Position numbers and translations under genes: made by a program
Notes under the pieces: model-generated
Told to the model about the DNA's origin: nothing
What the model saw: only the letters and a program-made list of their open reading frames with translations
Databases searched by the model: none
Shown: positions 1 to 64,000 of the stretch, piece after piece
How the letters are laid out: every line of letters begins with the position of its first letter
How positions within the stretch are numbered: the first letter of the stretch is position 1
Assembly: GCA_963736745.1 (NCBI GenBank)
Contig: CAVTQD010000026.1
Span: forward strand, 64,830 to 128,829
DNA: 64,000 nt
From: an uncultured Verrucomicrobiae bacterium
Lineage (GTDB): Bacteria > Verrucomicrobiota > Verrucomicrobiia > Chthoniobacterales > JAFAMB01
Direction: 5' to 3'

Positions 1-272
1 TCACAATGTATTGCCGGCTCTTGTTCGGAACCTTGATAAATTTGAGAATGTTCGGATGATTGAGCAGCTCCCCGATCTCCTTCTCGCGCTGGAATCGGGA
101 AAAAGCCGCCGGATCCGATTCTAACTGCATGTAGGGAATCTTAATCGCCACCGGTTGTCCGGTCTGAAGATCTTTCGCCTTGTAGATGGAGGCCATCCCA
201 CTCCGGCTGATCACGCCCTCGATCTCAAACCGGGCATCTATGACGTCGCCGGGTTTAACTTCGTTTGCTCAT
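1..272 (-). CDS. Hanks-type Ser/Thr protein kinase, N-terminal part only (gene continues past window start); start region out of frame as given
   Basis: Reverse translation of 1-250 reads PGDVIDARFEIEGVISRSGMASIYKAKDLQTGQPVAIKIPYMQLESDPAAFSRFQREKEIGELLNHPNILKFI. This is the glycine-loop region plus the VAIK lysine motif. The only ATG (270-272, MSKRS) is one base out of frame at a TTTAAA run. Confidence 0.6.
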
Positions 273-1035
273 TACTGGTTGTCTGTCCCCACCCGTTTTC
301 TTCAGAATGGAGATTGGCTGGTCATGCTTCGGCTCGACGAGCCGGTCAACTTGGATCACTTGCACTGAAAGGTTATCATCGGTCTTCTGCCGCTCGGCAA
401 GCGCAACCAGGTAAGGACAGATTTCATCCATGTCCAGCCGATCGACACCTTCACAAGAGCTCTCTGTCATTCATGTAGCAATAAAGCCCGTCCGTGCACT
501 GAACGATCCGATCGCGTGACATGAGCTTGAGATGTTTATAATCGAAGTGAACAATCGGTTCGTTCCCGAAGGTTCGGGTCAGCATGGAACGAAGCCTGCT
601 CGCTTTTGCCTCATGCTCGCTGATCAGGCGCAACTTCACCTGCATCGCAGTGTAGGAATGATCATCGGTCAAACGGCGAATTTTTTCCTGCCGCACCAGA
701 TAGACGCGGGTGTCTCCGACATGCCCGATGAACAATTCCGGTCACGAAAAATGCAAACGGACAGAGTCGTCGCCATGCGCCCTCCGCTAGGGTCAGACAT
801 TCCCGCTTCGTAGATCTCCAGATTTGCCGATATCGAAGATCTGTTTCAGAATTTGTTTCGGCGTGTTCACAGGATTCATTCGCTGAAAAGTCGCAATGGC
901 GATTTCAACCGCCATTTTACTGGCGACATTCGCCATTTTCGTGACCGCCAACCCCGTCTGCGACGACCGCGATCGCTCCGCGTTGCAGCCTTTCAGCTTC
1001 CTCGTCCGGTTGCCAAAATCCAAGGCAATCTTCAT
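255..1035 (-). CDS. PP2C-family Ser/Thr phosphatase, reading frame interrupted about 3 times as given
   Basis: ORF pieces 793-1035, 451-735 and 255-470 read consecutively as PP2C: GGRMATTLSVCIFRDRN, FIGHVGDTRVYLVRQEKIRRLTDDHS, QCTDGLYCYM, DDNLSVQVIQV. Frame changes or stops lie near 795, 740 and 470. The gene lies directly upstream of the kinase gene. Confidence 0.65.
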
Positions 1036-1261
1036 TTTTTTTCCGCACCGGTCCGGCGGAAGATTTAGATTCGCAACTTAATCGCATCCAATAATTTAGG
1101 TCTCATTGTCGGTCCATAAAGCGGATGCGGCCACACCCATTGAAGTGTGACCGCGACGCAACTGAACCGTCAGCATTCCCGTACCGCAAATTATCCTGCT
1201 CCGCACAGCCTGGAGACTTATCTCTCACCAGTCGCTGAGGCTGGCCGGAACATTTCTCGCT

Positions 1262-1290
1262 TCGGAAGCCGGCCTAAGAACGGCTTCCGA
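1262..1290 (-). terminator. Possible terminator hairpin downstream of the permease gene (no clear U tract)
   Basis: Perfect 10-bp stem TCGGAAGCCG (1262-1271) / CGGCTTCCGA (1281-1290) with a 9-nt loop, about 50 nt past the stop of the minus-strand permease. Confidence 0.3.
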
Positions 1291-1340
1291 GGCGTGAGCG
1301 TTTACAGACAGCAACTCATGGATAAAGTTGGCAGCAGGAA

Positions 1341-3184
1341 TTACGCCGGATTTGGAGACTCAACCATGACGGATTTGGCTTTCTTCTTACTCGAGATGTA
1401 AAAGTGGACCACTCCGTAGATGGCCCAAACTGCGGCGATCCCAAGAGCAACGTAGGGTTCTTTCCAGCTCATGCCGGCCACTGAGAAGGGCCCGATGAGG
1501 TAGAAGAGCATACAGAGCAGATTCGCCAGAAGGCCGAACACCGGAATGACTACATGCTTGAATCCATGAAACGAATGGTGTTCCTGGAATGCAACAATCG
1601 CAATAATGCAGGTCATCATGTAGAGCAGGAACGTTCCGAAGTTACTTGCCAGCGTGATAATAAGCAGGCTCTGCGGAATGCTGGCCGCGGCATCATGCGG
1701 GAAAATACCGAAGCTGTACCAAATGTTATGCGGCAGATTTTTGATCGTATCGTCGCTCAACGCTGCGCCGCCGCAGAAGTAGAGGGCTACCCCGAAGATG
1801 CCGATAATTGCCGAAATGATGGCGAGCGTCCAAACCGCCACATGCGGAGTGAGGTTCTTGCCGTGGAGTTGTCCCCAAGTTCCCGGCAATTTCGTCGTCG
1901 CGGCCCATCGCGAAAGTGACACGCGCTCCGGTATTCATGCAGGCAAGAGTGGTCCCGATCAGCGCGAGAAACACCGTAATTGCCTGGATAAACATAAACC
2001 ACCAGCCGGCTTGCGGACTTCCAAAGACCCATGTCCCGACAATCTGCATCATGTCGCCGATGGGCGCCGGTGACGCGGAGGCCGTCGTCATCGGGTAACC
2101 GCTGTTGAGGAAAAAGTTCGCTCCAAAATATTCAAAGAGGTAGCAGAATGCTCCTTGAATGACGAGTGACAAGAGCACCGCGCGCGGAATGTCGCGTTTG
2201 GCGTTTTTCGCCTCTTCCCCCATCGACGTGACCGACTCGAAGCCGACGAGAATCAGGATGGCGACACATGCCTGAACGAGGACAAAATTGAACCCGTGCG
2301 GCGCGATGACAGAAGCAGCGCTGGTGTGAAACTGAAAGGTATCCGTCGGGTTCTTGGGATCCGGCCCCTTCGTGAGCCCTTGGTCGGGCGCGTACGTTAG
2401 GGTATAATCTTTGTCGCTGCCATCAGGGTTTTTTTCGAAGACATAGTTGCCGTCTTTGTCCTTGACCGGGCTGGTGACATCGTTCCCTTTGTCATCCTTG
2501 GCGGTCTGCATAGCGATCACCTTTGATACCGGAACGCCGTCCGGATTCAGAGTAATGCCTTTTGAACCCTCCCCGTGGTTGAGCCGATACCCGATGGCGA
2601 TCACGGTGAAAACAATCAGCGCCGTGATTTGGATAACATTGACGGCAAGATTTACCCCGGTAGAGGCGTTCACTCCTCTAATACGCGATGTATCCAATGA
2701 AGAACGGAAAGACGATGCAGAACAGAATCATCAAGAGCGGACTGGGTACCGCTGAATTGAAGATGGATGGGAACAGCTGCCCGGCTAGATATCCTACCAG
2801 GAGGGCGGTAACGGCAACCATTACACCAGGGTAGATCCAGTAGTAGAGATGGCTGGCCCAGCCGACCATGAATTTGGCGATTCGGGCAAATCGAAACACT
2901 TTCGATTTCGATAGGAAAGCCTGTTCGGCGAAGAAGTACGACGAACCGGCCCCTGGATAGAGTTTCGACAGTTCGGCATAAGAGATGGCCGTTGCCAAGC
3001 AGAGCAACAGCGCAACCAGGATGCCGAACCACATAGCGATTCCGGCCATCGGTTGGCCGTAGAGAGATTGTTGGGCAAAGGTCAGCCAGAGAAACGCTCC
3101 GGGCGCAATGAGCGCCATGGCGTTAACGGTTAACCCGGTTAGGCCAAGAGTCTTCTTGGCCGTAGGTTGATCATTTTCGGACAT
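1341..3184 (-). CDS. APC-superfamily amino acid permease, frame interrupted twice as given
   Basis: Pieces 2678-3184, 1726-2697 and 1341-1922 join into one multi-TM permease (MSENDQPTAKKTLGLTGLTVNAMALIAPGAFLW, YPGAGSSYFF, C-terminal TM bundle). It has a roughly 100-aa hydrophilic loop. Shifts lie near 2690 and 1900. Confidence 0.75.
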
Positions 3185-3612
3185 GCGGGTGGTAGTTTGG
3201 GTTTGGTTTAATTGACCCTAAAAAGGCCGTACCGCCACCAGCATGCGTCATGCCATACGCTACATATCATGTACGATTAAACATTACAATTGTGTAGCCA
3301 CGTCTAGTGCAGGCATCCTTGCCGGCTCCCGCCGGAATCAGGCGGGCCGGGACCTCTTTTCTTGGCATCTGGCAAAATTTAGCCAATCGGCGTCCGTATG
3401 TAGGAAATTTTATACAGTTATCCCGGGCGGTTACGTTTGACCACACCGTGTTCCCTTCCCGAAGCTCGCCTCGGGTCCATGCTTATCCCCAAGGAGAAGG
3501 TAATATTTTAAGACCCTGGGCGCAGAAATTGCTCTTATCCCTCGCCCTGGTGTTCGGACGGCCAATCCGAGCACTCCTTAACCTTGGCAGAAACGGAATC
3601 TTGCCAATCAAC

Positions 3613-4938
3613 ATGAAACACATATTCGAAATGAAACTCTTCACACGGCTTGCTTCTGCAGGCGTTATTGCAGCTTACGCTCTCTCTTCAGGCTTGTGCT
3701 ACGCGCAACAAGCCACCCCGGCTCCAAGTCCGGCGGTCGTCTGCTGACGGCAAGGAGAGCAAGGAAGCGAAGAAAGTCGTAGAGCAACCGAAACCACCGG
3801 AACCACGATTCAAACTCTACGGCTGGATCGAGGCAGGGATCACCGGCAATCCGGACTCGCCGATCGATAGCCACAACTTCGGTCATCTGTGGACCGACCG
3901 CGCCAATGAACCGCTCCTGAATCAAATATCAATTGTCGGCGAGCGGGCTCTGGACCCGAATGCCACTGGGTTCGACTGGGGATTTAAAGCTTGGTTCATG
4001 TATGGGAGTGACGCTCGATACTCGAAATCGGTGGGATTCCTGGATCTCGTCACCAACGACCGAGTCCAGCCTGATTTTCCTGAGCTTTACGCGAGCGTCC
4101 ACATTCCGATTCCCGCAACGTCGGGGCTCGATGTGAAAGCCGGAAAGTACCAGGACCCGATGTCGGCGGAAACTTTTGATCCGCGCAACAGTGTTTTCTA
4201 TTCCCATAGCTATATTTTCAATTTCGGGATCCCTGAGAATGATACGGGTCTTCTAGCCGTACTGCATGCGAATAAATACCTCGATATTTACGCCGGAGTG
4301 AACCGTGGAGTTAATATGACGTTTAGCTGATAATAACTCCTCGGTCGCATTCGAAGGTGGGTTCGGCCTGAATTTGCTGGATGGCAATTTAACGGTCGTT
4401 GCACTCACGCACGATGGTCCGGAAGATACCCTCAACAATGTGCGACTGGCGTTATCTGAACGACATCACGACAACCTGGAAGATTACCAAGAACTTCACT
4501 TCCATCACAGATTTGAACCTGATCTATGATACTTTAGGCAACGGCAAATGGGGCGGCGGTGGTGCGCAGTATTTTACCTATGCCCTGAACGATTGGCTGC
4601 AACTTGGTGTGCGCGGCGAAATTTTTCGCGATTCACAGGGATTTTATGTCGCCCAGTTTCGCGCAAATAACGATTTCATTCACTTTGTGCGCGGCGATAA
4701 CGTCTTCCGTCCCGAATTTCCCAGCGATCCCAGCAACCTGGGGGGAGGCGAAACTACCTACTTCGAAATTACCGGTGGTGTGACCATTAAGCCGCCGCTG
4801 CCGAAACCCGTGGCCGGTTTACTGATTCGCCCTGAGGTCCGCTATGACAGGGCATTAACGGACAGATTCAAGCCGTTCGATCAGAATACCAAGCGAGACC
4901 AGTGGACATTTGGATTGGACTTAGTCCTCGAGTTCTAG
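3613..4938 (+). CDS. Putative outer-membrane beta-barrel / porin-like protein, frame interrupted at least twice as given
   Basis: Signal peptide MKHIFEMKLFTRLASAGVIAAYALSSGLCYAQQ from ATG 3613. Alternating beta-strand-like sequence follows in 3650-4330 and 4399-4938. The protein ends in ...WTFGLDLVLEF, with the C-terminal Phe typical of OM barrels. Confidence 0.55.
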
Positions 4939-4975
4939 TCGATAGTCGCAATAAAGGTTCAATTTAGACCAAAAG

Positions 4976-5004
4976 GCGCCGGCGATCTGCCGGCGCTTTT
5001 TTTT
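4976..5004 (+). terminator. Rho-independent terminator after the porin-like gene
   Basis: GCGCCGGC (4976-4983), loop GATCT, GCCGGCGC (4989-4996), then T8 (4997-5004). Confidence 0.7.
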
Positions 5005-5073
5005 GCGGTGTGCGAACGAACGGCGGCGATATGACTCTGGAACCCTTGGATGGCACGTCAAGTGCTTCTAGTG

Positions 5074-5101
5074 GTATTACGAATCTTTAGAACCGTAATA
5101 C
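5074..5101. promoter_or_regulatory. Candidate operator: 28-bp dyad GTATTA-N16-TAATAC in front of the ABC/carboxylase operon
   Basis: GTATTACG (5074-5081) and CGTAATAC (5094-5101) form a perfect 8-bp inverted repeat. The dyad lies 20-48 bp upstream of the first possible start codons of the binding-protein gene. Its geometry matches the E. coli NikR operator GTATGA-N16-TCATAC, and a NikR-family gene lies in the same operon. Confidence 0.4.
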
Positions 5102-5148
5102 TCCATCTTGTCATCCGCCTATGAACCCGTTTCGATTTTCCATGCGCT

Positions 5149-6148
5149 TTGCTTTGCGATGCTGCGTTGCGTGCCGTCGCTTTCTCCGGTCTATTAACTG
5201 TCGCGCACGCCGAGTCTCTCAAGATCGCTTATAGCGATTGGCCCGGGTGGGTCGCCTGGGAAATTGCCATCCAGAAGAACTGGTTCAAGGAGGCGGGAGT
5301 CGATGTGCAGTTCATGTGGTACGATTACGCGCCCTCCATGGACGCTTATTCGACAGGGAAGGCCGACGCCGTGTGTATGACAAACGGTGATGCTCTGGTC
5401 ACCGGCTCGACCGGCAAACCTTCTGTTGGAATTCTGATCAATGATTTCTCCAGCGGCAACGACATGATTGTCGCCAAGCCCGGAATCGATTCTGTCAAAC
5501 AACTGGCCGGCAAGAAGATTGGAGTCGAGATCGGTCTGGTGGATCATTTGCTTTTGGAGCGGGCGCTCGGGATCAGCGGATTAAGCGATGGTGACGTGAC
5601 ACTCGTCAACACACCGACTAACGAAACGCCGCAGGTACTCGCTTCCGGGGCGGTCGACGCTATCGCAGCCTGGCAACCAAATTCCGGGCAGGCGCTGAAA
5701 ACGGTTCAGGGCTCCAAGCCAATATTTCACCTCTGCCGAGGCTCCGGGATTAATCTACGATTTGCTGTACGTCTCTAGAGAAAGCCTGGAAAAGAATCGC
5801 GCAGAGTGGGCAAAAGTCGTCGCGGTCTGGTATCGCATCGTCAAGTACATGGAGGACCCAGGTAACCTGGATGAGGCTCTGAAAATTCTCGCGGCTCGCG
5901 ACAATGTGAAACCCGAAGAGTACGAGCCGTTCTTAAAAGGCACTCATATCCTATCTCTGAAGGAAGCTCTGCACCACTGGAAGAAAGGAAATGATCTCGA
6001 TTCCCTGTTTGGGTCAACTAAGAATGTCGATGATTTCAACGTCAAAAACGGCGTCTACAAGCAGCATGTGGATTTTCAAGGTTATCTGGATTCAAGCCTG
6101 ACCGAGGAATACGCAAAATCGGCCGCCGCCAAGTCAGCGAGTAAATAG
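5149..6148 (+). CDS. ABC transporter periplasmic substrate-binding protein, NMT1/THI5-like (NitT/TauT family), of the type found next to urea carboxylase genes; one frameshift as given
   Basis: [44 protein letters not shown]...[16 protein letters not shown]. Pieces 5149-5778 and 5762-6148 join near 5750. The true start is uncertain, since ATG 5121/5142 are in another frame. Confidence 0.75.
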
Positions 6149-6234
6149 TGCATCGAGTTCGGCAATTGTGCTCGTGTCGAGGGGTGGCGCCTGCGTCTGC
6201 CCGTGAAGCAACTCGAGAAAGCGAGCAAACGGGA

Positions 6235-7587
6235 ATGAATCAACGGACGGCCAATCAGGAGCGCTGGTTTAAAATCCGGGAAGAACTCTCGGGGCGCCGC
6301 GCAGGTCTTTTGATGGCGCTCTCGTTTCTGCTGCCACTGGCCATCTGGTGTATCGCCAGTTATGTGCCTTTCATTTGGCATCCGGACATTCGGCTTGAAG
6401 TCTCAGCCGATCGCACTGACGTATCGACCGTTTACACAGCGGGAGATCACGTCAGCAAGGAGTTTTTCCCAACATTTCAGAATGCTGTACGAGAGGCGAA
6501 CAATAAAATTCTGGAGAATCGAAAAATTGGTCAGAGTTCGTCCGGATTGATGGTCCGGCGAGATAATCTGAAGAAGCTGCGTCAACTTGCTCCACTGGCG
6601 ATTTCAAATGGGTGGCTTCGGCAAAACCAGCGTGAAGATGACGCAGCAATTTTTGATATCTGGAAGAAGCTTGCGACAGGCGAATTGGTGGCGAAAGAGC
6701 CTGCGCTCAATCCCGAAAACCTGGATATCATTCGTCAGGATTGGGAGATGCTTTCCGCAGCAAGCCCGACTTTTGATGCACGAAAACTGCCTGACCAGGA
6801 GCTGCTCAGCCTGGTACCGCAAGGGAAGCCATCAAATCCCTCTTATCTACCCGCGCCCCACGACGTCCTGGAGACGGGATTGCACAATTTCACTAGTGGC
6901 GGCGAATTGGGTCAGTTATCGCTTTTCAGCCGCCTCCTGATCTCGATTCGCATCGTATTTACCGGGTTCCTCCTGTCGTGTCTGATTGGTGTCCCAATCG
7001 GGATTTTCTGCGGAACATACGCGGCTTGTTCAAAGATCTCGGAGCCGTTCATTGATTTTTTCCGTTATATGCCAGCGCCCGCGTTCAGCACCCTGCTGGT
7101 GGCAATTTTTGGCGCTCATGACGAACCGAAGGTCGCACTTGTCTTCATTGGAACATTCTTCCAAATGGTGCTGGTGATTTCAAAAACGACCCGACAGCTC
7201 GACCACGCCCTTTTGGAAGCCGCGCAAACTCTCGGCGCGAAGCCCCGCCAGCTTTTTACGCATGTCGTGATTCCGGGAATTTTGCCGGAGCTCTATAACG
7301 ACCTTAGAATTCTTCTGGGCTGGTCCTGGACTTGGATGGTGATCGCGGAATTGATTGGCGTTAAGACAGGCCTGACTGAGTTTATCGAAACACAAGGGCG
7401 CTGGCGCAACTTCGACGCCGTTTTCCCCGTCATCATTTTGATTGGATTGATCGGCTTTTTTACCGATCAATTTTTGGGCTGGTTCAGAGGAATTCTATTC
7501 CCCTACACGAAGAGGGCACGCTCTGACAGCGAAGCGGGCGCGCAAAATAGAGCAACCGCCGCCGGTGAGTCAATCGCCGACAGCTGA
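6235..7587 (+). CDS. ABC transporter permease (NitT/TauT family) with long N-terminal extension
   Basis: Core permease motif EAAQTLGAKPRQLFTHVVIPGILPELYNDLRILLGWSWTWMVIAELIG. About 250 aa precede the membrane core. ATG 6235 lies inside the 6148-7587 ORF. Confidence 0.8.
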   Translation: MNQRTANQERWFKIREELSGRRAGLLMALSFLLPLAIWCIASYVPFIWHPDIRLEVSADRTDVSTVYTAGDHVSKEFFPTFQNAVREANNKILENRKIGQSSSGLMVRRDNLKKLRQLAPLAISNGWLRQNQREDDAAIFDIWKKLATGELVAKEPALNPENLDIIRQDWEMLSAASPTFDARKLPDQELLSLVPQGKPSNPSYLPAPHDVLETGLHNFTSGGELGQLSLFSRLLISIRIVFTGFLLSCLIGVPIGIFCGTYAACSKISEPFIDFFRYMPAPAFSTLLVAIFGAHDEPKVALVFIGTFFQMVLVISKTTRQLDHALLEAAQTLGAKPRQLFTHVVIPGILPELYNDLRILLGWSWTWMVIAELIGVKTGLTEFIETQGRWRNFDAVFPVIILIGLIGFFTDQFLGWFRGILFPYTKRARSDSEAGAQNRATAAGESIADS

Positions 7588-7614
7588 ATCGCCCGTCAGA
7601 CAACTAACGACCAC

Positions 7615-8517
7615 ATGAGTCAAACAACAATTGATCTTCCAGACTATCGGACGCAATCTCCCCCTGTTGCTGCGCGATTTGAGCGCCTCAAGGCGCGCCC
7701 CGTCGCTCTGGAGGTCTGTGATCTGCATAAGTACTTTCCCTCTCCGCAGGGGGAGGTGGTCGCACTGCAAAACATCGATTTCACAGTTCATCGACGCGAA
7801 TTCATGTGTGTCATCGGGGCATCTGGTTGTGGAAAATCAACGCTGATCCGAATTCTGGCCGGGCTCGAAACACCAACTGCCGGTGAGGTTTTGCTCGATA
7901 AGAAGCGGGTCAGCGGCCCCGGTCCGGAGCGTGGGATGGTTTTTCAGGGCTACACCCTTTTCCCATGGCTATCGGTCAAACAAAACGTCATGTTCGGCCT
8001 TAAAATGACCGGGCATTCCTCGAACGAGGCTGAACCGGAGGCGCGCCAATGGATTGAGATGGTCGGGTTGGCAAAGTTTGAAAACTCCTTCCCGCACCAG
8101 CTATCGGGTGGAATGAAACAACGGGTCGCCATTGCGCGCGCACTCGCCAATCAGCCGAGGGTGCTGCTGATGGATGAGCCGTTCGGAGCCCTTGATGCGC
8201 AGACGAGATGCCAGATGCAGTCTTATCTCCTCCAGATTTGGCGGAACGTCGATGTAACGATTGTTTTCATTACGCACGACCTGGATGAAGCAATTTATCT
8301 CGCCGATCGGATCCTTGTACTTAAACCCCACCCCGGCCGGGTCGATGAGATGATTGAAGTTTCGGTGCCTCGACCGCGCTCGCCTGAACAGTTCATCTCG
8401 GCGGAGTTCCTGGCAACAAAGAAACGCCTCGAAGAGCTGATCCATCCGCCCGGTGAATCGGCTGGAGATAAGCTTCCGACATTGCGGCTAACCCGTGTTG
8501 ACGACGAAGTCGAGTAG
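7615..8517 (+). CDS. ABC transporter ATP-binding protein (NitT/TauT family)
   Basis: Walker [10 protein letters not shown], signature [15 protein letters not shown], Walker [13 protein letters not shown]-loop ITHD. Confidence 0.9.
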
Positions 8518-8596
8518 GCAGCTCCCCAGTCCCATTAACCCTAAAGTCAAAGATGAATCGTGGAACCTTGGGCGTCAGTTTCTGAATCCATTTCAG

Positions 8597-9106
8597 GTGA
8601 AATCGCGAACAAAACGTAATAACGGAAATTCCGACGGCAAAGTCCAGAGAATCAGTGTCTCGCTGCCTGAGTCCGTTTTCTGCGAATTAGATCAGCTCGT
8701 TGCGGAGCGAGGTTGGGAAAGCCGCTCGAAAGCAATCTCAGTCATGGTGACTCAATCCGCCCTTGAACACCGGGAAGACAAGGGAGACACGCTCATGTCG
8801 GGCACCATCACCATCGTGTACGACGAATCAAAGGGAAGTTTATTGCAGCGTTTGGCCGAACTCGAGCGTCGTTTTCTCGATGAGGTTATCAGCTCGCTTC
8901 ATGTTCAACTAGAGAACGATCATCGAATCGAGGTCTTGCTCGTCCAAGGACCCGCTCGGATTCTCCAGAACATCGCGGACCAACTGCTCGCCTTGAAAGG
9001 GGTGAAAACCGGTAAGCTTACTCTCACCAGCATGCTTATGCCGCCACTTCATCCTCTACCCTTTCCAAGGTCGCAAGTTAACTTAAAAACCGAAGAAAGC
9101 GGTTAA
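8597..9106 (+). CDS. NikR-family (ribbon-helix-helix plus ACT-like domain) transcriptional regulator with non-canonical metal site
   Basis: RISVSLPESVFCELDQLVAERGWESRSKAISVMV matches the NikR/CopG RHH. The C-domain ...TITIVYDESKGSLLQRLAELERRFLDEVISSLHVQLENDHRIEVLLVQGPARILQNIADQLLALKGVKTGKL aligns to the NikR tetramerisation domain. The maximal ORF is 8495-9106 and GTG 8597 is the likely start. Confidence 0.7.
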   Translation: MKSRTKRNNGNSDGKVQRISVSLPESVFCELDQLVAERGWESRSKAISVMVTQSALEHREDKGDTLMSGTITIVYDESKGSLLQRLAELERRFLDEVISSLHVQLENDHRIEVLLVQGPARILQNIADQLLALKGVKTGKLTLTSMLMPPLHPLPFPRSQVNLKTEESG

Positions 9107-9180
9107 ACACAGACTTCGCAGATTTCACAGAAGACCAAAGCCAGGTTGGCGACTAACCAGGGGATCTAATATCATGACAA

Positions 9181-9913
9181 ATGCACAAGCGATCCAAGAG
9201 GTTCACATTCTTTTCGAGGAAGATTATCCCTGGCGGGGCGATGTGGTCTTACGCTCTCAAACGGCATCATACCCTCAGGGTTACCGACATCGAAAGCGGC
9301 GCAAATGTCGGAGCAATGCTCTACAACCTGAATCATTCACTCGATCGCCTAAATCTACCTGATACTCTCAAAGCTCAGCACACAGCAAAGCTGACGACCG
9401 GGAATGTGCTCTTGAGCGACATGGGACACGTTCTTTGCTCCATTTCTGCGGACACCTGTGGATGGCACGATCCGCTTGCAGGCCACTCCACGGCCAGCGC
9501 TGGTCCGGGCGAAATACGGACCATCGAGCTACCAGGAAAAACGCAACGCCTTTCACCGAAACGCTCGCGACCAATTCCTTATCGAGCTTGGCAAATGGGG
9601 ACTGGGAAAGATGGACTTGGTAGCGAACATAAACTTTTTTAGCAAAGTCACAGTCGATGCCGAGGGAAGAATGGAATTCGTAAGCGGGAATTCCGCCGCC
9701 GGCAGCTACATCGATCTGCGTGCAGAAATGGACACCCTCCTCGTCCTCAATACTTGTCAGCACCCAATGGATCCTGATCCACAGTATCACCCAAAGCCTG
9801 TGCATATCGCGGTCTGGAAATCCGACCCGCCAGCCGCAAACGATATATGCCGAGCCGCCTGTCCGGAAAACGCACGAGGATTCGCCCTAACCGAAGCACT
9901 TTTTCGTTGGTAG
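9181..9913 (+). CDS. Urea-carboxylase-associated DUF1989 protein 1 (carboxyguanidine deiminase subunit family), one frameshift as given
   Basis: [57 protein letters not shown]...DTCGWHD, then (other frame) [32 protein letters not shown]...NINFFSKV...[20 protein letters not shown]. The shift lies near 9480. Confidence 0.75.
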
Positions 9914-9969
9914 TTTCAACAGCTTGGCTTCCTGGTCTGTCGAGCTTGAGCCCCACTGGAATCACAAAT

Positions 9970-10617
9970 ATGAGCACACTGATCTATACCGAGAGCCGGC
10001 TGCGCCCGGAAGATGCCGTGTACGACTGCACGGTACTGTCCGGCGAAGCATGGATGCATGGGATAGCCGCCGGTCAAACTTTTCGGATTGTCGATCTGGA
10101 AGGCAACCAGGCAGTCGACACCCTTTTCTATAATGCCCACGATCGAACGGATCGGTACAGCGCACAAGATACCATCCGGGAACAAGGCAGTATTTATCTG
10201 ACGACCGGAACCAGGCTCATGTCGTCCGAAGGCAATGTCTTGCTAACGATCATTGCGGACACCTGTGGGCGGCACGATACCCTGGGCGGAGCGTGCTCGG
10301 CCGAGAGCAATCAGGTCCGATATGCAATCGAAAAGAAACACATGCACAGTTGCCGGGACTCCTTCCTCCTTGCGGTGGCGAAGTCGACCCAGGGCTATAC
10401 CAAGCGAGATATCACTCACAATATCAATTTTTTCATGAATGTTCCGGTTACTCCGGAGGGCGGCCTAACGTTTGCGGACGGCGTTTCCGACAAAGGTCGC
10501 TATGTCGAAATGCTCGCGGAAATGGATGTTATCGCGCTGATTTCGAATTGCCCGCAATTGAATAACCCATGCAACGCATATAATCCGACACCAATACGAT
10601 TGTTAGTCTGGGATTGA
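9970..10617 (+). CDS. Urea-carboxylase-associated DUF1989 protein 2 (carboxyguanidine deiminase subunit family)
   Basis: A paralogue of the preceding gene: [45 protein letters not shown]...[13 protein letters not shown]...NINFFMNV...[26 protein letters not shown] 9970. Confidence 0.85.
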
Positions 10618-10638
10618 GCATCGGCAGGGTCGCGCTCC

Positions 10639-13600
10639 ATGTTTACAAAAGTCCTTGTGGCCAACCGTGGCGAGATCGCCTGCCGCATAATTCGCACCTT
10701 ACACAAACTGGGCATCCGGGCTGTTTCGGTCTATTCAGACGCAGATGCACACGCGATGCACGTTGCTCTGGCAGAAGAATCGTTCCGGATCGGACCGGCC
10801 CCGGCAAAGCAGAGCTATCTAGACACCGACGGGATTCTTTCGGTGGCGAAAAACTCGGGCTGCGAGGCACTCCATCCCGGATACGGGTTTCTGAGTGAGA
10901 ACGCCGAGTTTGCGGCCGAGTGTGAAAATGCCCGTATTCGCTTCATTGGCCCGACTTCGGAACAGATAAAATCGTTCGGGCTTAAGCATGTTGCCCGCGA
11001 GCTAGCCTCAAAAGCCGGGGCGCCGCTTCTGCCCGGCACGACCCTTCTGGCGGACGCACAGGAAGCTTTAAAAGCTGCTGAGCAGATCGGATACCCGATC
11101 ATGGTCAAAAGCACGGCAGGCGGAGGCGGGATCGGACTCCGGCTCTGCAGGTCGGCAAATGAGTTGCGAGAGAGATTTGATACGGTCAAGCGTTTAGGAG
11201 AAGCCAATTTCAAACAGGGCGGAGTTTACCTCGAAAAATTTGTTGAAATTGCGCGCCATGTCGAGGTTCAGATTTTTGGGGACGGCAGAGGTCAGGTTCT
11301 GGCCGTCGGCGAACGCGATTGCTCGATCCAGCGACGCAACCAGAAGGTAATCGAGGAGACGCCGGCGCCCGACCTTTCAGACGCCGTCCGCAAACGACTC
11401 TTCGAAGCTGCCATCAGTCTGGGCAAGACGGTCAACTATGCTTCTGCCGGAACAGTAGAATTTATTTATGATAGCCTCGCGCAGACGTTTTATTTTTTAG
11501 AGGTTAACACCCGACTTCAGGTCGAACACGGCGTCACAGAAGCAGTGACCGGTATCGACCTGGTGGAATGGATGATTCGGCTTGCGGCGGGCGAACTACC
11601 TCCGCTGGAAACTCTGGTCCCCATTTGCGAGGGTCACTCTATTCAAGTCCGCATCTACGCGGAAGATCCAAACAAGAATTTCCAGCCCAGCTCGGGGCTC
11701 TTGACCGAAGTTGTCTTTCCAAAGAATGCCCGGATTGACACAGGAATTGAACGAGGAACGGAAATCTCCCCTTACTACGATCCGCTGATCGCCAAGATCA
11801 TCGTCAAAGGCAAGGACCGACCACATGCCCTGGCGAAAATGAAGGATGCCCTTCAGCAAACCCGTATCTACGGAATCGAAACGAACCAAAGCTATCTCGA
11901 ATCGGTTCTGGAAGACGAGAGGGTGACGCGTGGCGAGGTCACTACCCGGCTGCTATCATCGTTCGAATATAGACCAGCAACCTTGGATATCCTGGAGTCG
12001 GGAACTCAGACCAGCGTCCAGGATTATCCAGGCCGTTTAGGATACTGGGCCGTGGGCGTACCACCCTCCGGTCCGATGGATGCACTCGCGTTTCGTTTCG
12101 GTAATCGACTCCTTTCAAATGCTCCCGTGGCTGCTGGATTGGAAATCACAATTTCTGGTCCGACGCTCCGATTCAATACCGACTGCGAATTTTGTCTAAC
12201 CGGCGCCTCGATGAAGGCCGACCTGGACGGCAATGACATCGCTTTCTGGACGGTCGTTCAGGCACGGGCGGGACAAACATTGAGGGTTGGACAAATCAGG
12301 GGAGGCGGCGCTCGAGGCATATCTCCTGGTGAAAGGCGGCCTGGATATTCCCGACTATCTCAATAGCAAGTCGACATTCGCTCTGGGTCGATTCGGAGGC
12401 CACGGGGGACGGGTTCTTCGGGCAGGAGATGTCCTCCGCCTTCGGAAAGACAGTCAAAACGTCTTATCCGAACCCGAAAGGAGTGCGCACACTCCTCGGG
12501 TTCTGCCAACCTCAATCGTTCCGAACTATTCCAATCGATGGGAGCTTGGAGTTTTGTATGGACCGCATGGCGCTCCTGACTTTTTTACCGCCGAGTACAT
12601 CGACACATTTTTCCTCACCGAATGGAAAGTTCACTACAACTCGAATCGGACAGGGGTCCGATTGATCGGCCCCAAGCCGAACTGGACTCGAACGGACGGC
12701 GGTGAAGCGGGTCTGCATCCGTCGAATATCCATGACAATGCGTACGCTGTGGGCGCGGTCGACTTCACCGGCGATATGCCTATCCTGCTTGGACCGGATG
12801 GCCCAAGTCTGGGTGGATTCGTGTGTCCGGCCGTTGTGGTGGATGCGGAACTCTGGAAACTTGGACAGCTCAAGGCGGAGGATACCGTACGTTTCCGCCG
12901 GTTGACGGTCGTTGAAGCCGAAAAGTTGAAGTTTGCGCAGGAACATGAAATTGAGAATGTTAGAGCCTTTCCCGAGCGCTCCAGCGATCGTTTCAACGTT
13001 TAGCGCAGGCTCAGGCGACGAAGCGATCCTCGCCGGAACTCGAGCCGGCCGGAGATCGGCCCCGCGTGGTCTACAGAGGGTCCGGCGACTCTTACATCCT
13101 GGTGGAATACGGACCCATTGTTTTGGATTTGAATCTCCGTTTCCGAATCCACGCCCTGATGCAATGGATGCAGGGCAATCAACTTCCGGGGATAATCGAT
13201 CTGACCCCCGGAATTCGGTCGTTACAGGTCCATTTTGACACCAGGAAGATTCACCTGAAGGATTTGCTCGCCGTTCTGCTGGCCGCCGAAAGGGAACTGC
13301 CGCTTGCCGATGAGATGGAAGTTCCGACGCGCATAGTTCACATGCCGCTCTCATGGGAAGATGAATCGACCTTGCTGGCGATTCAGAAATATATGCAGTC
13401 CGTTCGTGCCGACGCACCCTGGTGCCCAAGCAATCTCGAGTTTATTCGGCGCGTGAACGGCCTCGAGAGCATCGAAGATGTAAAGAAAATTGTCTTCGAT
13501 GCCAGTTACCTCGTTCTGGGTCTTGGCGACGTGTACCTGGGTGCTCCAGTCGCCGTTCCTATCGACCCGCGGCACCGATTGGTTACGACGAAATATAATC

Positions 13601-14277
13601 CTGCCAGGACCTGGACGCCAGAAAATGCGGTCGGCATCGGCGGCGCTTACCTGTGCATCTACGGAATGGAAGGTCCCGGCGGTTACCAGTTCGTCGGTCG
13701 TACGGTTCAGGTCTGGAACCGTTTCCATGTGACGAAGAATTTCGAGGCCGGCAAACCTTGGTTACTTCGTTTTTTCGATCAGATTCGATTCTATCCTGTT
13801 TCCGCGGAGCAATTGCTTCGTCACAGGGAGGATTTCTTGGCCGGTAAATTCAACCTGGCGATTGAGGAAGAAACGTTTCGGCTCAGCGAGTACCACGCTT
13901 TTTTGAACCAGATCGCGCCCGAGGCGGCAGCGTTCAAGGCGGAACAACAGGCCGCTTTCGAAGCCGAACGGGAACGCTGGACTTCCACGGAGTTCGTTCC
14001 CGCGGAAGACACGGGTTCAACGCCCATCCAGGAGGAGGTGCAGTTACCTGAGGGCGGATCGTTCATCGACGCACCGGTTGCCGGCAATCTGTGGAAGTTG
14101 ATGGCAAATTCAGGGGATCAGGTTCAACCTGACCAACCGGTAGCGGTCATCGAATCAATGAAGATGGAAATGCAGGTCTGCGCAACGCGCAGCGGCACGG
14201 TCCATTCGGTATTGTGCAAGGAATTTTCTCCAGTTTCTCAAGGGCAGCATCTCTTCATCATCGAAGTCCTGCCATAG
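10639..14277 (+). CDS. Urea/guanidine carboxylase (biotin carboxylase + allophanate-hydrolase-subunit-like carboxyltransferase + biotinyl domain), frame interrupted twice as given
   Basis: The total span is 3639 nt, about 1213 aa. The N-terminal biotin carboxylase reads [20 protein letters not shown]...[13 protein letters not shown]...[14 protein letters not shown]. The KipA/KipI-like parts lie in 12287-13003 and 13066-14277. The C-terminal biotin attachment motif is [12 protein letters not shown]. Frame order is 1, 2, 1, with shifts near 12300 and 13010-13060. Confidence 0.85.
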
Positions 14278-14430
14278 GATCAGATCATGAATGGAACCAA
14301 GATTTGTTTTTGATGGGCCCTGGGATTTCAATCGATTCCACCCTGTCCTTTCCTGTTGTCTGATCCGGAGTATAGTTCGGAACTTGAAGAGAGCTTGAAA
14401 ACTCAGCCTCTTAAGCCAAGGAGCAAAATT

Positions 14431-14940
14431 ATGAGCGAATTTCCGGATATTCAACCGTTCGGACCAAGGCCACCGCAGCACAAGGAGGATTCCCTGCCTG
14501 CAGCCCAAACAAACACTCCAGAAGAACCCGTGACTTCCTCGAAGATCGTCCCTCCGCAAAGCAGCGTGAATATGACGGCCGTTGTCACGGCCGTAACGGT
14601 CGGATTCGCTGTAGGCTATCTGTTCTCCCGCTACCAGCAGTCAATACTCCGGCAAAGCAAGATCGATGAATTCATCCACTATGCTCAGGCCTGGATCCGA
14701 GAACAAGGGCCGAAGATCGCCGACCCGATCAAGCAAGGCCTGGAGTCCACCGGTTCAACCGTAGAGCAGGCGATAAAGAAAGTGAGCGCCAGCCACCCGC
14801 TGGAATCGCTCAATCCGTTTTACCGGCAAAAACCTAGGAAAGTTTCTTGGACTCGAAATTTTCTGAGAGTGATGTCAGCATCGGCGCCCAGCCTCCATCC
14901 CAATCGTTGCTCGTTGTCCTCGATTTTTGATCGTTGCTGA
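14431..14940 (+). CDS. Hypothetical single-pass membrane protein
   Basis: ATG 14431 is preceded by AAGGAG. There is one hydrophobic segment, MTAVVTAVTVGFAVGYLF. No recognisable domain, and the C-terminal end is uncertain. Confidence 0.4.
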   Translation: MSEFPDIQPFGPRPPQHKEDSLPAAQTNTPEEPVTSSKIVPPQSSVNMTAVVTAVTVGFAVGYLFSRYQQSILRQSKIDEFIHYAQAWIREQGPKIADPIKQGLESTGSTVEQAIKKVSASHPLESLNPFYRQKPRKVSWTRNFLRVMSASAPSLHPNRCSLSSIFDRC

Positions 14941-15112
14941 CTAAAACTGCCTTGCAACGTGTATGGACCGTGAGCGAACGGACGAGTCCGTCCCGTTCGC
15001 TCGCTCCAAAGAGGACGAGCCTCTATCCGAACCCTTCGTCCTCTTCTCGTCGTCGTCCTCCTTCTCGGTTTCTCTTGGCGTGGGAAAATGCTGTTGCGTG
15101 GCTCGCTCGTTC

Positions 15113-15141
15113 GCGGCTTTTCTTAGCGCAAGCCGCTTTTG
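15113..15141 (+). terminator. Candidate rho-independent terminator in the convergent intergenic region
   Basis: GCGGCTT (15113-15119), 10-nt loop, AAGCCGC (15130-15136), then TTTT (15137-15140). Confidence 0.45.
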
Positions 15142-15201
15142 TCGGCAGCGGTCAAAGATCGCGAACGAGGACGAAGAACGACGACGAGGACGATTTTTGG
15201 G

Positions 15202-16466
15202 CTACCAGCTATACCCTGCTCCAATGTCAATTTGTTGAACCCAATAATCTCCTCCTACCTCACCCGAATAGTCAGTGAACACGACAAACGAATCGTTTAT
15301 GCGGTACGAGACTCCGACTAATCCCCATGCCGCGTTACGATCTATGCCCGTCCAGGTATCCAAGTATTCATGCTGCCAGCCAGCCTGTACGTAGGGTGTC
15401 CATTTTCCGGCATGCCATGCCACTCGGCCTCCTACGCGGCTAAAAAGCTCACGCAAGGGTACAAACCCGTCCGCGTAATCGTACTCGATGCTGGCCCATG
15501 GCCCTGCCTCTAGCGAACCAAATCGCCACGCGTAGCCCGTGCCGGCGTACGCGGTCCCGTCGAATCCGTTCGTAGTGCCGTTCGCATCGTAAGCAGTTCC
15601 GCCAGCCAACCCGGCCAAAGTTCCATACCAGCCTCCCCTCCAGAAAGATGTGTAAAGGCCGCCCCTGAAAGTGTTCGCGCTGAAATGCTGGCCGCTCCAC
15701 GAGCCCGAAGTGTAGGTGTAATCGGTTACGACCCCGACCAGCCAATGCGGCGTTACGCGGTAGTCAAGGCCAATAGTGAATTGACCGGCACTATAGTGGC
15801 TATCGTTGAAGTTGTCATAATGCCCGAATAACCCGGTCCCGACCACCCAAACATCCCAACGCTTTCCTGGACGACAGGCGCGCTTGGAACCACGGCTTGC
15901 TTGCCGTCCTTGGTGTACCCTTCCTTGCTGTACCCTTCCTTGCCGTATCCGTACGTGGGGCCTTCCTCGGCCGGTGACTCCTCAGCCCGATCGCGGATCT
16001 CAGCGGCGCGTTGTTCAATTGAACTCGTCACCGCGGCGGCGCCATCAATCGTCGACTGTTCAATGGGCGCAAAAGAGATGCCAGGCGTGGGCCGTGGTGT
16101 TGGAGTCGGCGAAGGCGAAGGAGTCGGGGAACCGCCACCGGACGGCGTCGGATGCGGCGTTGGGGTCGGAGTTGGTGTTGGAGAACCACCACCGGACGGT
16201 GTTGGGTGCGGTGTCGGTGTTGGTGTTGGTGTTGGTGAGTGGCCCGGTGTGGGAGTTGGCGTCGGTGTCGGGCGCGGCGTGGGGGTTGGCGTCGGTGTTT
16301 GGACGCGGCGTGGGGGTCGGCGTCGGGCGCGGCGTGGGGGTGGGGGTCGGTGTGGTGTCGGCGTGGGCGTCGGCGCCGCCAAACTCCGATCAAGCCCCAA
16401 GCCGCAAATATTAACGATTAGAAAGAGCGCTGTCGCCGCTGCAAAGTAGCGTTTTACGTGTCTCAT
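15202..16466 (-). CDS. Small autotransporter: signal peptide, Pro/Thr-rich tract, C-terminal beta-barrel translocator domain; one frameshift as given
   Basis: Piece 15753-16466 reads [22 protein letters not shown]..., then about 100 aa of PTPTP-type sequence. Piece 15202-15846 carries the barrel: [23 protein letters not shown]...GLYTSFW...AGWQHEY...[37 protein letters not shown], with a terminal aromatic residue. The shift lies near 15800-15850. Confidence 0.7.
16062..16375. repeat. Low-complexity Pro/Thr-coding repeat tract inside the autotransporter gene
   Basis: The plus strand is G-rich (GGCGTSGG-type words). It encodes PTPTPTP runs on the minus strand and includes a direct duplication, [18 protein letters not shown] x2. 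Confidence 0.6.
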
Positions 16467-16865
16467 TTTGGCACAATGTTGATCATCAAAAGGAAACTCG
16501 ATCTGTCGGCGGTCGATTCAAAACCAGCCAAAACGAGTTAGTGGGAGTCCGCCTAGGACTCACCAATTCGTGGTTTTAAGCTGGTCAGAGATGTTTTGGC
16601 AAGACCGATTTAACAATCTTCTGATGATCCGAGATCAAAGTTAACTCTAAGGCACCCTCGCCCACAGTGACGGCCCATCGCGCACCCCACGGAAAGACTT
16701 GTTAATATAGTTACTGTTATAAATATCACCTATTGCAGGGTTTCAATATCGGCTATTGAGCGGTCCAATTCTGAGCTCCACGAGCCCTAACCAGATCACT
16801 GGTGCACGGTTGCGTTTCATCAAGCATTGCATACGGAGGAACTGTTGTGTAGGCAATTTAACCTC

Positions 16866-17235
16866 ATGCAGATTCTGCGCGATTTGAGAGAGCTGACGCC
16901 AAATCAGCGGAACGCTGTCTTGGCATGCTTTCTCGGATGGACGCTCGATGCGTTCGATTTTTTTATCATTGTCTTTGTCTTGAACGATATCGCGAAGGAG
17001 TTCAAAACGGACTTTCCAGCAGTGACCGCCACCCTCTTCCTAACATTGGCAATGCGGCCTCTGGGCGCATTTAAGTTCGGCATTGCAGCGGACAGATTCG
17101 GGCCGGCCGATATTAATGATCGATATTCTGAACGGCTTGGCGCTTGCCATCACAGCGGGCATCGTGGCGATAACCGTAGCGGCCGTGACAGCTTTCGGTC
17201 CCGAGCAACTGGGCGTGAAATTCGGCGATCCATAA
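16866..17235 (+). pseudogene. MFS transporter remnant (N-terminal TM1-2 joined to extreme C-terminus; large internal deletion)
   Basis: MQILRDLRELTPNQRNAVLACFLGWTLDAFDFFIIVFVLNDIAKEFK...LAMRPLGAFKFGIAADRFG is a typical MFS N-terminus. After about 17100 another frame reads ILMIDILNGLALAITAGIVAITVAAVTAFGPEQLGVKFGDP-stop, which is a last-TM tail. About 120 codons remain where an MFS needs about 400 or more. Confidence 0.65.
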
Positions 17236-17360
17236 GCGTCCAGTTCGTTTCGATTCGGAACGGTTCAGCACAGAGAAAAAAGCATTCAAATTCGACCGCG
17301 GGTGAAATCCCTTGATAGGCCATCACGCTTTTTGTATATCCAAAACGAATCCCTCCCTCC

Positions 17361-19139
<1,779 letters not shown>

Positions 19140-19194
19140 GTGAAATGCCTTGATCGTTCGCCCCATTCTTCCTATACCAAAACAAAACTCCCCC

Positions 19195-20502
19195 ATGAAA
19201 ATAACCATTTCCTGTCTTGCAGCATGCTTCTTTTCCGCGGTGGCACAAGCCGCACCAACCGAACTTACCTATTGGGATTTTCTCGGTGGCGGCGACGGCG
19301 TGCGAATGAAACAAATCGTGGAAGAATTTAACAAGAGCCAAAGCGAGATCCACGTCAACGAGTCGACACTCACCTGGGGCGAGCCATTCTATACCAAGGT
19401 TCATACGGCGGTCGTTTCCGGGGAGACTCCCGATGTCATGACCTATCATCTCTCACACTTTCCCGCGGGAATTGCGGGTAAAGACCTGAGACCGATCACG
19501 ACGGAAGAACTTGCCAAAGCCGGTCTCAAGGACTCCGACTTCCAAAAGTCGCTGATCGACAGGTCTCTGGAGCTTAGTAAGACATACGGAAAGACAGACC
19601 AACTCTTCGGCGTCCCACTCGATATTCACACGATCGTCTTATACTACAATAAGACCGCGCTGCAGAAGGCTGGGCTGCTCGATGCCGATGGAAAACCGAG
19701 CGGCCTCGACAGCATCGAGTCCTTTACGAAGATGCTAGCCGCAGTCAAGGCCAAAACCCATTTGATTCCGATCGCGTGGTCCGGGACAACTTCAGCGGAT
19801 CCCGCATCCTGCTGGCGCGTTTGGTTCACATTCTTAAAACAGCAGAACGGCGATTTCTTTAAGGACGGTCAGTTATCCTTCGATAGCGTGGCGGCTCCGG
19901 GAAGTAAAGCACTTCAAATTATAGCGGACTGGGCAAAGGATGGACTCATTCCGAAGAATACGACCTATCCTGCGATGGTGGCACTTTTTACCGCAGGTCG
20001 CGGCGTATTCATGATCAACGGCAACTGGGAAGTGCCAACCCTCGTGGATCTGCAAAAGCAAAATAAGCTTCCCTTTGAATACGGCATCCTTCCGTTTCCG
20101 AAGCTCTTCGATAACCAGGATACCTGGGCCGATTCCCACCAATTGGCGATCCCAAACAATCAGAAGACACCGGCCTCTCCGGAAAAAGTCGCGGCGGCGC
20201 TGAAGTTTATCGCCTACGTCGTTCAGCAAGTGACCTGGGCCGGTGGCGGTCACATCCCAGCCTACCTTCCCGTTCAAGAGAGTGCTGCCTACAAGGAAAT
20301 GTCGCCGAATAACCAATATAGCGCCGGCGCGGCAAAAGATGTCGTATTCGAGCCCGCGATACCAATATTTGGTGTCGGCAGCCCGAGTTTTGGCGCGATC
20401 AGCAATTTCCTGATCCCGGCCATAAACGGGCAATTGCCTGTCGACAAGGGATACAGTCAATTCATCGACGAACTGCAAAAATTTGCAAAGCAACAGCAGT
20501 AG
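19195..20502 (+). CDS. Sugar ABC transporter substrate-binding protein
   Basis: Signal peptide MKITISCLAACFFSAVAQAAP and family-1 SBP-like sequence. It is followed by two MalF/MalG-type permease genes. Confidence 0.85.
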   Translation: MKITISCLAACFFSAVAQAAPTELTYWDFLGGGDGVRMKQIVEEFNKSQSEIHVNESTLTWGEPFYTKVHTAVVSGETPDVMTYHLSHFPAGIAGKDLRPITTEELAKAGLKDSDFQKSLIDRSLELSKTYGKTDQLFGVPLDIHTIVLYYNKTALQKAGLLDADGKPSGLDSIESFTKMLAAVKAKTHLIPIAWSGTTSADPASCWRVWFTFLKQQNGDFFKDGQLSFDSVAAPGSKALQIIADWAKDGLIPKNTTYPAMVALFTAGRGVFMINGNWEVPTLVDLQKQNKLPFEYGILPFPKLFDNQDTWADSHQLAIPNNQKTPASPEKVAAALKFIAYVVQQVTWAGGGHIPAYLPVQESAAYKEMSPNNQYSAGAAKDVVFEPAIPIFGVGSPSFGAISNFLIPAINGQLPVDKGYSQFIDELQKFAKQQQ

Positions 20503-20530
20503 GCCAACCCGGGAGGGTGGTTTCTCTGCT

Positions 20531-21418
20531 ATGACGAAAGCTCAGCTAGATGACCGGCGAACGAAGCGCCGAAAGCGCCGGTCAAACGCCTGGGTTTTCG
20601 TTGCCCCGTTTCTCTTCTTTTACGGGGTGTTTCTGATTTATCCCGCAATCCAGGTTTGCTATTTGAGCCTAACTAACTCGGATATCGCGGGCCAGGGAGG
20701 CTTTGTCGGATTGCAAAATTTTGTCGAGTTAATGCATGACCAGGATTTTTGGGCTGCGGTCTGGCACACGCTTTACTTCATATTTTTGACCGTCGTGCCC
20801 AATACCGCGGTCGGTTTCTTTCTGGCTCTATTAGTGGTTCGTTTAAAACGATTGCGATTACCTATCCTCTCGGCGTTTTTTTTGCCTTTCGTGCTGCCGG
20901 TCAGCGTAGTGACAACCGCCGCACTGTGGATTCTTGACACAAATTTCGGAATTATTAACTATCTGGTTGGAAGTTCGATCGCATGGTTTCAGGATCCGAT
21001 GTGGGCCATGCCGGCGGTGGCAGCGGTCACGATCTGGTGGACAGTAGGGTTTAACATGCTCCTTTTCATTGCCGGCCTCCAGAATATCTCGTCCGATGTC
21101 TATGAGGCCGCGTCGATTGACGGAGCGAATAGCTTCCAGCAGTTTATCAGGATTACTTGTCCGCTGATCTGGCCGGTAACAAGTTTGGTCTTGGTCCTTC
21201 AACTCATCGCGCAATTCAAAATTTTTGACCAGGTGTATCTCCTAACGCTAGGGGGACCATACAACTCCACGATGGTTGTTCTCCTGTACATGTATCGTCA
21301 GGCATTTCAGCTGAATCGGGGCGGCTACGCTTCCGCGGTGGCGATCGTGTTGGTGGTGATCATGTCACTGATATCGGCCATACAATTCCGACTCCTGCAG
21401 GGGAGACGTTCAAAATGA
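20531..21418 (+). CDS. Sugar ABC transporter permease (MalF/UgpA-like)
   Basis: Six-TM pattern and the EAA-type loop YEAASIDGANSFQQFIRITCPLIWP. ATG 20531. Confidence 0.85.
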   Translation: MTKAQLDDRRTKRRKRRSNAWVFVAPFLFFYGVFLIYPAIQVCYLSLTNSDIAGQGGFVGLQNFVELMHDQDFWAAVWHTLYFIFLTVVPNTAVGFFLALLVVRLKRLRLPILSAFFLPFVLPVSVVTTAALWILDTNFGIINYLVGSSIAWFQDPMWAMPAVAAVTIWWTVGFNMLLFIAGLQNISSDVYEAASIDGANSFQQFIRITCPLIWPVTSLVLVLQLIAQFKIFDQVYLLTLGGPYNSTMVVLLYMYRQAFQLNRGGYASAVAIVLVVIMSLISAIQFRLLQGRRSK

Positions 21419-22247
21419 AAAAGCAAGGTGTGTCGACTATTAGCGCTGGGTTTGCACCGGACTGACGGTGATTATGGCTTTGGCCTGGCTGTTTCCCGTT
21501 TACTGGATAGTCGCCACCGCTTTTAAGAGCGAAACAGATACCATCGCGCTTCCGCCTTCTTTCGTACCGTTTCCGCCCGATTTTGGGGCTTTCATTTACG
21601 TGATTCAAAACAGCCCGATCTTCCGCTGGTATCTGAACACCGTCCTGGTATCCGCAGTGATTACCTTTTTTTCTATTTCTTGTGCTTTGATGTGCGCCTA
21701 TGCTCTCTCCCTTCTCGATTTTAAAGCCAAGGGGATCATTAATTTGGCGCTTTTGGTCGGGTTTATGCTTCCGTTTGGCGCGATGGCGATCCCGCTGTTT
21801 ATGCTGATGAACAAATTACATTTCGTGAATACCTATGCGGGAATTATCCTACCCCAGATCGCGACGCCTCTATCGGTAATCGTTTTCAAGCGGTTCTTCG
21901 ACCAAGTCCCGATAGATTTCCGTAATGCCGCGGTGATTGACGGGGCGGGCGATTTCAGAATTCTCTTTAACATCTATATCCCGCTTAATTGGAGCATTAT
22001 TTGGGCGATGACCATCGTCACTTTCATCGGTGCCTGGAATAACTTTTTCTGGCCGTTTATCGTCACCAACTCGACTCCGATGCTGACGATTCCGGTCGGG
22101 ATGACGCAGGTCCAATCCGCTTATGGCGTTGCCTTCGCGAAAACGTCGGCAATCGCTGTTATGGCTTCTATCCCAACAGCCGCCGCCTATCTTATGTTCC
22201 AGAAGCGAGTGACCCAGGGCGTCATGGCGGCAGCGGGAATAAAATAG
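21415..22247 (+). CDS. Sugar ABC transporter permease (MalG/UgpE-like); probable frameshift near codon 10
   Basis: ATG 21415 overlaps the upstream stop (ATGA) and reads MKKQGVSTIS, then hits a stop. The main frame (21468-22247) carries FRNAAVIDGAGDFRILFNIYIPLNW. The N-terminal TM is only complete if the frames are joined near 21440. Confidence 0.8.
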
Positions 22248-22417
22248 GTGACACAAGGGCCTGGCACGGATTGATATCCCCTGAATTCTCGTTGCCCTTC
22301 GGAAAGCGGGCTACCTGACTAAAGCAAAGAGCACCGACCGCCGATCGACATCCTCCATTTTGCTTTACATGGGATGAAAGATAATTAGCATCGAAACTAG
22401 CTCAGGAAATTTCGGCG

Positions 22418-23191
22418 ATGTTGAACTCCAAACAATCCGCGAACACCCGTTTGAAGCCCAAGGCCCGCGAAGCGACCCGCTCGGTCAGCGTCGTCGACCG
22501 CCTCGTTTCCGCTCTCGGACGCAACATCGCCGGCGGCGTCTGGAAGCCGGAGGAGACGTTGCCGACCGAACCAGAGTTGGCGCATCGCTTCGGAGCGGGC
22601 CGGAATGCGGTTCGAGAGGCGGTCAAGATTCTTGCGGCCAAAGGCTTTGTGCGAACCGAGCGCCGGGCCGGGACGATCGTTCGACCGGAATTCTGCTGGA
22701 ACCTGCTCGACCCCGAAGTGCTGAGCTGGATGCTTACGGCGTTGGCGAACAGAGACAATCTGCTGGACGAGTTGTCGGAACTGCGCTCCATCATCGAACC
22801 TACGGTCGCGGCCCTCGCAGCGACCCATGCGTCAGCCATGGAAACGCTACAAATCTTCGAGACGTACGACCAGATGGAGAAAATTCCCGACGAGATGCAA
22901 AACGTTATCGACGTGGATGTCGCGTTCCACGAGCTGCTTTTCGAAGCCACTCACAACCGGCTTCTAATCGCTCTGGTCCCGGCATTTTCGCTTTTATTAC
23001 GAACGAACTTTGAAATCTCGATACGGGCGGGTAAACCGGCTACCCGGAACCTGAAGGAGCACAGGCAAATCGCTGAAGCAGTCTCCCGGCGAGATCCGAA
23101 CGGAGCCATGCGAGCAACCCGAAAGCTTCTAACAAAAAGTGCCGCCGAGCTTGCCGAGATGATCAAAAGAGAGCGCCGAACGCGGAAGTGA
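22418..23191 (+). CDS. GntR/FadR-family transcriptional regulator
   Basis: Winged-HTH LPTEPELAHRFGAGRNAVREAVKILAAKGFVRTERRAGTIV followed by an FCD-type helical ligand domain. Confidence 0.85.
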   Translation: MLNSKQSANTRLKPKAREATRSVSVVDRLVSALGRNIAGGVWKPEETLPTEPELAHRFGAGRNAVREAVKILAAKGFVRTERRAGTIVRPEFCWNLLDPEVLSWMLTALANRDNLLDELSELRSIIEPTVAALAATHASAMETLQIFETYDQMEKIPDEMQNVIDVDVAFHELLFEATHNRLLIALVPAFSLLLRTNFEISIRAGKPATRNLKEHRQIAEAVSRRDPNGAMRATRKLLTKSAAELAEMIKRERRTRK

Positions 23192-23200
23192 GTGGCGATG

Positions 23201-23264
23201 CCAGAGGTTCAGGAGTTGCAGGAGCAAAGCGGCACGGTGCGGATAGTGCAACTCCTGACTCCTG
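23201..23264. repeat. Heptad-based inverted-repeat element, copy A (hairpin right after the GntR stop)
   Basis: CAGGAGTTGCA (23210-23220) pairs with TGCAACTCCTG (23247-23257) and is followed by ACTCCTG. It uses the same AGGAGTTGCAG / CTGACTCCTG words as copies B-D. Confidence 0.5.
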
Positions 23265-23506
23265 CTGCTGCCGCTGCCGGAGCAACATGGAGCACGACCG
23301 TGCCAAATGCAGCTTGTTCCTATTTGTTCCGAGCCAAGCCTGACTCCTAAAGCGGGGTGGTATTTTCTTATCCACGGGGGTGTGTTGATTCCCTCGTAAT
23401 CCTGCTCTTCCTCGTCGTCCTCGATTTCTTTCACTCTTTGATCACCGATAAAGATCGAGGAACGACCAGAACAGTCGAGAGGGTCCAAAGGCCCCCTCGC
23501 CGCAAC

Positions 23507-23956
23507 TCACGTATCGACGCCAAACGCTTCAGTAGCAATGAGTTGGTAAAAATCCTCGTAATCGGTCCCGGAAAGCTCGTAACCGAGGTCTTGATCTGCA
23601 AACCAGACCTCACGGGAACAGACACCGCTTTCAACAACAAACCCATAGAAGTTGCTCTTCCCGTCATCGACAACGGGAACCCAGCTGACTTTTTCAAAGG
23701 GTTCCTCGCCCTTCCAAAGCGAAAAATCGCTTTCCGGATCCGGTGAAAGCACAGTAATCGTGCCAATGTCTCCGGCTCCGAACCGTTTTAGGAAATTTCG
23801 ATATTCCTCCGGTAAGGTGAATCCGGCCTTCTGCTCGAACTTGGCCAGTTTATCCTCTTTCAGTGGCTTATCTCGAATAAAAAACTCCGAGTCCAGCTGC
23901 TCAGGATCTTCTTCACGAATCTCCTGAATCAAATCATCAAATTCGTCCTGAGTCAT
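23507..23956 (-). CDS. SMI1/KNR4 (SUKH-1) family protein
   Basis: KLAKFEQKAGFTLPEEYRNFLKRFGAGDIG...WVPVVDDGKSNFYGFVV...DYEDFYQLI is the typical SUKH fold signature. Length 149 aa. Confidence 0.75.
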   Translation of the reverse strand: MTQDEFDDLIQEIREEDPEQLDSEFFIRDKPLKEDKLAKFEQKAGFTLPEEYRNFLKRFGAGDIGTITVLSPDPESDFSLWKGEEPFEKVSWVPVVDDGKSNFYGFVVESGVCSREVWFADQDLGYELSGTDYEDFYQLIATEAFGVDT

Positions 23957-24172
23957 ACAGAGTAATCGCTTTCCGAATCGGACACTGCCCTTACTTCAGA
24001 TTCGCGCAAGTTGAGTTTTACCATTTTGTCGTGCCCCAATCCATGTCCGCGAAGCGAAATCGCATTCCCCGCCGGAGAGGGCAAGTGGAATTGACCATCC
24101 TCCCTGGAACAATGCAGTTTCCATTCGCAAATTTTGTTTCAGTGCGTTCAAAAGCGAACGAAACTGGAACGT

Positions 24173-24613
24173 ATGACGCGTGAAGAAGTCACTTCAGCTA
24201 TTCGGGCCGCCAAGGCTGCAAAAAAGTTTACCTGGCAGGAAATCGCAAAGGGGGTTGGGAAATCGCCGGTCTGGACCACCTCCGTGTGTCTTGGGCAAAA
24301 CAGCATGTCAGCCGAACAAGCGGACAAACTCGTCACGTTGCTCGGGTTGCCGACGGAAGCTTCGGTCGTACTTCAGCAATTCCCAACCAAAGGGAATGCT
24401 CTGGACATTCCGAAAGATCCACTGATTTACCGTTTCCACGAGATCAACCTGGTGTACGGACAGACAATCAAGGAGCTAATCCACGAAGAATTCGGCGACG
24501 GCATTATGAGCGCCATCGATTTCACGATGGATATCGAAAAAGTGCATGACCCCAATGGCAACCGGGTAAAAGTCACGATGTGTGGCAAGTTTCTTCCGTA
24601 CAAATCATGGTAA
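24173..24613 (+). CDS. cynS: Cyanase (cyanate hydratase)
   Basis: 146 aa. MTREEVTSAIRAAKAAKKFTWQEIAKGVGKSPVWTTSVCLGQ...IYRFHEINLVYGQTIKELIHEEFGDGIMSAIDFTMDIEKV...RVKVTMCGKFLPYKSW matches CynS end to end. Confidence 0.9.
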   Translation: MTREEVTSAIRAAKAAKKFTWQEIAKGVGKSPVWTTSVCLGQNSMSAEQADKLVTLLGLPTEASVVLQQFPTKGNALDIPKDPLIYRFHEINLVYGQTIKELIHEEFGDGIMSAIDFTMDIEKVHDPNGNRVKVTMCGKFLPYKSW

Positions 24614-24614
24614 A

Positions 24615-24858
24615 CCAGGAGTCAGAAGTTGCAGGAGTTCAGTAGTTGCAGAATGGGATGTGGCGTTCCGGTCCTTCGACTGTGGTTCATCCGCTCCCAA
24701 CTTCTAACGATTTCCGATTTCTCGAAGGACCCTCGGCGCAAACGAAATACGTCCCAATGCTATTTGGGGCCGTCTCGTTCGTGGGTCCGCGGACTTACTG
24801 GCAGGAGTCCTTAAGACAACGCTTGACACGCCAGAAGTTTCCTGACTCCTGAACTCCT
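24615..24858. repeat. Heptad-based inverted-repeat element, copy B (244 bp, MITE-like)
   Basis: The left end is CCAGGAGTCAGAAGTTGCAGGAGTTCAGTAGTTGCAGAATG (24615-24655). The right end is CCAGAAGTTTCCTGACTCCTGAACTCCT (24831-24858). The ends are imperfect inverted copies (AGGAGTCAG / AGGAGTTCAG words). It lies between convergent cynS and the bioB remnant. Confidence 0.55.
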
Positions 24859-25426
24859 ATCCTCAGCGCCCGCGGCAAAAGGAGGTTGCGCGGCGAGATT
24901 AAGAGCGTTCAGCAACTCGCGATCGTCATCGACGCCGGGATTCTCAGCCGTCAGAAGTTTATCTCCGTAAAAGATCGAGTTGGCCCCTGCGAACAAACAG
25001 AGGGCCTGCGCCTCTTTCGAGAGCCGGGTGCGTCCGGCGGACAATCGAACCTTTGACTCGGGCAACGCAATCCGGCTCGTTGCAATCAGACGAACCAGTT
25101 CGAAAATATCGACCGGCAACTGATTTTCGAGAGGGGTGCCTGGCATCGGCATTAAGCAGTTTATCGGTACACTCTCCGGCAGCGGATCAAAATTGGTCAA
25201 GACCTCGAGCATCTTCAGCCGGTCAAGTTCGGTCTCTCCCATTCCGATGATCCCGCCACAGCAGACCGTAGGCACAATCCTCGCTACACCCACCGGTCTT
25301 GATACTCAGCAAGGTACAGAGCTGCACTTCGCTCTTGCTCCACTGCGACGTAAATGTTGAGCGAGCCCGCTCGATCAAATCAAAATAGGGCATGGCGTAG
25401 ATTCGCTGGAGTTCCGAAAGGGTCAT
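24811..25426 (-). pseudogene. bioB: Biotin synthase remnant with an out-of-frame internal deletion of about 125 codons
   Basis: Piece 25223-25426 reads PYFDLIERARS...[20 protein letters not shown], the N-terminus up to the radical-SAM Cys motif. It then jumps directly to [21 protein letters not shown]...[16 protein letters not shown]...[38 protein letters not shown], the C-terminal half, in another frame. The junction is near 25235. The tail runs into repeat copy B. Confidence 0.8.
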
Positions 25427-25534
25427 AGCGGAGAACGCGTAGGCGTAGTCAGGGGGGTAGCGGAATCAGGCAAACTGAAAGCGGTTGGCGACTACCTGTC
25501 TTCGATGACTCTGCTGTTCACCTGTCACCGGTCA

Positions 25535-26239
25535 TCAAAATCCTGTGCTCCATCTTCCTGTGGCAGACACGAGAACAGGTAATTCATTTGTCATATACTG
25601 CGTTTTGCCGACAGCACCGATCATCTTCGCGCCCGTTGCCTGATACCACATCTTCGACATGCTTTCGGCGGTGTAGCATCCCCAGCTCTGTACTGCGGCG
25701 TCACGCGTAAATATCCCGCGATGCAGTTTGTCCTTCAGTTCGTTTTCATGAAGCCAGACCTTTGAGCCGCTGCCTATCTCGTTGCTGTAATCGATCATGA
25801 AGCAGGCTCGATTCGAATGTCCAAAATAATCAAATGAGGCGATCTTGTTGTGGGGCCGATCCGCTCCGTAATTGAGATAGTAGCAGAGCTGCGCAGTGTT
25901 GTTGAAAAAAACCAGGTTGAGTCCGTACTTATCCCGGACCGACTCGATAATGCTGAAAAGATTTTCGTGTTCCTGCTTTTGACGGCGCTCGTAGCCACGC
26001 TGATAAACCAGCCAGGTAATCCGCGCCGACGGGCCAAATTGATTTCGGAGCTGATCGATCCGCAGCCGGCTTGCGCGCACGAAATTCATCCACCAGTTAT
26101 CATGTGGCTGCATCTTGTATTTCTCCCACGCCATCAGTGATGGGGCGCCGGTCAGTACGATATGCTCACCTTTGTCCTGTGCGATCGCGACCGAACCCAG
26201 AATCAGGCTGACCCAAAGCAGTGAAAGCAATCGAGACAT
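25535..26239 (-). CDS. Hypothetical secreted protein, no recognised domain
   Basis: Signal peptide MSRLLSLLWVSLILGSVAIAQD. Intact 234-aa ORF with motifs FDYFGHSNRACF and SWGCYTAES. No family recognised by eye. Confidence 0.55.
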   Translation of the reverse strand: MSRLLSLLWVSLILGSVAIAQDKGEHIVLTGAPSLMAWEKYKMQPHDNWWMNFVRASRLRIDQLRNQFGPSARITWLVYQRGYERRQKQEHENLFSIIESVRDKYGLNLVFFNNTAQLCYYLNYGADRPHNKIASFDYFGHSNRACFMIDYSNEIGSGSKVWLHENELKDKLHRGIFTRDAAVQSWGCYTAESMSKMWYQATGAKMIGAVGKTQYMTNELPVLVSATGRWSTGF

Positions 26240-26393
26240 GGCTGTGCTTTTAGCGCGGGTTTCTGAAAGTTTCCAGTCTTTCCATAAGGACGTTTCCCAA
26301 CGAGACGGGATGCGGTTTGAAACCGCTCATTAAGCTCATTAATATTGTCGAGACCTCCTCCTGCACATTTTACCTGTGCAAAGAAGCAATCTT

Positions 26394-26430
26394 CCGACCC
26401 GCCGACCCTCCGACCCACCGACCCGCCGAC
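26394..26430. repeat. Tandem octamer NCCGACCC x4.6 (G3-N5 x4 on the minus strand)
   Basis: CCGACCC at 26394, 26402, 26410 and 26418, plus CCGAC at 26426. The minus strand reads GGG-N5-GGG-N5-GGG-N5-GGG (26398-26424). It lies just 3' of the hydrolase stop at 26441-26443. Confidence 0.6.
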
Positions 26431-26440
26431 ACGTTTCCCC

Positions 26441-27461
26441 CTACCGCCGGAGGAAGTCCTCAACGGCCTGGTAAAATGCGTCTGGGGCTTCCAGGTGAGG
26501 AATGTGCCCCACATTAGGCAATTCGATAAGTCGCGCGCCCGGAATCGCTTCGGCTAGCCTTTTTAGCAAGCTCGGGGATATTGCCCAGATTTCGCCGCAG
26601 GTCTATCGGCGCACGATCTTTACCCACAGCAGTATGATCTTCCTGGCCAACAATGAGAAGTGTGGGAACCTTGATTTCAGCGAGTTCGTAGCAAACGGGC
26701 TGTTGATAGATCATCAGAGTCGTTAGAGCGGCGCACAGTGCCCAGCGTGGATAGTCGCCGCTCAAACTGACGCGCATACGGGGCTCCACAAACAGTTCCG
26801 CTTTCTCCTTCGGATAGGTCACGAAATAGCTCTGAACATACCTCCGATATTCGTCCAGGCTCAGATTTATCTCCTGTTGATAGAGTTGTTCGAGCGGGGC
26901 GGGCGGCACGCTCAACGCGTAATCTTCCAGGCCAATCGGGTCCTCAAGGACCAACGCTTCCGTGCGTCCTGGATATAATCTGGCAAACCGGATTGCCAGC
27001 ATACCGCCCATCGAGTGCCCAATAATCGTCGCTTTCTGAATCTGAAGCAGGTCGAGCAGGCCGGCCGTGTTCGCGGCTAGAAAATCGAAGCTGTAATGAA
27101 TATCTGCCTTGGACGATTTCCCGAATCCGATCTGGTCAGGGATGATCACGCGGAATCCGCGGTCCGTCAGAAATTTGGCAGTATCCGCCCAGTAAGCCCC
27201 ATAGAAATTCTTCCCATGAAGTAGAACAACCGTCCGCCCGTTCGGGTTTTTCGGCGGTTGGATATCCATAAAGCACATTCGCAGATCTTGACCCTCGGCG
27301 AACAGGTTCAGATAAGCCGTCGGGTATGGATATCTCAGTTCCTCATAACAGGTCCCGAGCGGCTGTTCATATTTGTCGGGCAGCGGCAACGGTTTGTCCT
27401 GGGCCCAAACATTTGCGAGCGTCAATCCGACTGCAGCGAGCGTGGCTAATGTACGGTTCAT
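26441..27461 (-). CDS. Secreted alpha/beta-fold hydrolase; one frameshift near the C-terminus as given
   Basis: Signal peptide MNRTLATLAAVGLTLANVWAQD (ATG 27461, GGAGA upstream). It has VVLLHGKNFYGAYW and the nucleophile elbow IIGHSMGGMLA. The C-terminal AEAIPGARLIELPNVGHIPHLEAPDAFYQAVEDFLRR lies in another frame from about 26560, next to a T5 run. Confidence 0.8.
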
Positions 27462-27507
27462 TCGGTGTCTCCTGGGTGAACTAATACGCGTCATGCCGGC
27501 CCTGAGG

Positions 27508-30500
27508 TCAAGCTCCGCAAGGAACTGAATTCTGGCTAGCCCGGCCATTCACATTTCTGGGGAACTGGACAACTTCGGTCCCGTTTGCCGCTGTTTTCCG
27601 CAAATAAATCGAGTGTTCAATCTTTCCGTCAAAGGCATCGTCGTGTGAAACGAGAATGAGTTGCTCCAGTTCCGCAAATTTTTGCGACTCAAGCAAGGCA
27701 TCCCCGAGTTTATCCCTGCTTTCGGCATCCACCCCGTAAGTGGGCTCATCGAAAATGCAGAATCGTAACCCGCTGAACTCACGGATCATGGCGAGGGTCA
27801 TAGCCAATGCAAGCTTTGTTTGTTCGCCGCCTGAAAGCATTGCAAATCGCCGATCCCCGGGGATGACTCGGAGACTGTAACGCGGCGCGGCTTCCCACCT
27901 CAATTCCACAGGATCATGGTTGATCCGGTTGAATATTCGTTGAGCCTGTGCTGCGACTCGATCGCACAGTTGCTGAGCCACCATGGGCGCCGAATCCCTC
28001 AGAACGACGCGCGCTAATTCCGTTAATTTTATGGCGGCCGCCAATTTTTTGATGATGCAAATGATTTCGTCACGCCTGACGCAGGCTTCCTGCCACTCCC
28101 GAAAACGACGCTCTTCCCGATCAATTTCCAGCCGCGCATTTTCCAGATTCGCCGATTCGGTTGCCACTGCGGCATTCATCCCATCATATTCTCCGCGTAC
28201 GGCGTTCAACGCAGCTTCGTCAAAACATCTGCTAATTTCCGCTAAGGCAGACTCGCAAGCCCTCAACTCCGCAGCTGCGCGCCCCTCCTGTTCTCGGCGA
28301 GCACTCAGTTCTAGTTCGCGGGAGCTTCGTTCGTCGGCCAACGGCTTCGCCCCAAGATACCGCAGGTAGTCGCTCCGGTGCTTCTGTTGCTTGTTTTCCA
28401 GCACCGTGACTTCATCACCCAAGAATCCGATAGCACGGCGGCGTTCATCCAGCTCCGCAATAACTTTTTCCAGCGCCACAGATTCTCTACGATAGGCGGC
28501 GGCAGCTTCGCCATGTTCATGCTCCGCGACTGCGAGTTTCCCAACTTCAGATTCAATCTTCTGAAAGTGGTCTATGCTGTTGGCTTCATCCCGTTGATCC
28601 GAGTTCCTGCGCCCTTCCTCCTCCAGAACAGCATGAATCCGCTTTTGCACCACAACTTCAGTCCTTTCCCACCAGTTCTCCAAATCAAACAAATAGTCGA
28701 TTTTTCGCTGGTAGCTATGCTCAAACGTATCCGCGCCCACAACCTTGGCGTCTGGATTCGCGCAGTTGGGCATGGACTGCATTTGTTCAATCCATTGCCG
28801 CAACCCGTTCACCGCTTCCTCTGTTTTTCCCCAGGCAAGACGCTCAAAAGCAGAAAGAAAATCAACGACCGTCTGTTCAAGCTGACTGCTCTTCCTGGCC
28901 AGATCCTGTTCTTCCTTACGCAGCTTTTCGTGCTCAATTTGCGCGGCACGCACGGCGGTCTCGGCAAATCCTCTCTTCTTCTGCAGGACTTCGATTGTTG
29001 CGCTCTTTTCTTTGAGGTCTCCCTCCACTTTGGAAGGATCGAACTGCCGGCACTGCTCCTTCAGAAAAGGACAAATCCCGCCTCCGATTTCTTGCAGCTG
29101 TTTCAGGAGCGCGGCATGCTCGGCATTCGCCGCCGCGAGTTGTTGACGGACGGTTTGCAACTCCTCGTCCGCGGTCACTTCCTGCCGCTGCGCCCTCTGT
29201 AAGACAGACGAATCACTCACAGCGAGATCCGCCGCCATGCCCTTTAGTTTCTTCAATATTGTCTCCCCATGCACAAGCATGGTACCAAAACTGCCCACGA
29301 AGTGACGGATGTCAGAAAGCGAACGCGTCGCGCGGTTCGCCAGGTTCTTCTGCTTTTCGAATTCCATTTGAGAAACGCACAAACGATTTCGGAGCCCTTT
29401 GATCTGTTCACGGATGTTCACCAGCTCCGTCGCCTTTCCCTTTTTCTGCCGGCAATAAATTTCCATCTGCGAAAGCGCCGCGTCTGCCTTTCCGTCAAAC
29501 TCGATCTTTTTCTTCTCTGCGTGGGCTATTTCCATATCAAGCCGATGCTGTTGCGCCTCTTTTGCTCGAAGAATCTGCAGTTCTTGTTCAGCTTGCCCGA
29601 ATGAGTCGTAGCCTGGGGCGGCCAACTCAACGACGGCGGCGGCTTCCGCTGATTCTCGCATCCGCTGACCGGAGATCTCACATTGCTGCCGGGCTAAAAT
29701 GAAGGCGTTCCGTGCGGCGTCCCTCTTAGTTTCGGCCGCTCTTAGAGAGACCTCCGTCGCCTGGAGCTGTGCCAACCTCTGCGCAACGTCTTCCCGAACA
29801 TTTATTGTCGCCTGCAGTCGCAGCTCAATGTCGCGGTATCGCAGGCGCTTCGCCTCGAGCATGGCAACACTATCGCCGCGCTCTCGAATTCGCTCTTCGA
29901 TGCCTGCTAGGATTTTTTCCTGCTCATGGAGGCGGGCAATGAATTCTTCCACAGCCGGTTTGAGCGATTGAAAACACTCACGAAAGATCGCCACATCCAG
30001 CAGCGGTTCGAAAAAATCCTTGGCCGCACTCGGTCTCGAATCAAATGGCCATGTCAGACGGCCCTGCCGAACGCCAATCAACTTCCAGAAGAGTTCCGAG
30101 AAACGCTTGGGATCCGGCAAATTAAACAATCGACACAGAAATGCAGAAACTTCTCGTTCACCTTCCGCGCAAGTGCTCCCGTCCTCCAGCTGAACAACTT
30201 TTGTTTTGCGCTTATTGTTCGGGCCCAGACCACGTTCAATACGATATAATTCGCCCCGATGACCAAACGTAACATCGATCTCTCCCAGCTTCTTTCCCGC
30301 CCGAAGAAAATACGTTTCCAGCTGAAAGCTCTCTTCAAAAACTGGCTCAGTCAAAAAGAGGGCGTATCCCAGACTTTCGATCAGCGTTGTCTTGCCATGT
30401 CCATTTTTCCCCGCTATGCGGTTCGCTCCAGGTTCAAAATAGATTGTCACCCCTTCCCCATCGAGCCCTTCTCCGTACGACTTGATGTTCTTTAGCCGCA

Positions 30501-30516
30501 TCGACTGGACAATCAT
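27508..30516 (-). CDS. sbcC: SbcC/Rad50-family SMC-like ATPase (DNA repair exonuclease subunit)
   Basis: 1002 aa. N-terminal Walker A IAGKNGHGKTTLIESL, long coiled coil, central Cys pair ICPFLKEQC, C-terminal LSGGEQTKLALAMTLA and FDEPTYGVD. The start overlaps the sbcD stop (ATGA at 30513-30516). Confidence 0.85.
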   Translation of the reverse strand: MIVQSMRLKNIKSYGEGLDGEGVTIYFEPGANRIAGKNGHGKTTLIESLGYALFLTEPVFEESFQLETYFLRAGKKLGEIDVTFGHRGELYRIERGLGPNNKRKTKVVQLEDGSTCAEGEREVSAFLCRLFNLPDPKRFSELFWKLIGVRQGRLTWPFDSRPSAAKDFFEPLLDVAIFRECFQSLKPAVEEFIARLHEQEKILAGIEERIRERGDSVAMLEAKRLRYRDIELRLQATINVREDVAQRLAQLQATEVSLRAAETKRDAARNAFILARQQCEISGQRMRESAEAAAVVELAAPGYDSFGQAEQELQILRAKEAQQHRLDMEIAHAEKKKIEFDGKADAALSQMEIYCRQKKGKATELVNIREQIKGLRNRLCVSQMEFEKQKNLANRATRSLSDIRHFVGSFGTMLVHGETILKKLKGMAADLAVSDSSVLQRAQRQEVTADEELQTVRQQLAAANAEHAALLKQLQEIGGGICPFLKEQCRQFDPSKVEGDLKEKSATIEVLQKKRGFAETAVRAAQIEHEKLRKEEQDLARKSSQLEQTVVDFLSAFERLAWGKTEEAVNGLRQWIEQMQSMPNCANPDAKVVGADTFEHSYQRKIDYLFDLENWWERTEVVVQKRIHAVLEEEGRRNSDQRDEANSIDHFQKIESEVGKLAVAEHEHGEAAAAYRRESVALEKVIAELDERRRAIGFLGDEVTVLENKQQKHRSDYLRYLGAKPLADERSSRELELSARREQEGRAAAELRACESALAEISRCFDEAALNAVRGEYDGMNAAVATESANLENARLEIDREERRFREWQEACVRRDEIICIIKKLAAAIKLTELARVVLRDSAPMVAQQLCDRVAAQAQRIFNRINHDPVELRWEAAPRYSLRVIPGDRRFAMLSGGEQTKLALAMTLAMIREFSGLRFCIFDEPTYGVDAESRDKLGDALLESQKFAELEQLILVSHDDAFDGKIEHSIYLRKTAANGTEVVQFPRNVNGRASQNSVPCGA

Positions 30517-31859
30517 GCCGAGCCCTCCAGAGTCGCTTGGACCGCCTGACTTTCTGGCGCCTGAGAATATGACGTCGCGATAAGCTCCAAGAGAGGGCTC
30601 CGTCCAACTTGTTCCGCCAGCTCGGTTCCGGATTTGTCCTGCCGGACAGCCTCTTTAAGTTCGTAGCAAAATGCGGAAAATTCATCCGCTCGATGCTCCA
30701 TTCCCCAAAGATGTTTTGCAGCTACGACCTCCCGAATCGCAGCTTTCTCCAGCTCTTCCCGTGAAAAACTTTTTGCTTGTTCGCCGGCACGCAATCCTCC
30801 GAGATCCAAACCGCCCAAATCGATCGATACGGCAAGAACCCGGGCCTGAATCTCGATCTCGCTGGCAACCGATGCCTGGTCAAGAGCGATGCGGTTCAGG
30901 TTTAGTCTTCCCGTCAGCCTGAGATCGATCACAGATTCTGGCGTAGCTCCAGCGGCACGAACCAGAGTCAGTGCTGCCTTGATCAGGCCAGCAGCACCGT
31001 CTTTCGTTTTGTTTCCAAAAGGTGAACAATCGAGGGTCAGACGGTGCACCGGGCGGCGTGGATTACTGTGAATCCGAAGCTCGATCGGTTTATGGCGTTG
31101 AGCTGAGTCAATCTCCAGAACCGCATAGCCGCGAGGAACCGTGGCCCCTTGTGAATCCCAGTCATAGCTCGCTTCGCTCACATCACAGTTCTCCAATGAT
31201 CCAGGGTTGCAGGCCCAGTTACCGTGCCGCATGGGACGGTGAATATGGCCAAGCGCGAGATAACATGTTTTCTCGTTGAGCGCCTTCAAATCGGGTGAAG
31301 AAAATCCGCCCCCCTCTCCGACAAAATAATCCGGCCCGGCGTGCAGCATAAGGACGTGGGTTTTGTCATTTTCCAGCCGCGACACGATTTGACGGACCTT
31401 GAACGGTGTTGCGGCTCCAAGATAGCCGGCTCCCACGAAACGAATCCCGCCATAATCGATCCAAGACCCTGCTCTTCGGGCAGGATCCCACGGAGTCAGA
31501 ATCGGTCCACTTGAATCGAAAGTTGTCCGTAGCAGCACCAGAAGATCGTCTTCAGCCAAAAACTGCATCCAGGTGGCCTCTTCAGAATGAATAAAGGTTC
31601 TGTCGTGATTCCCCTCGATTGCGACCACCAGTATTCCGTTCGTATTCAGACGGCCGAGGACCTTTTGTGCCTGGCGCAGATGCGGCGGCTCCACCGTCGG
31701 CCGGTCGAAGAGGTCGCCGGCAATCAGAAAAACGTCCGCCCTCTCTTCAATCGCTTTCTCCGCCACATAACTGAAGGCCGCAGCAAGGTCGGTGTCCGGC
31801 AATCGGCCATCTAAGCGTCGACGACCAAGATGCACGTCGGCAACATGAAACAATTTCAC
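30513..31859 (-). CDS. sbcD: SbcD/Mre11-family nuclease
   Basis: MKLFHVADVHLGRR...FLIAGDLFD...VVAIEGNHD...MLHAG... are calcineurin-like phosphoesterase motifs in Mre11 order. 448 aa. Confidence 0.85.
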   Translation of the reverse strand: MKLFHVADVHLGRRRLDGRLPDTDLAAAFSYVAEKAIEERADVFLIAGDLFDRPTVEPPHLRQAQKVLGRLNTNGILVVAIEGNHDRTFIHSEEATWMQFLAEDDLLVLLRTTFDSSGPILTPWDPARRAGSWIDYGGIRFVGAGYLGAATPFKVRQIVSRLENDKTHVLMLHAGPDYFVGEGGGFSSPDLKALNEKTCYLALGHIHRPMRHGNWACNPGSLENCDVSEASYDWDSQGATVPRGYAVLEIDSAQRHKPIELRIHSNPRRPVHRLTLDCSPFGNKTKDGAAGLIKAALTLVRAAGATPESVIDLRLTGRLNLNRIALDQASVASEIEIQARVLAVSIDLGGLDLGGLRAGEQAKSFSREELEKAAIREVVAAKHLWGMEHRADEFSAFCYELKEAVRQDKSGTELAEQVGRSPLLELIATSYSQAPESQAVQATLEGSA

Positions 31860-31987
31860 GAAGTCAGAAGCCAGAAGTCAGGAGTTGCAGAATGAGACGG
31901 TGCACTAACAGTCGATTCCATACACACATTATTTGTTTCCCGCCCAAAGGTATTTGCCTCCTGAACTCCTGCAACTCCTGGCTCCTG
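31860..31987. repeat. Heptad-based inverted-repeat element, copy C (128 bp)
   Basis: The left end is AGTCAGAAGCCAGAAGTCAGGAGTTGCAGAATGAGA. The right end is CCTCCTGAACTCCTGCAACTCCTGGCTCCTG. CAGGAGTTGCAG is present in both arms in inverted orientation. It shares GTTGCAGAATGRGA with copy B. Confidence 0.55.
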
Positions 31988-32183
31988 TTGGGCCAGCGCA
32001 TATGTTCCACCCTGGATCGTGAGGACCTGAACTGTTTCCGCATCTTTCATCAGCGCAACGCGAGTCTGGCCATCCGCCCCGAAACTGAATGAGCCGGCGG
32101 TCCGAGACCTGGGTCGATGCAAGTGCTTGATCCATTAAAGAGTGCGCTGCCAACTTCCAATCCGGAACGGTCCAGCAAATCCA

Positions 32184-32417
32184 CTACTCAATATAGCGAG
32201 AGAGTTTGCTGCGCCCCGACAGCTTAGGTGCCTTCGCCTTTGAGGACTGGCGCCTTCCAGCTGGTTGCCTGGAACCATCCGACACGCGGGAAATCAGCCG
32301 GGTTTCAATCTTCAGCAAAAGACTGAAAAGGCTTTCTTCCGACCCTTCGGGGGCCGATTTTCGCCGACTGAGGCGTTGTGAGCCGGAAAGGGCATCGCCC
32401 CTACAGGTGGCTTTCAT
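32184..32417 (-). CDS. Hypothetical small basic protein (77 aa)
   Basis: ATG 32417 is preceded by AAGGAG at 7-nt spacing. The sequence is Arg/Lys/Ser-rich with no recognised domain. Confidence 0.35.
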   Translation of the reverse strand: MKATCRGDALSGSQRLSRRKSAPEGSEESLFSLLLKIETRLISRVSDGSRQPAGRRQSSKAKAPKLSGRSKLSRYIE

Positions 32418-32632
32418 CAGCGTACTCCTTAAGAAGGACAAAGGATACACGCAAATTCTCGGTTCCGCATTCAGAACTTCACATTAAAAATGCATTGTGT
32501 ATACCAAAGGTCGCAGCCGAAGCATGGCCGACTTAACGATGCAGGAGGTCACAAACGCGCTACTTTGCAGGGCACTAAAAATTTGTTTTACTCGGGTTCC
32601 GTGAAATTGCCGATTTGTTTATTCTGTACGCA

Positions 32633-33550
32633 ATGTTCGTCATGAAAATGGGATTCCTTCCCTTGGCACTCCTAACTCTGGCAATCGCTTCATCGCTTTC
32701 CAAAGAGCCAGGCGGGCCGCAACGGCGCATCGTTTTTGCTCGCGACTCAACACTCTGGACCGCGAACCTTGACGGGACCAAAATGCGGAAGTTGACCGGA
32801 GGCGCAGATCCGTCGATTTCCCCGGACGGTAGCAGAGTTGTATTCACGATATCACCTCCGGGAGGCAAGGAATTGCTCCGCTATATTGCCGTGGCGGAGG
32901 TAGCCACCGGCGCAACGAAGGTCTTCAAAGAAACGCCGAGCAACAACTGTTTCGGTCCGGTATGGTCCCCGGACGGCGCGCTGATAGTGTTCGAGATTTT
33001 TGTTGAGAACCATTGGCGGCTTGGTCTGATCAACGCGGACGGAAGCGGTTTTCGATTTTTTAAGATGCCGGCTCGGGATCAAGGCTGGTCATCGGTCTGC
33101 TGGGCGTCTGACGCCAAGTCGATCTATTGCCAGGACCTCGAGAACATCTGCCGGTTCGGCCTTGACGGCGATTTGCTTGCGTCGTGGGAAATCAGCAAGA
33201 TCATTCCACAGGGTGAAATGGACAGTTCAAAGCGCTTAAGCATTTCCGATGACGGCAAAAGTTTGCTGATCGACGCAAACATGGACGGAGAAGAATCTCC
33301 GAAGGAATGGGAAGGGCCGCCCCCCGCGATCTGGCTCTTCGATATACCGTCGGGGAAATCAACGCGACTGACGCCGAAAAAATCTTACGCTTCGGATTCC
33401 TGCTGGCTGAGCGACACCGAATTTCTGCTCGTCGATGCGGACAAAGACGGGCGCGTAAGTTCGATCTACCGCGCATCGATTTCCGGTGGAATTCCTCGCC
33501 TGGTGATTAAGAACGCAGCCAATCCTTCGGTGTCGCAAGGGTCACCTTAG
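32633..33550 (+). CDS. Secreted PD40/TolB-like beta-propeller repeat protein
   Basis: Signal peptide MFVMKMGFLPLALLTLAIASS. Repeated SPDGSRVVF / WSPDGALIVF / ISDDGKSLLI PD40-type blades. Confidence 0.7.
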   Translation: MFVMKMGFLPLALLTLAIASSLSKEPGGPQRRIVFARDSTLWTANLDGTKMRKLTGGADPSISPDGSRVVFTISPPGGKELLRYIAVAEVATGATKVFKETPSNNCFGPVWSPDGALIVFEIFVENHWRLGLINADGSGFRFFKMPARDQGWSSVCWASDAKSIYCQDLENICRFGLDGDLLASWEISKIIPQGEMDSSKRLSISDDGKSLLIDANMDGEESPKEWEGPPPAIWLFDIPSGKSTRLTPKKSYASDSCWLSDTEFLLVDADKDGRVSSIYRASISGGIPRLVIKNAANPSVSQGSP

Positions 33551-33594
33551 TGCAGCGCTTCTTTTCGGACTTTTCGGATTAACCCAAGCTCCCT

Positions 33595-34776
33595 ATGAAT
33601 TGGAAAACCGGGATTGATCATCACAATATTCTCCCGACAGATTGGCCGCACGGCTGCCTGGTAGGGCGAGTATGGCGCCCTGAAGTTCAAGGACCTTCTG
33701 TCGTCGTTGTCCGTGACAAGGTACTGCTCGATATCAGCGAGACGTTTCCGACGATGTGCGAATTGTGTGAAGCGCAGACGCCGGCTGCGAGCGTCTCGGG
33801 TCTTTTGGGCGAACCACTTGGAACGCTCGATGAAATCCTGCGAAATTCTCCACCCGATGAGCGCGATCCGCGAAAACCGTGGTTGCTAGCGCCAATCGAC
33901 TTGCAGGCCGTTAAAGCTGCGGGAGTGACTTTTGCCGTAAGCCTCCTGGAACGAGTAATTGAAGAACAGGCCCGCGGTAATCCGCAGGAATCCTCCTCGA
34001 TTCGAAACGAAATACTCGCATCGGTCGGCGAGGCGTTGGACAAATTGAAACCGGGCAGTCCGCAGGCGGCTTCGTTGAAGGAGCTCCTGATAACGAAAGG
34101 GCTCTGGTCGCCATACCTGGAAGTTGGGATCGGACCAGACGCAGAGCTTTTCACAAAGGCTCAGCCGATGTCAGCAGTCGGCTACGGTCATGATGCCGGT
34201 TTTCACCCGATGTCGTCTTGGAACAACCCTGAGCCTGAGGTTGTCCTAGTCGTTTCGAGCGCCGGCGTCATCCAAGGGGCAGCGCTCGGCAACGACGTTA
34301 ATCTTCGAGATGTCGAAGGCCGGTCCGCGCTGCTGCTTGGCAAGGCGAAAGACAACAACGCAAGCTGCGCTGTAGGCCCATTTATCAGGCTCTTCGACGA
34401 GAGCTTTTCTCTCGAAGACATCCGACAGATGGAAGTCCACATGACAATCGATGGCGAAGATGGATTCCATCTTCACGCGGTTTCATCGTTAGCCAAGATC
34501 AGCAGGGATCCGAGCGACCTTGTTGCACAGATGATCGGACCGCATCATCGATACCCAGATGGCGTTGTCCTCTTTCTCGGCACGATGTTCGCGCCGACGG
34601 AGGATCGCGACGTGCCCGGAATGGGTTTCAGCCATAAAATCGGCGACATCGTGAAAATCAATTCGGACAAACTCGGCGCTCTTGCCAATCGCATGCGGCA
34701 CACCAATGATTGCGAGCCCTGGAATTTTGGTTCGGCTCAACTGATGCGAAGCCTCGCGAAGCGTCGGCTGATTTAG
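33595..34776 (+). CDS. Fumarylacetoacetate hydrolase (FAH) family protein, of the size class of 2-keto-3-deoxy-pentonate dehydratases
   Basis: 393 aa. C-terminal FAH core ...GNDVNLRDVEGRSALLLGKAKDNNASCAVGPFIRLFD...VVLFLGTMFAP...GDIVKI. It is followed by an aldehyde dehydrogenase, as in oxidative pentose pathways. Confidence 0.75.
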   Translation: MNWKTGIDHHNILPTDWPHGCLVGRVWRPEVQGPSVVVVRDKVLLDISETFPTMCELCEAQTPAASVSGLLGEPLGTLDEILRNSPPDERDPRKPWLLAPIDLQAVKAAGVTFAVSLLERVIEEQARGNPQESSSIRNEILASVGEALDKLKPGSPQAASLKELLITKGLWSPYLEVGIGPDAELFTKAQPMSAVGYGHDAGFHPMSSWNNPEPEVVLVVSSAGVIQGAALGNDVNLRDVEGRSALLLGKAKDNNASCAVGPFIRLFDESFSLEDIRQMEVHMTIDGEDGFHLHAVSSLAKISRDPSDLVAQMIGPHHRYPDGVVLFLGTMFAPTEDRDVPGMGFSHKIGDIVKINSDKLGALANRMRHTNDCEPWNFGSAQLMRSLAKRRLI

Positions 34777-34816
34777 CCGCAGCCGAGACTTTTAACTCAG
34801 AACCGAAGACTCTCCT

Positions 34817-36241
34817 ATGCCAAAACAACTTGTAAAAATCGTTGAAGCCGCCGTGGGTTATCGCAGCCCTGGATCCGAAGTTCTCGCAGGATTTCTGGAA
34901 CGAATCGGCGACATGATCATGGCCGCCGGCCAGGAATTGATTTCAACGTGCGCCGAGGAGACTTCTCTTTCTGTGGATCGCCTTGTCGGCGAGAGAGCGC
35001 GTACCGTGAACCAGCTCAGGGTGTTCGCCGATCTCGTTCGCGAGGGGTCCTGGGTGGATGCTCGGATCGACACGCCGGATCCGGACAGAAAGCCGGTCCC
35101 AAAACCCGACCTTCGCCGGATGTTGATGCCGTTAGGTCCGGTGGCGGTATTTGGCGCCAGCAACTTTCCTCTGGCATTCTCAGTTGCGGGAGGAGACACC
35201 GCCTCGGCGCTGGCGGCGGGTTGTCCAGTCGTGGTGAAGCCTCACCCTGGACACCCTCAAACCTCGGCTATCACTGCGGCTGCGATCTTGAATGCTGCTG
35301 AGGACTGCCGGATGCCACGAGGCGTGTTTGCGATGATCGAGGAGACCAGTGTTGAAATCGGCCTTGAACTCGTTCGCCACCCTTCGATCAGAGCGGTGGG
35401 ATTCACCGGGTCCACAAGGGCTGGACGAGCGCTCTTCGACGCCGCAAACTCACGTCCTGAGCCGATACCCGTTTTCGCCGAGATGGGGAGTCTGAACCCG
35501 TTTTTCGTCCTGCCAGGAGCGCTCGAAAAACGTTGGGAAACGATCGCCACCGGATTGGCGGGATCAGTCTCGTTGGGAACGGGCCAGTTTTGCACAAAAC
35601 CAGGATTAGTCCTCGCGTCGCAATCCGCGGCCTCAGGCCAGTTTGCCTCCCGACTAGGCGAGGTACTAGCCGGAGTTCAGAAAGGCTGCATGCTCAACGA
35701 TGCGGTTTCAAAACGTTTCAAAGAATCTCTCTCCAAAGCGAAAGATTATATTCGAATAGGAGGAGGAGCCTATTTGTTAGTGACCGATGGAAAGAAATTC
35801 GGCGAAGAAGTAGGCCTGCATGAGGAAATATTTGGGCCTGCGACTTTATTGGTCAATTGCGAGAATGCGGACGAATTAATTCAACTGGCGGGCAAGCTTG
35901 ATGGCCAATTAACCGCGACGATTCACGCCGAACCGAAGGACGAAGCATTGAGCGAACGCTTGCTGCGTGTATTGCGGGAAAAGGCGGGACGCATAGTGTG
36001 GAACGGTTATCCGACCGGCGTGGAGGTCTCTCCCTCGATGCAGCACGGGGGTCCATATCCTGCCACGACGGACAGCAGGTTCACCTCAGTTGGTACAGCC
36101 GCAATCCAGCGGTTTGTCCGGCCAGTTTGTTACCAGGGGCTGCCGCAGGAATTATTGCCAATGGAGTTACAGAACAACAATATTCGCCAGATCTGGCGGA
36201 CGATAAACGGCGCCTTGACCAAAGATAGTATCACTAGCTAG
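34817..36241 (+). CDS. Aldehyde dehydrogenase, 2,5-dioxovalerate (alpha-ketoglutarate semialdehyde) dehydrogenase-like
   Basis: 474 aa. GFTGSTRAGRALF, general base region FAEMGSLNP, catalytic Cys in GTGQFCTKPG. Confidence 0.8.
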   Translation: MPKQLVKIVEAAVGYRSPGSEVLAGFLERIGDMIMAAGQELISTCAEETSLSVDRLVGERARTVNQLRVFADLVREGSWVDARIDTPDPDRKPVPKPDLRRMLMPLGPVAVFGASNFPLAFSVAGGDTASALAAGCPVVVKPHPGHPQTSAITAAAILNAAEDCRMPRGVFAMIEETSVEIGLELVRHPSIRAVGFTGSTRAGRALFDAANSRPEPIPVFAEMGSLNPFFVLPGALEKRWETIATGLAGSVSLGTGQFCTKPGLVLASQSAASGQFASRLGEVLAGVQKGCMLNDAVSKRFKESLSKAKDYIRIGGGAYLLVTDGKKFGEEVGLHEEIFGPATLLVNCENADELIQLAGKLDGQLTATIHAEPKDEALSERLLRVLREKAGRIVWNGYPTGVEVSPSMQHGGPYPATTDSRFTSVGTAAIQRFVRPVCYQGLPQELLPMELQNNNIRQIWRTINGALTKDSITS

Positions 36242-36243
36242 TT

Positions 36244-36297
36244 AGGAGTTGCAGCGTTCACCCTGACTCCTGACTCCTGACTCCTGACCCCTGAACT
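36244..36297. repeat. Heptad-based repeat element, copy D (AGGAGTTGCAG plus CTGACTC x3)
   Basis: AGGAGTTGCAG (36244-36254) is followed by CCCTGACTCCTGACTCCTGACTCCTGACCCCTGAACTC. It fills the gap between the aldehyde dehydrogenase stop and the DUF3311 start. Confidence 0.5.
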
Positions 36298-36298
36298 C

Positions 36299-36496
36299 AT
36301 GCCACCCACCCCCGAAAAATCCCTAGGTCCCTGGGCTCTTCTCTTACTGATACCCTTTGTCGCTTTGCTATGGGTACCGTTCTACAACTCCAGTGAGCCT
36401 GTCTTATTCGGGTTCCCGTTCTTTTATTGGTACCAGTTCCTCTGGATCCCGATCACCTCGCTCTTGATATACATCGTCTACCTGAAGACAAGGTGA
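36299..36496 (+). CDS. DUF3311-type small membrane protein (partner of SSS transporters)
   Basis: 65 aa, two TM segments, FYNSSEPVLFGFPFFYWYQFLW motif. The stop overlaps the start region of the symporter. Confidence 0.7.
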   Translation: MPPTPEKSLGPWALLLLIPFVALLWVPFYNSSEPVLFGFPFFYWYQFLWIPITSLLIYIVYLKTR

Positions 36497-36507
36497 AGCC
36501 AACATCA

Positions 36508-38037
36508 ATGGATTGGACAGCTGTAGCTGTTTTCGTCTTCTTTTTTCTGCTTGTGACGATTCTCGGCTTTGCGGCTTCGCGATGGAAGGCGGGCGACCTG
36601 AATCTTCTGCATGAATGGGGACTGGGTGGTCGCCGATTCGGTACCTGGATCACCTGGTTCCTGATAGGTGGCGACTTTTACACGGCCTACACAGTGATCG
36701 CAGTCCCCGCTCTGGTCTATTCAGTGGGCGCTTATGGCTTCTTCGCACTGCCGTACACGATTATTGTTTATCCTCTCGTCTTTATTACAATGCCGCGCCT
36801 TTGGAAAATCTGCCGCGAAAACGATCATGTGACCGCAGCAGATTTCGTCCGGGATCGCTATGCCAGCAAATCGCTTGCGCTGGCGGTGGCGATTACAGGG
36901 ATCGTTGCCACCATGCCCTATATTGCCCTCCAGTTAATCGGCATACAGGTCGTCATCGCTGGTCTCGGATTCGGCAGCATTTCGTTGCCCGGCGCCAGTC
37001 AATTAGCTTCGCAATTTCCCTGGCTCGACACAATGATGAGAGATCTTCCTCTCATTATCGCGTTCCTCATTCTCGCTTTTTACACCTACACCAGCGGCTT
37101 GCGAGCACCGGCAATGATCGCGTTTGTTAAAGACGTTATGATCTACATCGTGGTGATTGCGGCAGTGGCCGTTATACCTCTTCATCTGGGCGGGTATGGC
37201 GCGGTCTTTCACGCCGCTCAGGAAGCGCTTAAGGCAAAAGGCGGCGCTGCCGGATTAACTCTCAAATCGACACAAATGCTTCCATTCGCAACATTGGCCT
37301 TTGGTTCGGCGCTGGCGGCCTTCATGTATCCGCATACCATGACCGGAGTTCTGAGTTCGTCTAGTGCCGACGCAGTTCGCAAGAACGCCATCCTGTTACC
37401 GATTTACACGGTCCTCCTGGGACTAGTCGGATTGCTTGGTTACATGGCCATCGCGGCCGGCATCAAACTGGATCAACCGACCGGAGTGGTTCCTGCGCTC
37501 CTCATAAAAGTTTTCCCTGCATGGTTCACAGGGTTCAGTTTTGCCGCCATCGCCATTGGTGCGCTTGTCCCGGCTGCTATTATGTCTATCGGTGCAGCTA
37601 ACCTTTTTACTCGCAATATCTGGAAGGCATTTATTGATCCCGGAATCGATGCCGCCCTAGAGTCCGCCATCGCCAAAATTGTTTCTCTCGGGGTGAAGCT
37701 CGGAGCGCTGGTATTTATTGTCTTTCTTCCGACCCAATACGCTATCGATCTTCAACTTCTGGGCGGCGTCTGGATTCTCCAGATTTTTCCGACGGTCGTT
37801 TTTGGATTGTTCCAGACTTCCTTGCAAGCGCGAGGTCTGCTGGCAGGCTGGTTTGTGGGAATGATGGTCGGTACAGGAATGGTAGAGGCCATGCAACTGA
37901 AACCGGTGTTTCCGTTCCAAGTTGGCGGGCAGACTTACACCATCTACATCGGGTTGATCGCGTTGAGCGCCAATATCGCAATCAGTTTCGCCGCCTCCGC
38001 GGTATTGAATGCGTTCAGCGCCGGTCGAGCCAAGTGA
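36508..38037 (+). CDS. Sodium:solute symporter (SSS) family transporter
   Basis: About 510 aa with about 13 TM segments. MDWTAVAVFVFFFLLVTILGFAASRWK...GGRRFGTWITWFLIGGDFYTAYT. Alternative start GTG 36493. Confidence 0.85.
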   Translation: MDWTAVAVFVFFFLLVTILGFAASRWKAGDLNLLHEWGLGGRRFGTWITWFLIGGDFYTAYTVIAVPALVYSVGAYGFFALPYTIIVYPLVFITMPRLWKICRENDHVTAADFVRDRYASKSLALAVAITGIVATMPYIALQLIGIQVVIAGLGFGSISLPGASQLASQFPWLDTMMRDLPLIIAFLILAFYTYTSGLRAPAMIAFVKDVMIYIVVIAAVAVIPLHLGGYGAVFHAAQEALKAKGGAAGLTLKSTQMLPFATLAFGSALAAFMYPHTMTGVLSSSSADAVRKNAILLPIYTVLLGLVGLLGYMAIAAGIKLDQPTGVVPALLIKVFPAWFTGFSFAAIAIGALVPAAIMSIGAANLFTRNIWKAFIDPGIDAALESAIAKIVSLGVKLGALVFIVFLPTQYAIDLQLLGGVWILQIFPTVVFGLFQTSLQARGLLAGWFVGMMVGTGMVEAMQLKPVFPFQVGGQTYTIYIGLIALSANIAISFAASAVLNAFSAGRAK

Positions 38038-38047
38038 GCAGGCTTCA

Positions 38048-38371
38048 CTATCTCTGTGATCCGAACTGTATAATGAGCCCACCTGTCAGTATGACTCCAA
38101 CGCCAAGCCAAGTCGTGCCGGGTATATTCTCCTGAAGCAAAAATTTTCCACAAAGAACACTGACCAAGGCAAACAAACAAACGTAGACGCCGAATATCCT
38201 GGAGAAATCCCATTGCACTAAATTAACAATCAGTCCGTACGACCCGAGGAGAATGCAACCTAACAGAATCGACATGGTACCCCGGCCATTCAAACCTGTA
38301 CGAATTGCTGCGTTGCCAGCCACTTCGAGCAGAGCGCTAATAACGAAAACGATCCACGCGACCAACGTCAT
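38048..38371 (-). CDS. Small 4-TM membrane protein, YnfA (UPF0060) / SMR-like
   Basis: 107 aa with four hydrophobic segments. ALLEVAGNAAIRTG...FGVYVCLFALVS...GVGVILTGGLII. Confidence 0.55.
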   Translation of the reverse strand: MTLVAWIVFVISALLEVAGNAAIRTGLNGRGTMSILLGCILLGSYGLIVNLVQWDFSRIFGVYVCLFALVSVLCGKFLLQENIPGTTWLGVGVILTGGLIIQFGSQR

Positions 38372-38414
38372 AGAATCTTCACCCTTCCCACGATGAAAAC
38401 GGCGCAGGCCATGA

Positions 38415-39545
38415 TCAGATTATGACCAGGTCTGTTCCGGGTAACTCTTGGATTAACTCGTCATGGAGCGCCCGGCTAAATAATCGAAGTGTCTTTTTGC
38501 CAGGACGTCCCAGCACAACATGCGTAATGCCGTATTCCTTGGCAAAAGAGATCAAGGCCTGGGCCACGTTTTCATGTTTCAGAGAAATCACCAGTCCGCC
38601 CATTTTTTGTGCCGCTTCGAGGGTATCGGCGACCTGGCGCTGGACCGTCGCGTCAATCTTGACCGCTGATTCGCTAGGCGTGCGAACGTAGACTGCGTAC
38701 CATTGCGCATTCAGCTGCGCGGCCAGGCGCGCGGTCTTTCGGAGCAATCGCCCGGGATCAGGTCCTTGGCTGCTGATTGCGACCATGACCTGACCGAGGC
38801 CACCGATATTGCTATCCGTTTCGGCACCTTCGCGGTTCCGGCGATCTAGTATGTTCGCCGTCTCGCTCAGGGTCATCTCTCGAAGCCGGGTCAAATTTTT
38901 AGGGGTAAAAAAATTCGCCAGCGCGGCTTCGACCCTTTCTTTGGGGTAGATTTTACCGGATTGAAGGCGCTCGAGAAGATCTTCTGCTGGCAGGTCAATG
39001 TTAACGACTTGGTCCGCCTGCGTAATTATTTCGTCTGGCACACGTTCCTTCACCTTAACGCCTGTCACATCTTCGACGATATTATAGAGCGACTCGAAGT
39101 GTTGGATATTTACCGTAGCAATCACGTTGATCCCAGCGCGCAGCAGATCCTGCACGTCTTCGTAGCGCTTGCGATTCCGGCTTTGCGGCGCGTTTGTATG
39201 CGCCAGCTCGTCGACCAGCGCAATCGTTGGCTTCCTGGCAAGAACGGCGTCGAGATCCATCTCTTTCAAGGTGATACCGTGATACTTCGCGAGCAGAGGT
39301 GGAACAATCTCCAATTGGTCGATCTGTGCAGTGGTCTCGGGGCGATCGTGAGGTTCGACATAACCAATCACGACATCCACCCCCTGTCGTCGCAGGCGGT
39401 TTCCTTCGATCAACATTTGGTAGGTCTTGCCGACTCCAGGACAGGGTCCGAGGTAGATTTTCAGCTTGCCGAGCTGCTGCCGGCGGATGATCGCTAAAAA
39501 GTCATCCGGCGTAGGCTTCAGATTGGGATTGTCGGCAATTCGCAT
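38415..39545 (-). CDS. KdpD N-terminal sensor domain plus USP domain, without histidine kinase part
   Basis: KIYLGPCPGVGKTYQMLIEGNRLRRQGVDVVIGYVEPHDRPET...VDELAHTNAPQSRNRKRYEDVQDLLRAGINVIATVNIQHFESLYN is the KdpD N-terminal (P-loop) domain. A USP-like segment follows. The protein ends at 376 aa with no TM, HisKA or ATPase part. Confidence 0.85.
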   Translation of the reverse strand: MRIADNPNLKPTPDDFLAIIRRQQLGKLKIYLGPCPGVGKTYQMLIEGNRLRRQGVDVVIGYVEPHDRPETTAQIDQLEIVPPLLAKYHGITLKEMDLDAVLARKPTIALVDELAHTNAPQSRNRKRYEDVQDLLRAGINVIATVNIQHFESLYNIVEDVTGVKVKERVPDEIITQADQVVNIDLPAEDLLERLQSGKIYPKERVEAALANFFTPKNLTRLREMTLSETANILDRRNREGAETDSNIGGLGQVMVAISSQGPDPGRLLRKTARLAAQLNAQWYAVYVRTPSESAVKIDATVQRQVADTLEAAQKMGGLVISLKHENVAQALISFAKEYGITHVVLGRPGKKTLRLFSRALHDELIQELPGTDLVII

Positions 39546-39655
39546 GAGGTTTCAAATAGAGACTAAATCTAATCGTCGGATTCCACTTTGCTCTTTGGAC
39601 TCTTACGCCGTCTTGCCATCGGATCGCGCAGGCGGACCACGCCGCATGCAGCAAT

Positions 39656-40267
39656 TTATGGTTTCTTTTCTGCCAGTGCGCCCTTTGGCGCGAGCGCGTC
39701 GAGAGCCAGGTTGACCTTCAGCACGTTCACTCCGGGATCACCGCCGATCCCGAGCAAGGGACTATCCGTGGCTTTGGTGACCTCGGCGCGAACCACCTCT
39801 TCGCTTACACCTCGTTCCTTGGCGACACGGGCAATCTGGAGTTGGGCATTTTGAAGGCTGATATGAGGATCTAATCCGCTTCCTGACGCCGTCACCGCGT
39901 CAGCAGGGACTACTGCGTCCGTCGACAGGCCATTTTCCTGCCGATACTGAGAGACGTTCGCTTTGATTCCGTCGATCAACTTCTGCGAGGTCGGTCCCAG
40001 GTTTGAGCCGCCAGAGCTGGTTGGATCATATCCGGTTCCGGCAGCAGACGGTCTTGGATGAAAATACTTCGCCCCGCTGAATCCCTGAGCTAACAGTTCG
40101 GAACCGACGATCTGGCCGTTCTTTTCGATCAGGCTACCATTTGCCTGATGCGGAAACAAAACCTGCCCGACTCCCCAGATCAATACCGGATAGACACCGC
40201 TGACAACCACGCAAAGCACCACTGTGGCAACGATCGATGTCCAGAGTTCTTTAAGAAACGTTTTCAT
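39656..40267 (-). CDS. kdpC: Potassium-transporting ATPase subunit KdpC
   Basis: MKTFLKELWTSIVATVVLCVVVSGVYPVLIW...GSELLAQGF...RPSAAG...YDPTSSGGSNLGPTS...ASGSGLDPHIS. Confidence 0.9.
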   Translation of the reverse strand: MKTFLKELWTSIVATVVLCVVVSGVYPVLIWGVGQVLFPHQANGSLIEKNGQIVGSELLAQGFSGAKYFHPRPSAAGTGYDPTSSGGSNLGPTSQKLIDGIKANVSQYRQENGLSTDAVVPADAVTASGSGLDPHISLQNAQLQIARVAKERGVSEEVVRAEVTKATDSPLLGIGGDPGVNVLKVNLALDALAPKGALAEKKP

Positions 40268-40286
40268 AGAATAAGCATTTTTCCGA

Positions 40287-42305
40287 CTAGGCAAGGCCAA
40301 TGGTCGTGATAAACATGTCGATTAACTTGATACCGATGAACGGCAGGATGATTCCTCCCAAGCCGTAAATAAGAAGGTTTCGCGCCAGGATCTTGGCGGC
40401 GCCGAGGGGTCGAAATCTTACCCCTTTCAGCGCAAGAGGAATCAATGCGATAATGATCACTGCATTGAAGACGACTGCGCTTAGAATAGCGCTCTCCGGC
40501 GACTTCAGGAACATAATGTTCAGCGGAGAGATCTGCGGAAATGCGCCGACCAACATTGCGGGCAAGATAGCAAAGTATTTCGCGACGTCATTGGCGATGC
40601 TAAAGGTGGTTAACGCACCGCGCGTAATGAGCAATTGCTTCCCGATCTCAACGATTTCGATCAGCTTGGTCGGATTTGAATCGAGATCGATCATATTCCC
40701 GGCTTCTTTTGCCGCTTGAGTGCCCGTGTTCATCGCCACACCGACATCGGCCTGGGCCAATGCGGGTGCATCGTTAGTACCGTCACCGGTCATAGCAACA
40801 AGGTGGCCGGTTTGTTGTTCTTTTCGACACAGCGCAAGCTTGTGTTCCGGCTTCGCTTCGGCCAGGAAGTCATCCACGCCTGCCTCCTTAGCGATTGCCG
40901 CGGCGGTCAACGGGTTGTCCCCTGTAATCATCACCGTTCGGATTCCCATTGCGCGGAATCGTTCAAACCGGTCTGCCAGTCCGCCTTTCACGATATCCTT
41001 GAGCTGGATCGTGCCGAGAACTGTTTCCCGCGTTGCGACCACTAAAGGGGTACCTCCAGAATTGGAGATCGCCTTAACGTCCTTCTCGACAGCTTCGGGC
41101 ATTTTACCGCCGACATAGCCACGAATCGCGTCCGCGGATCCTTTCCGGTAGCTCACGCCATCCATGTCGACACCGCTCATCCGTGTTTGGGCCGTGAAAG
41201 GCACGAAAGTCACCTTAGGCATCTCGCTAAATTCCCGAGCACGAATTCCATAGTTTTTCGCCAAAACGACCACCGACCGGCCCTCAGGAGTTTCGTCGGC
41301 GAGGGAGGCAAGTTGAGCAGCGTCCGCCAATTGCTCTTTGGTCACTCCGGGAGCGGGCAGAAATTCGGTTGCTTGACGGTTCCCGATTGTGATCGTACCG
41401 GTCTTGTCCAGGAAGAGTACATCGACATCTCCCGCCGCTTCCACCGAACGCCCGCTCATTGCGAGAACGTTTTTCTGAACCAGGCGATCGATCCCGGCGA
41501 TACCGATCGCGCTAAGCAATCCACCGATGGTCGTCGGGATCAAACAGACCAAGAGGGCAACCAGGACCGGGATCGTAAAGTCAACCGAAGAGGCGATGCC
41601 AAAGGCTTTCAGCGACATCATCGCGATCAGAAAGATTAACGTCAGCGCCGAAAGCAGGATGGTTAGAGCGATCTCGTTTGGGGTTTTTTGGCGCGATGCA
41701 CCTTCCACCAGGGTGATCATGCGATCCAGAAAGGTCTCTCCCGGGTTCGAGGTAATCTCAATCTTAATGATGTCGGACAAGACTTTCGTACCGCCGGTCA
41801 CCGCACTCCGGTCGCCGCCGGACTCGCGGATCACGGGCGCAGATTCGCCCGTAATCGCTGACTCGTCGACAGTGGCTGCTCCATCGACAACTTCACCGTC
41901 TCCAGGAATGAGTTCGCCGGCAGCAACCACCACTAAATCCCCTTTCCGTAGCAGGTTTGCGGCAATTTTTTCGATTGTTCCGTCCGATTTCAGGCGATTG
42001 GCAAATGTCTCCGTTCGCGTCGCCCGCAAAGCTTTTGCCTGCGCCTTGCCTCGTCCTTCGGCCATCGCTTCTGCAAAGTTTGCAAACAGCACCGTGAACC
42101 AAAGCCAGACCGCAATTTGGAGTTGAAATCCGAAATGAGCGCCATGCCCTATGACCAGAAGCACCGTGGTGATTAGAGCTCCAACCTCGGTCACAAACAT
42201 CACCGGGTTTCTGGCGAGAGTCATCGGGTTCAGCTTTTTGAACGATTCACCGATGGCCGGCACGATAATCGCCGGATCGAAAATTGAATGAGCTTTAGCA
42301 GCCAT
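40287..42305 (-). CDS. kdpB: Potassium-transporting P-type ATPase subunit KdpB
   Basis: 672 aa. Phosphorylation motif [41 protein letters not shown]. Confidence 0.95.
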
Positions 42306-42352
42306 AGTAAGTAATCAAGTTCAATGTAGTTGTCAGTTGTAAGTTTCGTCGC

Positions 42353-44164
42353 TCAAAACAGCTTTCCGTTCAGCATCAGGAAATGTTCCAGAATTGGCGT
42401 AAGTGTTAACGCGGGTAGAAAGGTGAGTGCACCGACGAGCAGGATCGTTCCGATGAGCAGCGTCACGAACAACGCACCGGTTACGGGGAACGTACCCGCA
42501 CCGGTAGCGACCAGCTTCTTGCGCCCCAGTGAGCCGGCCAATGCCATCACCGGCACGATCATCCCAAACCGACCAATGATCGTTGCGAAAGCCAGGGTGA
42601 CATCATAGTGAGGATCGCCACTTGCCGGGTTCGCCGTGAGACCGGCGAATGCGCTGCCGTTGTTACCGGTACATGAACTGTAAGCGTAAAAGATCTCGCT
42701 CAGACCATGGGGACCACTGTTGTTTGTTCCTGCCTGGCCCCATGGGGTAAGCGCAGCCCAACCAGAAAAACCCAGGATCGAAAACGCCATCAGCAGGATC
42801 GCGATCGATGCGACTTTGACATCATATGCCTCAATCTTTTTCCCGAGATATTCCGGCGTCCGGCCGACCATGAGCCCGGCAATGAATACTGCCAGCACGA
42901 TAAATAGGACCATTCCGTAGAGACCGGAACCAACTCCGCCAAAGATGATTTCTCCCAGTTGGATGTTGAATAGCGGCACAAATCCGCCTAGCGGAGTAAA
43001 AGAGTCATGCATCGAATTGACCGCACCGCATGAAGCGTCGGTCGTTATCGTCGCAAATAGCGCAGAGTCAAAAATACCAAATCGAACTTCTTTGCCTTCC
43101 ATGTTGCCGCCTGCGCGATCGACTCCCAGTTGATGCACGATCGGATTTCCAGCTGCCTCAGCTCCCCAACAAACCAGCGCGCCGGCCACAAAAACAATTG
43201 CCATCGCCGCCCAGACCGTCCATCCATGTCTTTGATTATTAACCATCCTCCCAAGGTAGTAAGTCAAGGCACTCGGAATCGCAAAAATCGAGAGCATCTG
43301 GATAAAGTTAGAGAGTGGCGTTGGATTCTCAAAGGGATGAGCCGCGTTCGCGTTGGTGTATCCGCCGCCATTGGTGCCGAGCATCTTTATCGCCATCTGC
43401 GATGCGATCGGTCCCTCCACGATGCTCTGGGAGTCTACCTTTTGGTCGACCATTACCGGGTTACCTTTGGCATCCTTCACCGGATTTCCCGCATCGTCTT
43501 TCTTCGGCACCTGAACCGTTTGTACCTCCACGACCTTTGTAGAGTCGTAAGGTTTAAAGTTCTGCGGAACGCCCTGGGCTACCAGAAAAACCGCGTATAC
43601 GATACTGATAGGAAGAAGCAGATAATAGTTAATTCGCACCAGGTCCACCCAGAAATTACCTATCGTTTTGGTAGAGTGTCGCGCGATCCCTCGAACCACT
43701 GCAGCGGCGATTGCGATGCCGACGGCCGCGGAGAAAAAGTTATGCGATGCCAGTGCAAGCATTTGCGACAGATAACTCATTGTCGATTCACCGCCATAGC
43801 TTTGCCAATTCGTGTTAGTAGTGAAACTCCAAGCCGTATTGAAAGCAAGGTGATCCGTAACCCCGGCTTGACCCTGCGGATTCAGGGGCAGAAAGTTCTG
43901 GAAGCGCAGAATTAGATACGTAAATAGCATCGTTACCACCTGGAAAATCAGCATCGCGGTAGTGTAGAGAATCCAATTCTGCTCTTTTTCGGGTTTCACC
44001 CCAAAGATCCGGTAAGTTAACCGTTCAAATGGCTTGATCACCGGATCCAGGAAAGTTCTCCCGTTCGCGTCAAGTACCTGAAAAAGATAAATGCCAAGGG
44101 GCTTGGTGATTAAAATGAGCAGCACTAGATAGAGTGCCAACTGAAACCAGCCTGAGATGTTCAT
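42353..44164 (-). CDS. kdpA: Potassium-transporting ATPase subunit KdpA
   Basis: 603 aa. MNISGWFQLALYLVLLILITKPLGIYL...NTNWQSYGGE...GTNGGG... are selectivity-filter-like motifs. Confidence 0.95.
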   Translation of the reverse strand: MNISGWFQLALYLVLLILITKPLGIYLFQVLDANGRTFLDPVIKPFERLTYRIFGVKPEKEQNWILYTTAMLIFQVVTMLFTYLILRFQNFLPLNPQGQAGVTDHLAFNTAWSFTTNTNWQSYGGESTMSYLSQMLALASHNFFSAAVGIAIAAAVVRGIARHSTKTIGNFWVDLVRINYYLLLPISIVYAVFLVAQGVPQNFKPYDSTKVVEVQTVQVPKKDDAGNPVKDAKGNPVMVDQKVDSQSIVEGPIASQMAIKMLGTNGGGYTNANAAHPFENPTPLSNFIQMLSIFAIPSALTYYLGRMVNNQRHGWTVWAAMAIVFVAGALVCWGAEAAGNPIVHQLGVDRAGGNMEGKEVRFGIFDSALFATITTDASCGAVNSMHDSFTPLGGFVPLFNIQLGEIIFGGVGSGLYGMVLFIVLAVFIAGLMVGRTPEYLGKKIEAYDVKVASIAILLMAFSILGFSGWAALTPWGQAGTNNSGPHGLSEIFYAYSSCTGNNGSAFAGLTANPASGDPHYDVTLAFATIIGRFGMIVPVMALAGSLGRKKLVATGAGTFPVTGALFVTLLIGTILLVGALTFLPALTLTPILEHFLMLNGKLF

Positions 44165-44193
44165 AATATTTATTTAATTTGCAAACGGGAGAG

Positions 44194-44277
44194 TTAGAAC
44201 TTCTCGGGTCGCAGAATAGTAAAAAGGAGATAGACGATTAAACCTACGGATACGATGCCGACAATTACGTTTTCCAT
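44194..44277 (-). CDS. kdpF: KdpF small subunit (27 aa)
   Basis: Not in the ORF track. Reverse translation gives MENVIVGIVSVGLIVYLLFTILRPEKF, which has the typical KdpF hydrophobic helix plus the LRPE-F ending. It lies 30 nt upstream of kdpA. Confidence 0.7.
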   Translation of the reverse strand: MENVIVGIVSVGLIVYLLFTILRPEKF

Positions 44278-44290
44278 ACTCAGATTGTTC

Positions 44291-44374
44291 TTAGATTTTG
44301 CTGCAGGACCATGCAAATAGGATCAGGATCCCTCCTGAAACAATGCTTGCGACAATGTAGATAATGTCAGTCAT
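44291..44374 (-). CDS. Possible second 27-aa hydrophobic peptide upstream of kdpF
   Basis: ATG 44374 opens MTDIIYIVASIVSGGILILFAWSCSKI, a single TM helix of the same length as KdpF, 14 nt upstream of it. No clear Shine-Dalgarno was checked. Confidence 0.35.
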   Translation of the reverse strand: MTDIIYIVASIVSGGILILFAWSCSKI

Positions 44375-44496
44375 GTGATTTCGTTTATTGGTTTGTCTTT
44401 GGAAATGTAGGTGGTGTTTAGCGCGGTCGGTGCGGCGCCTCGCGCGGTTGTCCAGAGTAATCGCCCACTTCAAGATAGACATCTCCCTCACGACCA

Positions 44497-45180
44497 TTAG
44501 GTTTCTCCCAGATTGAGAGGCTCCGAGGTGGAACCGAAGTGTTGCATTTCAAATAGCCGGCGCATGTTCTGTTGCGCCGGCTCATAGTTCTTATTCAGTT
44601 TGATAGCTTGGCCGTAGTACTTCTTGGCTTTGTCGACGTCGTCCAGCATCTCCGCGAGCACGCCAGCCAGATTGAAGGCTTCGACTGACTTGGTGTTTAG
44701 CTCCAGGGCCTTGATCAAATGTATTCTGGCCTTCGCGAATGCTTGTAAATTCAAGCAACGTTTGGCGGCGACAATGTGGGAGTTGAAACTTTCCGCCTGG
44801 TGATCGTTTCGCGGGGCGTGACGTTTTAGAATCTCGGCCACGATTCGGCGGAGGTCTTCAGGCCGAAGAGGCTTTTGCAAAAAGTCGATCGCCCCCAGCT
44901 TCATTGCTTGCACAGCGTGCGGCACATCGCTGTAGGCCGTAACGATCATCGCCGGGACGGTCATTCCCATTTCCCGCATCTTTGCCAGCAACTCCAGACC
45001 GTCCATCGCGGGCATCCGCATATCAAGAATCGCGAGATCAAACGATCGTCCGATCAGTTCCTCCAGCGCGCTAGGAGCTGAGACCGCCTCAAATACTTCG
45101 TACCCCTCAGTTTCGAGGGTGATCCGATAGTTTAGCCGCACGTTCGTCTCATCGTCGACGATAAGGATTTTCGCACTCAC
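44497..45180 (-). CDS. Response regulator with receiver domain and TPR-like output (no DNA-binding domain)
   Basis: KILIVDDETNVRLNY...DLAILDMRMPAMDGLELL...TAYSDV...KLGAIDFLQKP. The C-terminal half is TPR-like (AFNLAGVLAEMLDDVDKAKKYYGQAIKLNKNYEPAQQN). The GTG start overlaps the kinase stop (GTGA). Confidence 0.85.
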   Translation of the reverse strand: MSAKILIVDDETNVRLNYRITLETEGYEVFEAVSAPSALEELIGRSFDLAILDMRMPAMDGLELLAKMREMGMTVPAMIVTAYSDVPHAVQAMKLGAIDFLQKPLRPEDLRRIVAEILKRHAPRNDHQAESFNSHIVAAKRCLNLQAFAKARIHLIKALELNTKSVEAFNLAGVLAEMLDDVDKAKKYYGQAIKLNKNYEPAQQNMRRLFEMQHFGSTSEPLNLGET

Positions 45181-46996
45181 GTTGTTGTTCCTTTGATGCT
45201 CTTTCTGGCCACAGGAAGATCGAAGTAAAACTCGCTCCCCTCGCCCGGTGTGCTATGAAGTCCAATGCTTCCGCCGTGCGAAACGACGATTTCCTTGGCG
45301 ATGGCAAGCCCAAGTCCGACCCCATTCGATTCTTCGGTCCCTGGAATCCGGAAAAACCTTTCAAAAACGCGTGATTGAAACTCCTTCGAAATGCCAGGTC
45401 CATGATCCAGCACCGAGAAACGAACGGTTTTACCAACCGATTTCACAGACAATACAACATCCTCACCGGGTTTAGAGAACCTTGCGGCATTCGAGACCAA
45501 ATTGGAAAATACGTGATTAATCTGGCGGGAATCGACCATCACCTCCGGGAGATCCGGCGCAATTTCCGCCACCAATTGCGTGTCGTGTGCTTCCACCAGC
45601 GAACGCAGGTCAGGGAGCGCCTCTTCGACCAGCTTACCCGGCGAGACGGCCTCCAGCAGCTGCCGCGTCTGGCCGGACTCCAGGCGTGCCAAATCCAGAA
45701 GGTCATTGATCATCCGCAGAAGACGTTCCGAGTCTTCCCGCGCCGCTACCAACAATTCGAGCTGTTTTGGATTGAGCGGACCGATTCTCTCCTCCAGCAA
45801 CAGGTGAAGTCCCATGCGAATGCTTGTCAGCGGAGTTTTCAGCTCGTGGCTGACGGTCGAAACCAGATTCGTCTTCACCTCGTCCATCAGGCGGAACCGG
45901 GTTACATCCTGCAAAACCAGGGCAGCTCCGAACATATTCCCCGCCTCGTCGCGCATTCCGATGACCCTGGGCAGCAGGAAGGTCTCATGATCGTCAATTC
46001 GAACCGGAATTGCCTTTTCAAAGCTCGTCGGAACGCTGTCCGGGGCGCCCTTCAGCACCTTTCCAACCTCTTCCTGGATTGCAAGCGGGAGCCCATACTC
46101 GCCGTTAAGCTTCTGAAGAAGCTTTCCGGCCGCTGGATTGGCAAAATTGATTTTTCCGTCAAGCGAGAGCGCCAGGATAGAGTCGGGGAACGCAGAGAAA
46201 GTGATCTCCGTCATGTGGCGCGCCTGCGAGAGCTGGTCCGTTGTGGTCTGACGGTAAACCCGCAATCTTGCAGCGAGTTTATTGAAAGCGTCGGCGAGCT
46301 GCCCGAGTTCATCGTGGGACTCCACGGGCACCACCTGGTCAAGCTTGCCTTCACCCAGTTCTTTGGAGACCGTGGTCAAGGTCTGGATCGGTTTAAGAAT
46401 GGCTCGCTGCAGTCCGTATCCTAGGGCGATTGCCAAGGCGACACCAAACACCAGGAGGACCACCATGGCTTGGGTGGAATCGGCGCTCAGCGATCTGGCA
46501 TGGTGGTCCGCCAGCACCATGTTCTCCTGGTTGATGCGAATAACTTCCTGGGCGTTGTTCTTGATCTCGGTAAACAACGGCAAAAGCTCGGTGAAATACA
46601 TCTTGCGCCTGGCATCCGGTTCGGACGTCTCCCAAAAAGTCTGCGCCAGCACCTGATAGCGACTTTCGGCTTCCCTGATTTTATTCGCTATTTCCCCTTC
46701 CACAGGGAGAGTGATGTTGTTCAGCTCCTTCTGAAGACTTTCTGAATAATCGGAACATTTTCGTTGAAAAGATCGCGCCCTCTTCGCTCTTCTCCAGCCA
46801 TGGCAAACGAAATCCCCGAGTCCATTCGTTCCGCACTTTCTTTCATCTGCTGGCCCGCGAGCACGCTCTCGTAATTCTCCTTCAGAATCACGTTGATCGA
46901 CCCGCCGAGACGATTGAACAGCAAGACCGCGTACAAACCGACACCTAGAAAAAGAATCAGAATCGGGCAGAGCCACAGAAGTATTCGCCGCTTCAT
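45177..46996 (-). CDS. Sensor histidine kinase (TM, HAMP, PAS, HisKA, HATPase_c); one frameshift as given
   Basis: The N-terminal piece 46721-46996 reads MKRRILLWLCPILILFLGVGLYAVLLF. The main ORF 45177-46976 carries HAMP (ELGQLADAFNKLAARL), H-box VSHELKTPLTSI, N/G boxes NLVSNAARFS and DHGPGI...GLGLAIAKEIV. The shift lies near 46760. Confidence 0.85.
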
Positions 46997-47325
46997 GATG
47001 CCGATCTCGCAGACTTCGGATAAATCAAACAGGTCCTTGCCGGTGAATCTGCAAACCTGAAGAGACGAGTCTCCAGACCTGGAGGACCATCCAAATTTCG
47101 TATGATACTGTCCATTCTCGTTCTCGGTTGCAATAGAGCGTCTAAAGCGTAAGCCATGCCAAAAACTGTCGAATTACAAAGTGCCCTGATTATCAGCTAC
47201 TTACGAACGAGACAGGTGGGCTGCGAACAAGATCCGACTCGCACCTCGCGAGTTTGCATCCAAAAAGGACTCGCATTTTGCGAGTCATTCCGTGGTGACA
47301 GCGACATGGAAAGAAGGCTTCGAAG

Positions 47326-49195
47326 CAGCGCGGAAATCGTTGACGATCTTGGATGCCCATCCGCAGTGAACACCGACACAGGCTGGAAGCCTATGCTACA
47401 TTGCTCTCCGGACAGGTGGGGCCAGGGAGCGAGAGCGCTCTGCAAGCATGCCCCGCGTACCCACAGTGAGCGAGCCACGGCGCAAAGTAGCATAGGCTTC
47501 CAGCCTGTATTTTGCTCGCGTTGTGCGGGGCCGTTGAACCAGCGCGGAAATCCTTGACGATCTTGGGGCCCATCCGCAGTGAACACCGACACAGGCTGGA
47601 AGCCTATGCTACATTGCTCTCCGGACAGGTGGGGCCAGGGAGCGAACGCGCTCTGCAAGCATGCCCCCCGTACCCACAGTGAGCGAGCCACGGCGCAAAG
47701 TAGCATAGGCTTTCAGCCTGTATTTTGCTCGCGTTGTGCGGGGCCTTTGAACCAGCGCGGAAATCCTTGACGATCTTGGGGCCCATCCGCAGTGAACACC
47801 GACACAGGCTGGAAGCCTATGCTACATTGCTCTCCGGACAGGTGGGGCCAGGGAGCGAACGCGCTCTGCAAGCATGCCCCCCGTACCCACAGTGAACGAG
47901 CCACGGCGCAAAGTAGCATAGGCTTTCAGCCTGTATTTTGCTCGCGTTGTGCGGGGCCGTTGAACCAGCGCGGAAATCCTTGACGATCTTGGGGCCCATC
48001 CGCAGTGAACGCCGACACAGGCTGGAAGCCTATGCTACATTGGTCTCCGGACAGGTGGGGCCAGGGAGCGAACGCGCTCTGCAAGCATGCCCCCCGTACC
48101 CACAGTGAGCGAGCCACGGCGCAAAGTAGCATAGGCTTTCAGCCTGTATTTTGCTCGCGTTGTGCGGGGCCTTTGAACCAGCGCGGAAATCGTTGACGAT
48201 CTTGGATGCCCATCCGCAGTGAACGCCGACACAGGCTGGAAGCCTATGCTACATTGCTCTCCGGACAGGTGGGGCCAGGGAGCGAACGCGCTCTGCAAGC
48301 ATGCCCCCCGTACCCACAGTGAGCGAGCCACGGCGCAAAGTAGCATAGGCTTCCAGCCTGTATTTTGCTCGCGTTGTGCGGGGCCTTTGAACCAGCGCGG
48401 AAATCCTTGACGATCTAGGGCCCATCCGCAGTGAACACCGACACAGGCTGGAAGCCTATGCTACATTGGTCTCCGGACAGGTGGGGCCAGGGAGCGAACG
48501 CGCTCTGCAAGCATGCCCCCCGTACCCACAGTGAACGAGCCACGGCGCAAAGTGGCATAGGCTTTCAGCCTGTATTTTGCTCGCGTTGTGCGGGGCCTTT
48601 GAACCAGCGCGGAAATCCTTGACGATCTTGGGGCCCATCCGCAGTGAACACCGACACAGGCTGGAAGCCTTTGCTACATTGCTCTCCGGACAGGTGGGGC
48701 CAGGGAGCGAACGCGCTCTGCAAGCATGCCCCCCGTACCCACAGTGAGCGAGCCACGGCGCAAAGTAGCATAGGCTTCCAGCCTGTATTTTGCTCGCGTT
48801 GTGCGGGGCCTTTGAACCAGCGCGGAAATCCTTGACGATCTTGGGGCCCATCCGCAGTGAACGCCGACACAGGCTGGAAGCCTTTGCTACATTGCTCTCC
48901 GGACAGGTGGGGCCAGGGAGCGAACGCGCTCTGCAAGCATGTCCGCGTACCCACAGTGAGCGAGCCACGGCGCAATGTAGCATAGGCTTCCAGCCTGTAT
49001 TTTGCTCGCGTTGTGCGGGGCCTTTGAACCAGCGCGGAAATCCTTGACGATCTTGGATGCCCATCCGCAGTGAACACCGACACAGGCTGGAAGCCTATGC
49101 TACATTGCTCTCCGGACAGGTGGGGCCAGGGAGCGAAAGCGCTCTGCAAGAATGCCCCCCGTACCCACAGTGAATGAGCCACGGCGCAAAGTAGC
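47326..49195. repeat. Tandem array: 8 full plus 1 truncated copies of a 213-bp structured unit
   Basis: Unit starts are at 47326, 47540, 47753, 47966, 48179, 48393, 48605, 48818 and 49030, with lengths of 212-214. Each unit holds the 21-bp inverted repeat CAGGCTGGAAGCCTATGCTAC / GTAGCATAGGCTTCCAGCCTG around an 87-nt insert, then TATTTTG. Units differ by a few substitutions or 1-nt indels. Confidence 0.95.
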
Positions 49196-49258
49196 TGACT
49201 TCAGAGGTCCACCACAAACCAAGTAAACGGAAAATTCGCAAAGCGACACCGAGACCGA

Positions 49259-49567
49259 TTAATTCTTGGGATCCTGGCCGGTCTTTTCGGATTTCTCCGC
49301 GGGTGCCTGATCGGCCAGGTAGCCGGCCGCGGCCTGGATGGTCGGATAGTCCCACGCAAGGGTTGGGGGCACGGTGACCTGCAACCAATTCTCCAAATCC
49401 ACAGAAAGGACAGCGGCCTCAGCCGAGTTCAGACCGTAGTATTGAAACGGCTTGGTGACGTCGATCTCGCTCGGCACGACTTCAATCAGCTCAGCAATTT
49501 GCGACACTAGCCACCCTTGGATGGCGAAGGCTCTGCGACTTCTGTCTGGTTCGGTTAACGGTGACAT
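49259..49567 (-). CDS. Stand-alone acyl/peptidyl carrier protein
   Basis: 102 aa from ATG 49567. LVSQIAELIEVVPSEIDVTKPFQYYGLNSAEAAVLSVDLENWL has the phosphopantetheine Ser in a GLNS context. It is the last gene of the NRPS-strand operon. Confidence 0.7.
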   Translation of the reverse strand: MSPLTEPDRSRRAFAIQGWLVSQIAELIEVVPSEIDVTKPFQYYGLNSAEAAVLSVDLENWLQVTVPPTLAWDYPTIQAAAGYLADQAPAEKSEKTGQDPKN

Positions 49568-49589
49568 TTCAGGCAACTTGGCGAGGAAT

Positions 49590-51158
49590 TCAGGCGACGG
49601 CTTTCTCTGCCGGTGAAAAGTACGAGGCTTCAGAAGATGGAACGCTCTGAAAATCCGGCGCTTCCAAACTGGCAAGCGCTTGATCCCACAGCCCTTCTCT
49701 TCGAAGCATCGATACGACGCTCTTGTAAAAGATCAGAGCCGTTCCCAGCGAATGCGTGTCCTTTCCTCGGAACAGTTTTAAGGCTTCGCGCGGCACTCTG
49801 CCAAATTCTGGGCCCAATTGTTCGAATGAATGGATCATATTGCGCCAAAGAACGCTCGCTCTTGGGGCTGGGCTCTCAAATCTCTTGGCCTGGGGAAGAT
49901 TTTGGCTCAGGACTGCTACCCGTTCCAGGAAAGCATCCGGTGAATACAGCTTGTTAAGCAACCACTGAGTTCCGTAATGCAGTTGACCCAGAGTCATCTG
50001 TTTCGGGATGATATTTGTGCTGAGAAAAAAATCATCCATTGGCCGTTCTTTAAGACGCTTTTCCTGCATCAACCGCTTCTCCAGAGGCGTCCCCTCAGGT
50101 GCGTTCAACATAGTGATCGACGCCATAGGAATACCTGCCCACTGGAGGAAACTGTATTGATTCCGGAATGAATCCAATGTGTCCGCATCAAAGCCGCTGA
50201 TCATTCCCGCCTGAACCATCACCCCTTGGTTTTGAATAGTGTGGACATCAGAAATGAGATCGGATCGGACATTTTGACGCTTCTTCACCTCGCGCAAAGC
50301 ATCTTGGTTCGGCGTTTCCAGTCCGATGAAAGCCTGAGTCAAACCAGCATCGGAACAGGCACGCAGCAGTTCTGGATCTCTTACAATATCAACCGACAAT
50401 TGGGTCGAAAATGACGTTCGTTCTGGCTTCGTCCGATTCCAATCGGCAATCGCGCGAACAATTTCGAACGATTTCTTTTTGTTCGCCGTAAAGTTATCGT
50501 CGGACAAAAAGATGGCACGATAGCCCGCCTGGTACATACGCTCGATTTCGAGCACCACGCGTTCCGGTGTCTTATGGCGCTGCTTCCTCCCAAGGTAGAT
50601 AATCACGTCGCAGAACTCGCATTCAAAAGGGCAACCGCGACTGGTCTGAACGACACCCATCCAATAGGCATTGTTTCTAAGCTTCGATGCGTCCGGGATC
50701 GGAGAGACGCCGAGATCCACTGCTTCATTGGCTCGGTATTCATCTTTCCATCGCGCTGAGCGAAGATCATTGAGAAACTCGGGCCAAGTCTTTTCCGCTT
50801 CTCCAACGAAAAGAACATCCGCGTGCTGGCGGACTCTGGAGGAAGAGAGGGTCGCATAGGGGCCGCCGATCGCCACCAAGTCGCCTCGTCGGCGAAACTC
50901 GTCCGCTACCGCAAACATGCGCTTTTCGTGAGTGATGTATCCAGTAATGCCGACCAAGTCCCAGTGTTGCTCAAAATATGGTTCAATCGGCTCAATCATT
51001 TCATCCACCACCGTGACATCGAAGTCGGCCGGGGTCATTGCGGCCAACGTCGGCAGCGCAAGATTCGGCATGTAAGCCGGGCTGCCGGTGATATCTTCGA
51101 CATCGGAGAATGTGAAGAGGCTGGTCGCTTGCCCAGGACTGACAAGAAGGATTTTCAT
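49590..51158 (-). CDS. B12-binding (class B) radical SAM enzyme with DUF4070-like C-terminus
   Basis: The N-terminal cobalamin-binding-type domain reads MKILLVSPG...DLVGITGYI...AIGGPYAT. The radical-SAM cluster motif is SRGCPFECEFC. 522 aa from ATG 51158. Confidence 0.85.
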   Translation of the reverse strand: MKILLVSPGQATSLFTFSDVEDITGSPAYMPNLALPTLAAMTPADFDVTVVDEMIEPIEPYFEQHWDLVGITGYITHEKRMFAVADEFRRRGDLVAIGGPYATLSSSRVRQHADVLFVGEAEKTWPEFLNDLRSARWKDEYRANEAVDLGVSPIPDASKLRNNAYWMGVVQTSRGCPFECEFCDVIIYLGRKQRHKTPERVVLEIERMYQAGYRAIFLSDDNFTANKKKSFEIVRAIADWNRTKPERTSFSTQLSVDIVRDPELLRACSDAGLTQAFIGLETPNQDALREVKKRQNVRSDLISDVHTIQNQGVMVQAGMISGFDADTLDSFRNQYSFLQWAGIPMASITMLNAPEGTPLEKRLMQEKRLKERPMDDFFLSTNIIPKQMTLGQLHYGTQWLLNKLYSPDAFLERVAVLSQNLPQAKRFESPAPRASVLWRNMIHSFEQLGPEFGRVPREALKLFRGKDTHSLGTALIFYKSVVSMLRREGLWDQALASLEAPDFQSVPSSEASYFSPAEKAVA

Positions 51159-51264
51159 AAGTCGAGCATTACGTGCAGTTTGGCAAACCCGCAGCAGGTT
51201 GCGGGAAATCTCACTGACCCAACGGAAACGGGCAACACTTAGCAACTTTTGCTCTCAACGCCAA

Positions 51265-51498
51265 TCACTTAATGGGCTTCGAACCGGCAAAAGCATTCAT
51301 ACTGTTTATCAGGCTCTTCGGTCGCATGTCAGTCCAGTTTTGGTTGACATAGTCCAGACACGATCGGCGGCTCGCTGGGCCATGGACTGCCGCCCAGCCG
51401 GCTGGTACATCGATGAAGTCAGGCCAAAGCGAATGTTGTCCCTCGTCGTTGGTCAGCACCATGTAGGTACCGTTTTCGTCTTCGAATGGATTGGTCAT
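51265..51498 (-). CDS. MbtH-like protein
   Basis: [63 protein letters not shown] carries the invariant W-x-P...W...W pattern. Confidence 0.9.
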
Positions 51499-51510
51499 AG
51501 TGTGGGTCCT

Positions 51511-52431
51511 TCAGTTTTCAATCGGTGATTGGTCATGCACGGTGGCGCGCCGCCTCTCCAGCTCTGTTGCGACTACCCGGCTGATATCCGCCATCGGAAG
51601 CGGCCGTATCATTTGCGCGTGCCGGCAGACAACCGGGTGAACAACAATCTGCCCCGTGACGTAGCGTCTCCAGGCCTCCGTTGGAGGATTGATTTCCTCC
51701 TCGGTCGAGGTGAAAAGCAAAATATCGCCATCGAATTTTGCCGGAACAAAATTGCCCGCCAAACGTACGTTGTTTCTGTAGATCGCCAGCATTGCGCTGA
51801 GGTGATGGTCTTCGAGGTCAAATAGGACTTCACCCTCTCGACGGAGGCGCTTCTTGATGTCTGACAAGTTAAGCGGTTGTTCCGAAAAGCCTGCTGGATC
51901 GTATCCGAGTGCCTCGAGTTGGGCGATGATGATTTCTCGGTCGCCAGGGATGGTGAGCGGAATCTCTGAATCGATGGGGTAGCTGTCGAGCAGGACAAGG
52001 AGAGCAACTTTCTCGCCTTGAAGCTGGAGGCGACCTGCCAGCGAGTGAGCCACAAGTCCGCCAAAGGACCAGCCGAGCAGATGATAAGGGCCAACCGGTT
52101 GAATTGCGCGAATTTGATCGAGATAATCGGCCACCATCTCATCCAGAGTGTGGGGAGAACTCTCCGAATGATTAAAACCGCGTGCCTGCAGGCCGTAAAT
52201 TGGATAGTCGGGGCTGATGTGCTGCAGAAACCGCGCGTAGCACCAGCAGAGGCCGCCGGCTGGGTGGACACAGAAAATTGGTGCGAGGCTTCCCTCTGCC
52301 CTGAGCGGCAGTATGACGCCTACTGAACCGGCATCGGCTTCGAACCGACCCGCGAGCTTGGCAACAGTCGGCGCTTCAAATACGCTACGGATCGGTAGCT
52401 CAACGCCCAGCGTACTCCGGATGCGGCTCAC
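51511..52431 (-). CDS. NRPS terminal fragment: end of PCP plus thioesterase (TE) domain
   Basis: [25 protein letters not shown] (PCP helix 3-4), then TE: [14 protein letters not shown]...[15 protein letters not shown]...LLDSYP. It is separated from the upstream part by a frame change inside the PCP (C5 run 52457-52461). Confidence 0.85.
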
Positions 52432-53421
52432 AAGACGCGTCGCCAGCAGTGAGTGGCCCCCAGTTCAAAGAAGTTGTCGTCCATACCAACCCTGGGAACC
52501 GCCAGAGGTCTCGGCAAAGAGCGAGCAGAGGATCTCTTCCTGCGCTGTTCGCGGGGCACGATAAGCGGAGCACAGCTGGGATCTCCGGGGCCGGCAGTGC
52601 CTTACGGTCCAGCTTGCCGTTCGGCGTCAAGGGCAGAGCATCCAACGCACGATCGCGGCCGGAACCATGTATTCGGGCAGAGTTTGAACCAGGTGGGCAC
52701 GGAGGGCGGCGAAATCGGGGCCCTGGCCTTCGGCCGGTACCACGTGGCCCGACCAGCCGCTTGTCGCCCGGACGATCTTCTCGAGCCAGCACGGCAGCTT
52801 GACCCACCTCAGGATGGCGCAGCAGCGCCGCTTCGATCTCGCCGGGCTCAATGCGGAAGCCCCGGATCTTGACTCGCTGGTCCACCCGGCCCAAAAACTC
52901 CAGCACCCCATCGGCATGCCACCGCCCGAGGTCTCCAGTACGATACATCCGGCTGCCCGGAGGCCCGTAAGGATCAGCCACGAAACGCTCGGAGCTCAAC
53001 CCTGGCTGCCGGTGATAACCCCGCGCCAGCCCCACCCCGGCGATGTAGAGTTCACCGGCAACCCCAACGGGTACCTGCTGAAGGTTCCCATCCAGCACAT
53101 ATACCCGCGTGTTCAAAATCGGCCGCCCTATGCCAGGCGCGCACACCCCATCCTCATCCACCTCCAGGCAGGTGGACCAAATCGTCGTCTCCGTCGGCCC
53201 ATAGAGGTTGGTCACCCGGGCATCCCCCGGAAGTTCGCAGTTTCTGCCAGAGCCCCCTGGACAAGGCTTCTCCGCCCACCAGCATCCTCAGCCCGCCAAG
53301 ATCCGGAGCACTGTTGGTAACCGCGTTCCAAAGTGTCGGGGTCGCCTGCAGCATCGTCGTGCCACTTGCCTTGATCATTCCGATCAGTGCCGCTGGATCC
53401 TGAACTGTCTCCCAGGCACAA
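52400..53421 (-). CDS. NRPS last-module adenylation domain, C-terminal half, at least 5 frame changes as given
   Basis: Pieces in three frames read [150 protein letters not shown]. This is a near-copy of 55750-56200. Confidence 0.8.
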
Positions 53422-56400
53422 TCACCACCCGGGCACCGCTAATAACAGGGAGAAATAACTCAAGGGCGGCGATATCGAACCCAACGGTAGTTACCGCTAA
53501 GAGCCGCTCCTGAGGCTCCAGCGCAAAGTGCTCCTGCATCGCCACCAGGAAATTTGTCAAACCACCCTGGGTAACGACCACTCCTTTTGGCCGGCCGGTA
53601 GAGCCGGAGGTGTAAATGACGTACGCTGGATTTTGGGCGTGGAGCGTTTGGACGCGTTCGGCGTCGGAGGGATCGGTCTCTTGGCTCCGGGCCAGAGCTC
53701 GGGCCGTCTCCGGGCTGTCGAGGAGCATCCGAGTGATACTCTCGGGCAAACGCTCCGCGATTCGGGCAGTTGTCAGGACACAGGCCGGCTCAGCGTCCTG
53801 GAGCATATAAGCCAGCCGTTCCACGGGGTAATCTGGATCCAGCGGCAAGTAGGCCGCACCGGTCTTGAGGATACCCAATAGACTGGTCACCATGTCGAAA
53901 GACCGGGACAGGGCCACCGCTACCAGTTGCTCCGGGCCGATCCCCTGGCTTATGAGCAGGTGCGCCAACCGGTTGGCCCGCACATTGAGCTCAGCGTAAC
54001 TGAGCTTGCTCTCCTCAAAGACCAACGCCACCGCCTCCGGGCTCCGGGCAACCTGCGCCTCGAACAGTTCCGGCAAAGTGGCCGCAGCCGCTTCACACTC
54101 CGTCGCGTTCCAATCCACCAGCAGCTGGCGCCGTTCCTCATGCTTCAGAATATCGATACGTCCAATCGACTGCGCAGGCTCGGCCGCCACCGCTTCCAGC
54201 AAACGCACCAGTCGCCGCCCGATGGACTGCACCGTGCCGGACTCGAAGAGATCCGTTCGGTATTCTATGAACCCGTTAATCCCCTCCGCAATGCCCTCTG
54301 CCCCACGGCGCTCGTTCAGGTTGAACAAAAGATCAAACTTCGCGGTGCGGGTAGGCACTGACTCTAGCCTTGCCTCGAGCTCCGGCAGCTCCAGGCTTGC
54401 TCCCGGAGTGTTTTGGAAGGCCAGTATCACCTGGAAGAGCGGATGGCGCCCTAGTGAACGCGCCGGGTTGAGAATCTCCACCAACCGCTCAAAGGGTAGC
54501 TCCTGATGCGCAAAGGCGGCCAGATCCGCGTTCCGCACCCGGATCAGTAATTCGCTAAAGCTGGGTTCACCCGAGGCATCGGTTCGCAAGACCAGGGTAT
54601 TGACAAAGAAGCCCACCAACTCTTCCAGCGCCTGATCGGTGCGTCCAGCTATCGCGCTGCCAATAGGTATATCGGTCCCTGCACCCAGCCGGCTCAGTAA
54701 CGCTGCCAGCCCAGCCTGCAGCACCATGAAGAGGCTGGCCCGATGATCTCGTGCCAAATCCAGCAAACCACGGTGCAACTCCAAGTTGATCTCCAGGGGA
54801 ACGCTCTCCCCTCGATAACTGGCCACCGCCAGCCGGGGCCGATCAGTCGGCAGTTCCAGCTGCTCAGGCAGTCCCGCCAGCGTCTTGGTCCAGAAAGCAA
54901 TCTGGCGCCCAATGACGCTTCGGGGATCGCTTTCGGTTCCCAACAGCTGCTGCTGCCACAATGTGTAATCAGCATACTGCACCGGCAGCGCTTCTAACCG
55001 GGGCTCCTCTCCTTTTAGGCGGGCTGCGTAAGCCCCTGCCAAATCTCGCCCCAGCGGTCCTAAGGACCAGCCGTCGCTGGCAATGTGATGTTGAACCAAC
55101 AGCAGCACATGTTGGTTCTGCTGCAAACCAAACAGCTGGACCCGAAAGGGTATCTCAGTGCTCAGATCAAAGCTCTGTTCGGCCGCCGCACTCAGAGCCA
55201 GAGCAAGATCCGCTTCGCTCACCGGCACAACTTTGAGTACCGGTTGGACCTTAGCCGGCTCCACAATGAGCTGATGGGGTACCCCTTGGACCTCGGCAAA
55301 GATAGTACGCAGGCTTTCGTGACGCCGGACTAAGTCGCCCAATGCCGCCTCCAAAGCGCTCACCTCCAACGGCCCACTGAGGCGCACCGCCACCGGAATA
55401 TTGTAGGTCGGACTGGGTCCTTCCAGCCGGTCCAGAAACCAGAGCCGGCGTTGCGCAAAAGAGAGCGGGATCTTGGCCGGACGTAACATCGGCTTAAGCG
55501 GTGCTCTGGCCCCTTGAGCAGCGTTGAGTCGCTCCGCAAGCGTGGCAACTGTCGGCGCTTCAAATACGCTGCGGATCGCTAGCTCAACCCCCAGCGTACT
55601 GCGAATGCGGCTCGCCAGGCGAGTCGCCACTAAGGAGTGGCCACCCAGTTCAAAGAAGTTATCGTCCATACCAACCCTGGGAACATTCAGAGTCTCGGCA
55701 AAGAGCGAGCAGAGGATCTCTTCCTGCGCTGTCCGCGGTGCCTGATAAGCGGTGCCAATTGAGATCTCCGGGGCCGGCAGTGCCTTACGGTCCAGTTTGC
55801 CGTTCGGCGTCAAGGGCAAAGCCTCCAAGCGCACAATCGCAGCCGGAACCATGTATTCGGGCAGAGTTTGAACCAGGTCAGCACGGAGGGCAGCAAAATC
55901 GGGGCCCTGGCCTTCGGCCGGCACCACGTAGGCGACCAACCGCTTGTCGCCCGGACGATCTTCTCGAGCCAACACAGCAGCTTGACCCACCTCAGGATGG
56001 CGCAGCAGCGCCGCTTCGATCTCGCCGGGCTCAATGCGGAAGCCCCGGATCTTGACTTGCTGGTCCACCCGGCCCAAAAACTCCAGCACCCCATCGGCAC
56101 GCCACCGCCCCAGGTCCCCCGTTCTATACATCCGGCTGCCCGGTGGCCCGTACGGATTAGCGACGAAACGCTCCGCGCTTAAACTTGCCCGATTCAAATA
56201 ACCTCGCGCCAGCCCCGCCCCGGCAATGTAAAGCTCACCCGCCGTCCCAACCGGCAGCGAGCACAAGCCGGAATCCAGGACATACAACTGCGTGTTCCAG
56301 ATCGGACGGCCAATCGGCGCATGGAAAGGCCAACAGGAGGAGTCCGGCGGAAACTCGTAAGCAGTGGCAACGTGCGTTTCGGTCGGGCCATAATGATTGT

Positions 56401-59400
56401 GGAGTCCTCTGGATCCCAGACCAAACAGGTCTCGCAGCCGGTGTTTCAGGGTAAAGGCCTCGCCGGCTTGAGCGATGCTGGTCAAAGCGCTTAGTGCGGA
56501 GCGTCGCTCAACAGAGGCGTCGCCAAGCGCCTCGAGGACGTAGTTTGTTGCAAACAATTCATTGATCCTGTGCTGGTCAAGCCAATCAATGAATTTCTCG
56601 GGTCTCCGGCGAATTTCATCGGTGGAAACGAATAACGTCTTTCCCTTGAGCAACGCGGAGAGAATTTCCTGGATCGACACATCAAAGGTAATCGCCGTGA
56701 ACTGCACAACCCCAGTTCCGGGTCCGCCTTGGAAAACAGATCCGTGCCAGGCAAGCAGGTTTGCCAATGCGCTTCCTGGCATCGCTACTCCTTTCGGCCT
56801 GCCGGTGGAGCCGGAGGTGTACATGACATAGGCCAGGTTCTGGGCCTGCAGCGGTTGGATTCGTTGAGCATCCGAGGGATTGGACTCCTGGCATTGCGCT
56901 AAAGCCCAGGAAATTTCCAAGTCGTCAGCCGGGATCTGCGCGAACCGACCCGGCAGCCGCTGAGCAATCCGGTTGATGGTCAGGACACAGGCCGGCTGAG
57001 CATCCTGGAGCATATGAGCCAGCCGCTCAGCAGGGTAGTCCGGATCCAAAGGCAGATAGGCGGCACCGGCTTTGAGGATGCCCACCAACCCCACCACCAT
57101 CTCAATGGAGCGGGGCAGAGCGATCGCCACCAGATCCTCCGGTCCGATGCCGCGGCTAATCAGCAAGTGAGCCAACCGGTTGGCCCGCTCATTGAGCTCC
57201 GCGTAACTGAGCCCGCTCTCCTCAAAGACCAAGGCCACCGCCTCCGGGCTCCGGGCAACCTGCGCCTCGAACAATTCCGGCAAAGTGGCCGCAGCCACTT
57301 CACACTCCGTCGCGTTCCAGTCCACCAGCAGCTGCTGCCGTTCTTGGGGCTCCAGGATATCAATGCGTCCGATCGATCGCGCCGGCTCGGCCACTACCGC
57401 TTCCAGCAAACCCACCAGACGCCGCCCAATGGACTCCACAGTGCTTCGCTCAAACAGATCCGGGCGATATTGGAGCCGCAACCGCAGCCGCCGCCCAGGG
57501 ATCGCGATCAGACTCAGCGCATAGTGCGTGGCATCGTAACCTTCTACGCTGGTGAAGCGCAGCCCGCCCACCACTTCGGTCAGCCGGCTGCGATCCACTG
57601 GATAGTTCTCCAGGATCATCAGCGTATCGAAGAGCTGCCCCAAGCCCGTCACCCGCTGGATCTCAGTCAAACCCAGATGCTGGTAACCTACAAGTTGACT
57701 CTGATCGGCCTGCAGCCGGCTAAAGAAATTGCTCAAGGGCTCGCTTGGACGCAGCCTTACCCGCACCGGTATGGTATTGATAAACAATCCAACCATGGTT
57801 TCGATCCCGGCAATCTCTGCCGGCCGGCCCGCTACGGTCGTGCCAAAGACTACGTCCTGCTGGCCGCTCAGTTTCCAAAGCACCATGGCCCACACCCCTT
57901 CCAGGATGGTATTCAGCGTCACCCCCAGGCTGCGGGTCTGCTGGAGGAGGGCTTCAGTCAGGGCTTCCGGTAACTCCCGCACTATCTGCTCGGGCGCCGT
58001 GGCCCTGCCCCCAGGCTCAACCGATGCCAGACAGGTCGGCTCCTCCAACCCCGCCAGCGCGTTCTGCCACGCAGCGACAGCCTCGGCCCGATCCTGTGCG
58101 GCGATCCAGCCCAGATACTCTCGATAGGGGGTCACCCGCCCTAAAACGTTATCCGGACTGTTGCTCGCATAAAATTCGAATAACTCACCCAACAGCACCG
58201 GCAGCGACCAGCCGTCCATTAAAATGTGATGATTGGTGATGACCAGCTGATGTTGGTTGGCAGCAAGCCGAATTAAGGTGAAACGAACCAAGGGCGCTGA
58301 GCCGATGTCGAATCGCCAAGCGCGATCTTCGCTGAGGAACCGAGCCAACTGCTCCTTGCGCGTCAACTCATCGAACCCTGAAAAATCCATCTCACGCCAA
58401 GGCAGAGCCGCCTCGGGCACGACGACTTGCACGGGCTGGCTCAGACCACCGTAGTAAAAGCAGGCGCGCAGGTTGGAATGGCGCCGCAGCACGGCTTGGG
58501 CGGCTACTCGGAGTTTTTCCCCATTCAATGATCCTTCCAAACCCAGTACCAGTTGCACGGCGTAAAGGTCCGACGCCTCAGGATCGTAGAGAGCATGAAA
58601 CAATAGGCCCTCCTGCAAAGGCGAAAGCGGCAAGATCTCTTCGATTCCGGTGTGTTCGCTCTCCAGCCGATCAATCTCCGCCTGGGTCAGGCTCACCAGC
58701 CGAAAGTCCGAGGGCGTATGCCCTCCTGCCCCCGGCTCCGCTGCGTGACGGACCAGTGCCCTCAGCGCCTGGAACCATTCCTGCGCCAAATCCCTGACCG
58801 CCTGCTCAGACAAAAGCGTACTGGGCCATGCCCAGGTAACGCTCAGCTGGGGGCCATCGGACCGCTCAAGAGCGATCGCATTGACTTCCAGACTATGGGC
58901 CGGCGACAACTCGGAATTTATACTGCTGCCAAGCACCGTTTCAGCCTCAGGCGCGATTCCCCACTCGGTTGCCTCGGACTCGCCGAAGCGACCCAAATAA
59001 TTGAAGCCGATCTGCGGGCTGCCTAGCACTGCCAGATCCGATGCCGCCTCCTTGTGGAGGTACCTCAACAGGCCATAGCCCAGACCAGCATCGGGCAACG
59101 CACGCAACTGTTCCTTGATCCGCTTGAACGCCTGGCCCAGGGCCGCTCCGCCCTTCAAAGCTTGTTCTAAATCAAGCTCGCCAGCGTCAAGCCTCACCGG
59201 AAAGAGGCTGGTAAACCAGCCCACCGTCCGTGAATGATCAACTCCAGCAAAGAGCTCCTCCCGCCCATGACCCTCCAGGTCAATTAGCACCGCGTTAGTG
59301 CGCTTACCTGGTGCGCGGCGTCCGCGCCAGCTGGCCATTGCGACAACCAGGGCCGTCAGCAGCACGTCATTAACTCGACCGTGGAAGGCAGCCGGTACGC

Positions 59401-59752
59401 TGGTCAATAGCGGAAAAGTAACCTCTGCCGGCAGACTCAGAGTGAAGTGTCGCGTGGTGGCAAAGCTATCCCGCTCAGGATCAAGGGGCCGATCACTCAC
59501 CAACGGATCAGGCTCACTGAGGGTGGCCTTCCAAAAGGGCAGCTCTTCGAGCCGGGCCGGCTCTTGGGCCGCCGCACTGAGCCGTTCTGCCCAACGCCGA
59601 AACGATGTGCCGCAGGCTTGCAGCCGAGGAAGCTGCTCCGCAGCGATCGCCTCAAAGGCGGCGGCAAGATCAGACACCAGGATCCGCCAGGAGACTCCGT
59701 CTACGGCCAGATGATGAATGCTCAAGAGAAGCCTGCCCCAATTGATCGTCAC
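53384..59752 (-). CDS. NRPS fragment (2122-aa ORF): E domain (most of it) - C (DCL type) - A - PCP - C (LCL type) - A (N-terminal half)
   Basis: E motif [10 protein letters not shown] (about 59690-59720). [13 protein letters not shown] and [10 protein letters not shown] (about 58210-58240). A motif [15 protein letters not shown] (about 56795-56835). [12 protein letters not shown] (55637-55663). [13 protein letters not shown] and [10 protein letters not shown] (about 55070-55100). Second A motif [15 protein letters not shown] (about 53585-53625). Confidence 0.9.
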
Positions 59753-61457
59753 CTGCGTCGAACCAGACCGCTTGAAGCATTACCCCAACTTGCGGATCAA
59801 GACGCGTCCTGGCCTCTTGCGCTTGCGCTCTCATGAGAGCCAGCCGGGCCAGCTCGTCGAGCCCCGACACATCCACCCGCCGCACGCAGGCCGCGGCGAC
59901 CATTGTCCCAGGCGCAGGGATCTCCAGGCTCCAATCACCGCTACCCGAGGCACGCACCATCCGCAGACGCAAAGCGTCATGGTGATCGAGCAGAACTTGC
60001 ACAGCTCCGACGAGCTGCTCTTCCCTCAGCCTGGCTGGCAGCCGCAAAAGCATCGACTGGCTGAAGTGTCGGATCGAGCCCTCACGCTCCAAGAGCCAGC
60101 GCATGATGGGGGTCAGCGGTAGCGTGCCTACCCCGTCGAGCTCGGCAGCAGGCAGCGTCTCTACGTTACTCGCCACGGAGGCTAGTGCTTCGACACTCTG
60201 ATACTGAAAGATATCCCGTGCAGTGATCCGTAATCCGGCTTTGCGGGCTCGGCTTACAAGCTGGATGGAGCTGATGCTGTCGCCCCCCAGCGCAAAGAAG
60301 TTGTCTTCCAGTCCGATCCTTTGAACACCAAGGATCTCCGTAAAAAGGGAACTGAGTATCTTTTCCTGAACCGTGCCTGGAGCCCGCCGGCCGGCCGTGG
60401 CGCTCGCCCTCAACTCAGGAGCCGGCAGCGCCTTACGGTCCAGCTTACCATTGGGGGTCAACGGCAGAGCTTCAAGCACCACAATTGCCGTTGGCACCAT
60501 GTACTCGGGGAACAGTCGGCCAAGATAACTGCTCAGCACCGCGGGCTCAGCTCCCTCGCCATCGGCGCCCACCACATAACCGACCAGCCGCTTGTCCCCC
60601 GGCCGATCCTCGCGCCCGATCACCGCCGCCTGGGCCACCCCGGGATGGCGGGCCAGCGCCGCCTCGATCTCACCAGGCTCAATGCGAAAACCCCGAATCT
60701 TAAGCTGCTGGTCAGCTCGACCCAGAAACTCAATGTCGCCATCGGGGCGATAGCGCGCCAGATCTCCGGTCCTGTACATCCGGCCTTCACCGAAAGGATT
60801 TGAGACAAATCTTCCCGCGGTTAATTCTTGGTTCCCGAGGTAACCCTCTGCCAGTCCGATTCCTCCAATGTAGAGTTCCCCAATAACACCAAACGGAACC
60901 GGAGCCAGGTGCTCATTCAGGACAAACGCCGTTGTGTTTGCAATCGGCTTCCCGATCGGGATCGACACAGACCCATCCGGCACTTCCTTCACTTCATGGT
61001 ACAGAGCGAATGTCGTAGTCTCAGTTGGTCCGTAGGCGTTGATTAAATGTTGCGGTGCACCCTTTTTCAAGACCGCGGCGACGCTATGCGGGTCTGCTGC
61101 CTCTCCTGCGAACAAGACATAGCGAACATCAGAGAAAGCGGCGGGTTGTTCCCGCGCCATTAAATTGAACAGCGAAGTTGTCAGGAGCAGGGTTGTGATT
61201 CCGCGTCGCCTGATTTCCGATGCCAACTCCGCTGCAGCCAAGGTGACGTCCCGATCGATTACGACCAGTCTGGCCCCGTTGAGGAGCGCACCCCAGATTT
61301 CGAAGGTCGCTAAATCAAAGCAACAATTGGCAACCTGAGCAACAACATCGGTCGGCCGCAAATCAACATAGTTGGTGTTGCGAACCAGTCGAACCACACC
61401 CCGGTGCGGGATCGCGACACCTTTCGGGTTGCCCGTTGATCCCGAGGTGTACATCAC
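59670..61457 (-). CDS. NRPS fragment: A domain (from core A3) - PCP - start of E domain
   Basis: [85 protein letters not shown] (about 60272-60305, the GGDSI type usual before E domains), then E-domain N-terminus. Confidence 0.9.
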
Positions 61458-61467
61458 GTAGGCGCGG

Positions 61468-62037
61468 CTATCCCCGTCCAGCCGAATATGGCGAGGCCCG
61501 GGAGCTTTTAGACTCGTTTATATCCTCGACGTAAATCACCGTCTTCCCAGAACTCTCGACCTCGGACTCCAGGCCCCGCGTTGTCAACAATACCTCCACC
61601 CCTGCGAGCATCAGTCTGCGCCTCGCCACGGGGTAAGAGGGGTCGATCGGCACGTAAGCTCCCCCGGCTTTTAGGATCGCGACCATCGAGGCGACCATCT
61701 CGGCTGACCTATCGAGGGACAGACCAACCAGACTCCCGGCTGGGAAACCGACCGCGGCAAGCGCAGCAGCGAGCTCGTTAGCTCTCTTATTCAACGTTTG
61801 ATAGCTCCAAACCGTGCTGCCATGCTCGACGGCCACGGCCTCCGGGCGGCGAGCAACCTGCTCCTCGAACAGCTCAGTCAAGCTGGCCTGCGGGACTTCA
61901 CGTGCCGTCGCGTTCCACTCCACCAGCAGCCGGCGGCGTTCTTCCGGGCTGAGCAAATTCGCCCCACTCCGGGACTCTGGTGCTTCGGCAATGGAGTGAA
62001 GCGCTCTGAGGTAGTAGTCGCCCGATGCGTGCGACAT
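61468..62037 (-). CDS. NRPS fragment: N-terminal part of the same A domain
   Basis: LLVEWNATAREVPQASLTELFEEQVARRPEAVAVEHGSTVWSYQTLNKRANELAAAL...LKAGGAYVPIDPSYP. The frame changes near 61480 before the A3 motif. Confidence 0.85.
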   Translation of the reverse strand: MSHASGDYYLRALHSIAEAPESRSGANLLSPEERRRLLVEWNATAREVPQASLTELFEEQVARRPEAVAVEHGSTVWSYQTLNKRANELAAALAAVGFPAGSLVGLSLDRSAEMVASMVAILKAGGAYVPIDPSYPVARRRLMLAGVEVLLTTRGLESEVESSGKTVIYVEDINESKSSRASPYSAGRG

Positions 62038-62515
62038 GTTGAGGCGAAAACTCCTTCAGCGAATAATTCAGACCCAGGGCGACGCGGCCACTGACAGGAT
62101 CCACGGAAAAATTCGCGACGAAGGCAAAATCATTTTGTTCGAAAACCGAAACTTCAAGCACATCCACCTTAGCGGACTGCAAAAGAGCCCGGTAGACATG
62201 AAAGTGCGTAAAATTGAAACCTGCATCATAGAGCTTGTGACTGGAGCTGAGCCGGTAAATCTCCGACAAAGGGAACCGAGCATGCGGTAACAGATCCTGT
62301 TCGGCTTCGAAGACTCGTCGAATGAATTCCCGCCAACTTTCGGGATGGATACTCAATCGGAATGGTACCGTATTTAAGAACAATCCCAGTGTATTTCGGC
62401 TATCAGCCGATTCAGGGCGCCCATTCATGACGAGGCCGCTGACGACATCGTTGGTGCCGCTCAAGAGCCCCAGAACGCGTAGATGAGCAGCCAAAAGAAC
62501 GCTCTTCAACGGCAC
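61898..62515 (-). CDS. NRPS fragment: C-terminal half of a condensation domain
   Basis: PLKSVLLAAHLRVLGLLSGTNDVVSGLVMNGRPE...LGLFLNTVPFRL... are C-domain motifs C4-C7. It is flanked by frame changes near 62525 and 62030. Confidence 0.8.
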   Translation of the reverse strand: MPLKSVLLAAHLRVLGLLSGTNDVVSGLVMNGRPESADSRNTLGLFLNTVPFRLSIHPESWREFIRRVFEAEQDLLPHARFPLSEIYRLSSSHKLYDAGFNFTHFHVYRALLQSAKVDVLEVSVFEQNDFAFVANFSVDPVSGRVALGLNYSLKEFSPQHVARIGRLLPQSASLHCRSTRVPEWGEFAQPGRTPPAAGGVERDGT

Positions 62516-62537
62516 GCCGATTTGGCGCCTGACCCGC

Positions 62538-64000
62538 TCAAGATCGACAAGAGCATTTTTCTGTTATTTCGACAGGCTGGAGACCGACACTCCGGCGTTC
62601 ACCTTCTTCCCGTGGCCTCGATGAGCGGACGATAGGGTTAACCATCAAGTCTGCAACCCGCTCACGCCAATAGCCGCGACTCGCTTCGGACTCGACCGCT
62701 TTGCGTTCCAGGAAAATGTAATCGCGGAACTTAGATTTGGGCTTGGCAATGCTAGATTCTTGCCCGTCTAACCGGGCTAAGTATGCCCGCATCAGCTCGG
62801 CGAGAAAGGTGGCGAGGCTCCAGCCATCAAGGATAGCATGATGGCAGCTGAAATTGAGTTGTAGCTCAGTTCGGGTGAAACGATGAACGTGTAGCCGAGC
62901 CAGGGGCGCTTTGGTAATGTCGAATGGATTTTGCTTTTCGCGCTCAAACCAGGCGCTCTTAGCCGCGCCTTGTTGTTCTGCGGACATCCCATCGAGGTCA
63001 TCGACGGTGAGGGGCAACATTGCGAACTGGTGAACGAATTGCAGCGGTTCGCTTAGGCCTTCCCAGTGAAACGAAGTACGCAGAATCGGATGCTGTAAAA
63101 CTAAGTTCTGTAGAACTTCCTCTAAAAGCTGGTGCTCAAAAGGAAGGCCCAGGCGAAAGGAAGATATATCGTGGAAGATGGCCGAATCGGGCTCGAATTC
63201 CGCGTGAAAGAACATGCCGGCTTGAAGCCGGGCAAGCGGGTAGGCATCTTCCAAGCCGGTTGGTAACTTTGGCAGGTCAGAGGCGGACACCAAGCTAAAT
63301 GGGGCGATATCAACAACAGACTCCTTGGCGGCCTTAAAGGACTCCATCTTTTGCGCGAGGCTGCGAATCGTTGGCGCCCCGTATAAATCGCGGGTCGAGA
63401 AGTGCAAACTGGCTGCGCGTGCGGCCGCAACGACTTGGAGAATGAGAATGGAATCGCCGCCTAAGTCAAAGAAATTGTCGTCGAGGCCCACCGATTCGAC
63501 GTTGAGAGCGTTCTGCCAAATTTGAGCGAGTTGCCACTCGGTGTCTGTCAAGGGCCCAGCGCTTTCGGAGAGCGTCTCCCGACGAATGGGCTGCAACTTC
63601 AGAATAGCTTTGCGATCGAGTTTTCCGTTTGGTGTTAACGGCAAAGCTTCCAAGATGACAATGGTGCTGGGCACCATGTAGTCGGGCAAACTGGTGGACA
63701 GGTGAGATCGCAAAGCACTGAATTCGAGCTGCTGGCCCTGGGCGGTCACCACGTAGCCGACCAAGCGCTTGTCGCCCGGACGATCCTCTCGAGCAAGGAC
63801 GGCGGCTTGGGCCACCGCGGGATGGCGCAGCAGGGCCGCTTCAATCTCGCCGGGTTCAACCCGGAAACCACGGATCTTAAGCTGCTGGTCGGCCCGGCCC
63901 AGGAACTCCAACATCCCGCCTGCACGCCAGCGCGCCAAGTCCCCGGTGCGATACATCCGGCTTCCGCGGGCTCCATACGGATCGGCCACGAAACGCTCGG
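62538..64000 (-). CDS. NRPS fragment: end of an upstream A domain - PCP - N-terminal half of condensation domain (open to the window edge)
   Basis: [66 protein letters not shown] (about 63447-63482), C domain [15 protein letters not shown] and [10 protein letters not shown] (about 62820-62848). The frame is open through base 64000. Confidence 0.85.

What the first reader, a model, noticed from the sequence alone, without database searches (positions are those of the whole stretch)
5074..5101. NikR-operator-like dyad GTATTA-N16-TAATAC at the promoter of the ABC/carboxylase operon
GTATTACG (5074-5081) and CGTAATAC (5094-5101) form a perfect inverted repeat. Read as 6-nt half sites, it is GTATTA-N16-TAATAC.

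The E. coli NikR operator is the 28-bp GTATGA-N16-TCATAC. The spacing is therefore identical, and 5 of 6 positions match in each half site. The dyad lies between the terminator of the upstream gene and the first start codons of the substrate-binding protein gene. The same operon encodes a NikR-family protein (8597-9106). That makes an autoregulated, NikR-type repressor-operator pair a specific and testable prediction.
Basis: partly seen in the sequence, partly recalled or inferred. Interest (0 to 1): 0.6.

Follow-up and report, generated by a model that had tools for sequence, protein, structure and literature searches.

The report
Operator of a nickel-less NikR repressor
This 28-base inverted repeat is very probably the docking site of a repressor encoded in the same guanidine-scavenging operon; the repressor is a relative of the nickel sensor NikR that has lost its nickel site, so it is a candidate protein sensor for a pathway where only RNA switches are known.

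Summary
GTATTACG (5074-5081) and CGTAATAC (5094-5101) form a perfect dyad. It is unique in the window and in the 5.84-Mb assembly.

It is not chance.
- All 8 same-genus orthologous operons whose promoter is on the contig keep GTATTAC-N14-GTAATAC at this place, while the spacer and flanks diverge.
- Of 80 related loci from Verrucomicrobiota and Gammaproteobacteria, 55 have the dyad (at most 1 mismatch) just upstream of the transporter gene or the NikR-like gene. It follows the NikR-like gene when the operon is rearranged.
- A blind pattern scan of 201 genomes found 21 perfect sites against 1 for a reversed control. All 15 fetched lie in front of these genes.

- A conserved sigma-54 promoter (5051-5065) ends 8 nt before the dyad, so the dyad covers the predicted start site.
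- The regulator (8597-9106) has the NikR fold but R/H/Q/R in place of the nickel ligands H/H/H/C, so nickel control is unlikely.

The carboxylase carries the guanidine-specific Asp signature. I found no published description.

This scan reached the same reading earlier on other genomes. The effector is unknown; binding and repression are inferred, not shown.

The parts
4976..5004 (+). Intrinsic terminator of the upstream BBP2 porin gene: stem 4976-4983/4989-4996, then a T8 run at 4997-5004.
   Evidence: Sequence. The terminator scan found the same G+C stem. The porin identity comes from Pfam PF07642.
5051..5065 (+). Sigma-54 promoter TGGCACGTCAAGTGC, with -24 GG at 5052-5053 and -12 GC at 5064-5065. 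The predicted transcription start is near 5077.
   Evidence: It is the only match in the window. It is conserved in all same-genus orthologues while the flanks diverge. rpoN and more than 10 activator genes are present in the genome. The start site is inferred from the usual 12-nt distance after the -12 GC.
5074..5101 (.). Operator dyad GTATTAC-N14-GTAATAC, with half-sites at 5074-5080 and 5095-5101. It spans about -3 to +25 of the sigma-54 promoter.
5121..6148 (+). Substrate-binding protein gene of the ABC importer (NMT1/SsuA type). The conserved ATG is at 5121. The frame is broken near 5167 and 5724 in this assembly.
   Evidence: Pfam PF09084 and TIGR03427. Orthologue alignment.
6148..7587 (+). 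ABC permease gene.
   Evidence: Pfam PF00528.
7615..8517 (+). ABC ATPase gene.
   Evidence: Pfam PF00005.
8597..9106 (+). NikR-like regulator gene: an N-terminal ribbon-helix-helix domain plus a NikR_C domain. The nickel ligands are replaced by R91/H102/Q104/R110, and a conserved C-terminal tail PPLHPLP is present.
   Evidence: Pfam PF08753 at 1.1e-22 plus PF01402. PDB 2bj1 at 3e-30. Ungapped alignment to E. coli NikR. AF2 model and Foldseek, where all top hits are NikR.
9181..9913 (+). First DUF1989 gene (UAAP1, a carboxyguanidine deiminase subunit type). The frame is broken in this assembly.
   Evidence: PF09347 and TIGR03425. Indels.
9970..10617 (+). Second DUF1989 gene (UAAP2).
   Evidence: TIGR03424 at 338.6 bits, above the 284.7 cut-off.
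10639..14277 (+). Biotin carboxylase of the urea/guanidine carboxylase family, carrying the guanidine signature (Asp at K. lactis positions 1330 and 1584). It is split into three ORFs in this assembly.
   Evidence: TIGR02712. Alignments to K. lactis 3va7/5i8i. Criteria from PMC11410670.

Best explanation
The dyad is the operator of the NikR-like protein encoded four genes downstream.

The operon is: ABC importer, regulator, two DUF1989 deiminase subunits, guanidine carboxylase. It is transcribed from a sigma-54 promoter (5051-5065). A sigma-54 promoter needs an enhancer-binding activator, presumably a nitrogen-status one.

A tetramer of the regulator would place its two ribbon-helix-helix dimers on the half-sites GTATTAC (5074-5080) and GTAATAC (5095-5101), two helical turns apart. 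That region is roughly -3 to +25. Binding there would block open-complex formation or escape of the sigma-54 polymerase, and would also repress the regulator's own gene.

The canonical nickel site is gone, so the signal is not nickel. Most likely it is a small molecule of the pathway, with guanidine the first candidate, that releases the repressor.

Shown here: the sequence element, its conservation, its exclusive association with these genes, the protein fold and the ligand substitutions. Inferred: binding, repression, the start site and the effector.
For: 1. Architecture. The site is a 28-bp inverted repeat with 7-nt half-sites and N14 between them. This matches enterobacterial (GTATGAT-N13/14-ATCATAC) and delta-proteobacterial (GTGTTAC-N13/14-GTAACAC) NikR sites.

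2. Conservation.
- All 8 same-genus orthologous operons with a readable promoter keep the half-sites while the spacer and flanks vary.
- 55 of 80 related loci have the dyad (at most 1 mismatch) within 260 bp upstream of the SBP or NikR-like gene start. 69 of 80 have it with at most 2 mismatches. My calculation of chance is about 5e-4 per 250 bp.
- Positions 7 and 22 were not used for selecting sites, yet are 94% C and 81% G.

3. The dyad travels with the regulator gene when that gene heads the operon. Where transporter and carboxylase operons are separate, both carry it.

4. A blind scan of 201 genomes of the order gave 21 perfect sites in 15 genomes, against 1 for the reversed control. All 15 fetched loci are just upstream of the NikR-like or orthologous SBP gene.

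5. This is the only NikR-family gene found in this assembly.

6. The DNA-reading strand R-I-S-[VI]-S-L is almost invariant across both phyla. It aligns without gaps to E. coli R3/T5/T7.

7. Canonical NikR paralogues in the same genus keep H/H/H/C and sit beside a different dyad, RTAACAT-N13-ATGTTAY.

8. In 43 of 77 sites a sigma-54 box precedes the dyad, mostly with the -12 GC 6-9 nt before it.
Against:
- In the relatives searched, every guanidine-carboxylase operon also has the regulator (14 of 14). There is therefore no natural 'operon without regulator' control to separate the two.
- No conserved upstream activator site was found.
- The direction of the ligand effect is unknown. Canonical NikR binds DNA when liganded, which would be an odd logic for a substrate-induced operon.
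- Several genes of the operon carry frameshifts in this assembly. The system may be inactive here, or the assembly may be error-prone.
Confidence: 0.8

Rival explanations
1. The inverted repeat acts as RNA. It would form a hairpin at the very 5' end of the mRNA that stabilises the transcript or controls translation.
For: If the start site is near 5077, most of the dyad is transcribed. The 62-nt leader folds to -9.1 kcal/mol with z = -2.1.
Against: - Across 70 distinct sites, departures from the consensus mostly break pairing rather than compensate. Pair 4-25 has 18 broken against 6 compensated, pair 1-28 has 12 broken, and pair 7-22 has 15 broken.
- The loop is unconstrained in sequence but fixed in length.
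- In several Verrucomicrobiales loci (L078, L079, L093, L104, L108) the dyad lies upstream of the sigma-54 box and would not be in that transcript.
- No Rfam family matches.
Confidence: 0.05
2. The dyad is bound by a different protein that is not encoded in the operon, for example the sigma-54 activator or another global regulator.
For: The cognate activator and its binding site are unidentified. Co-occurrence alone cannot prove which protein binds.
Against: - Activator sites normally lie about 100 bp upstream, not over the start site.
- The spacing and half-site form are those of NikR operators.
- The dyad follows the NikR-like gene through rearrangements in two phyla.
Confidence: 0.08
3. The protein is still a metal sensor, for nickel or another metal bound at a remodelled site. 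The operon would then be metal-regulated, as the NCBIfam name would suggest.
For: NF003381 'NikR' scores 111.9 bits, above its 105 cut-off. One His of the site is kept in the window protein. Gammaproteobacterial members keep three His (pattern HHHT).
Against: - None of the 81 carboxylase-linked proteins has the full H/H/H/C set, and the Cys is always lost.
- The window protein has R/H/Q/R, and K45/V49 at the second metal site.
- From general knowledge, the pathway enzymes here (biotin carboxylase, DUF1989) are not nickel enzymes.
- The ex-ligand positions vary between clades, whereas E96, Q117, P119 and H152 are invariant.
Confidence: 0.07
4. The dyad is a chance palindrome with no function.
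For: None beyond the fact that short A/T-rich palindromes do occur.
Against: 0 of 100 shuffles contain the pattern. It is unique in the genome. It is conserved across two phyla at the same place.
Confidence: 0.01

Closest known systems
E. coli NikR and its nikABCDE operator GTATGA-N16-TCATAC
   Same: - The operator has the same 28-bp dyad geometry and matches 5 of 6 bases in each half-site.
- The protein has the same two-domain fold.
- The full-length alignment is ungapped, and the DNA-reading residues R/T/T correspond to R/S/S.
- The regulator gene is adjacent to the ABC transporter operon it would repress.
   Different: - The nickel ligands H76/H87/H89/C95 are R/H/Q/R here, and the K+-site ligands E30/D34 are K/V.
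- The target is a guanidine-assimilation operon, not a nickel importer.
- The promoter is sigma-54 type.
- There is an extra conserved C-terminal tail with an invariant His.
Delta-proteobacterial NikR sites GTGTTAC-N13/14-GTAACAC (predicted; PMC545781)
   Same: The site is an inverted repeat of 7-mers with N14 between them, and 6 of 7 bases are identical in each half-site. That work also describes everted variants of the orientation, and some Verrucomicrobiales loci here show the same.
   Different: Those sites precede nickel transporters and hydrogenases, and their regulators keep the nickel site.
Guanidine-I (ykkC) riboswitch in front of guanidine importer and carboxylase operons
   Same: It occupies the same place in the same kind of operon: upstream of the ABC importer and deiminase genes. 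In gammaproteobacterial loci L083 and L100 a guanidine-II riboswitch still precedes the carboxylase gene. This matches the two-switch layout described for enterobacteria (PMC12186494).
   Different: Here the control is a DNA operator plus a protein, not an RNA aptamer. No ykkC match was found in the window or in the 10 loci tested.

Membership tests
NikR family (protein) | N-terminal ribbon-helix-helix DNA-binding domain | tested here: met
   PF01402 at E 3.5e-4. Full-length alignments to P. horikoshii, H. pylori and E. coli NikR. The AF2 model shows helices 25-38 and 43-62.
NikR family (protein) | C-terminal NikR_C (ACT-like beta-alpha-beta-beta-alpha-beta) tetramerisation domain | tested here: met
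   PF08753 at E 1.1e-22. In Foldseek the top 50 hits are all NikR, and the C-domain matches with target-normalised TM-score 0.9 or more at about 1 A rmsd.
NikR family (protein) | High-affinity square-planar nickel site: His76', His87, His89, Cys95 in E. coli numbering | tested here: not met
   The equivalents are R91, H102, Q104 and R110. None of 81 carboxylase-linked homologues has all four, whereas the canonical paralogues do.
NikR family (protein) | Second (K+/low-affinity) metal site: Glu30 and Asp34 | tested here: not met
   The equivalents are K45 and V49 in the ungapped alignment. The site definition comes from PMC7055735.
NikR family (protein) | Nickel-dependent operator binding | not testable with these tools
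   This needs a biochemical experiment.
NikR family (protein) | Curated NCBIfam score cut-offs | tested here: inconclusive
   NF003381 scores 111.9 against a cut-off of 105, so it passes. TIGR02793 scores 67.8 against 175 and NF002815 scores 75 against 83, so both fail.
NikR-type operator | Inverted repeat of 27-28 bp with 6-7-nt half-sites two helical turns apart | tested here: met
   GTATTAC-N14-GTAATAC.
NikR-type operator | Lies in the promoter of an operon linked to the regulator gene | tested here: met
   It lies 8 nt after the -12 element of the conserved sigma-54 box, in the same operon as the regulator.
NikR-type operator | Bound by the cognate NikR protein | not testable with these tools
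   Only co-occurrence and co-migration evidence is available.
Sigma-54 promoter | GG-N10-GC core within TGGCAC-N5-TTGC | tested here: met
   TGGCACGTCAAGTGC matches 9 of 10 consensus positions and is conserved in orthologues and in Gammaproteobacteria.
Sigma-54 promoter | rpoN and enhancer-binding activators present in the genome | tested here: met
   PF04552 scores 199 bits on contig C17. More than 10 PF00158 genes are present.
Sigma-54 promoter | Cognate upstream activator site | tested here: inconclusive
   No conserved block lies upstream of -24 among the orthologues. NtrC-like sites are only weakly enriched, and there is none with 2 or fewer mismatches in the window.
Guanidine carboxylase pathway operon | Carboxylase with Asp at K. 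lactis positions 1330 and 1584 | tested here: met
   GAVDFTGD and GLGDVYLG align to K. lactis N1330 and D1584. All 65 related loci that contain this segment have Asp.
Guanidine carboxylase pathway operon | Two DUF1989 subunits (carboxyguanidine deiminase) | tested here: met
   TIGR03425 and TIGR03424.
Guanidine carboxylase pathway operon | Allophanate hydrolase | tested here: met
   It is not in the operon. It lies on contig C19 at 217898-219491, scoring 549.6 bits against a 511 cut-off, with no dyad nearby.
Guanidine carboxylase pathway operon | Guanidine riboswitch control | tested here: not met
   No Rfam match in 4000-10000 at E up to 1.

The most novel reading that the evidence does not exclude
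The NikR-like protein is a guanidine-responsive (or guanidine-pathway-intermediate-responsive) transcription factor. It would be the first protein receptor described for guanidine. It would have evolved from a nickel sensor by loss of the metal site, and it would replace the guanidine-I riboswitch at sigma-54 promoters in Verrucomicrobiota and some Gammaproteobacteria. GTATTAC-N14-GTAATAC would be its operator.
Probability: 0.4. Interest if true: 0.8.

Novelty: new variant of a known kind. Interest (0 to 1): 0.68.

Why it matters
A 2025 review states that riboswitches are the only known guanidine receptors apart from transporters and enzymes, and that guanidine-binding transcription factors remain to be found (PMC12186494).

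This work provides a defined protein and a defined 28-bp operator. The pair is conserved in at least 80 loci of two phyla and is tied specifically to carboxylases with the guanidine signature. That makes the open question directly testable by EMSA or ITC and by genetics in a cultured carrier.

It also gives a clear case of a metal sensor re-used for another signal while keeping its DNA-binding geometry. It is an example of operator-type repression at a sigma-54 promoter. Finally, it warns that automatic annotation of these genes as 'nickel-responsive regulator NikR' is misleading.

Tried and rejected
- Riboswitch in the leader: no Rfam match.
- More sites in the genome (larger regulon): none better than chance, in either direct or everted orientation. 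There is none near the allophanate hydrolase gene.
- Sigma-70 promoter: the scan found none in 4800-5400.
- Upstream activator (NtrC-type) site: nothing conserved and only weak enrichment.
- Natural negative control (carboxylase operon without the regulator) among relatives: none exists in the 41 genomes searched.
- Literature on NikR with urea or guanidine carboxylase: nothing relevant. The E. coli NikR-DNA structure paper was not held, so the base contacts of R3/T5/T7 rest on my own knowledge of PDB 2HZV.
- AF2 monomer model: it confirmed the fold but left the conserved C-terminal tail unplaced (pLDDT below 50 from residue 152), so no effector pocket could be proposed from it.

Full report
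THE ELEMENT

GTATTACG (5074-5081) and CGTAATAC (5094-5101) form a perfect inverted repeat. The 6-nt reading is GTATTA-N16-TAATAC. The 7-nt reading is GTATTAC-N14-GTAATAC.

The pattern is unique in the window, and none of 100 shuffles contains it. In the whole 5.84-Mb assembly (window = G000:C26:64830-128829) it is the only perfect site. There is no 1-mismatch site. The four 2-mismatch sites are within chance, and there are no everted or relaxed (GTAWTAC) copies.

SURROUNDINGS

Upstream lies a BBP2-type porin gene (3650-4938, in two frames). It ends in a G+C hairpin with a T8 run at 4976-5004.

Downstream, all on the + strand, are:
- an NMT1/SsuA-type binding protein
- an ABC permease
- an ABC ATPase
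- a NikR-like protein (8597-9106; RHH_1 plus NikR_C)
- two DUF1989 proteins (TIGR03425 and TIGR03424)
- a roughly 1200-aa biotin carboxylase (TIGR02712)

The binding-protein gene really starts at ATG 5121. That codon and the following codons are conserved in orthologues. No Rfam family, and in particular no guanidine riboswitch, matches 4000-10000.

Directly before the dyad lies TGGCACGTCAAGTGC (5051-5065). This is a sigma-54 -24/-12 element matching 9 of the 10 consensus positions, and it is the only such match in the window. On its own this is not significant, because 26 of 100 shuffles have a match. However, it is conserved at the same place in every same-genus orthologue while the sequence around it is not.

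The genome encodes RpoN and more than ten enhancer-binding ATPases.

With the -12 GC at 5064-5065, the start site is expected near 5077. The dyad therefore spans about -3 to +25. This is an inference from the usual sigma-54 geometry.

CONSERVATION OF THE DYAD

Same genus. Thirteen relatives out of 40 searched carry an orthologue of the regulator, always in the same gene neighbourhood. In all eight same-genus operons whose promoter is on the contig, GTATTAC-N14-GTAATAC is kept. The 14-nt spacer and the flanks vary.

Rearranged operons. Where the NikR-like gene heads the operon (G039, G027, G016, G028), the dyad sits in front of that gene instead. One case reads GTATGA-N16-TAATAC.

Wider search. 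A profile search of one genome per species found 408 loci. The best 80 come from Verrucomicrobiota (Chthoniobacterales, Terrimicrobiaceae, Verrucomicrobiales, Akkermansiaceae, Opitutia) and Gammaproteobacteria (Halothiobacillus, Gallionella, Thiogranum, Methylobacillus arboreus).
- In 76 of the 80 the NikR-like gene is followed by the DUF1989/carboxylase genes. The other four either break off at a contig end (L094, L098, L113) or show no such gene after the regulator (L110).
- In 55 of 80, a site with at most one mismatch lies within 260 bp upstream of the binding-protein or NikR-like gene start. In 69 of 80, a site with at most two mismatches does. My calculation of the chance expectation is about 5e-4 per 250 bp for one mismatch or fewer.
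- Several of the loci without a site are cut off by contig ends.
- Positions 7 (C, 94%) and 22 (G, 81%) were not part of the selection pattern yet are conserved. The spacer is only A/T-rich.

AN UNCONDITIONED TEST

I scanned 201 genomes of the order for the bare pattern. This gave 21 perfect sites in 15 genomes, against one for the reversed control pattern.

All 15 loci fetched lie immediately upstream of a NikR-like gene or an orthologous binding-protein gene. In one genus, each genome has two sites, one at the transporter operon and one at the regulator-carboxylase operon.

The element is therefore specific to this pathway and marks a small regulon.

THE REGULATOR

The closest solved structures are P. 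horikoshii NikR (E 3e-30), then H. pylori and E. coli NikR. An AF2 model (mean pLDDT 72.6) has the two RHH helices and a beta-alpha-beta-beta-alpha-beta domain. All top 50 Foldseek hits are NikR.

An ungapped alignment with E. coli NikR (sequence verified against 1q5v; alignment) gives these equivalences:

| E. coli NikR | Window protein | Role |
|---|---|---|
| R3, T5, T7 | R18, S20, S22 | DNA-reading strand |
| H76, H87, H89, C95 | R91, H102, Q104, R110 | high-affinity nickel ligands |
| E30, D34 | K45, V49 | second (K+/low-affinity) site ligands |

The site definitions come from PMC7055735. The absence of indels means the two DNA-binding domains should be spaced as in NikR, which fits the identical operator spacing. 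The base contacts of R3/T5/T7 are from my own knowledge of PDB 2HZV, because the paper was not held.

Among 81 carboxylase-linked homologues, none has the H/H/H/C set and the Cys is always lost. The strand R-I-S-[VI]-S-L is nearly invariant.

Canonical NikR paralogues in the same genus keep H/H/H/C and have the strand A-R-F-G-V-S-L. They sit beside a different dyad, RTAACAT-N13-ATGTTAY. Each paralogue thus appears to have its own operator. No canonical paralogue was found in this assembly, which is 76% complete.

Residues specific to and invariant in the new clade are E96, Q117, P119 and H152. H152 lies in a C-terminal tail (PPLHPLP) that canonical NikRs lack.

WHAT THE OPERON DOES

Aligned to K. 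lactis urea amidolyase (5i8i numbering), the carboxylase has Asp where K. lactis has Asn1330 (GAVDFTGD against GAINFTGD). It also keeps Asp1584. These are the published criteria for guanidine rather than urea carboxylase (PMC11410670).

All 65 related loci that contain this segment have Asp. Allophanate hydrolase is encoded elsewhere, on contig C19, without a dyad.

In two gammaproteobacterial loci, a guanidine-II riboswitch still precedes the carboxylase gene. This mirrors the enterobacterial layout, in which a guanidine-I riboswitch precedes the importer genes (PMC12186494). There, the sigma-54 promoter plus dyad stands where the guanidine-I riboswitch usually is.

MECHANISM

Most likely (0.8), the NikR-like tetramer binds the dyad and blocks the sigma-54 polymerase at the start site, repressing the operon and its own gene. 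An activator supplies nitrogen-status control. A pathway-related ligand, guanidine first among the candidates, would relieve repression.

The effector and its sign are not established. Canonical NikR binds DNA when liganded, so a co-repressor logic cannot be excluded.

RIVALS

- RNA hairpin. Changes in the half-sites mostly break pairing instead of compensating. In some loci the dyad lies upstream of the promoter.
- Another binding protein. This cannot be excluded formally, but the geometry and the co-migration with the gene argue against it.
- Metal sensing. This is unlikely given the ligand losses, though gammaproteobacterial members keep three His.
- Chance. Excluded.

KNOWN OR NEW

Full-text searches found no paper linking a NikR-like protein with urea or guanidine carboxylase. 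The 2025 review says no guanidine-binding regulator protein is known.

Earlier notes of this scan describe the same regulator-operator pair and sigma-54 promoter in other genomes. I had reached the same reading independently, before that look-up, and I tested it here.

CAVEATS

All evidence is comparative, and related genomes are not independent samples.

The assembly is a metagenome-assembled Chthoniobacterales genome. Its operon shows frameshifting indels relative to two orthologues at about 5167, 5724, 9225, 9496, 12315 and 13035. Either the assembly is error-prone or the operon is decaying in this organism. The regulator gene and the operator are intact.

Noticed in passing
window 5167, 5724, 9225, 9496, 12315, 13035 (approximate): Frameshifting 1-2-nt indels, relative to two orthologues, break the binding-protein gene, the first DUF1989 gene and the carboxylase gene. 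The porin (3650-4938) and the allophanate hydrolase on contig C19 are also split. These are either assembly errors (orthologous MAGs in the same genus are from one MAG series, MFD) or a decaying pathway.
   Followed up: partly
L018:849-875, L019:2008-2034, L020:1359-1385: Canonical NikR paralogues (H/H/H/C kept) in the same genus have their own conserved dyad, RTAACAT-N13-ATGTTAY, next to the gene. It resembles the everted delta-proteobacterial NikR signal.
   Followed up: partly
L083:8886-8932 and L100:6797-6841: A guanidine-II (mini-ykkC) riboswitch lies between the second DUF1989 gene and the carboxylase gene in gammaproteobacterial loci. The same loci also carry the sigma-54 box, the dyad and the NikR-like gene, so protein and RNA control are combined in one locus.
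   Followed up: no
L078, L079, L093, L104, L108 (about 6900-6960): In some Verrucomicrobiales the half-sites are everted (GTAATAC-N14-GTATTAC), and the dyad lies just upstream of the sigma-54 box rather than after it.
   Followed up: no
G039, G053, G086, G104, G120, G127 (e.g. L149 and G039:C160:15461-15488): In one genus the transporter operon and the regulator-carboxylase operon are separate, and each carries a perfect dyad. This makes a two-operator regulon.
   Followed up: partly
window 8597-9106 (residues E96, Q117, P119, H152): These residues are invariant in the carboxylase-linked clade and differ from, or are absent in, canonical NikR. H152 lies in a conserved C-terminal tail PPLHPLP that AF2 could not place. 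Together they are candidates for a new effector site.
   Followed up: partly
L023 and L026, about 60-250 nt upstream of the sigma-54 box: Short dispersed repeats (CTCCTGAATTCTGA-type words) are inserted between the upstream gene and the promoter in some orthologues. The region upstream of -24 is therefore not conserved, and no activator site could be recognised.
   Followed up: no

Follow-up and report, generated by a model that had tools for sequence, protein, structure and literature searches.

The window analyzed here, a stretch of 64,000 nucleotides, carries a gene for a NikR-like regulator in an operon for the use of guanidine, which raises the question of what such a protein controls and senses there. 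The NikR family is regarded as specific for nickel alone (bioRxiv 10.64898/2026.05.01.721428), and NikR has been described as the only metal-regulated ribbon-helix-helix (RHH) protein (PMC7055735). A preliminary description of the locus had proposed that a NikR fold no longer dependent on nickel was recruited for control of the operon, and synteny, a conserved operator and residue loss support this proposal. On balance, the results favor a nickel-independent local repressor, dedicated to the guanidine carboxylase operon, that may respond to guanidine or a pathway intermediate.

Operon Genes and the Guanidine Carboxylase Signature

The operon lies on the plus strand. Upstream of the regulator is a NitT/TauT-type ABC importer that comprises an NMT1/THI5-like substrate-binding protein (SBP; 5121..6148, with ORFs 5149-5778 and 5762-6148), a permease (BPD_transp_1; 6148..7587), and an ATPase (7615..8517). 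The best NCBIfam match of the SBP was TIGR03427, a "urea-carboxylase-associated" SBP. Downstream of the regulator are two DUF1989 genes, a cgdA-like gene (TIGR03425, UAAP1; 9181..9913, with ORFs 9181-9642 and 9458-9913, both pieces matching TIGR03425) and a cgdB-like gene (TIGR03424, UAAP2; 9970..10617; 338.6 bits; cut-off, 284.7), which probably starts at the ATG at 9970, inside the ORF 9847-10617. These are followed by a biotin-dependent carboxylase of the urea/guanidine carboxylase family (TIGR02712; 10639..14277), split into three ORFs. The gene order given in the preliminary description, from ABC importer through regulator and DUF1989 genes to carboxylase, was correct by these Pfam and NCBIfam matches.

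Guanidine carboxylases are marked by Asp at K. lactis positions 1330 and 1584 (PMC11410670). In an alignment to the urea carboxylase of K. lactis (3va7/5i8i), the Asp in AVDFTGD corresponded to position 1330 and that in GLGDVYLG to position 1584, and the Asp at 1330 was found in all 137 of the 137 related loci in which the motif was present. The carboxylase at 10639..14277 thus carries the guanidine-carboxylase signature, and the two DUF1989 genes probably encode a heteromeric carboxyguanidine deiminase (CgdA and CgdB). Allophanate hydrolase is encoded outside the operon, on another contig of this genome (C19:217898-219491, split into two frames), and within the operon in two relatives (L141 and L172).

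The frames of the operon are broken at about nine places, all of which are +1 insertions relative to three related loci (L001, L003, and L004). At the SBP gene, one extra base is found near 5725 and small indels lie near 5111 and near 5167, the permease gene has a single-base insertion near 7524 that affects its 3' end, the cgdA-like gene is split by two single-base insertions, and the carboxylase gene is split likewise. These are probably assembly errors, because all nine are +1, genes are split elsewhere in the genome, and the assembly is 76% complete yet in 64 contigs. The broken frames were listed among the points against the favored reading.

The Regulator Is NikR-Like in Fold

The regulator gene (8597-9106, plus strand) has an intact frame of 169 amino acids and a GTG start that coincides with the called starts of its homologues. 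Its product is composed of an RHH domain (approximately residues 16-60), an ACT-like NikR_C domain (66-144), and a C-terminal tail containing P149-P150-L-H152. The match to Pfam NikR_C (PF08753; 7e-23) covered positions 2-77 of the 77-position profile, and that to RHH_1 was marginal (20.0 bits against a cut-off of 20.5). The canonical NikRs used for comparison were those of E. coli (1q5v/2hzv), P. horikoshii (2bj1), and H. pylori (2ca9/6mrj). A phmmer search against PDB matched P. horikoshii NikR at 3e-30, with 41-42% identity, and the alignment to the RHH domains of solved NikRs ran from residue 16-18 onward, with the RHH-strand Arg conserved (R18). In the AF2 model, the two RHH helices span residues 25-38 and 43-60/62 (pLDDT 84-93), and the C-domain forms a beta-alpha-beta-beta-alpha-beta fold (pLDDT of about 90). 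All of the top 50 PDB matches of the model in Foldseek were NikR, with C-domain rmsd values of 0.8-1.3 Å, close to 1 Å, and target-normalised TM-scores of 0.86-0.96. The tail had low pLDDT in both AF2 monomer models (from 20 and 71 sequences).

These results bear out the N-terminal RHH and the NikR-type C-domain that had been read from the letters, the latter also by the structure prediction that had been asked for. The combination of RHH and PF08753 places the protein in the NikR family in a structural and homology sense, and it is encoded by the sole NikR_C gene in the assembly. With a score of 111.9 (cut-off, 105), it also passed as a member of NCBIfam NF003381 ("nickel-responsive transcriptional regulator NikR"), and JGI names its homologues "nickel-responsive regulator."

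Loss of the Nickel Ligands

The high-affinity square-planar Ni site of E. coli NikR is formed by His76', His87, His89, and Cys95 (PMC7055735). In the phmmer alignment, R91, H102, Q104, and R110 of the regulator sit opposite the His/His/His/Cys ligands of 2bj1, i.e., R/H/Q/R replaces H/H/H/C, and the equivalent of E. coli H87 alone is kept. The loss of three of the four ligands, noted earlier by eye, was confirmed; the His76 equivalent, then given as Arg or Phe, is Arg. No alternative His/Cys constellation aligned with the Ni site, and the possibility of conserved but offset ligands was rejected. The E. coli K+/low-affinity site residues E30 and D34 correspond to K45 and V49 in the regulator, and the clade consensus is Q or K, then E, at these positions, compared with E and D in canonical NikRs. 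The regulator has Glu at query position 77, where canonical NikRs have an invariant His. E30 and the position-77 His are absent across the regulator clade, which contains no conserved Cys. Unlike canonical NikR, the regulator therefore has H76, H89, C95, E30, and the position-77 His replaced. As judged from these alignments, neither the high-affinity Ni site nor the Glu30/Asp34 low-affinity/K+ site of a functional NikR is retained, and the regulator is very probably nickel-independent.

Among the query and its 120 closest homologues, 107 of 121 sequences have R/H/Q/R. Across operon-linked relatives, the four positions are variable, with RHQR, RHLT, RHQT, RHQM, HHQT, RNLT, xHFS, and RRLV all represented, and the subclades that differ in these residues all serve the same operon and the same operator. 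R/H/Q/R as a new anion-binding pocket was rejected on account of this variation. Since the former ligand positions vary among subclades, any new effector site is probably located elsewhere than in the old Ni site. The residues that are invariant in the clade are E96, Q117, and P119, together with the C-terminal PPxH tail, an addition that canonical NikR does not share; these elements are dispensable in canonical NikR. The effector site in the ACT-like metal-sensor tetramer may involve E96, Q117-G-P119, and the tail. The variation of the former ligand positions by subclade, which defines no new site, was also counted against the favored reading.

The protein could alternatively still be a metal sensor with relocated ligands such as H102, H152, H58, and E96. 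Conservation within the clade is 91-100% for H102 (the H87 equivalent) and H152 and 70-97% for H58, and the score above the NCBIfam NikR equivalog cut-off is in line with this alternative. One version of it is a nickel-sparing switch, by which nickel available for urease or guanidinase would turn off the ATP-costly, nickel-independent guanidine/urea route; a urease alpha subunit is indeed present, and the assembly, which is 76% complete, contains no canonical NikR. However, the ligand losses described above, the lack of a conserved Cys, and the drift of the former ligand positions among subclades speak against it, as do the operator and the distribution of the clade discussed below, and a metal sensor is considered very unlikely.

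Operator and Promoter

An intrinsic terminator, identified by sequence reading and a hairpin scan as a G+C-rich hairpin followed by a T-run (ggcgccggcgatctgccggcgc ttttttttg; 4976..4996, plus strand), belongs to the upstream BBP2 porin gene and divides it from the operon promoter. A sigma54-type promoter (TGGCACGTCAAGTGCTT; 5051..5067, plus strand) follows. The criterion for this type was a -24 GG and a -12 GC at 10-nt spacing (TGGCAC-N5-TTGCW), with RpoN in the genome. GG lies at 5052-5053 and GC at 5064-5065 (GG-N10-GC), and rpoN was located on another contig (C17:161131-162492). The sequence is thus a putative sigma54 promoter, with an expected transcription start at about 5076-5078. This start would fall within a perfect inverted repeat of 28 bp at 5074..5101, GTATTACG-N12-CGTAATAC (= GTATTA-N16-TAATAC), which begins 9 bp past the -12 element.

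The dyad at 5074-5101 has the layout of a NikR-type operator, namely, two inverted half-sites of about 6 bp with a 16-bp gap and a total length of 28 bp. The E. coli NikR operator is GTATGA-N16-TCATAC (PMC7055735), and both operators consist of 28 bp with half-sites of 6-7 bp placed about two helical turns apart. The dyad is predicted to be the binding site of the NikR-like tetramer. In the 5.84-Mb genome, the pattern GTAWTA-N16-TAWTAC matched only once, at 5074-5101, and the reversed-pattern control yielded no match. Among the relatives, 244 dyad sites were found in 155 of 164 loci (10 sites in shuffled sequence); they occur at the operon promoter, 5' of the SBP gene or the regulator gene, with the consensus GTATTAC-N14-GTAATAC of 28 bp. 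The sigma54-type motif GG[CA][ACG][CT]N6TGC[TA] was present within -40..+45 of 42 of the 76 dyads, against 0.9 expected, and in fixed registers. The dyad was located upstream of the -24 element in nine loci, which leaves room for an architectural or activating role there.

The pattern scan of this genome detected no dyad at urease, which is on another contig, at nickel-transport genes, or at any other locus. Neither the regulator gene nor its operator is therefore tied to nickel uptake or nickel enzymes, unlike those of a functional NikR; the target is instead the guanidine carboxylase operon. The absence of the dyad from nickel genes and of any other NikR_C gene from the genome further supports the re-use of the fold without nickel, and the former also argues against a relocated metal site.

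Distribution of the Regulator Clade

The regulators form a large clade apart from canonical NikR, with a common [ILM]PP[LIV]H C-terminal tail. In a tree of 138 cluster representatives, a split with a support of 0.98 separated all 59 of the 59 HHHC sequences and two others from 77 non-HHHC sequences. The preliminary description had asked whether the neighborhood recurs in other genomes. It does: the regulator gene is located directly 5' of cgdA-cgdB and the carboxylase gene in at least 150 of 163 species-level loci from five phyla. This order was observed in about 78 of 80 loci of Verrucomicrobiota and Gammaproteobacteria, in 75 of 80 loci of Alphaproteobacteria, Myxococcota, Phycisphaerae, and Steroidobacteraceae (the other five being truncated contigs), and in all three loci of Bacteroidales. 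The loci of sister subclades were gathered with narrower alignments, the broad ones being too divergent. Of 151 Verrucomicrobiota genomes, 17 contained cgdB, and in 13 of these a regulator of the tail type was encoded no more than 7 kb away; the 134 genomes without cgdB all lacked one. The clade thus follows cgdB rather than nickel genes, which again argues against a metal sensor. In four genomes of Verrucomicrobiota and in one to two of Alphaproteobacteria, cgdB occurred in the absence of both the regulator and a riboswitch, and these were counted against the favored reading. Cultured genera that carry the family include Sphingomonas, Novosphingobium, Erythrobacter, Pelagicoccus, and Rubritalea.

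Riboswitches and the Regulator

A 2025 review (PMC12186494) names riboswitches as the sole guanidine receptors known so far and explicitly asks whether guanidine-binding transcription factors exist. Rfam searches at gathering thresholds covered the window, 16 related loci, and whole genomes. No family was matched in the window, and no guanidine-I was detected in this genome. In the 16 related loci, only one tRNA gene and guanidine-II were found, the latter in gammaproteobacterial relatives, in which it lies between cgdB and the carboxylase gene (L057, L059, L063, and L066) and supports the link of these operons to guanidine. Guanidine riboswitch control of the operon thus appears to be lacking in this genome, and a missed riboswitch was rejected as the operon control because guanidine-II alone was matched, in the gammaproteobacterial relatives only.

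Guanidine-I was absent from all nine regulator-bearing genomes tested. Of the five sampled alphaproteobacterial cgdB genomes without the regulator, four carried guanidine-I at 2.8-3.7 kb upstream of cgdB on the same strand. The regulator and the guanidine-I riboswitch therefore show a complementary distribution, an alternation that is also at odds with a metal sensor. The operons headed by guanidine-I (ykkC, RF00442), such as those of the Pseudomonas syringae type, share the ABC importer, CgdAB, and the Asp1330 carboxylase with the present operon, as well as, in many relatives, allophanate hydrolase. In both cases, a regulatory element stands at the operon head. In contrast to the RNA aptamer of guanidine-I operons, the element proposed here is a protein repressor with a DNA operator at the promoter. 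Acting on DNA, the regulator would take over the task that guanidine-I performs on RNA, and the two may displace each other at the heads of guanidine carboxylase operons in at least five phyla.

Proposed Mechanism and Alternative Signals

By homology, the ACT-like C-domains would build a tetramer that displays two RHH dimers, and these would read the two half-sites of the consensus dyad. Because the dyad adjoins the -12 element and covers the expected start, a bound protein should block transcription of the whole operon, i.e., of the ABC importer, the regulator itself, cgdA, cgdB, and guanidine carboxylase. Repression of the operon by the regulator is, in all likelihood, its function. The sigma54 promoter presumably provides control by nitrogen limitation, and the repressor would provide a pathway-specific gate. 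Dual control is known from other nitrogen-scavenging operons, such as atzDEF, with NtrC and AtzR/cyanuric acid, and the allophanate-induced DUR genes of yeast. The present operon resembles these systems in its proposed logic, a nitrogen-limitation (sigma54) promoter together with a pathway-specific regulator that senses a substrate or intermediate; those systems use LysR-type or fungal factors, whereas an RHH/ACT NikR fold is used here.

Release of the repressor from DNA by guanidine or by an intermediate (carboxyguanidine or allophanate) has, in our estimate, about an even chance of being the inducing step. One point counted against guanidine is the positive charge of guanidinium, for which the monomer models revealed no conserved pocket of acidic or aromatic residues. 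Canonical NikR is DNA-bound when liganded, following a co-repressor logic, and induction of a catabolic operon calls for the reverse; this was likewise counted against the favored reading.

The regulator might, on the other hand, be an effector-independent autorepressor that damps or sets the operon level, its C-domain being a mere tetramerisation scaffold and induction coming from the sigma54 activator or, in some lineages, a riboswitch. Many RHH repressors have no small-molecule ligand, and this is consistent with such a role, as are the position of the gene inside its own target operon (a negative autoregulation), the decay of the former Ni site, and the lack of an identifiable conserved pocket. 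However, a constitutive repressor would leave many riboswitch-free lineages without substrate control, it would not account for the conservation of E96, Q117, P119, and the PPxH tail, which canonical NikR does not need, and the regulator stands in for the guanidine-I riboswitch at operon heads. An effector-independent role is accordingly thought to have little probability.

A third alternative retains the operon and the operator and changes the signal from guanidine to nitrogen status or a partner protein. The regulator might then respond to 2-oxoglutarate, to glutamine, or to a protein of the PII or GS type that docks on the PPxH tail. Guanidine-II already senses guanidine in the gammaproteobacterial operons, so a second guanidine sensor in the same operon would be partly redundant, which hints at a different signal. 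In addition, the sole clade-specific invariant element outside the core is the flexible, low-pLDDT tail, typical of a docking peptide, and the old ligand pocket shows no conservation. However, the abutting sigma54 promoter would already bring in nitrogen status, the single genomic target and strict co-occurrence with cgdB form the pattern of a pathway-specific rather than a global sensor, and the regulator takes the place of guanidine-I in operons without that riboswitch. A nitrogen-status or partner-protein sensor is thus regarded as unlikely, and a guanidine-type effector remains the favored signal.

Significance

No publication that ties NikR, CopG, or RHH to guanidine, urea carboxylase, or allophanate was found in the literature. 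The nickel-less, tail-bearing clade may tentatively be proposed as the first protein receptor for guanidine or a carboxylated intermediate. With its 28-bp operator and its occurrence in cultured hosts, the family provides a concrete and testable candidate for a guanidine-binding transcription factor, and, if guanidine-responsive, the protein/operator pair would be a potential biosensor part. The naming of these proteins by NF003381 and JGI represents a systematic annotation error, which inflates inferred nickel regulons and hides a regulator of the nitrogen cycle. The clade challenges the view of NikR as purely nickel-specific, and the family is a strong candidate for a protein-based switch of guanidine utilization.

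Operon, Pathway, and Assembly Quality

The operon begins 3' of a BBP2 porin gene that has its own terminator. The promoter region is followed by genes for an ABC importer (a TIGR03427-type substrate-binding protein, SBP, a permease, and an ATPase), a NikR-like regulator, two DUF1989 proteins (cgdA, TIGR03425; cgdB, TIGR03424), and, last, a TIGR02712 carboxylase. Palatinszky et al. (PMC11410670) define guanidine carboxylases by Asp at two Kluyveromyces lactis positions, 1584 and 1330, the latter in place of Asn. Alignment of the window carboxylase to K. lactis urea carboxylase (3va7, 5i8i; index offset 593) placed the signature Asp at both positions, within GLGDVYLG (1584) and AVDFTGD (1330; AINFTGD in the K. 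lactis enzyme). Asp at the 1330 motif was present in 137 of the 137 related loci containing the motif. Judged by these residues, the pathway is that of guanidine, not urea. The allophanate hydrolase gene of the host genome lies away from the operon on another contig (C19), and in two related loci (L141 and L172) it directly follows the carboxylase gene.

The OmpL-like porin gene (3650-4938, split here), with its own terminator, adjoins the operon upstream, and this placement is kept in the closest relatives (L001-L005 and L008). No operator-like dyad was found ahead of it in the window; therefore, the porin is probably outside the regulon, and may serve as the outer-membrane entry route.

Compared with three relatives (L001, L003, and L004), positions 3600-14300 of the window contained nine single-base (+1) coding insertions, located at ~4328 and 4441 (porin), ~5725 (SBP), ~7524 (3' end of the permease), ~9225 and 9495 (cgdA), and ~12315, 12955, and 13035 (carboxylase), mostly in runs of 2-3 nt. 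As a result, the reading frames of the porin, the SBP, cgdA, and the carboxylase are each divided among overlapping ORFs; the regulator gene had no single-base insertion relative to the same three loci. Because all nine are +1, the allophanate hydrolase on C19 is likewise split, and the host genome scores 76% complete yet comprises only 64 contigs, we judge consensus errors of the assembly to be more likely than decay of the genes.

A NikR Relative without the Nickel Site

The regulator (8597-9106, + strand) has 169 amino acids and a GTG start at the same position as the starts of its homologues. It matched Pfam NikR_C (PF08753, 7e-23), with a marginal RHH_1 match, and its PDB matches by phmmer were NikRs only (best, Pyrococcus horikoshii 2bj1, 3e-30). 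AF2 models (mean pLDDT 76-78, ~90 in the C-domain) contained RHH helices and a beta-alpha-beta-beta-alpha-beta domain; the top 50 Foldseek matches in the PDB were all NikR, with C-domain superposition at 0.8-1.3 A. In Escherichia coli NikR, nickel is bound by His76', His87, His89, and Cys95 (PMC7055735). The phmmer alignment set R91, H102, Q104, and R110 against these four high-affinity ligands, so the preliminary description was correct that three of them have been lost. The E. coli K+/low-affinity site residues Glu30 and Asp34 correspond to K45 and V49, and query position 77 is Glu in the regulator and His in 100% of canonical NikRs.

In total, 1172 relatives were recovered from 1.84 billion cluster representatives. 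Of the 150 best matches, the nearest ~90 were non-HHHC almost without exception and carried diverse residue sets, and HHHC sequences predominated only below about E 1e-25. Phylogenetic analysis (FastTree) of 138 near-full-length representatives separated all 59 HHHC sequences plus two others from 77 non-HHHC sequences with support of 0.98. The regulator thus belongs to a separate clade and is not a lone, degenerate NikR. The non-HHHC side shares a C-terminal extension, [ILM]PP[LIV]H (P149, P150, and H152 in the regulator), that is absent from canonical NikRs; Glu30 is replaced by Q or K; and E96, Q117, and P119 are invariant. The former ligand positions vary inside the clade: operon-linked relatives carry RHQR (Chthoniobacterales, including the window regulator), RHLT, RHQT, RHQM, HHQT, RNLT, xHFS, or RRLV. 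The old nickel site has decayed and has not been rebuilt. Sensing through a relocated metal site is considered improbable. From the strand order of the ferredoxin-fold topology, we infer that the clade-invariant residues would cluster at the far end of the sheet from the old nickel site; these are A68 and E96, which open beta1 and beta2, respectively, Q117 to P119, which close beta3, and the tail, which follows beta4.

Predicted Operator and Promoter

A perfect 8+8 inverted repeat, GTATTA-N16-TAATAC, was identified at 5074-5101. It has the same geometry as the E. coli NikR operator, GTATGA-N16-TCATAC (PMC7055735), and the RHH strand residues R18, S20, and S22 are conserved. The pattern GTAWTA-N16-TAWTAC matched the 5.84-Mb assembly only at this position, and the reversed-pattern control gave no match. 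Dyads occurred in 155 of 164 loci (244 sites at <=2 mismatches; 10 in shuffled sequence), with the half-site consensus (G/T)TATTAC(G)(A)(T)(T) across all fetched loci. They lay ~120 nt or less upstream of the SBP gene where the importer adjoins, and otherwise upstream of the regulator gene; alphaproteobacterial loci contained two to four copies. One extra alphaproteobacterial dyad (L141:1728-1755) is located just upstream of a divergent gene for a fatty-acid-hydroxylase-family membrane protein (PF04116), a possible additional regulon member, and similar dyads occur near 1600-1800 in L097, L098, L143, L151, L165, and L169.

Immediately upstream of the window dyad is a predicted sigma54-type promoter (5051-5067, TGGCACGTCAAGTGCTT, GG-N10-GC). 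The motif GG[CA][ACG][CT]N6TGC[TA] adjoined 42 of 76 dyads (0.9 expected from motif density) in two registers. In the first, which includes the window, it starts 19-23 nt ahead of the dyad, which would therefore lie over the transcription start; in the second, found in Verrucomicrobiales, it starts 33 nt after the dyad start, which places the dyad a short distance 5' of the -24 element. The host genome contains rpoN. We infer that the motif would function as the operon promoter.

Distribution and Relation to Riboswitches

The neighborhood described for the window, with the NikR-like gene beside the DUF1989 and carboxylase genes, recurs elsewhere. Three scans were scored for a regulator gene that immediately precedes the DUF1989 pair and carboxylase on the same strand, and this order was found in ~78 of 80 RHQR-like loci (L001-L080; Verrucomicrobiota and a few Gammaproteobacteria), 75 of 80 xHFS loci (L092-L171, from 558 matches; the other five were truncated contigs), and all three RRLV loci (L172-L174; Bacteroidales MAGs). 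The xHFS set covered Alphaproteobacteria such as Erythrobacter, Novosphingobium, Sphingomonas, and Phenylobacterium, as well as Myxococcota, Phycisphaeraceae, and Steroidobacteraceae. Among 151 evenly drawn Verrucomicrobiota genomes, 17 contained cgdB, 13 of these with a tail-type regulator <=7 kb away, whereas such a regulator was absent from all 134 cgdB-negative genomes; the remaining NikR_C matches in this sample end at model position ~143 and are therefore canonical and tail-less. One Verrucomicrobiota family departs from this adjacency, with a divergent NikR-like gene ~6 kb from cgdA-cgdB (G054:C1:1793084-1800737, G057:C23:123750-131413, and G096:C102:14566-22300).

At gathering scores, Rfam detected no family in the window and no riboswitch in 16 related loci except gammaproteobacterial guanidine-II. 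This (mini-ykkC) riboswitch separates cgdB from the carboxylase gene at L066:11877-11924 (Rfam, 42.5 bits; gathering threshold, 32) and, by motif search, at L057:2438, L059:5973, and L063:11879. These operons also have a NikR-like gene and a dyad at the head, giving two-layer control. The co-occurrence, together with a C-terminal tail resembling a docking peptide, would suit a regulator that responds to nitrogen status or a partner protein, a reading we regard as unlikely, and less likely than guanidine or a pathway intermediate.

Guanidine-I was absent from all nine regulator-bearing genomes tested (G000, G054, G151, G152, G153, G229, G275, G005, and G081). Of 151 sampled Alphaproteobacteria, eight had cgdB over the cut-off, with the regulator adjacent in two, and also in one genome with a lower-scoring cgdB. 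Four of five tested alphaproteobacterial cgdB genomes without the regulator carried guanidine-I at the operon head, on the strand of cgdB and 2.8-3.7 kb upstream of it. One position is thus occupied in turn by the protein-operator pair or by the guanidine-I aptamer; a few cgdB genomes had neither. In the Verrucomicrobiota sample, four genomes of one genus (G002, G010, G013, and G136) have three adjacent DUF1989 genes and lack a tail-type regulator as well as guanidine-I and guanidine-II riboswitches.

Proposed Regulation and Annotation

In the best-supported reading, the regulator is a tetramer, independent of nickel, that would bind the dyad and thereby block transcription of its own operon from the sigma54 promoter. 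Given the NikR homology, the operator over the transcription start, the loss of canonical metal residues, and the single target in the genome, autorepression of the operon is very probable, and nickel independence is held with equally high confidence. For the effector, guanidine or a pathway intermediate is the favored reading, at about an even chance, because the regulator is strictly pathway-specific and stands in for a guanidine aptamer; a regulator that acts without any effector is improbable.

A full-text literature search for NikR, CopG, or RHH together with guanidine, urea carboxylase, or allophanate returned nothing relevant. A 2025 review gives riboswitches as the only known guanidine receptors (PMC12186494), and in a 2026 preprint NikR proteins are treated as sensors of nickel alone (bioRxiv 10.64898/2026.05.01.721428). 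The regulator scores 111.9 bits against the NCBIfam NikR equivalog NF003381, above the cut-off of 105, so pipelines will call it a "nickel-responsive transcriptional regulator"; homologues P0002-P0121 already carry this JGI label, though the nickel ligands are absent. The naming of this regulator and its homologues as nickel-responsive is thus a systematic annotation problem.

Follow-up and report, generated by a model that had tools for sequence, protein, structure and literature searches.

The window analysed here, a stretch of 64 kb of DNA, carries two operons that are separated by a gap of 2.26 kb. On one side lies the histidine-kinase gene of a kinase-kdp operon, which starts at 46996 and is frameshifted near 46727-46784. 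On the other side a carrier-protein gene, identified as PP-binding, ends at 49259, with radical SAM, thioesterase and NRPS genes beyond it. A sequence-only reading of this DNA had placed an array of near-identical tandem units in the gap, and its description of the layout holds. Tandem Repeats Finder delimits the array at 47318-49195, about 1.9 kb (period 213, 8.8 copies, 96% matches, 0% indels, score 3477). The nine unit starts proposed earlier are in register, both in the sequence and in the unit alignment; the unit lengths of 214/213/213/213/214/212/213/212 are correct, and the last unit is indeed cut off at 49195, directly after GCAAAGTAGC.

The array differs from its surroundings in composition, with a GC content of 61% versus 55% for the whole window. 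Its open reading frames have no Pfam match, and those of 133-205 amino acids are without family match; they exemplify the many spurious 'hypothetical proteins' in PVC genomes for which such arrays account.

REP dimers in the 213-bp unit

Each 213-bp unit carries a 22-nt motif, GTAGCATAGGCTTCCAGCCTGT, twice and in inverted orientation; in this motif, a GTAG tag is followed by a 7-bp stem (ATAGGCT/AGCCTGT) with a 3-nt loop (TCC). Such a layout of tag, stem and loop is characteristic of Repetitive Extragenic Palindromes (REPs), and each unit is a REP dimer. The array contains the 22-mer core 17 times, in alternating orientation, and the rest of the 64 kb does not contain it at all, with 0.00 copies expected by chance.

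The first copy in unit 1 (47378..47399) matches without mismatch and has its tag on the - strand, the + strand reading ACAGGCTGGAAGCCTATGCTAC. Together with the second copy (47487..47508, + strand), it forms a tail-to-tail (TT) dimer whose tags face an 87-nt spacer (47400..47486). The second copy in turn forms a head-to-head (HH) dimer with the first copy of unit 2 (47591..47612, - strand) across an 82-nt spacer (47509..47590), which contains weakly complementary outer arms and a 32-nt linker. Spacers of 87 and 82 nt alternate in this manner along the array, and both are themselves repeated at 96% identity, in agreement with the earlier statement that the whole unit repeats and that no spacer is unique. 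The motif search located the other copies at 47700..47721 (+; unit 2, one mismatch, loop variant TTTCAG), 47804..47825 (-) and 47913..47934 (+) in unit 3, 48017..48038 (-) and 48126..48147 (+) in unit 4, 48231..48252 (-) and 48340..48361 (+) in unit 5, 48443..48464 (-) and 48552..48573 (+; two mismatches, tag GTGG) in unit 6, 48656..48677 (-) and 48765..48786 (+) in unit 7, 48869..48890 (-) and 48977..48998 (+) in unit 8, and 49082..49103 (-) in unit 9. The array stops at 49191..49195 (+) after GTAGC, the tag of a would-be eighteenth REP.

All 17 copies show the order GTAG, C and stem, one of them with GTGG, which places the tag within 0-2 nt 5' of the hairpin. The 7-bp stem and 3-nt loop fall within the published ranges for REPs of 5-13 bp and 2-20 nt, respectively (PMC3733652), and the GTAG strand is computed to fold as a DNA hairpin of -5.3 kcal/mol. 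At position 2 of the stem there is a G.T pair, and its base (ATAG) is AT-rich. Such a stem would not pass the strict search descriptor of PMC6006769, which demands that the basal stem be fully paired over 7-20 nt and have three or more G/C in the first four basal positions. That descriptor was built from mostly proteobacterial REPs and is a search filter, not a family definition. Published descriptors tuned on Proteobacteria would probably miss this REP family.

The sequence-only reading had offered three candidates without ranking them: small-RNA genes, a REP-like palindromic element and a protein-binding array. The REP-like element is supported by the REP hairpins and by the RAYT-flanking homologues described below, while the small-RNA candidate found no support. 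Were it correct, each 213-bp unit would be its own transcription unit, giving rise to a structured RNA of ~130-180 nt that acts on the kdp or NRPS genes or in trans. The unit does fold more stably than shuffled sequences (+ strand -91.4 kcal/mol, z -2.7; - strand -99.5 kcal/mol, z -3.9), and a terminator-like hairpin with ATTTTG after it is present in every unit (8 sites in the array and 9 in the scanned region versus 3.0 expected). Further, other Verrucomicrobiae share the 87-nt inner spacer at ~74% identity, as the sequence between the REPs of dispersed dimers in metagenome-assembled genomes (MAGs). However, the stability of the fold comes almost wholly from the pairing of the two REPs, and the inner-spacer hairpins seem to differ between two sub-families when the alignment is read by eye, for which reason a structured RNA in this spacer was set aside. 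An array of small-RNA genes should have a promoter and a terminator of its own in each unit and match a structured RNA family or behave like one. A scan for the sigma-70 consensus found no promoter-like site on either strand, and the terminator-like sites occur on the + strand only. Rfam, which the earlier reading had proposed searching with one unit, returned nothing for the whole window at gathering thresholds or for the 2.5-kb region even at E<=10. As the array is also absent from relatives and homologous units flank RAYT genes left and right and in either orientation, which suits transposase substrates rather than genes, we consider an array of small-RNA genes very unlikely.

Variation among the units and conservation of the junction

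The earlier claim of near-identity is borne out by the alignment of the nine units, which contains only 19 variable columns. At 9 of the 19, a variant is common to non-adjacent units, as is the case for the GGATGCCC variant of units 1, 5 and 9. Although the latter suggests a clean four-unit higher-order repeat, this was rejected: the matrix of differences is mosaic, not periodic. A CRISPR array, taken as 24-48-nt direct repeats with unique spacers of similar length, was rejected as well: the entire 213-bp unit repeats, its short repeats alternate in orientation and its spacers are not unique. Inspection of the sequence for an integron attC/CALIN array revealed neither cassette ORFs nor R''/R' core-site pairs.

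One concern is that a long-read assembler could have expanded one REP dimer, or a short REP cluster, to about nine copies. Frameshifts affect many genes of the window and of related contigs, as is typical of uncorrected long-read assemblies, and the units vary in length by +/-1 nt. Such frameshifts suggest that long reads with indel noise were assembled, so that the copy number of 8.8 and the 212- and 214-bp unit lengths are to be taken as assembled values that may not be exact. The mosaic of variants shared by non-adjacent units is, however, not a pattern that random read errors or a simple assembly stutter would produce. An independent assembly, that of the RAYT locus L126 described below, contains the window's unit in tandem with a period of ~215 bp, and tandem clusters of REPs are frequent next to RAYT genes and in isolate genomes. 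Collectively, these observations make an assembly artefact highly improbable.

Homologues of the response regulator carry names from Verrucomicrobia/Chthoniobacterales, on which ground a planctomycete origin of the DNA was rejected. Four related contigs, in which the response regulator is 88-91% identical, have kept the kinase-kdp operon. None of them contains the array or any REP within 20 kb, and their homology to the window ends near 47286-47310, just ahead of the array. The array is, as far as these contigs can tell, specific to its lineage and inserted at a variable junction that separates the NRPS operon from the kinase-kdp operon. It is also an orphan: the 64 kb hold no RAYT gene (tblastn, best E 0.026). 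Since the relatives keep the kinase-kdp operon without the array, the locus is best described as a lineage-specific, orphan REP/REPIN (BIME-like) cluster.

The REP family and its RAYT genes in other genomes

Searches with the 22-mer yielded more than 115 genome loci. Among the 115 listed, 107 belong to Verrucomicrobiota, Planctomycetota or Lentisphaeria (71, 35 and 1, respectively), and 8 are others. Judged from these sequence matches, the REP family is widespread in Verrucomicrobiota and Planctomycetota. Isolates are represented by, among others, Novipirellula rosea and Roseimaritima sediminicola, and N. rosea as well as several MAGs have at least 5 REP loci each among the matches listed. In 188 copies from other genomes, the conserved core is exactly the 22-mer, and the GTAG tag is kept. 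The copies occur as singles, HH dimers, TT dimers and clusters, the latter including tandem clusters with periods of 24-141 nt, in isolates too, and head-to-tail arrays with a 26-29-nt period. They are mostly extragenic: the longest ORF covering a copy has a median length of 393 nt, versus 1250 nt at random positions. Related genomes thus hold many dispersed, mostly extragenic copies each, whereas all 17 copies in the 64 kb of the window lie in the array. With no REP elsewhere in the window, membership of a genome-wide REP family rests on the relatives; it is shown for them and not for the window's own genome.

The motif gave only 5 hits among 2.9 million viral contigs, from which it follows that it is not a phage feature, and a BLAST comparison of two array units with plasmid and phage sequences gave no match. 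In JGI metagenomes, an exact 22-nt unit-specific linker had one match only, which was judged a chance match and lies, as read by eye, in a secA-like coding region of a high-GC organism.

The motif is also linked to genes for RAYTs, the REP-associated tyrosine transposases. Screens with a regular expression and with phmmer, the latter using sequences of E. coli RayT and IS608 TnpA as queries, gave no match; the gene at locus L070 was found with PVC and Pseudomonas RAYT queries taken from a paper's supplement. After one hand-repaired frameshift, its product scores 23.3 bits against Pfam Y1_Tnp (cut-off 23). It matches the NCBIfam model 'REP-associated tyrosine transposase' with an E of 1.1e-11 and 44.8 bits, which is under the curated cut-off of 80, and contains the HUH (NHVH) and YIRDNP motifs. 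Homologues number 1616 at E<=1e-10, many of them named RayT by JGI.

Six RAYT-type loci of other genomes, L070 and L126-L130, were examined, and in all six the gene is flanked by the window's REP or by compensatory-stem variants of it, the arrangement known as a REPtron. At all five further loci (L126-L130), both flanks of the gene carry the REP or a covarying variant. Tandem REP arrays, with periods of 92, 136, 142 and 215 bp, adjoin the gene at four of these loci; the gene lies inside such an array in L126, L127, L128 and L130. The closest relationship is seen at L126. Upstream of its RAYT gene, tandem repeats are 85-87% identical to the window unit over 392 nt, with the TT spacer in the same range, and an inverted copy downstream is 83% identical. 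The similarity to the L126 unit stops at the very base at which the array ends. Among RAYT-linked variants hand-picked from the six loci, 99% of the stem cells are paired and 4 of the 7 pairs have changed on both sides, a covariation score that none of 500 shuffles reached for the same hand-picked set. At the level of sequence, RAYT genes of one protein family are shown to be flanked by the REP or by compensatory variants.

The sequence-only reading had recognised no mobile-element feature in the unit and had held that a match to a known mobile element would overturn it. In this respect it has to be revised: each unit consists of two inverted GTAG-tagged REP hairpins, and homologous units flank RAYT genes elsewhere. 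A different type of mobile element, a tandemly duplicated MITE of a conventional DDE transposase, would have the 27-nt inverted repeats as its terminal inverted repeats and the RAYT link as a coincidence. Dispersed copies in Verrucomicrobiae MAGs are indeed composite palindromes of roughly 200-340 nt whose inverted arms extend beyond the REPs. However, what is conserved is the internal 22-mer, including its GTAG tag, rather than the ends of an element, and the motif also occurs singly and in the 26-29-nt head-to-tail arrays. Further, no other transposase type was noticed beside the REP, and flanking by the motif, with stem covariation, was found at every RAYT locus of the six. We regard a MITE as extremely improbable.

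Origin, significance and known counterparts of the array

Taken together, the evidence argues strongly that the array is a REP cluster, comparable to a BIME or a tandem REPIN run, of a GTAG-tagged family paired with a RAYT-type HUH/Y1 tyrosine transposase. As such, it is an unusually large example of an ordinary kind of selfish bacterial repeat, one mobilised by a dedicated RAYT transposase, and tandem REP clusters that carry along flanking DNA have already been described (PMC3733652). The model for REP processing is E. coli TnpA-REP (Ton-Hoang 2012, as summarised in PMC3733652 and PMC6006769), the only protein for which binding and cleavage at the tag are known according to the work cited in PMC3733652. 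By analogy with that enzyme, the REP hairpin would form in single-stranded DNA, the RAYT would recognise the hairpin together with its 5' GTAG guide, then cut and rejoin there, and REP dimers would be the units that spread. The array may have grown through alternative RAYT processing of intermediates, or through unequal recombination or slippage between units, and gene conversion might keep the units ~96% alike.

A bolder proposal is that the near-invariant 22-mer and the RAYT form one ancient system, kept across Verrucomicrobiota and Planctomycetota with a role at the level of the host instead of a short-lived parasitic existence, and that the arrays are direct concatemeric products of RAYT cutting and rejoining. 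The end of the array exactly at a GTAG tag (49191-49195) and the RAYT genes within arrays at the four loci named above point to concatemers. We consider this combined proposal doubtful; if true, it would lend sequence-level support to the model of array formation by alternative processing of REP-carrying intermediates.

The DNA of the array is most likely selfish or neutral. Because of its position, the predicted hairpin of ~-99 kcal/mol per unit on the strand of the flanking genes could, we infer, possibly make the NRPS transcript more stable at its 3' end or keep transcription from running on into the kinase operon. The locus itself is of little import: it is most likely neither a new RNA gene family nor a new regulatory device, and should be annotated or masked as a REP cluster. 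Of wider interest is the documentation of a REP family and a matching RAYT family common to Verrucomicrobiota and Planctomycetota, with a 22-nt core almost unchanged across phyla. In these lineages, REP dimers commonly become long tandem arrays, beside the RAYT gene as well as away from it; at these, MAGs built from short reads will be collapsed or broken.

REPs, BIMEs and REPtrons have been defined previously (PMC6006769), and the array can be compared with each. Like E. coli BIMEs such as BIME-2 (PMC6006769), it is a tandem arrangement of REPs that alternate in orientation and are separated by two alternating spacer types. E. coli BIMEs, a kind of element for which binding of gyrase or IHF is known, have spacers of tens of nt and REPs of 35-40 nt with GC-rich stems, whereas the window has spacers of 82 and 87 nt and a 7-bp stem with an AT-rich base and a G.T pair. 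REPINs (Bertels & Rainey 2011, as cited in PMC3733652 and PMC6006769) likewise consist of two inverted REPs and a conserved spacer that form one long hairpin, and their doublets are dispersed in many copies per genome and linked to one single-copy RAYT. The doublets of the window are instead concatenated head to tail 8.8 times, and their outer arms are only weakly complementary.

The GTAG-tagged REPs of Di Nocera, De Gregorio & Rocco 2013 (PMC3733652), which include families GTAG-17 to -21 of Opitutus terrae and Rhodopirellula baltica, are similar in many respects. They have an unpaired GTAG tag at one end of a short stem-loop, are extragenic and multi-copy, occur as singles, HH/TT dimers and clusters, and are RAYT-linked and present in the PVC superphylum. 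However, we could match the window 22-mer to no family named there, its possible translations GWKPML, LEAYAT and QAGSLCY are absent from the listed intragenic PVC REP peptides, and the 213-bp repeated unit and 1.9-kb array are large for a REP cluster. An 18-mer of the motif was not found in the literature searched. Among the RAYT subclass signatures of PMC6006769, none is exactly matched by the NHVH, W-H and YIRDNP motifs of the RAYT identified here. L070 and L126-L130 share with the TnpA-REP/RAYT REPtron (Ton-Hoang et al. 2012; Quentin et al. 2018, PMC6006769) its arrangement, a RAYT gene flanked by its own REPs.

The array and its inverted cores

Tandem Repeats Finder reported a single array in the window at 47318-49195 (period 213, 8.8 copies, 96% matches, score 3477), and the sequence and an alignment of the units confirmed the starts and lengths assigned by the sequence-only reading. 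As also noted there, the array takes up most of a 2.26-kb gap between two minus-strand genes: a histidine-kinase gene (start 46996; HAMP-HisKA-HATPase domains), followed 3' by a response-regulator gene and kdpABC, with KdpD-N/Usp encoded as a separate gene, and a PP-binding carrier gene (end 49259), the last of a radical-SAM/thioesterase/NRPS operon. ORFs within the array had no Pfam match. The lack of unique spacers, already pointed out, rules out a CRISPR array. Elsewhere in the window, a GC-rich degenerate tandem repeat at 16129-16375 (periods 6, 18, 24, 31 and 54-55 nt) may encode a low-complexity protein segment.

Each 213-bp unit contains two inverted 22-nt cores, GTAGCATAGGCTTCCAGCCTGT on one strand, with arms reaching 27 nt. 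In the core, an unpaired GTAG and a single base precede a 7-bp stem that encloses a TCC loop; the stem, ATAGGCT/AGCCTGT, includes one G.T pair. Folded as single-stranded DNA, the GTAG strand is computed to reach -5.3 kcal/mol, and the opposite strand folds less stably. The 64-kb window holds 17 copies (0.00 expected by chance), all within the array and none outside it, and the array's end at 49195 falls directly after the 'GTAGC' of a would-be 18th. Gaps of 87 and 82 nt alternate between successive cores, which in the nomenclature of PMC3733652 are tail-to-tail (tags inward) and head-to-head dimers, respectively, of a Repetitive Extragenic Palindrome (REP). The whole unit is predicted to fold into one long hairpin (+ strand -91 kcal/mol, z -2.7; - strand -99 kcal/mol, z -3.9).

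Among the candidates raised from sequence were small-RNA genes and an amplified REP-like palindrome. The former did not hold up: an Rfam search, suggested as a check, gave no match for the array, a scan for sigma-70 promoter-like sites found none and the inner spacer, judged by eye, showed no conserved structure, making an sRNA array very improbable. The latter is supported by the inverted GTAG-tagged cores and by copies flanking genes for REP-associated tyrosine transposases (RAYTs) in other genomes. Very probably, the array is a BIME-like (mosaic) REP/REPIN cluster of a RAYT-associated GTAG REP family.

Across the nine units 19 alignment columns are variable, and nine variants are common to non-adjacent units, a pattern that speaks for genuine paralogous units shuffled by recombination and against random error. 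This mosaic, together with an independent tandem copy of the unit in another genome (L126), leaves little room for an assembly artefact. Because the assembly carries long-read-type indel noise, seen as frameshifts in window genes and split kdp genes in related contigs, the precise number of copies and the +/-1-nt differences in unit length are provisional. The kinase gene (45183-46996, minus strand) is frameshifted near 46727-46784: against the intact 606-aa homologue of L119, 46996-46727 encodes residues 1-90 and 46784-45183, in a different frame, residues 71-605, so that the gene is a pseudogene or carries a long-read indel error. The last NRPS module (52303-53215, minus strand) changes frame near 52303-52749, its adenylation-domain C-terminus being readable only across two frames; as kdpA, kdpB and kdpC are likewise split in related contigs L116-L119, this is probably assembly indel noise.

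RAYT genes flanked by the REP

RAYT queries from a paper's supplement, run with phmmer against all ORFs of the retrieved loci, identified L070 5666-6199. With one frameshift repaired by hand, its protein just passed the Pfam Y1_Tnp cut-off of 23 with 23.3 bits; for the NCBIfam model 'REP-associated tyrosine transposase' the E-value was 1.1e-11, with a score below the curated cut-off. HUH (MPNHVHALV) and tyrosine (YIRDNP) motifs are present. The 22-mer lies on either side of the gene, ~100 nt upstream and 15 nt past the stop codon. Within L070 5305-6310 the RAYT frameshift is near 6195, and a truncated duplicate (5305-5560) precedes the gene, ending in the same 3' segment and REP.

At E<=1e-10 the family of this protein numbers 1616, many of them labelled RayT by JGI. 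Five further members (55-76% identity) were retrieved, and all five have the REP or a variant on both sides: the canonical REP in L126, GTAGCATAGCCTTCCAGGCTGT in L127, the canonical REP alternating with GTAGCATAAGCATCCTGCTTGT in L128, GGAG-tagged copies in L129 and GTAGAAGAGGCTTCCAGCCTCT in L130, a Planctomycetes MAG. Among hand-picked RAYT-linked variants, four of the seven stem pairs have changed on both sides yet still pair, 99% of cells are paired and the covariation score was reached by none of 500 shuffles. Tandem REP arrays adjoin the RAYT in four of the five loci (periods 215, 136, 142 and 92 bp). The closest match to the window's unit is the repeats 5' of the L126 RAYT, 85-87% identical over 392 nt and likewise arranged in tandem (2.3 units); on the downstream side there is a copy in inverted orientation, 83% identical. 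The 64-kb window itself has no RAYT gene. A conventional MITE is extremely unlikely, because the conserved portion is the tagged internal hairpin rather than the element ends and the partner gene is a RAYT.

The mechanism proposed for the REP cluster is modelled on E. coli TnpA-REP, following the summaries in PMC3733652 and PMC6006769. By analogy, the hairpin would form in single-stranded DNA, be recognised together with its GTAG guide, and be cleaved and then rejoined; array growth would follow via alternative processing or unequal recombination.

The kinase-kdp junction in relatives

Response-regulator homologues, at most 93% identical, were named Verrucomicrobia or Chthoniobacterales, and the kinase-regulator-kdp operon is kept in four contigs with a regulator 88-91% identical. 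None of the four has a REP (<=4 mismatches) within 20 kb, and they resemble the window's gap over only its first ~310 nt, up to just before the array; the array is therefore an addition specific to this lineage, at a junction that varies.

On the 5' side of the kinase these contigs have other genes (integrase fragments, a TROVE/Ro60 gene or an autotransporter). When window 46997-49258 was compared with L116 7950-8378, L117 6882-8183 and L119 7745-8183, this side, where the window has NRPS genes plus the array, differed in every relative, making it a recombination-prone junction. A ~50-nt hairpin (47235-47289) lies in the interval from the start of the kinase gene to the array; it is terminator-like on the minus strand (GACTCGCAAAATGCGAGTC, then a T-run), is 80-88% conserved in relatives without the array, and may be the true terminator, or else a leader element, of the kinase-kdp operon.

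E. coli REPs are reported to stabilise upstream mRNA or block read-through. As the array sits 3' of one operon and 5' of another that is read from the same strand, its hairpins could act likewise.

Dispersal and comparison with known REP systems

Scanning one genome per species with a 21-mer query gave at least 115 loci; the matches listed comprise 71 Verrucomicrobiota, 35 Planctomycetota, 1 Lentisphaeria and 8 other, with several MAGs contributing at least 5 loci each. Cultured Planctomycetota with the REP include Novipirellula rosea, Novipirellula sp. SH528, Allorhodopirellula solitaria, Rhodopirellula maiorica and Roseimaritima sediminicola. The eight exact 21-mers outside the PVC superphylum, among them L049 (Dulcicalothrix), L050 and L104 (Acidobacteriota MAGs), L052, L054, L074 and L092, could stem from horizontal transfer, from wrong binning of contigs or from chance. 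Across 188 copies, conservation coincides exactly with the 22-mer, a result that the search pattern itself favours. Copies avoid long ORFs: the longest ORF covering a copy has a median of 393 nt versus 1250 nt at random positions. Only five viral contigs, of 2.9 million, carry the REP, and the array unit had no match in plasmid and phage collections; the motif is not phage or plasmid borne.

Copies occur singly, as convergent pairs ~108 nt apart, as divergent pairs or in head-to-tail arrays of period 24-141 nt. The window's whole hairpin element (~140 nt) shares ~74% identity with elements dispersed in MAGs of Verrucomicrobiae; the inverted arms of the latter elements reach further outward. 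A second palindromic repeat, CCAGGGTTGAAACCCTGG, flanks dispersed REP-dimer elements in such MAGs (L010, L042, L045 and L058, for example at L058 4582-4599 and 4904-4921) and is absent from the window. In Roseimaritima sediminicola JC651 (L099 5538-5753) the 22-mer stands head-to-tail in eight copies. Such short-period arrays (26-29 or 52 nt), also found at L084 5706-5804, L059 5924-6058 and L064 6663-6957, have a cluster architecture unlike the window's alternating dimers.

The 22-mer family could not be assigned to any named REP family, and the published search descriptor (PMC6006769) would miss its AT-rich, G.T-containing stem. REP clusters, BIMEs, REPINs and REPtrons (RAYT genes with their own flanking REPs) are established, and GTAG REPs have already been reported from the PVC superphylum; of interest here are a REP core constant across phyla and long arrays recurrently grown around RAYT genes.
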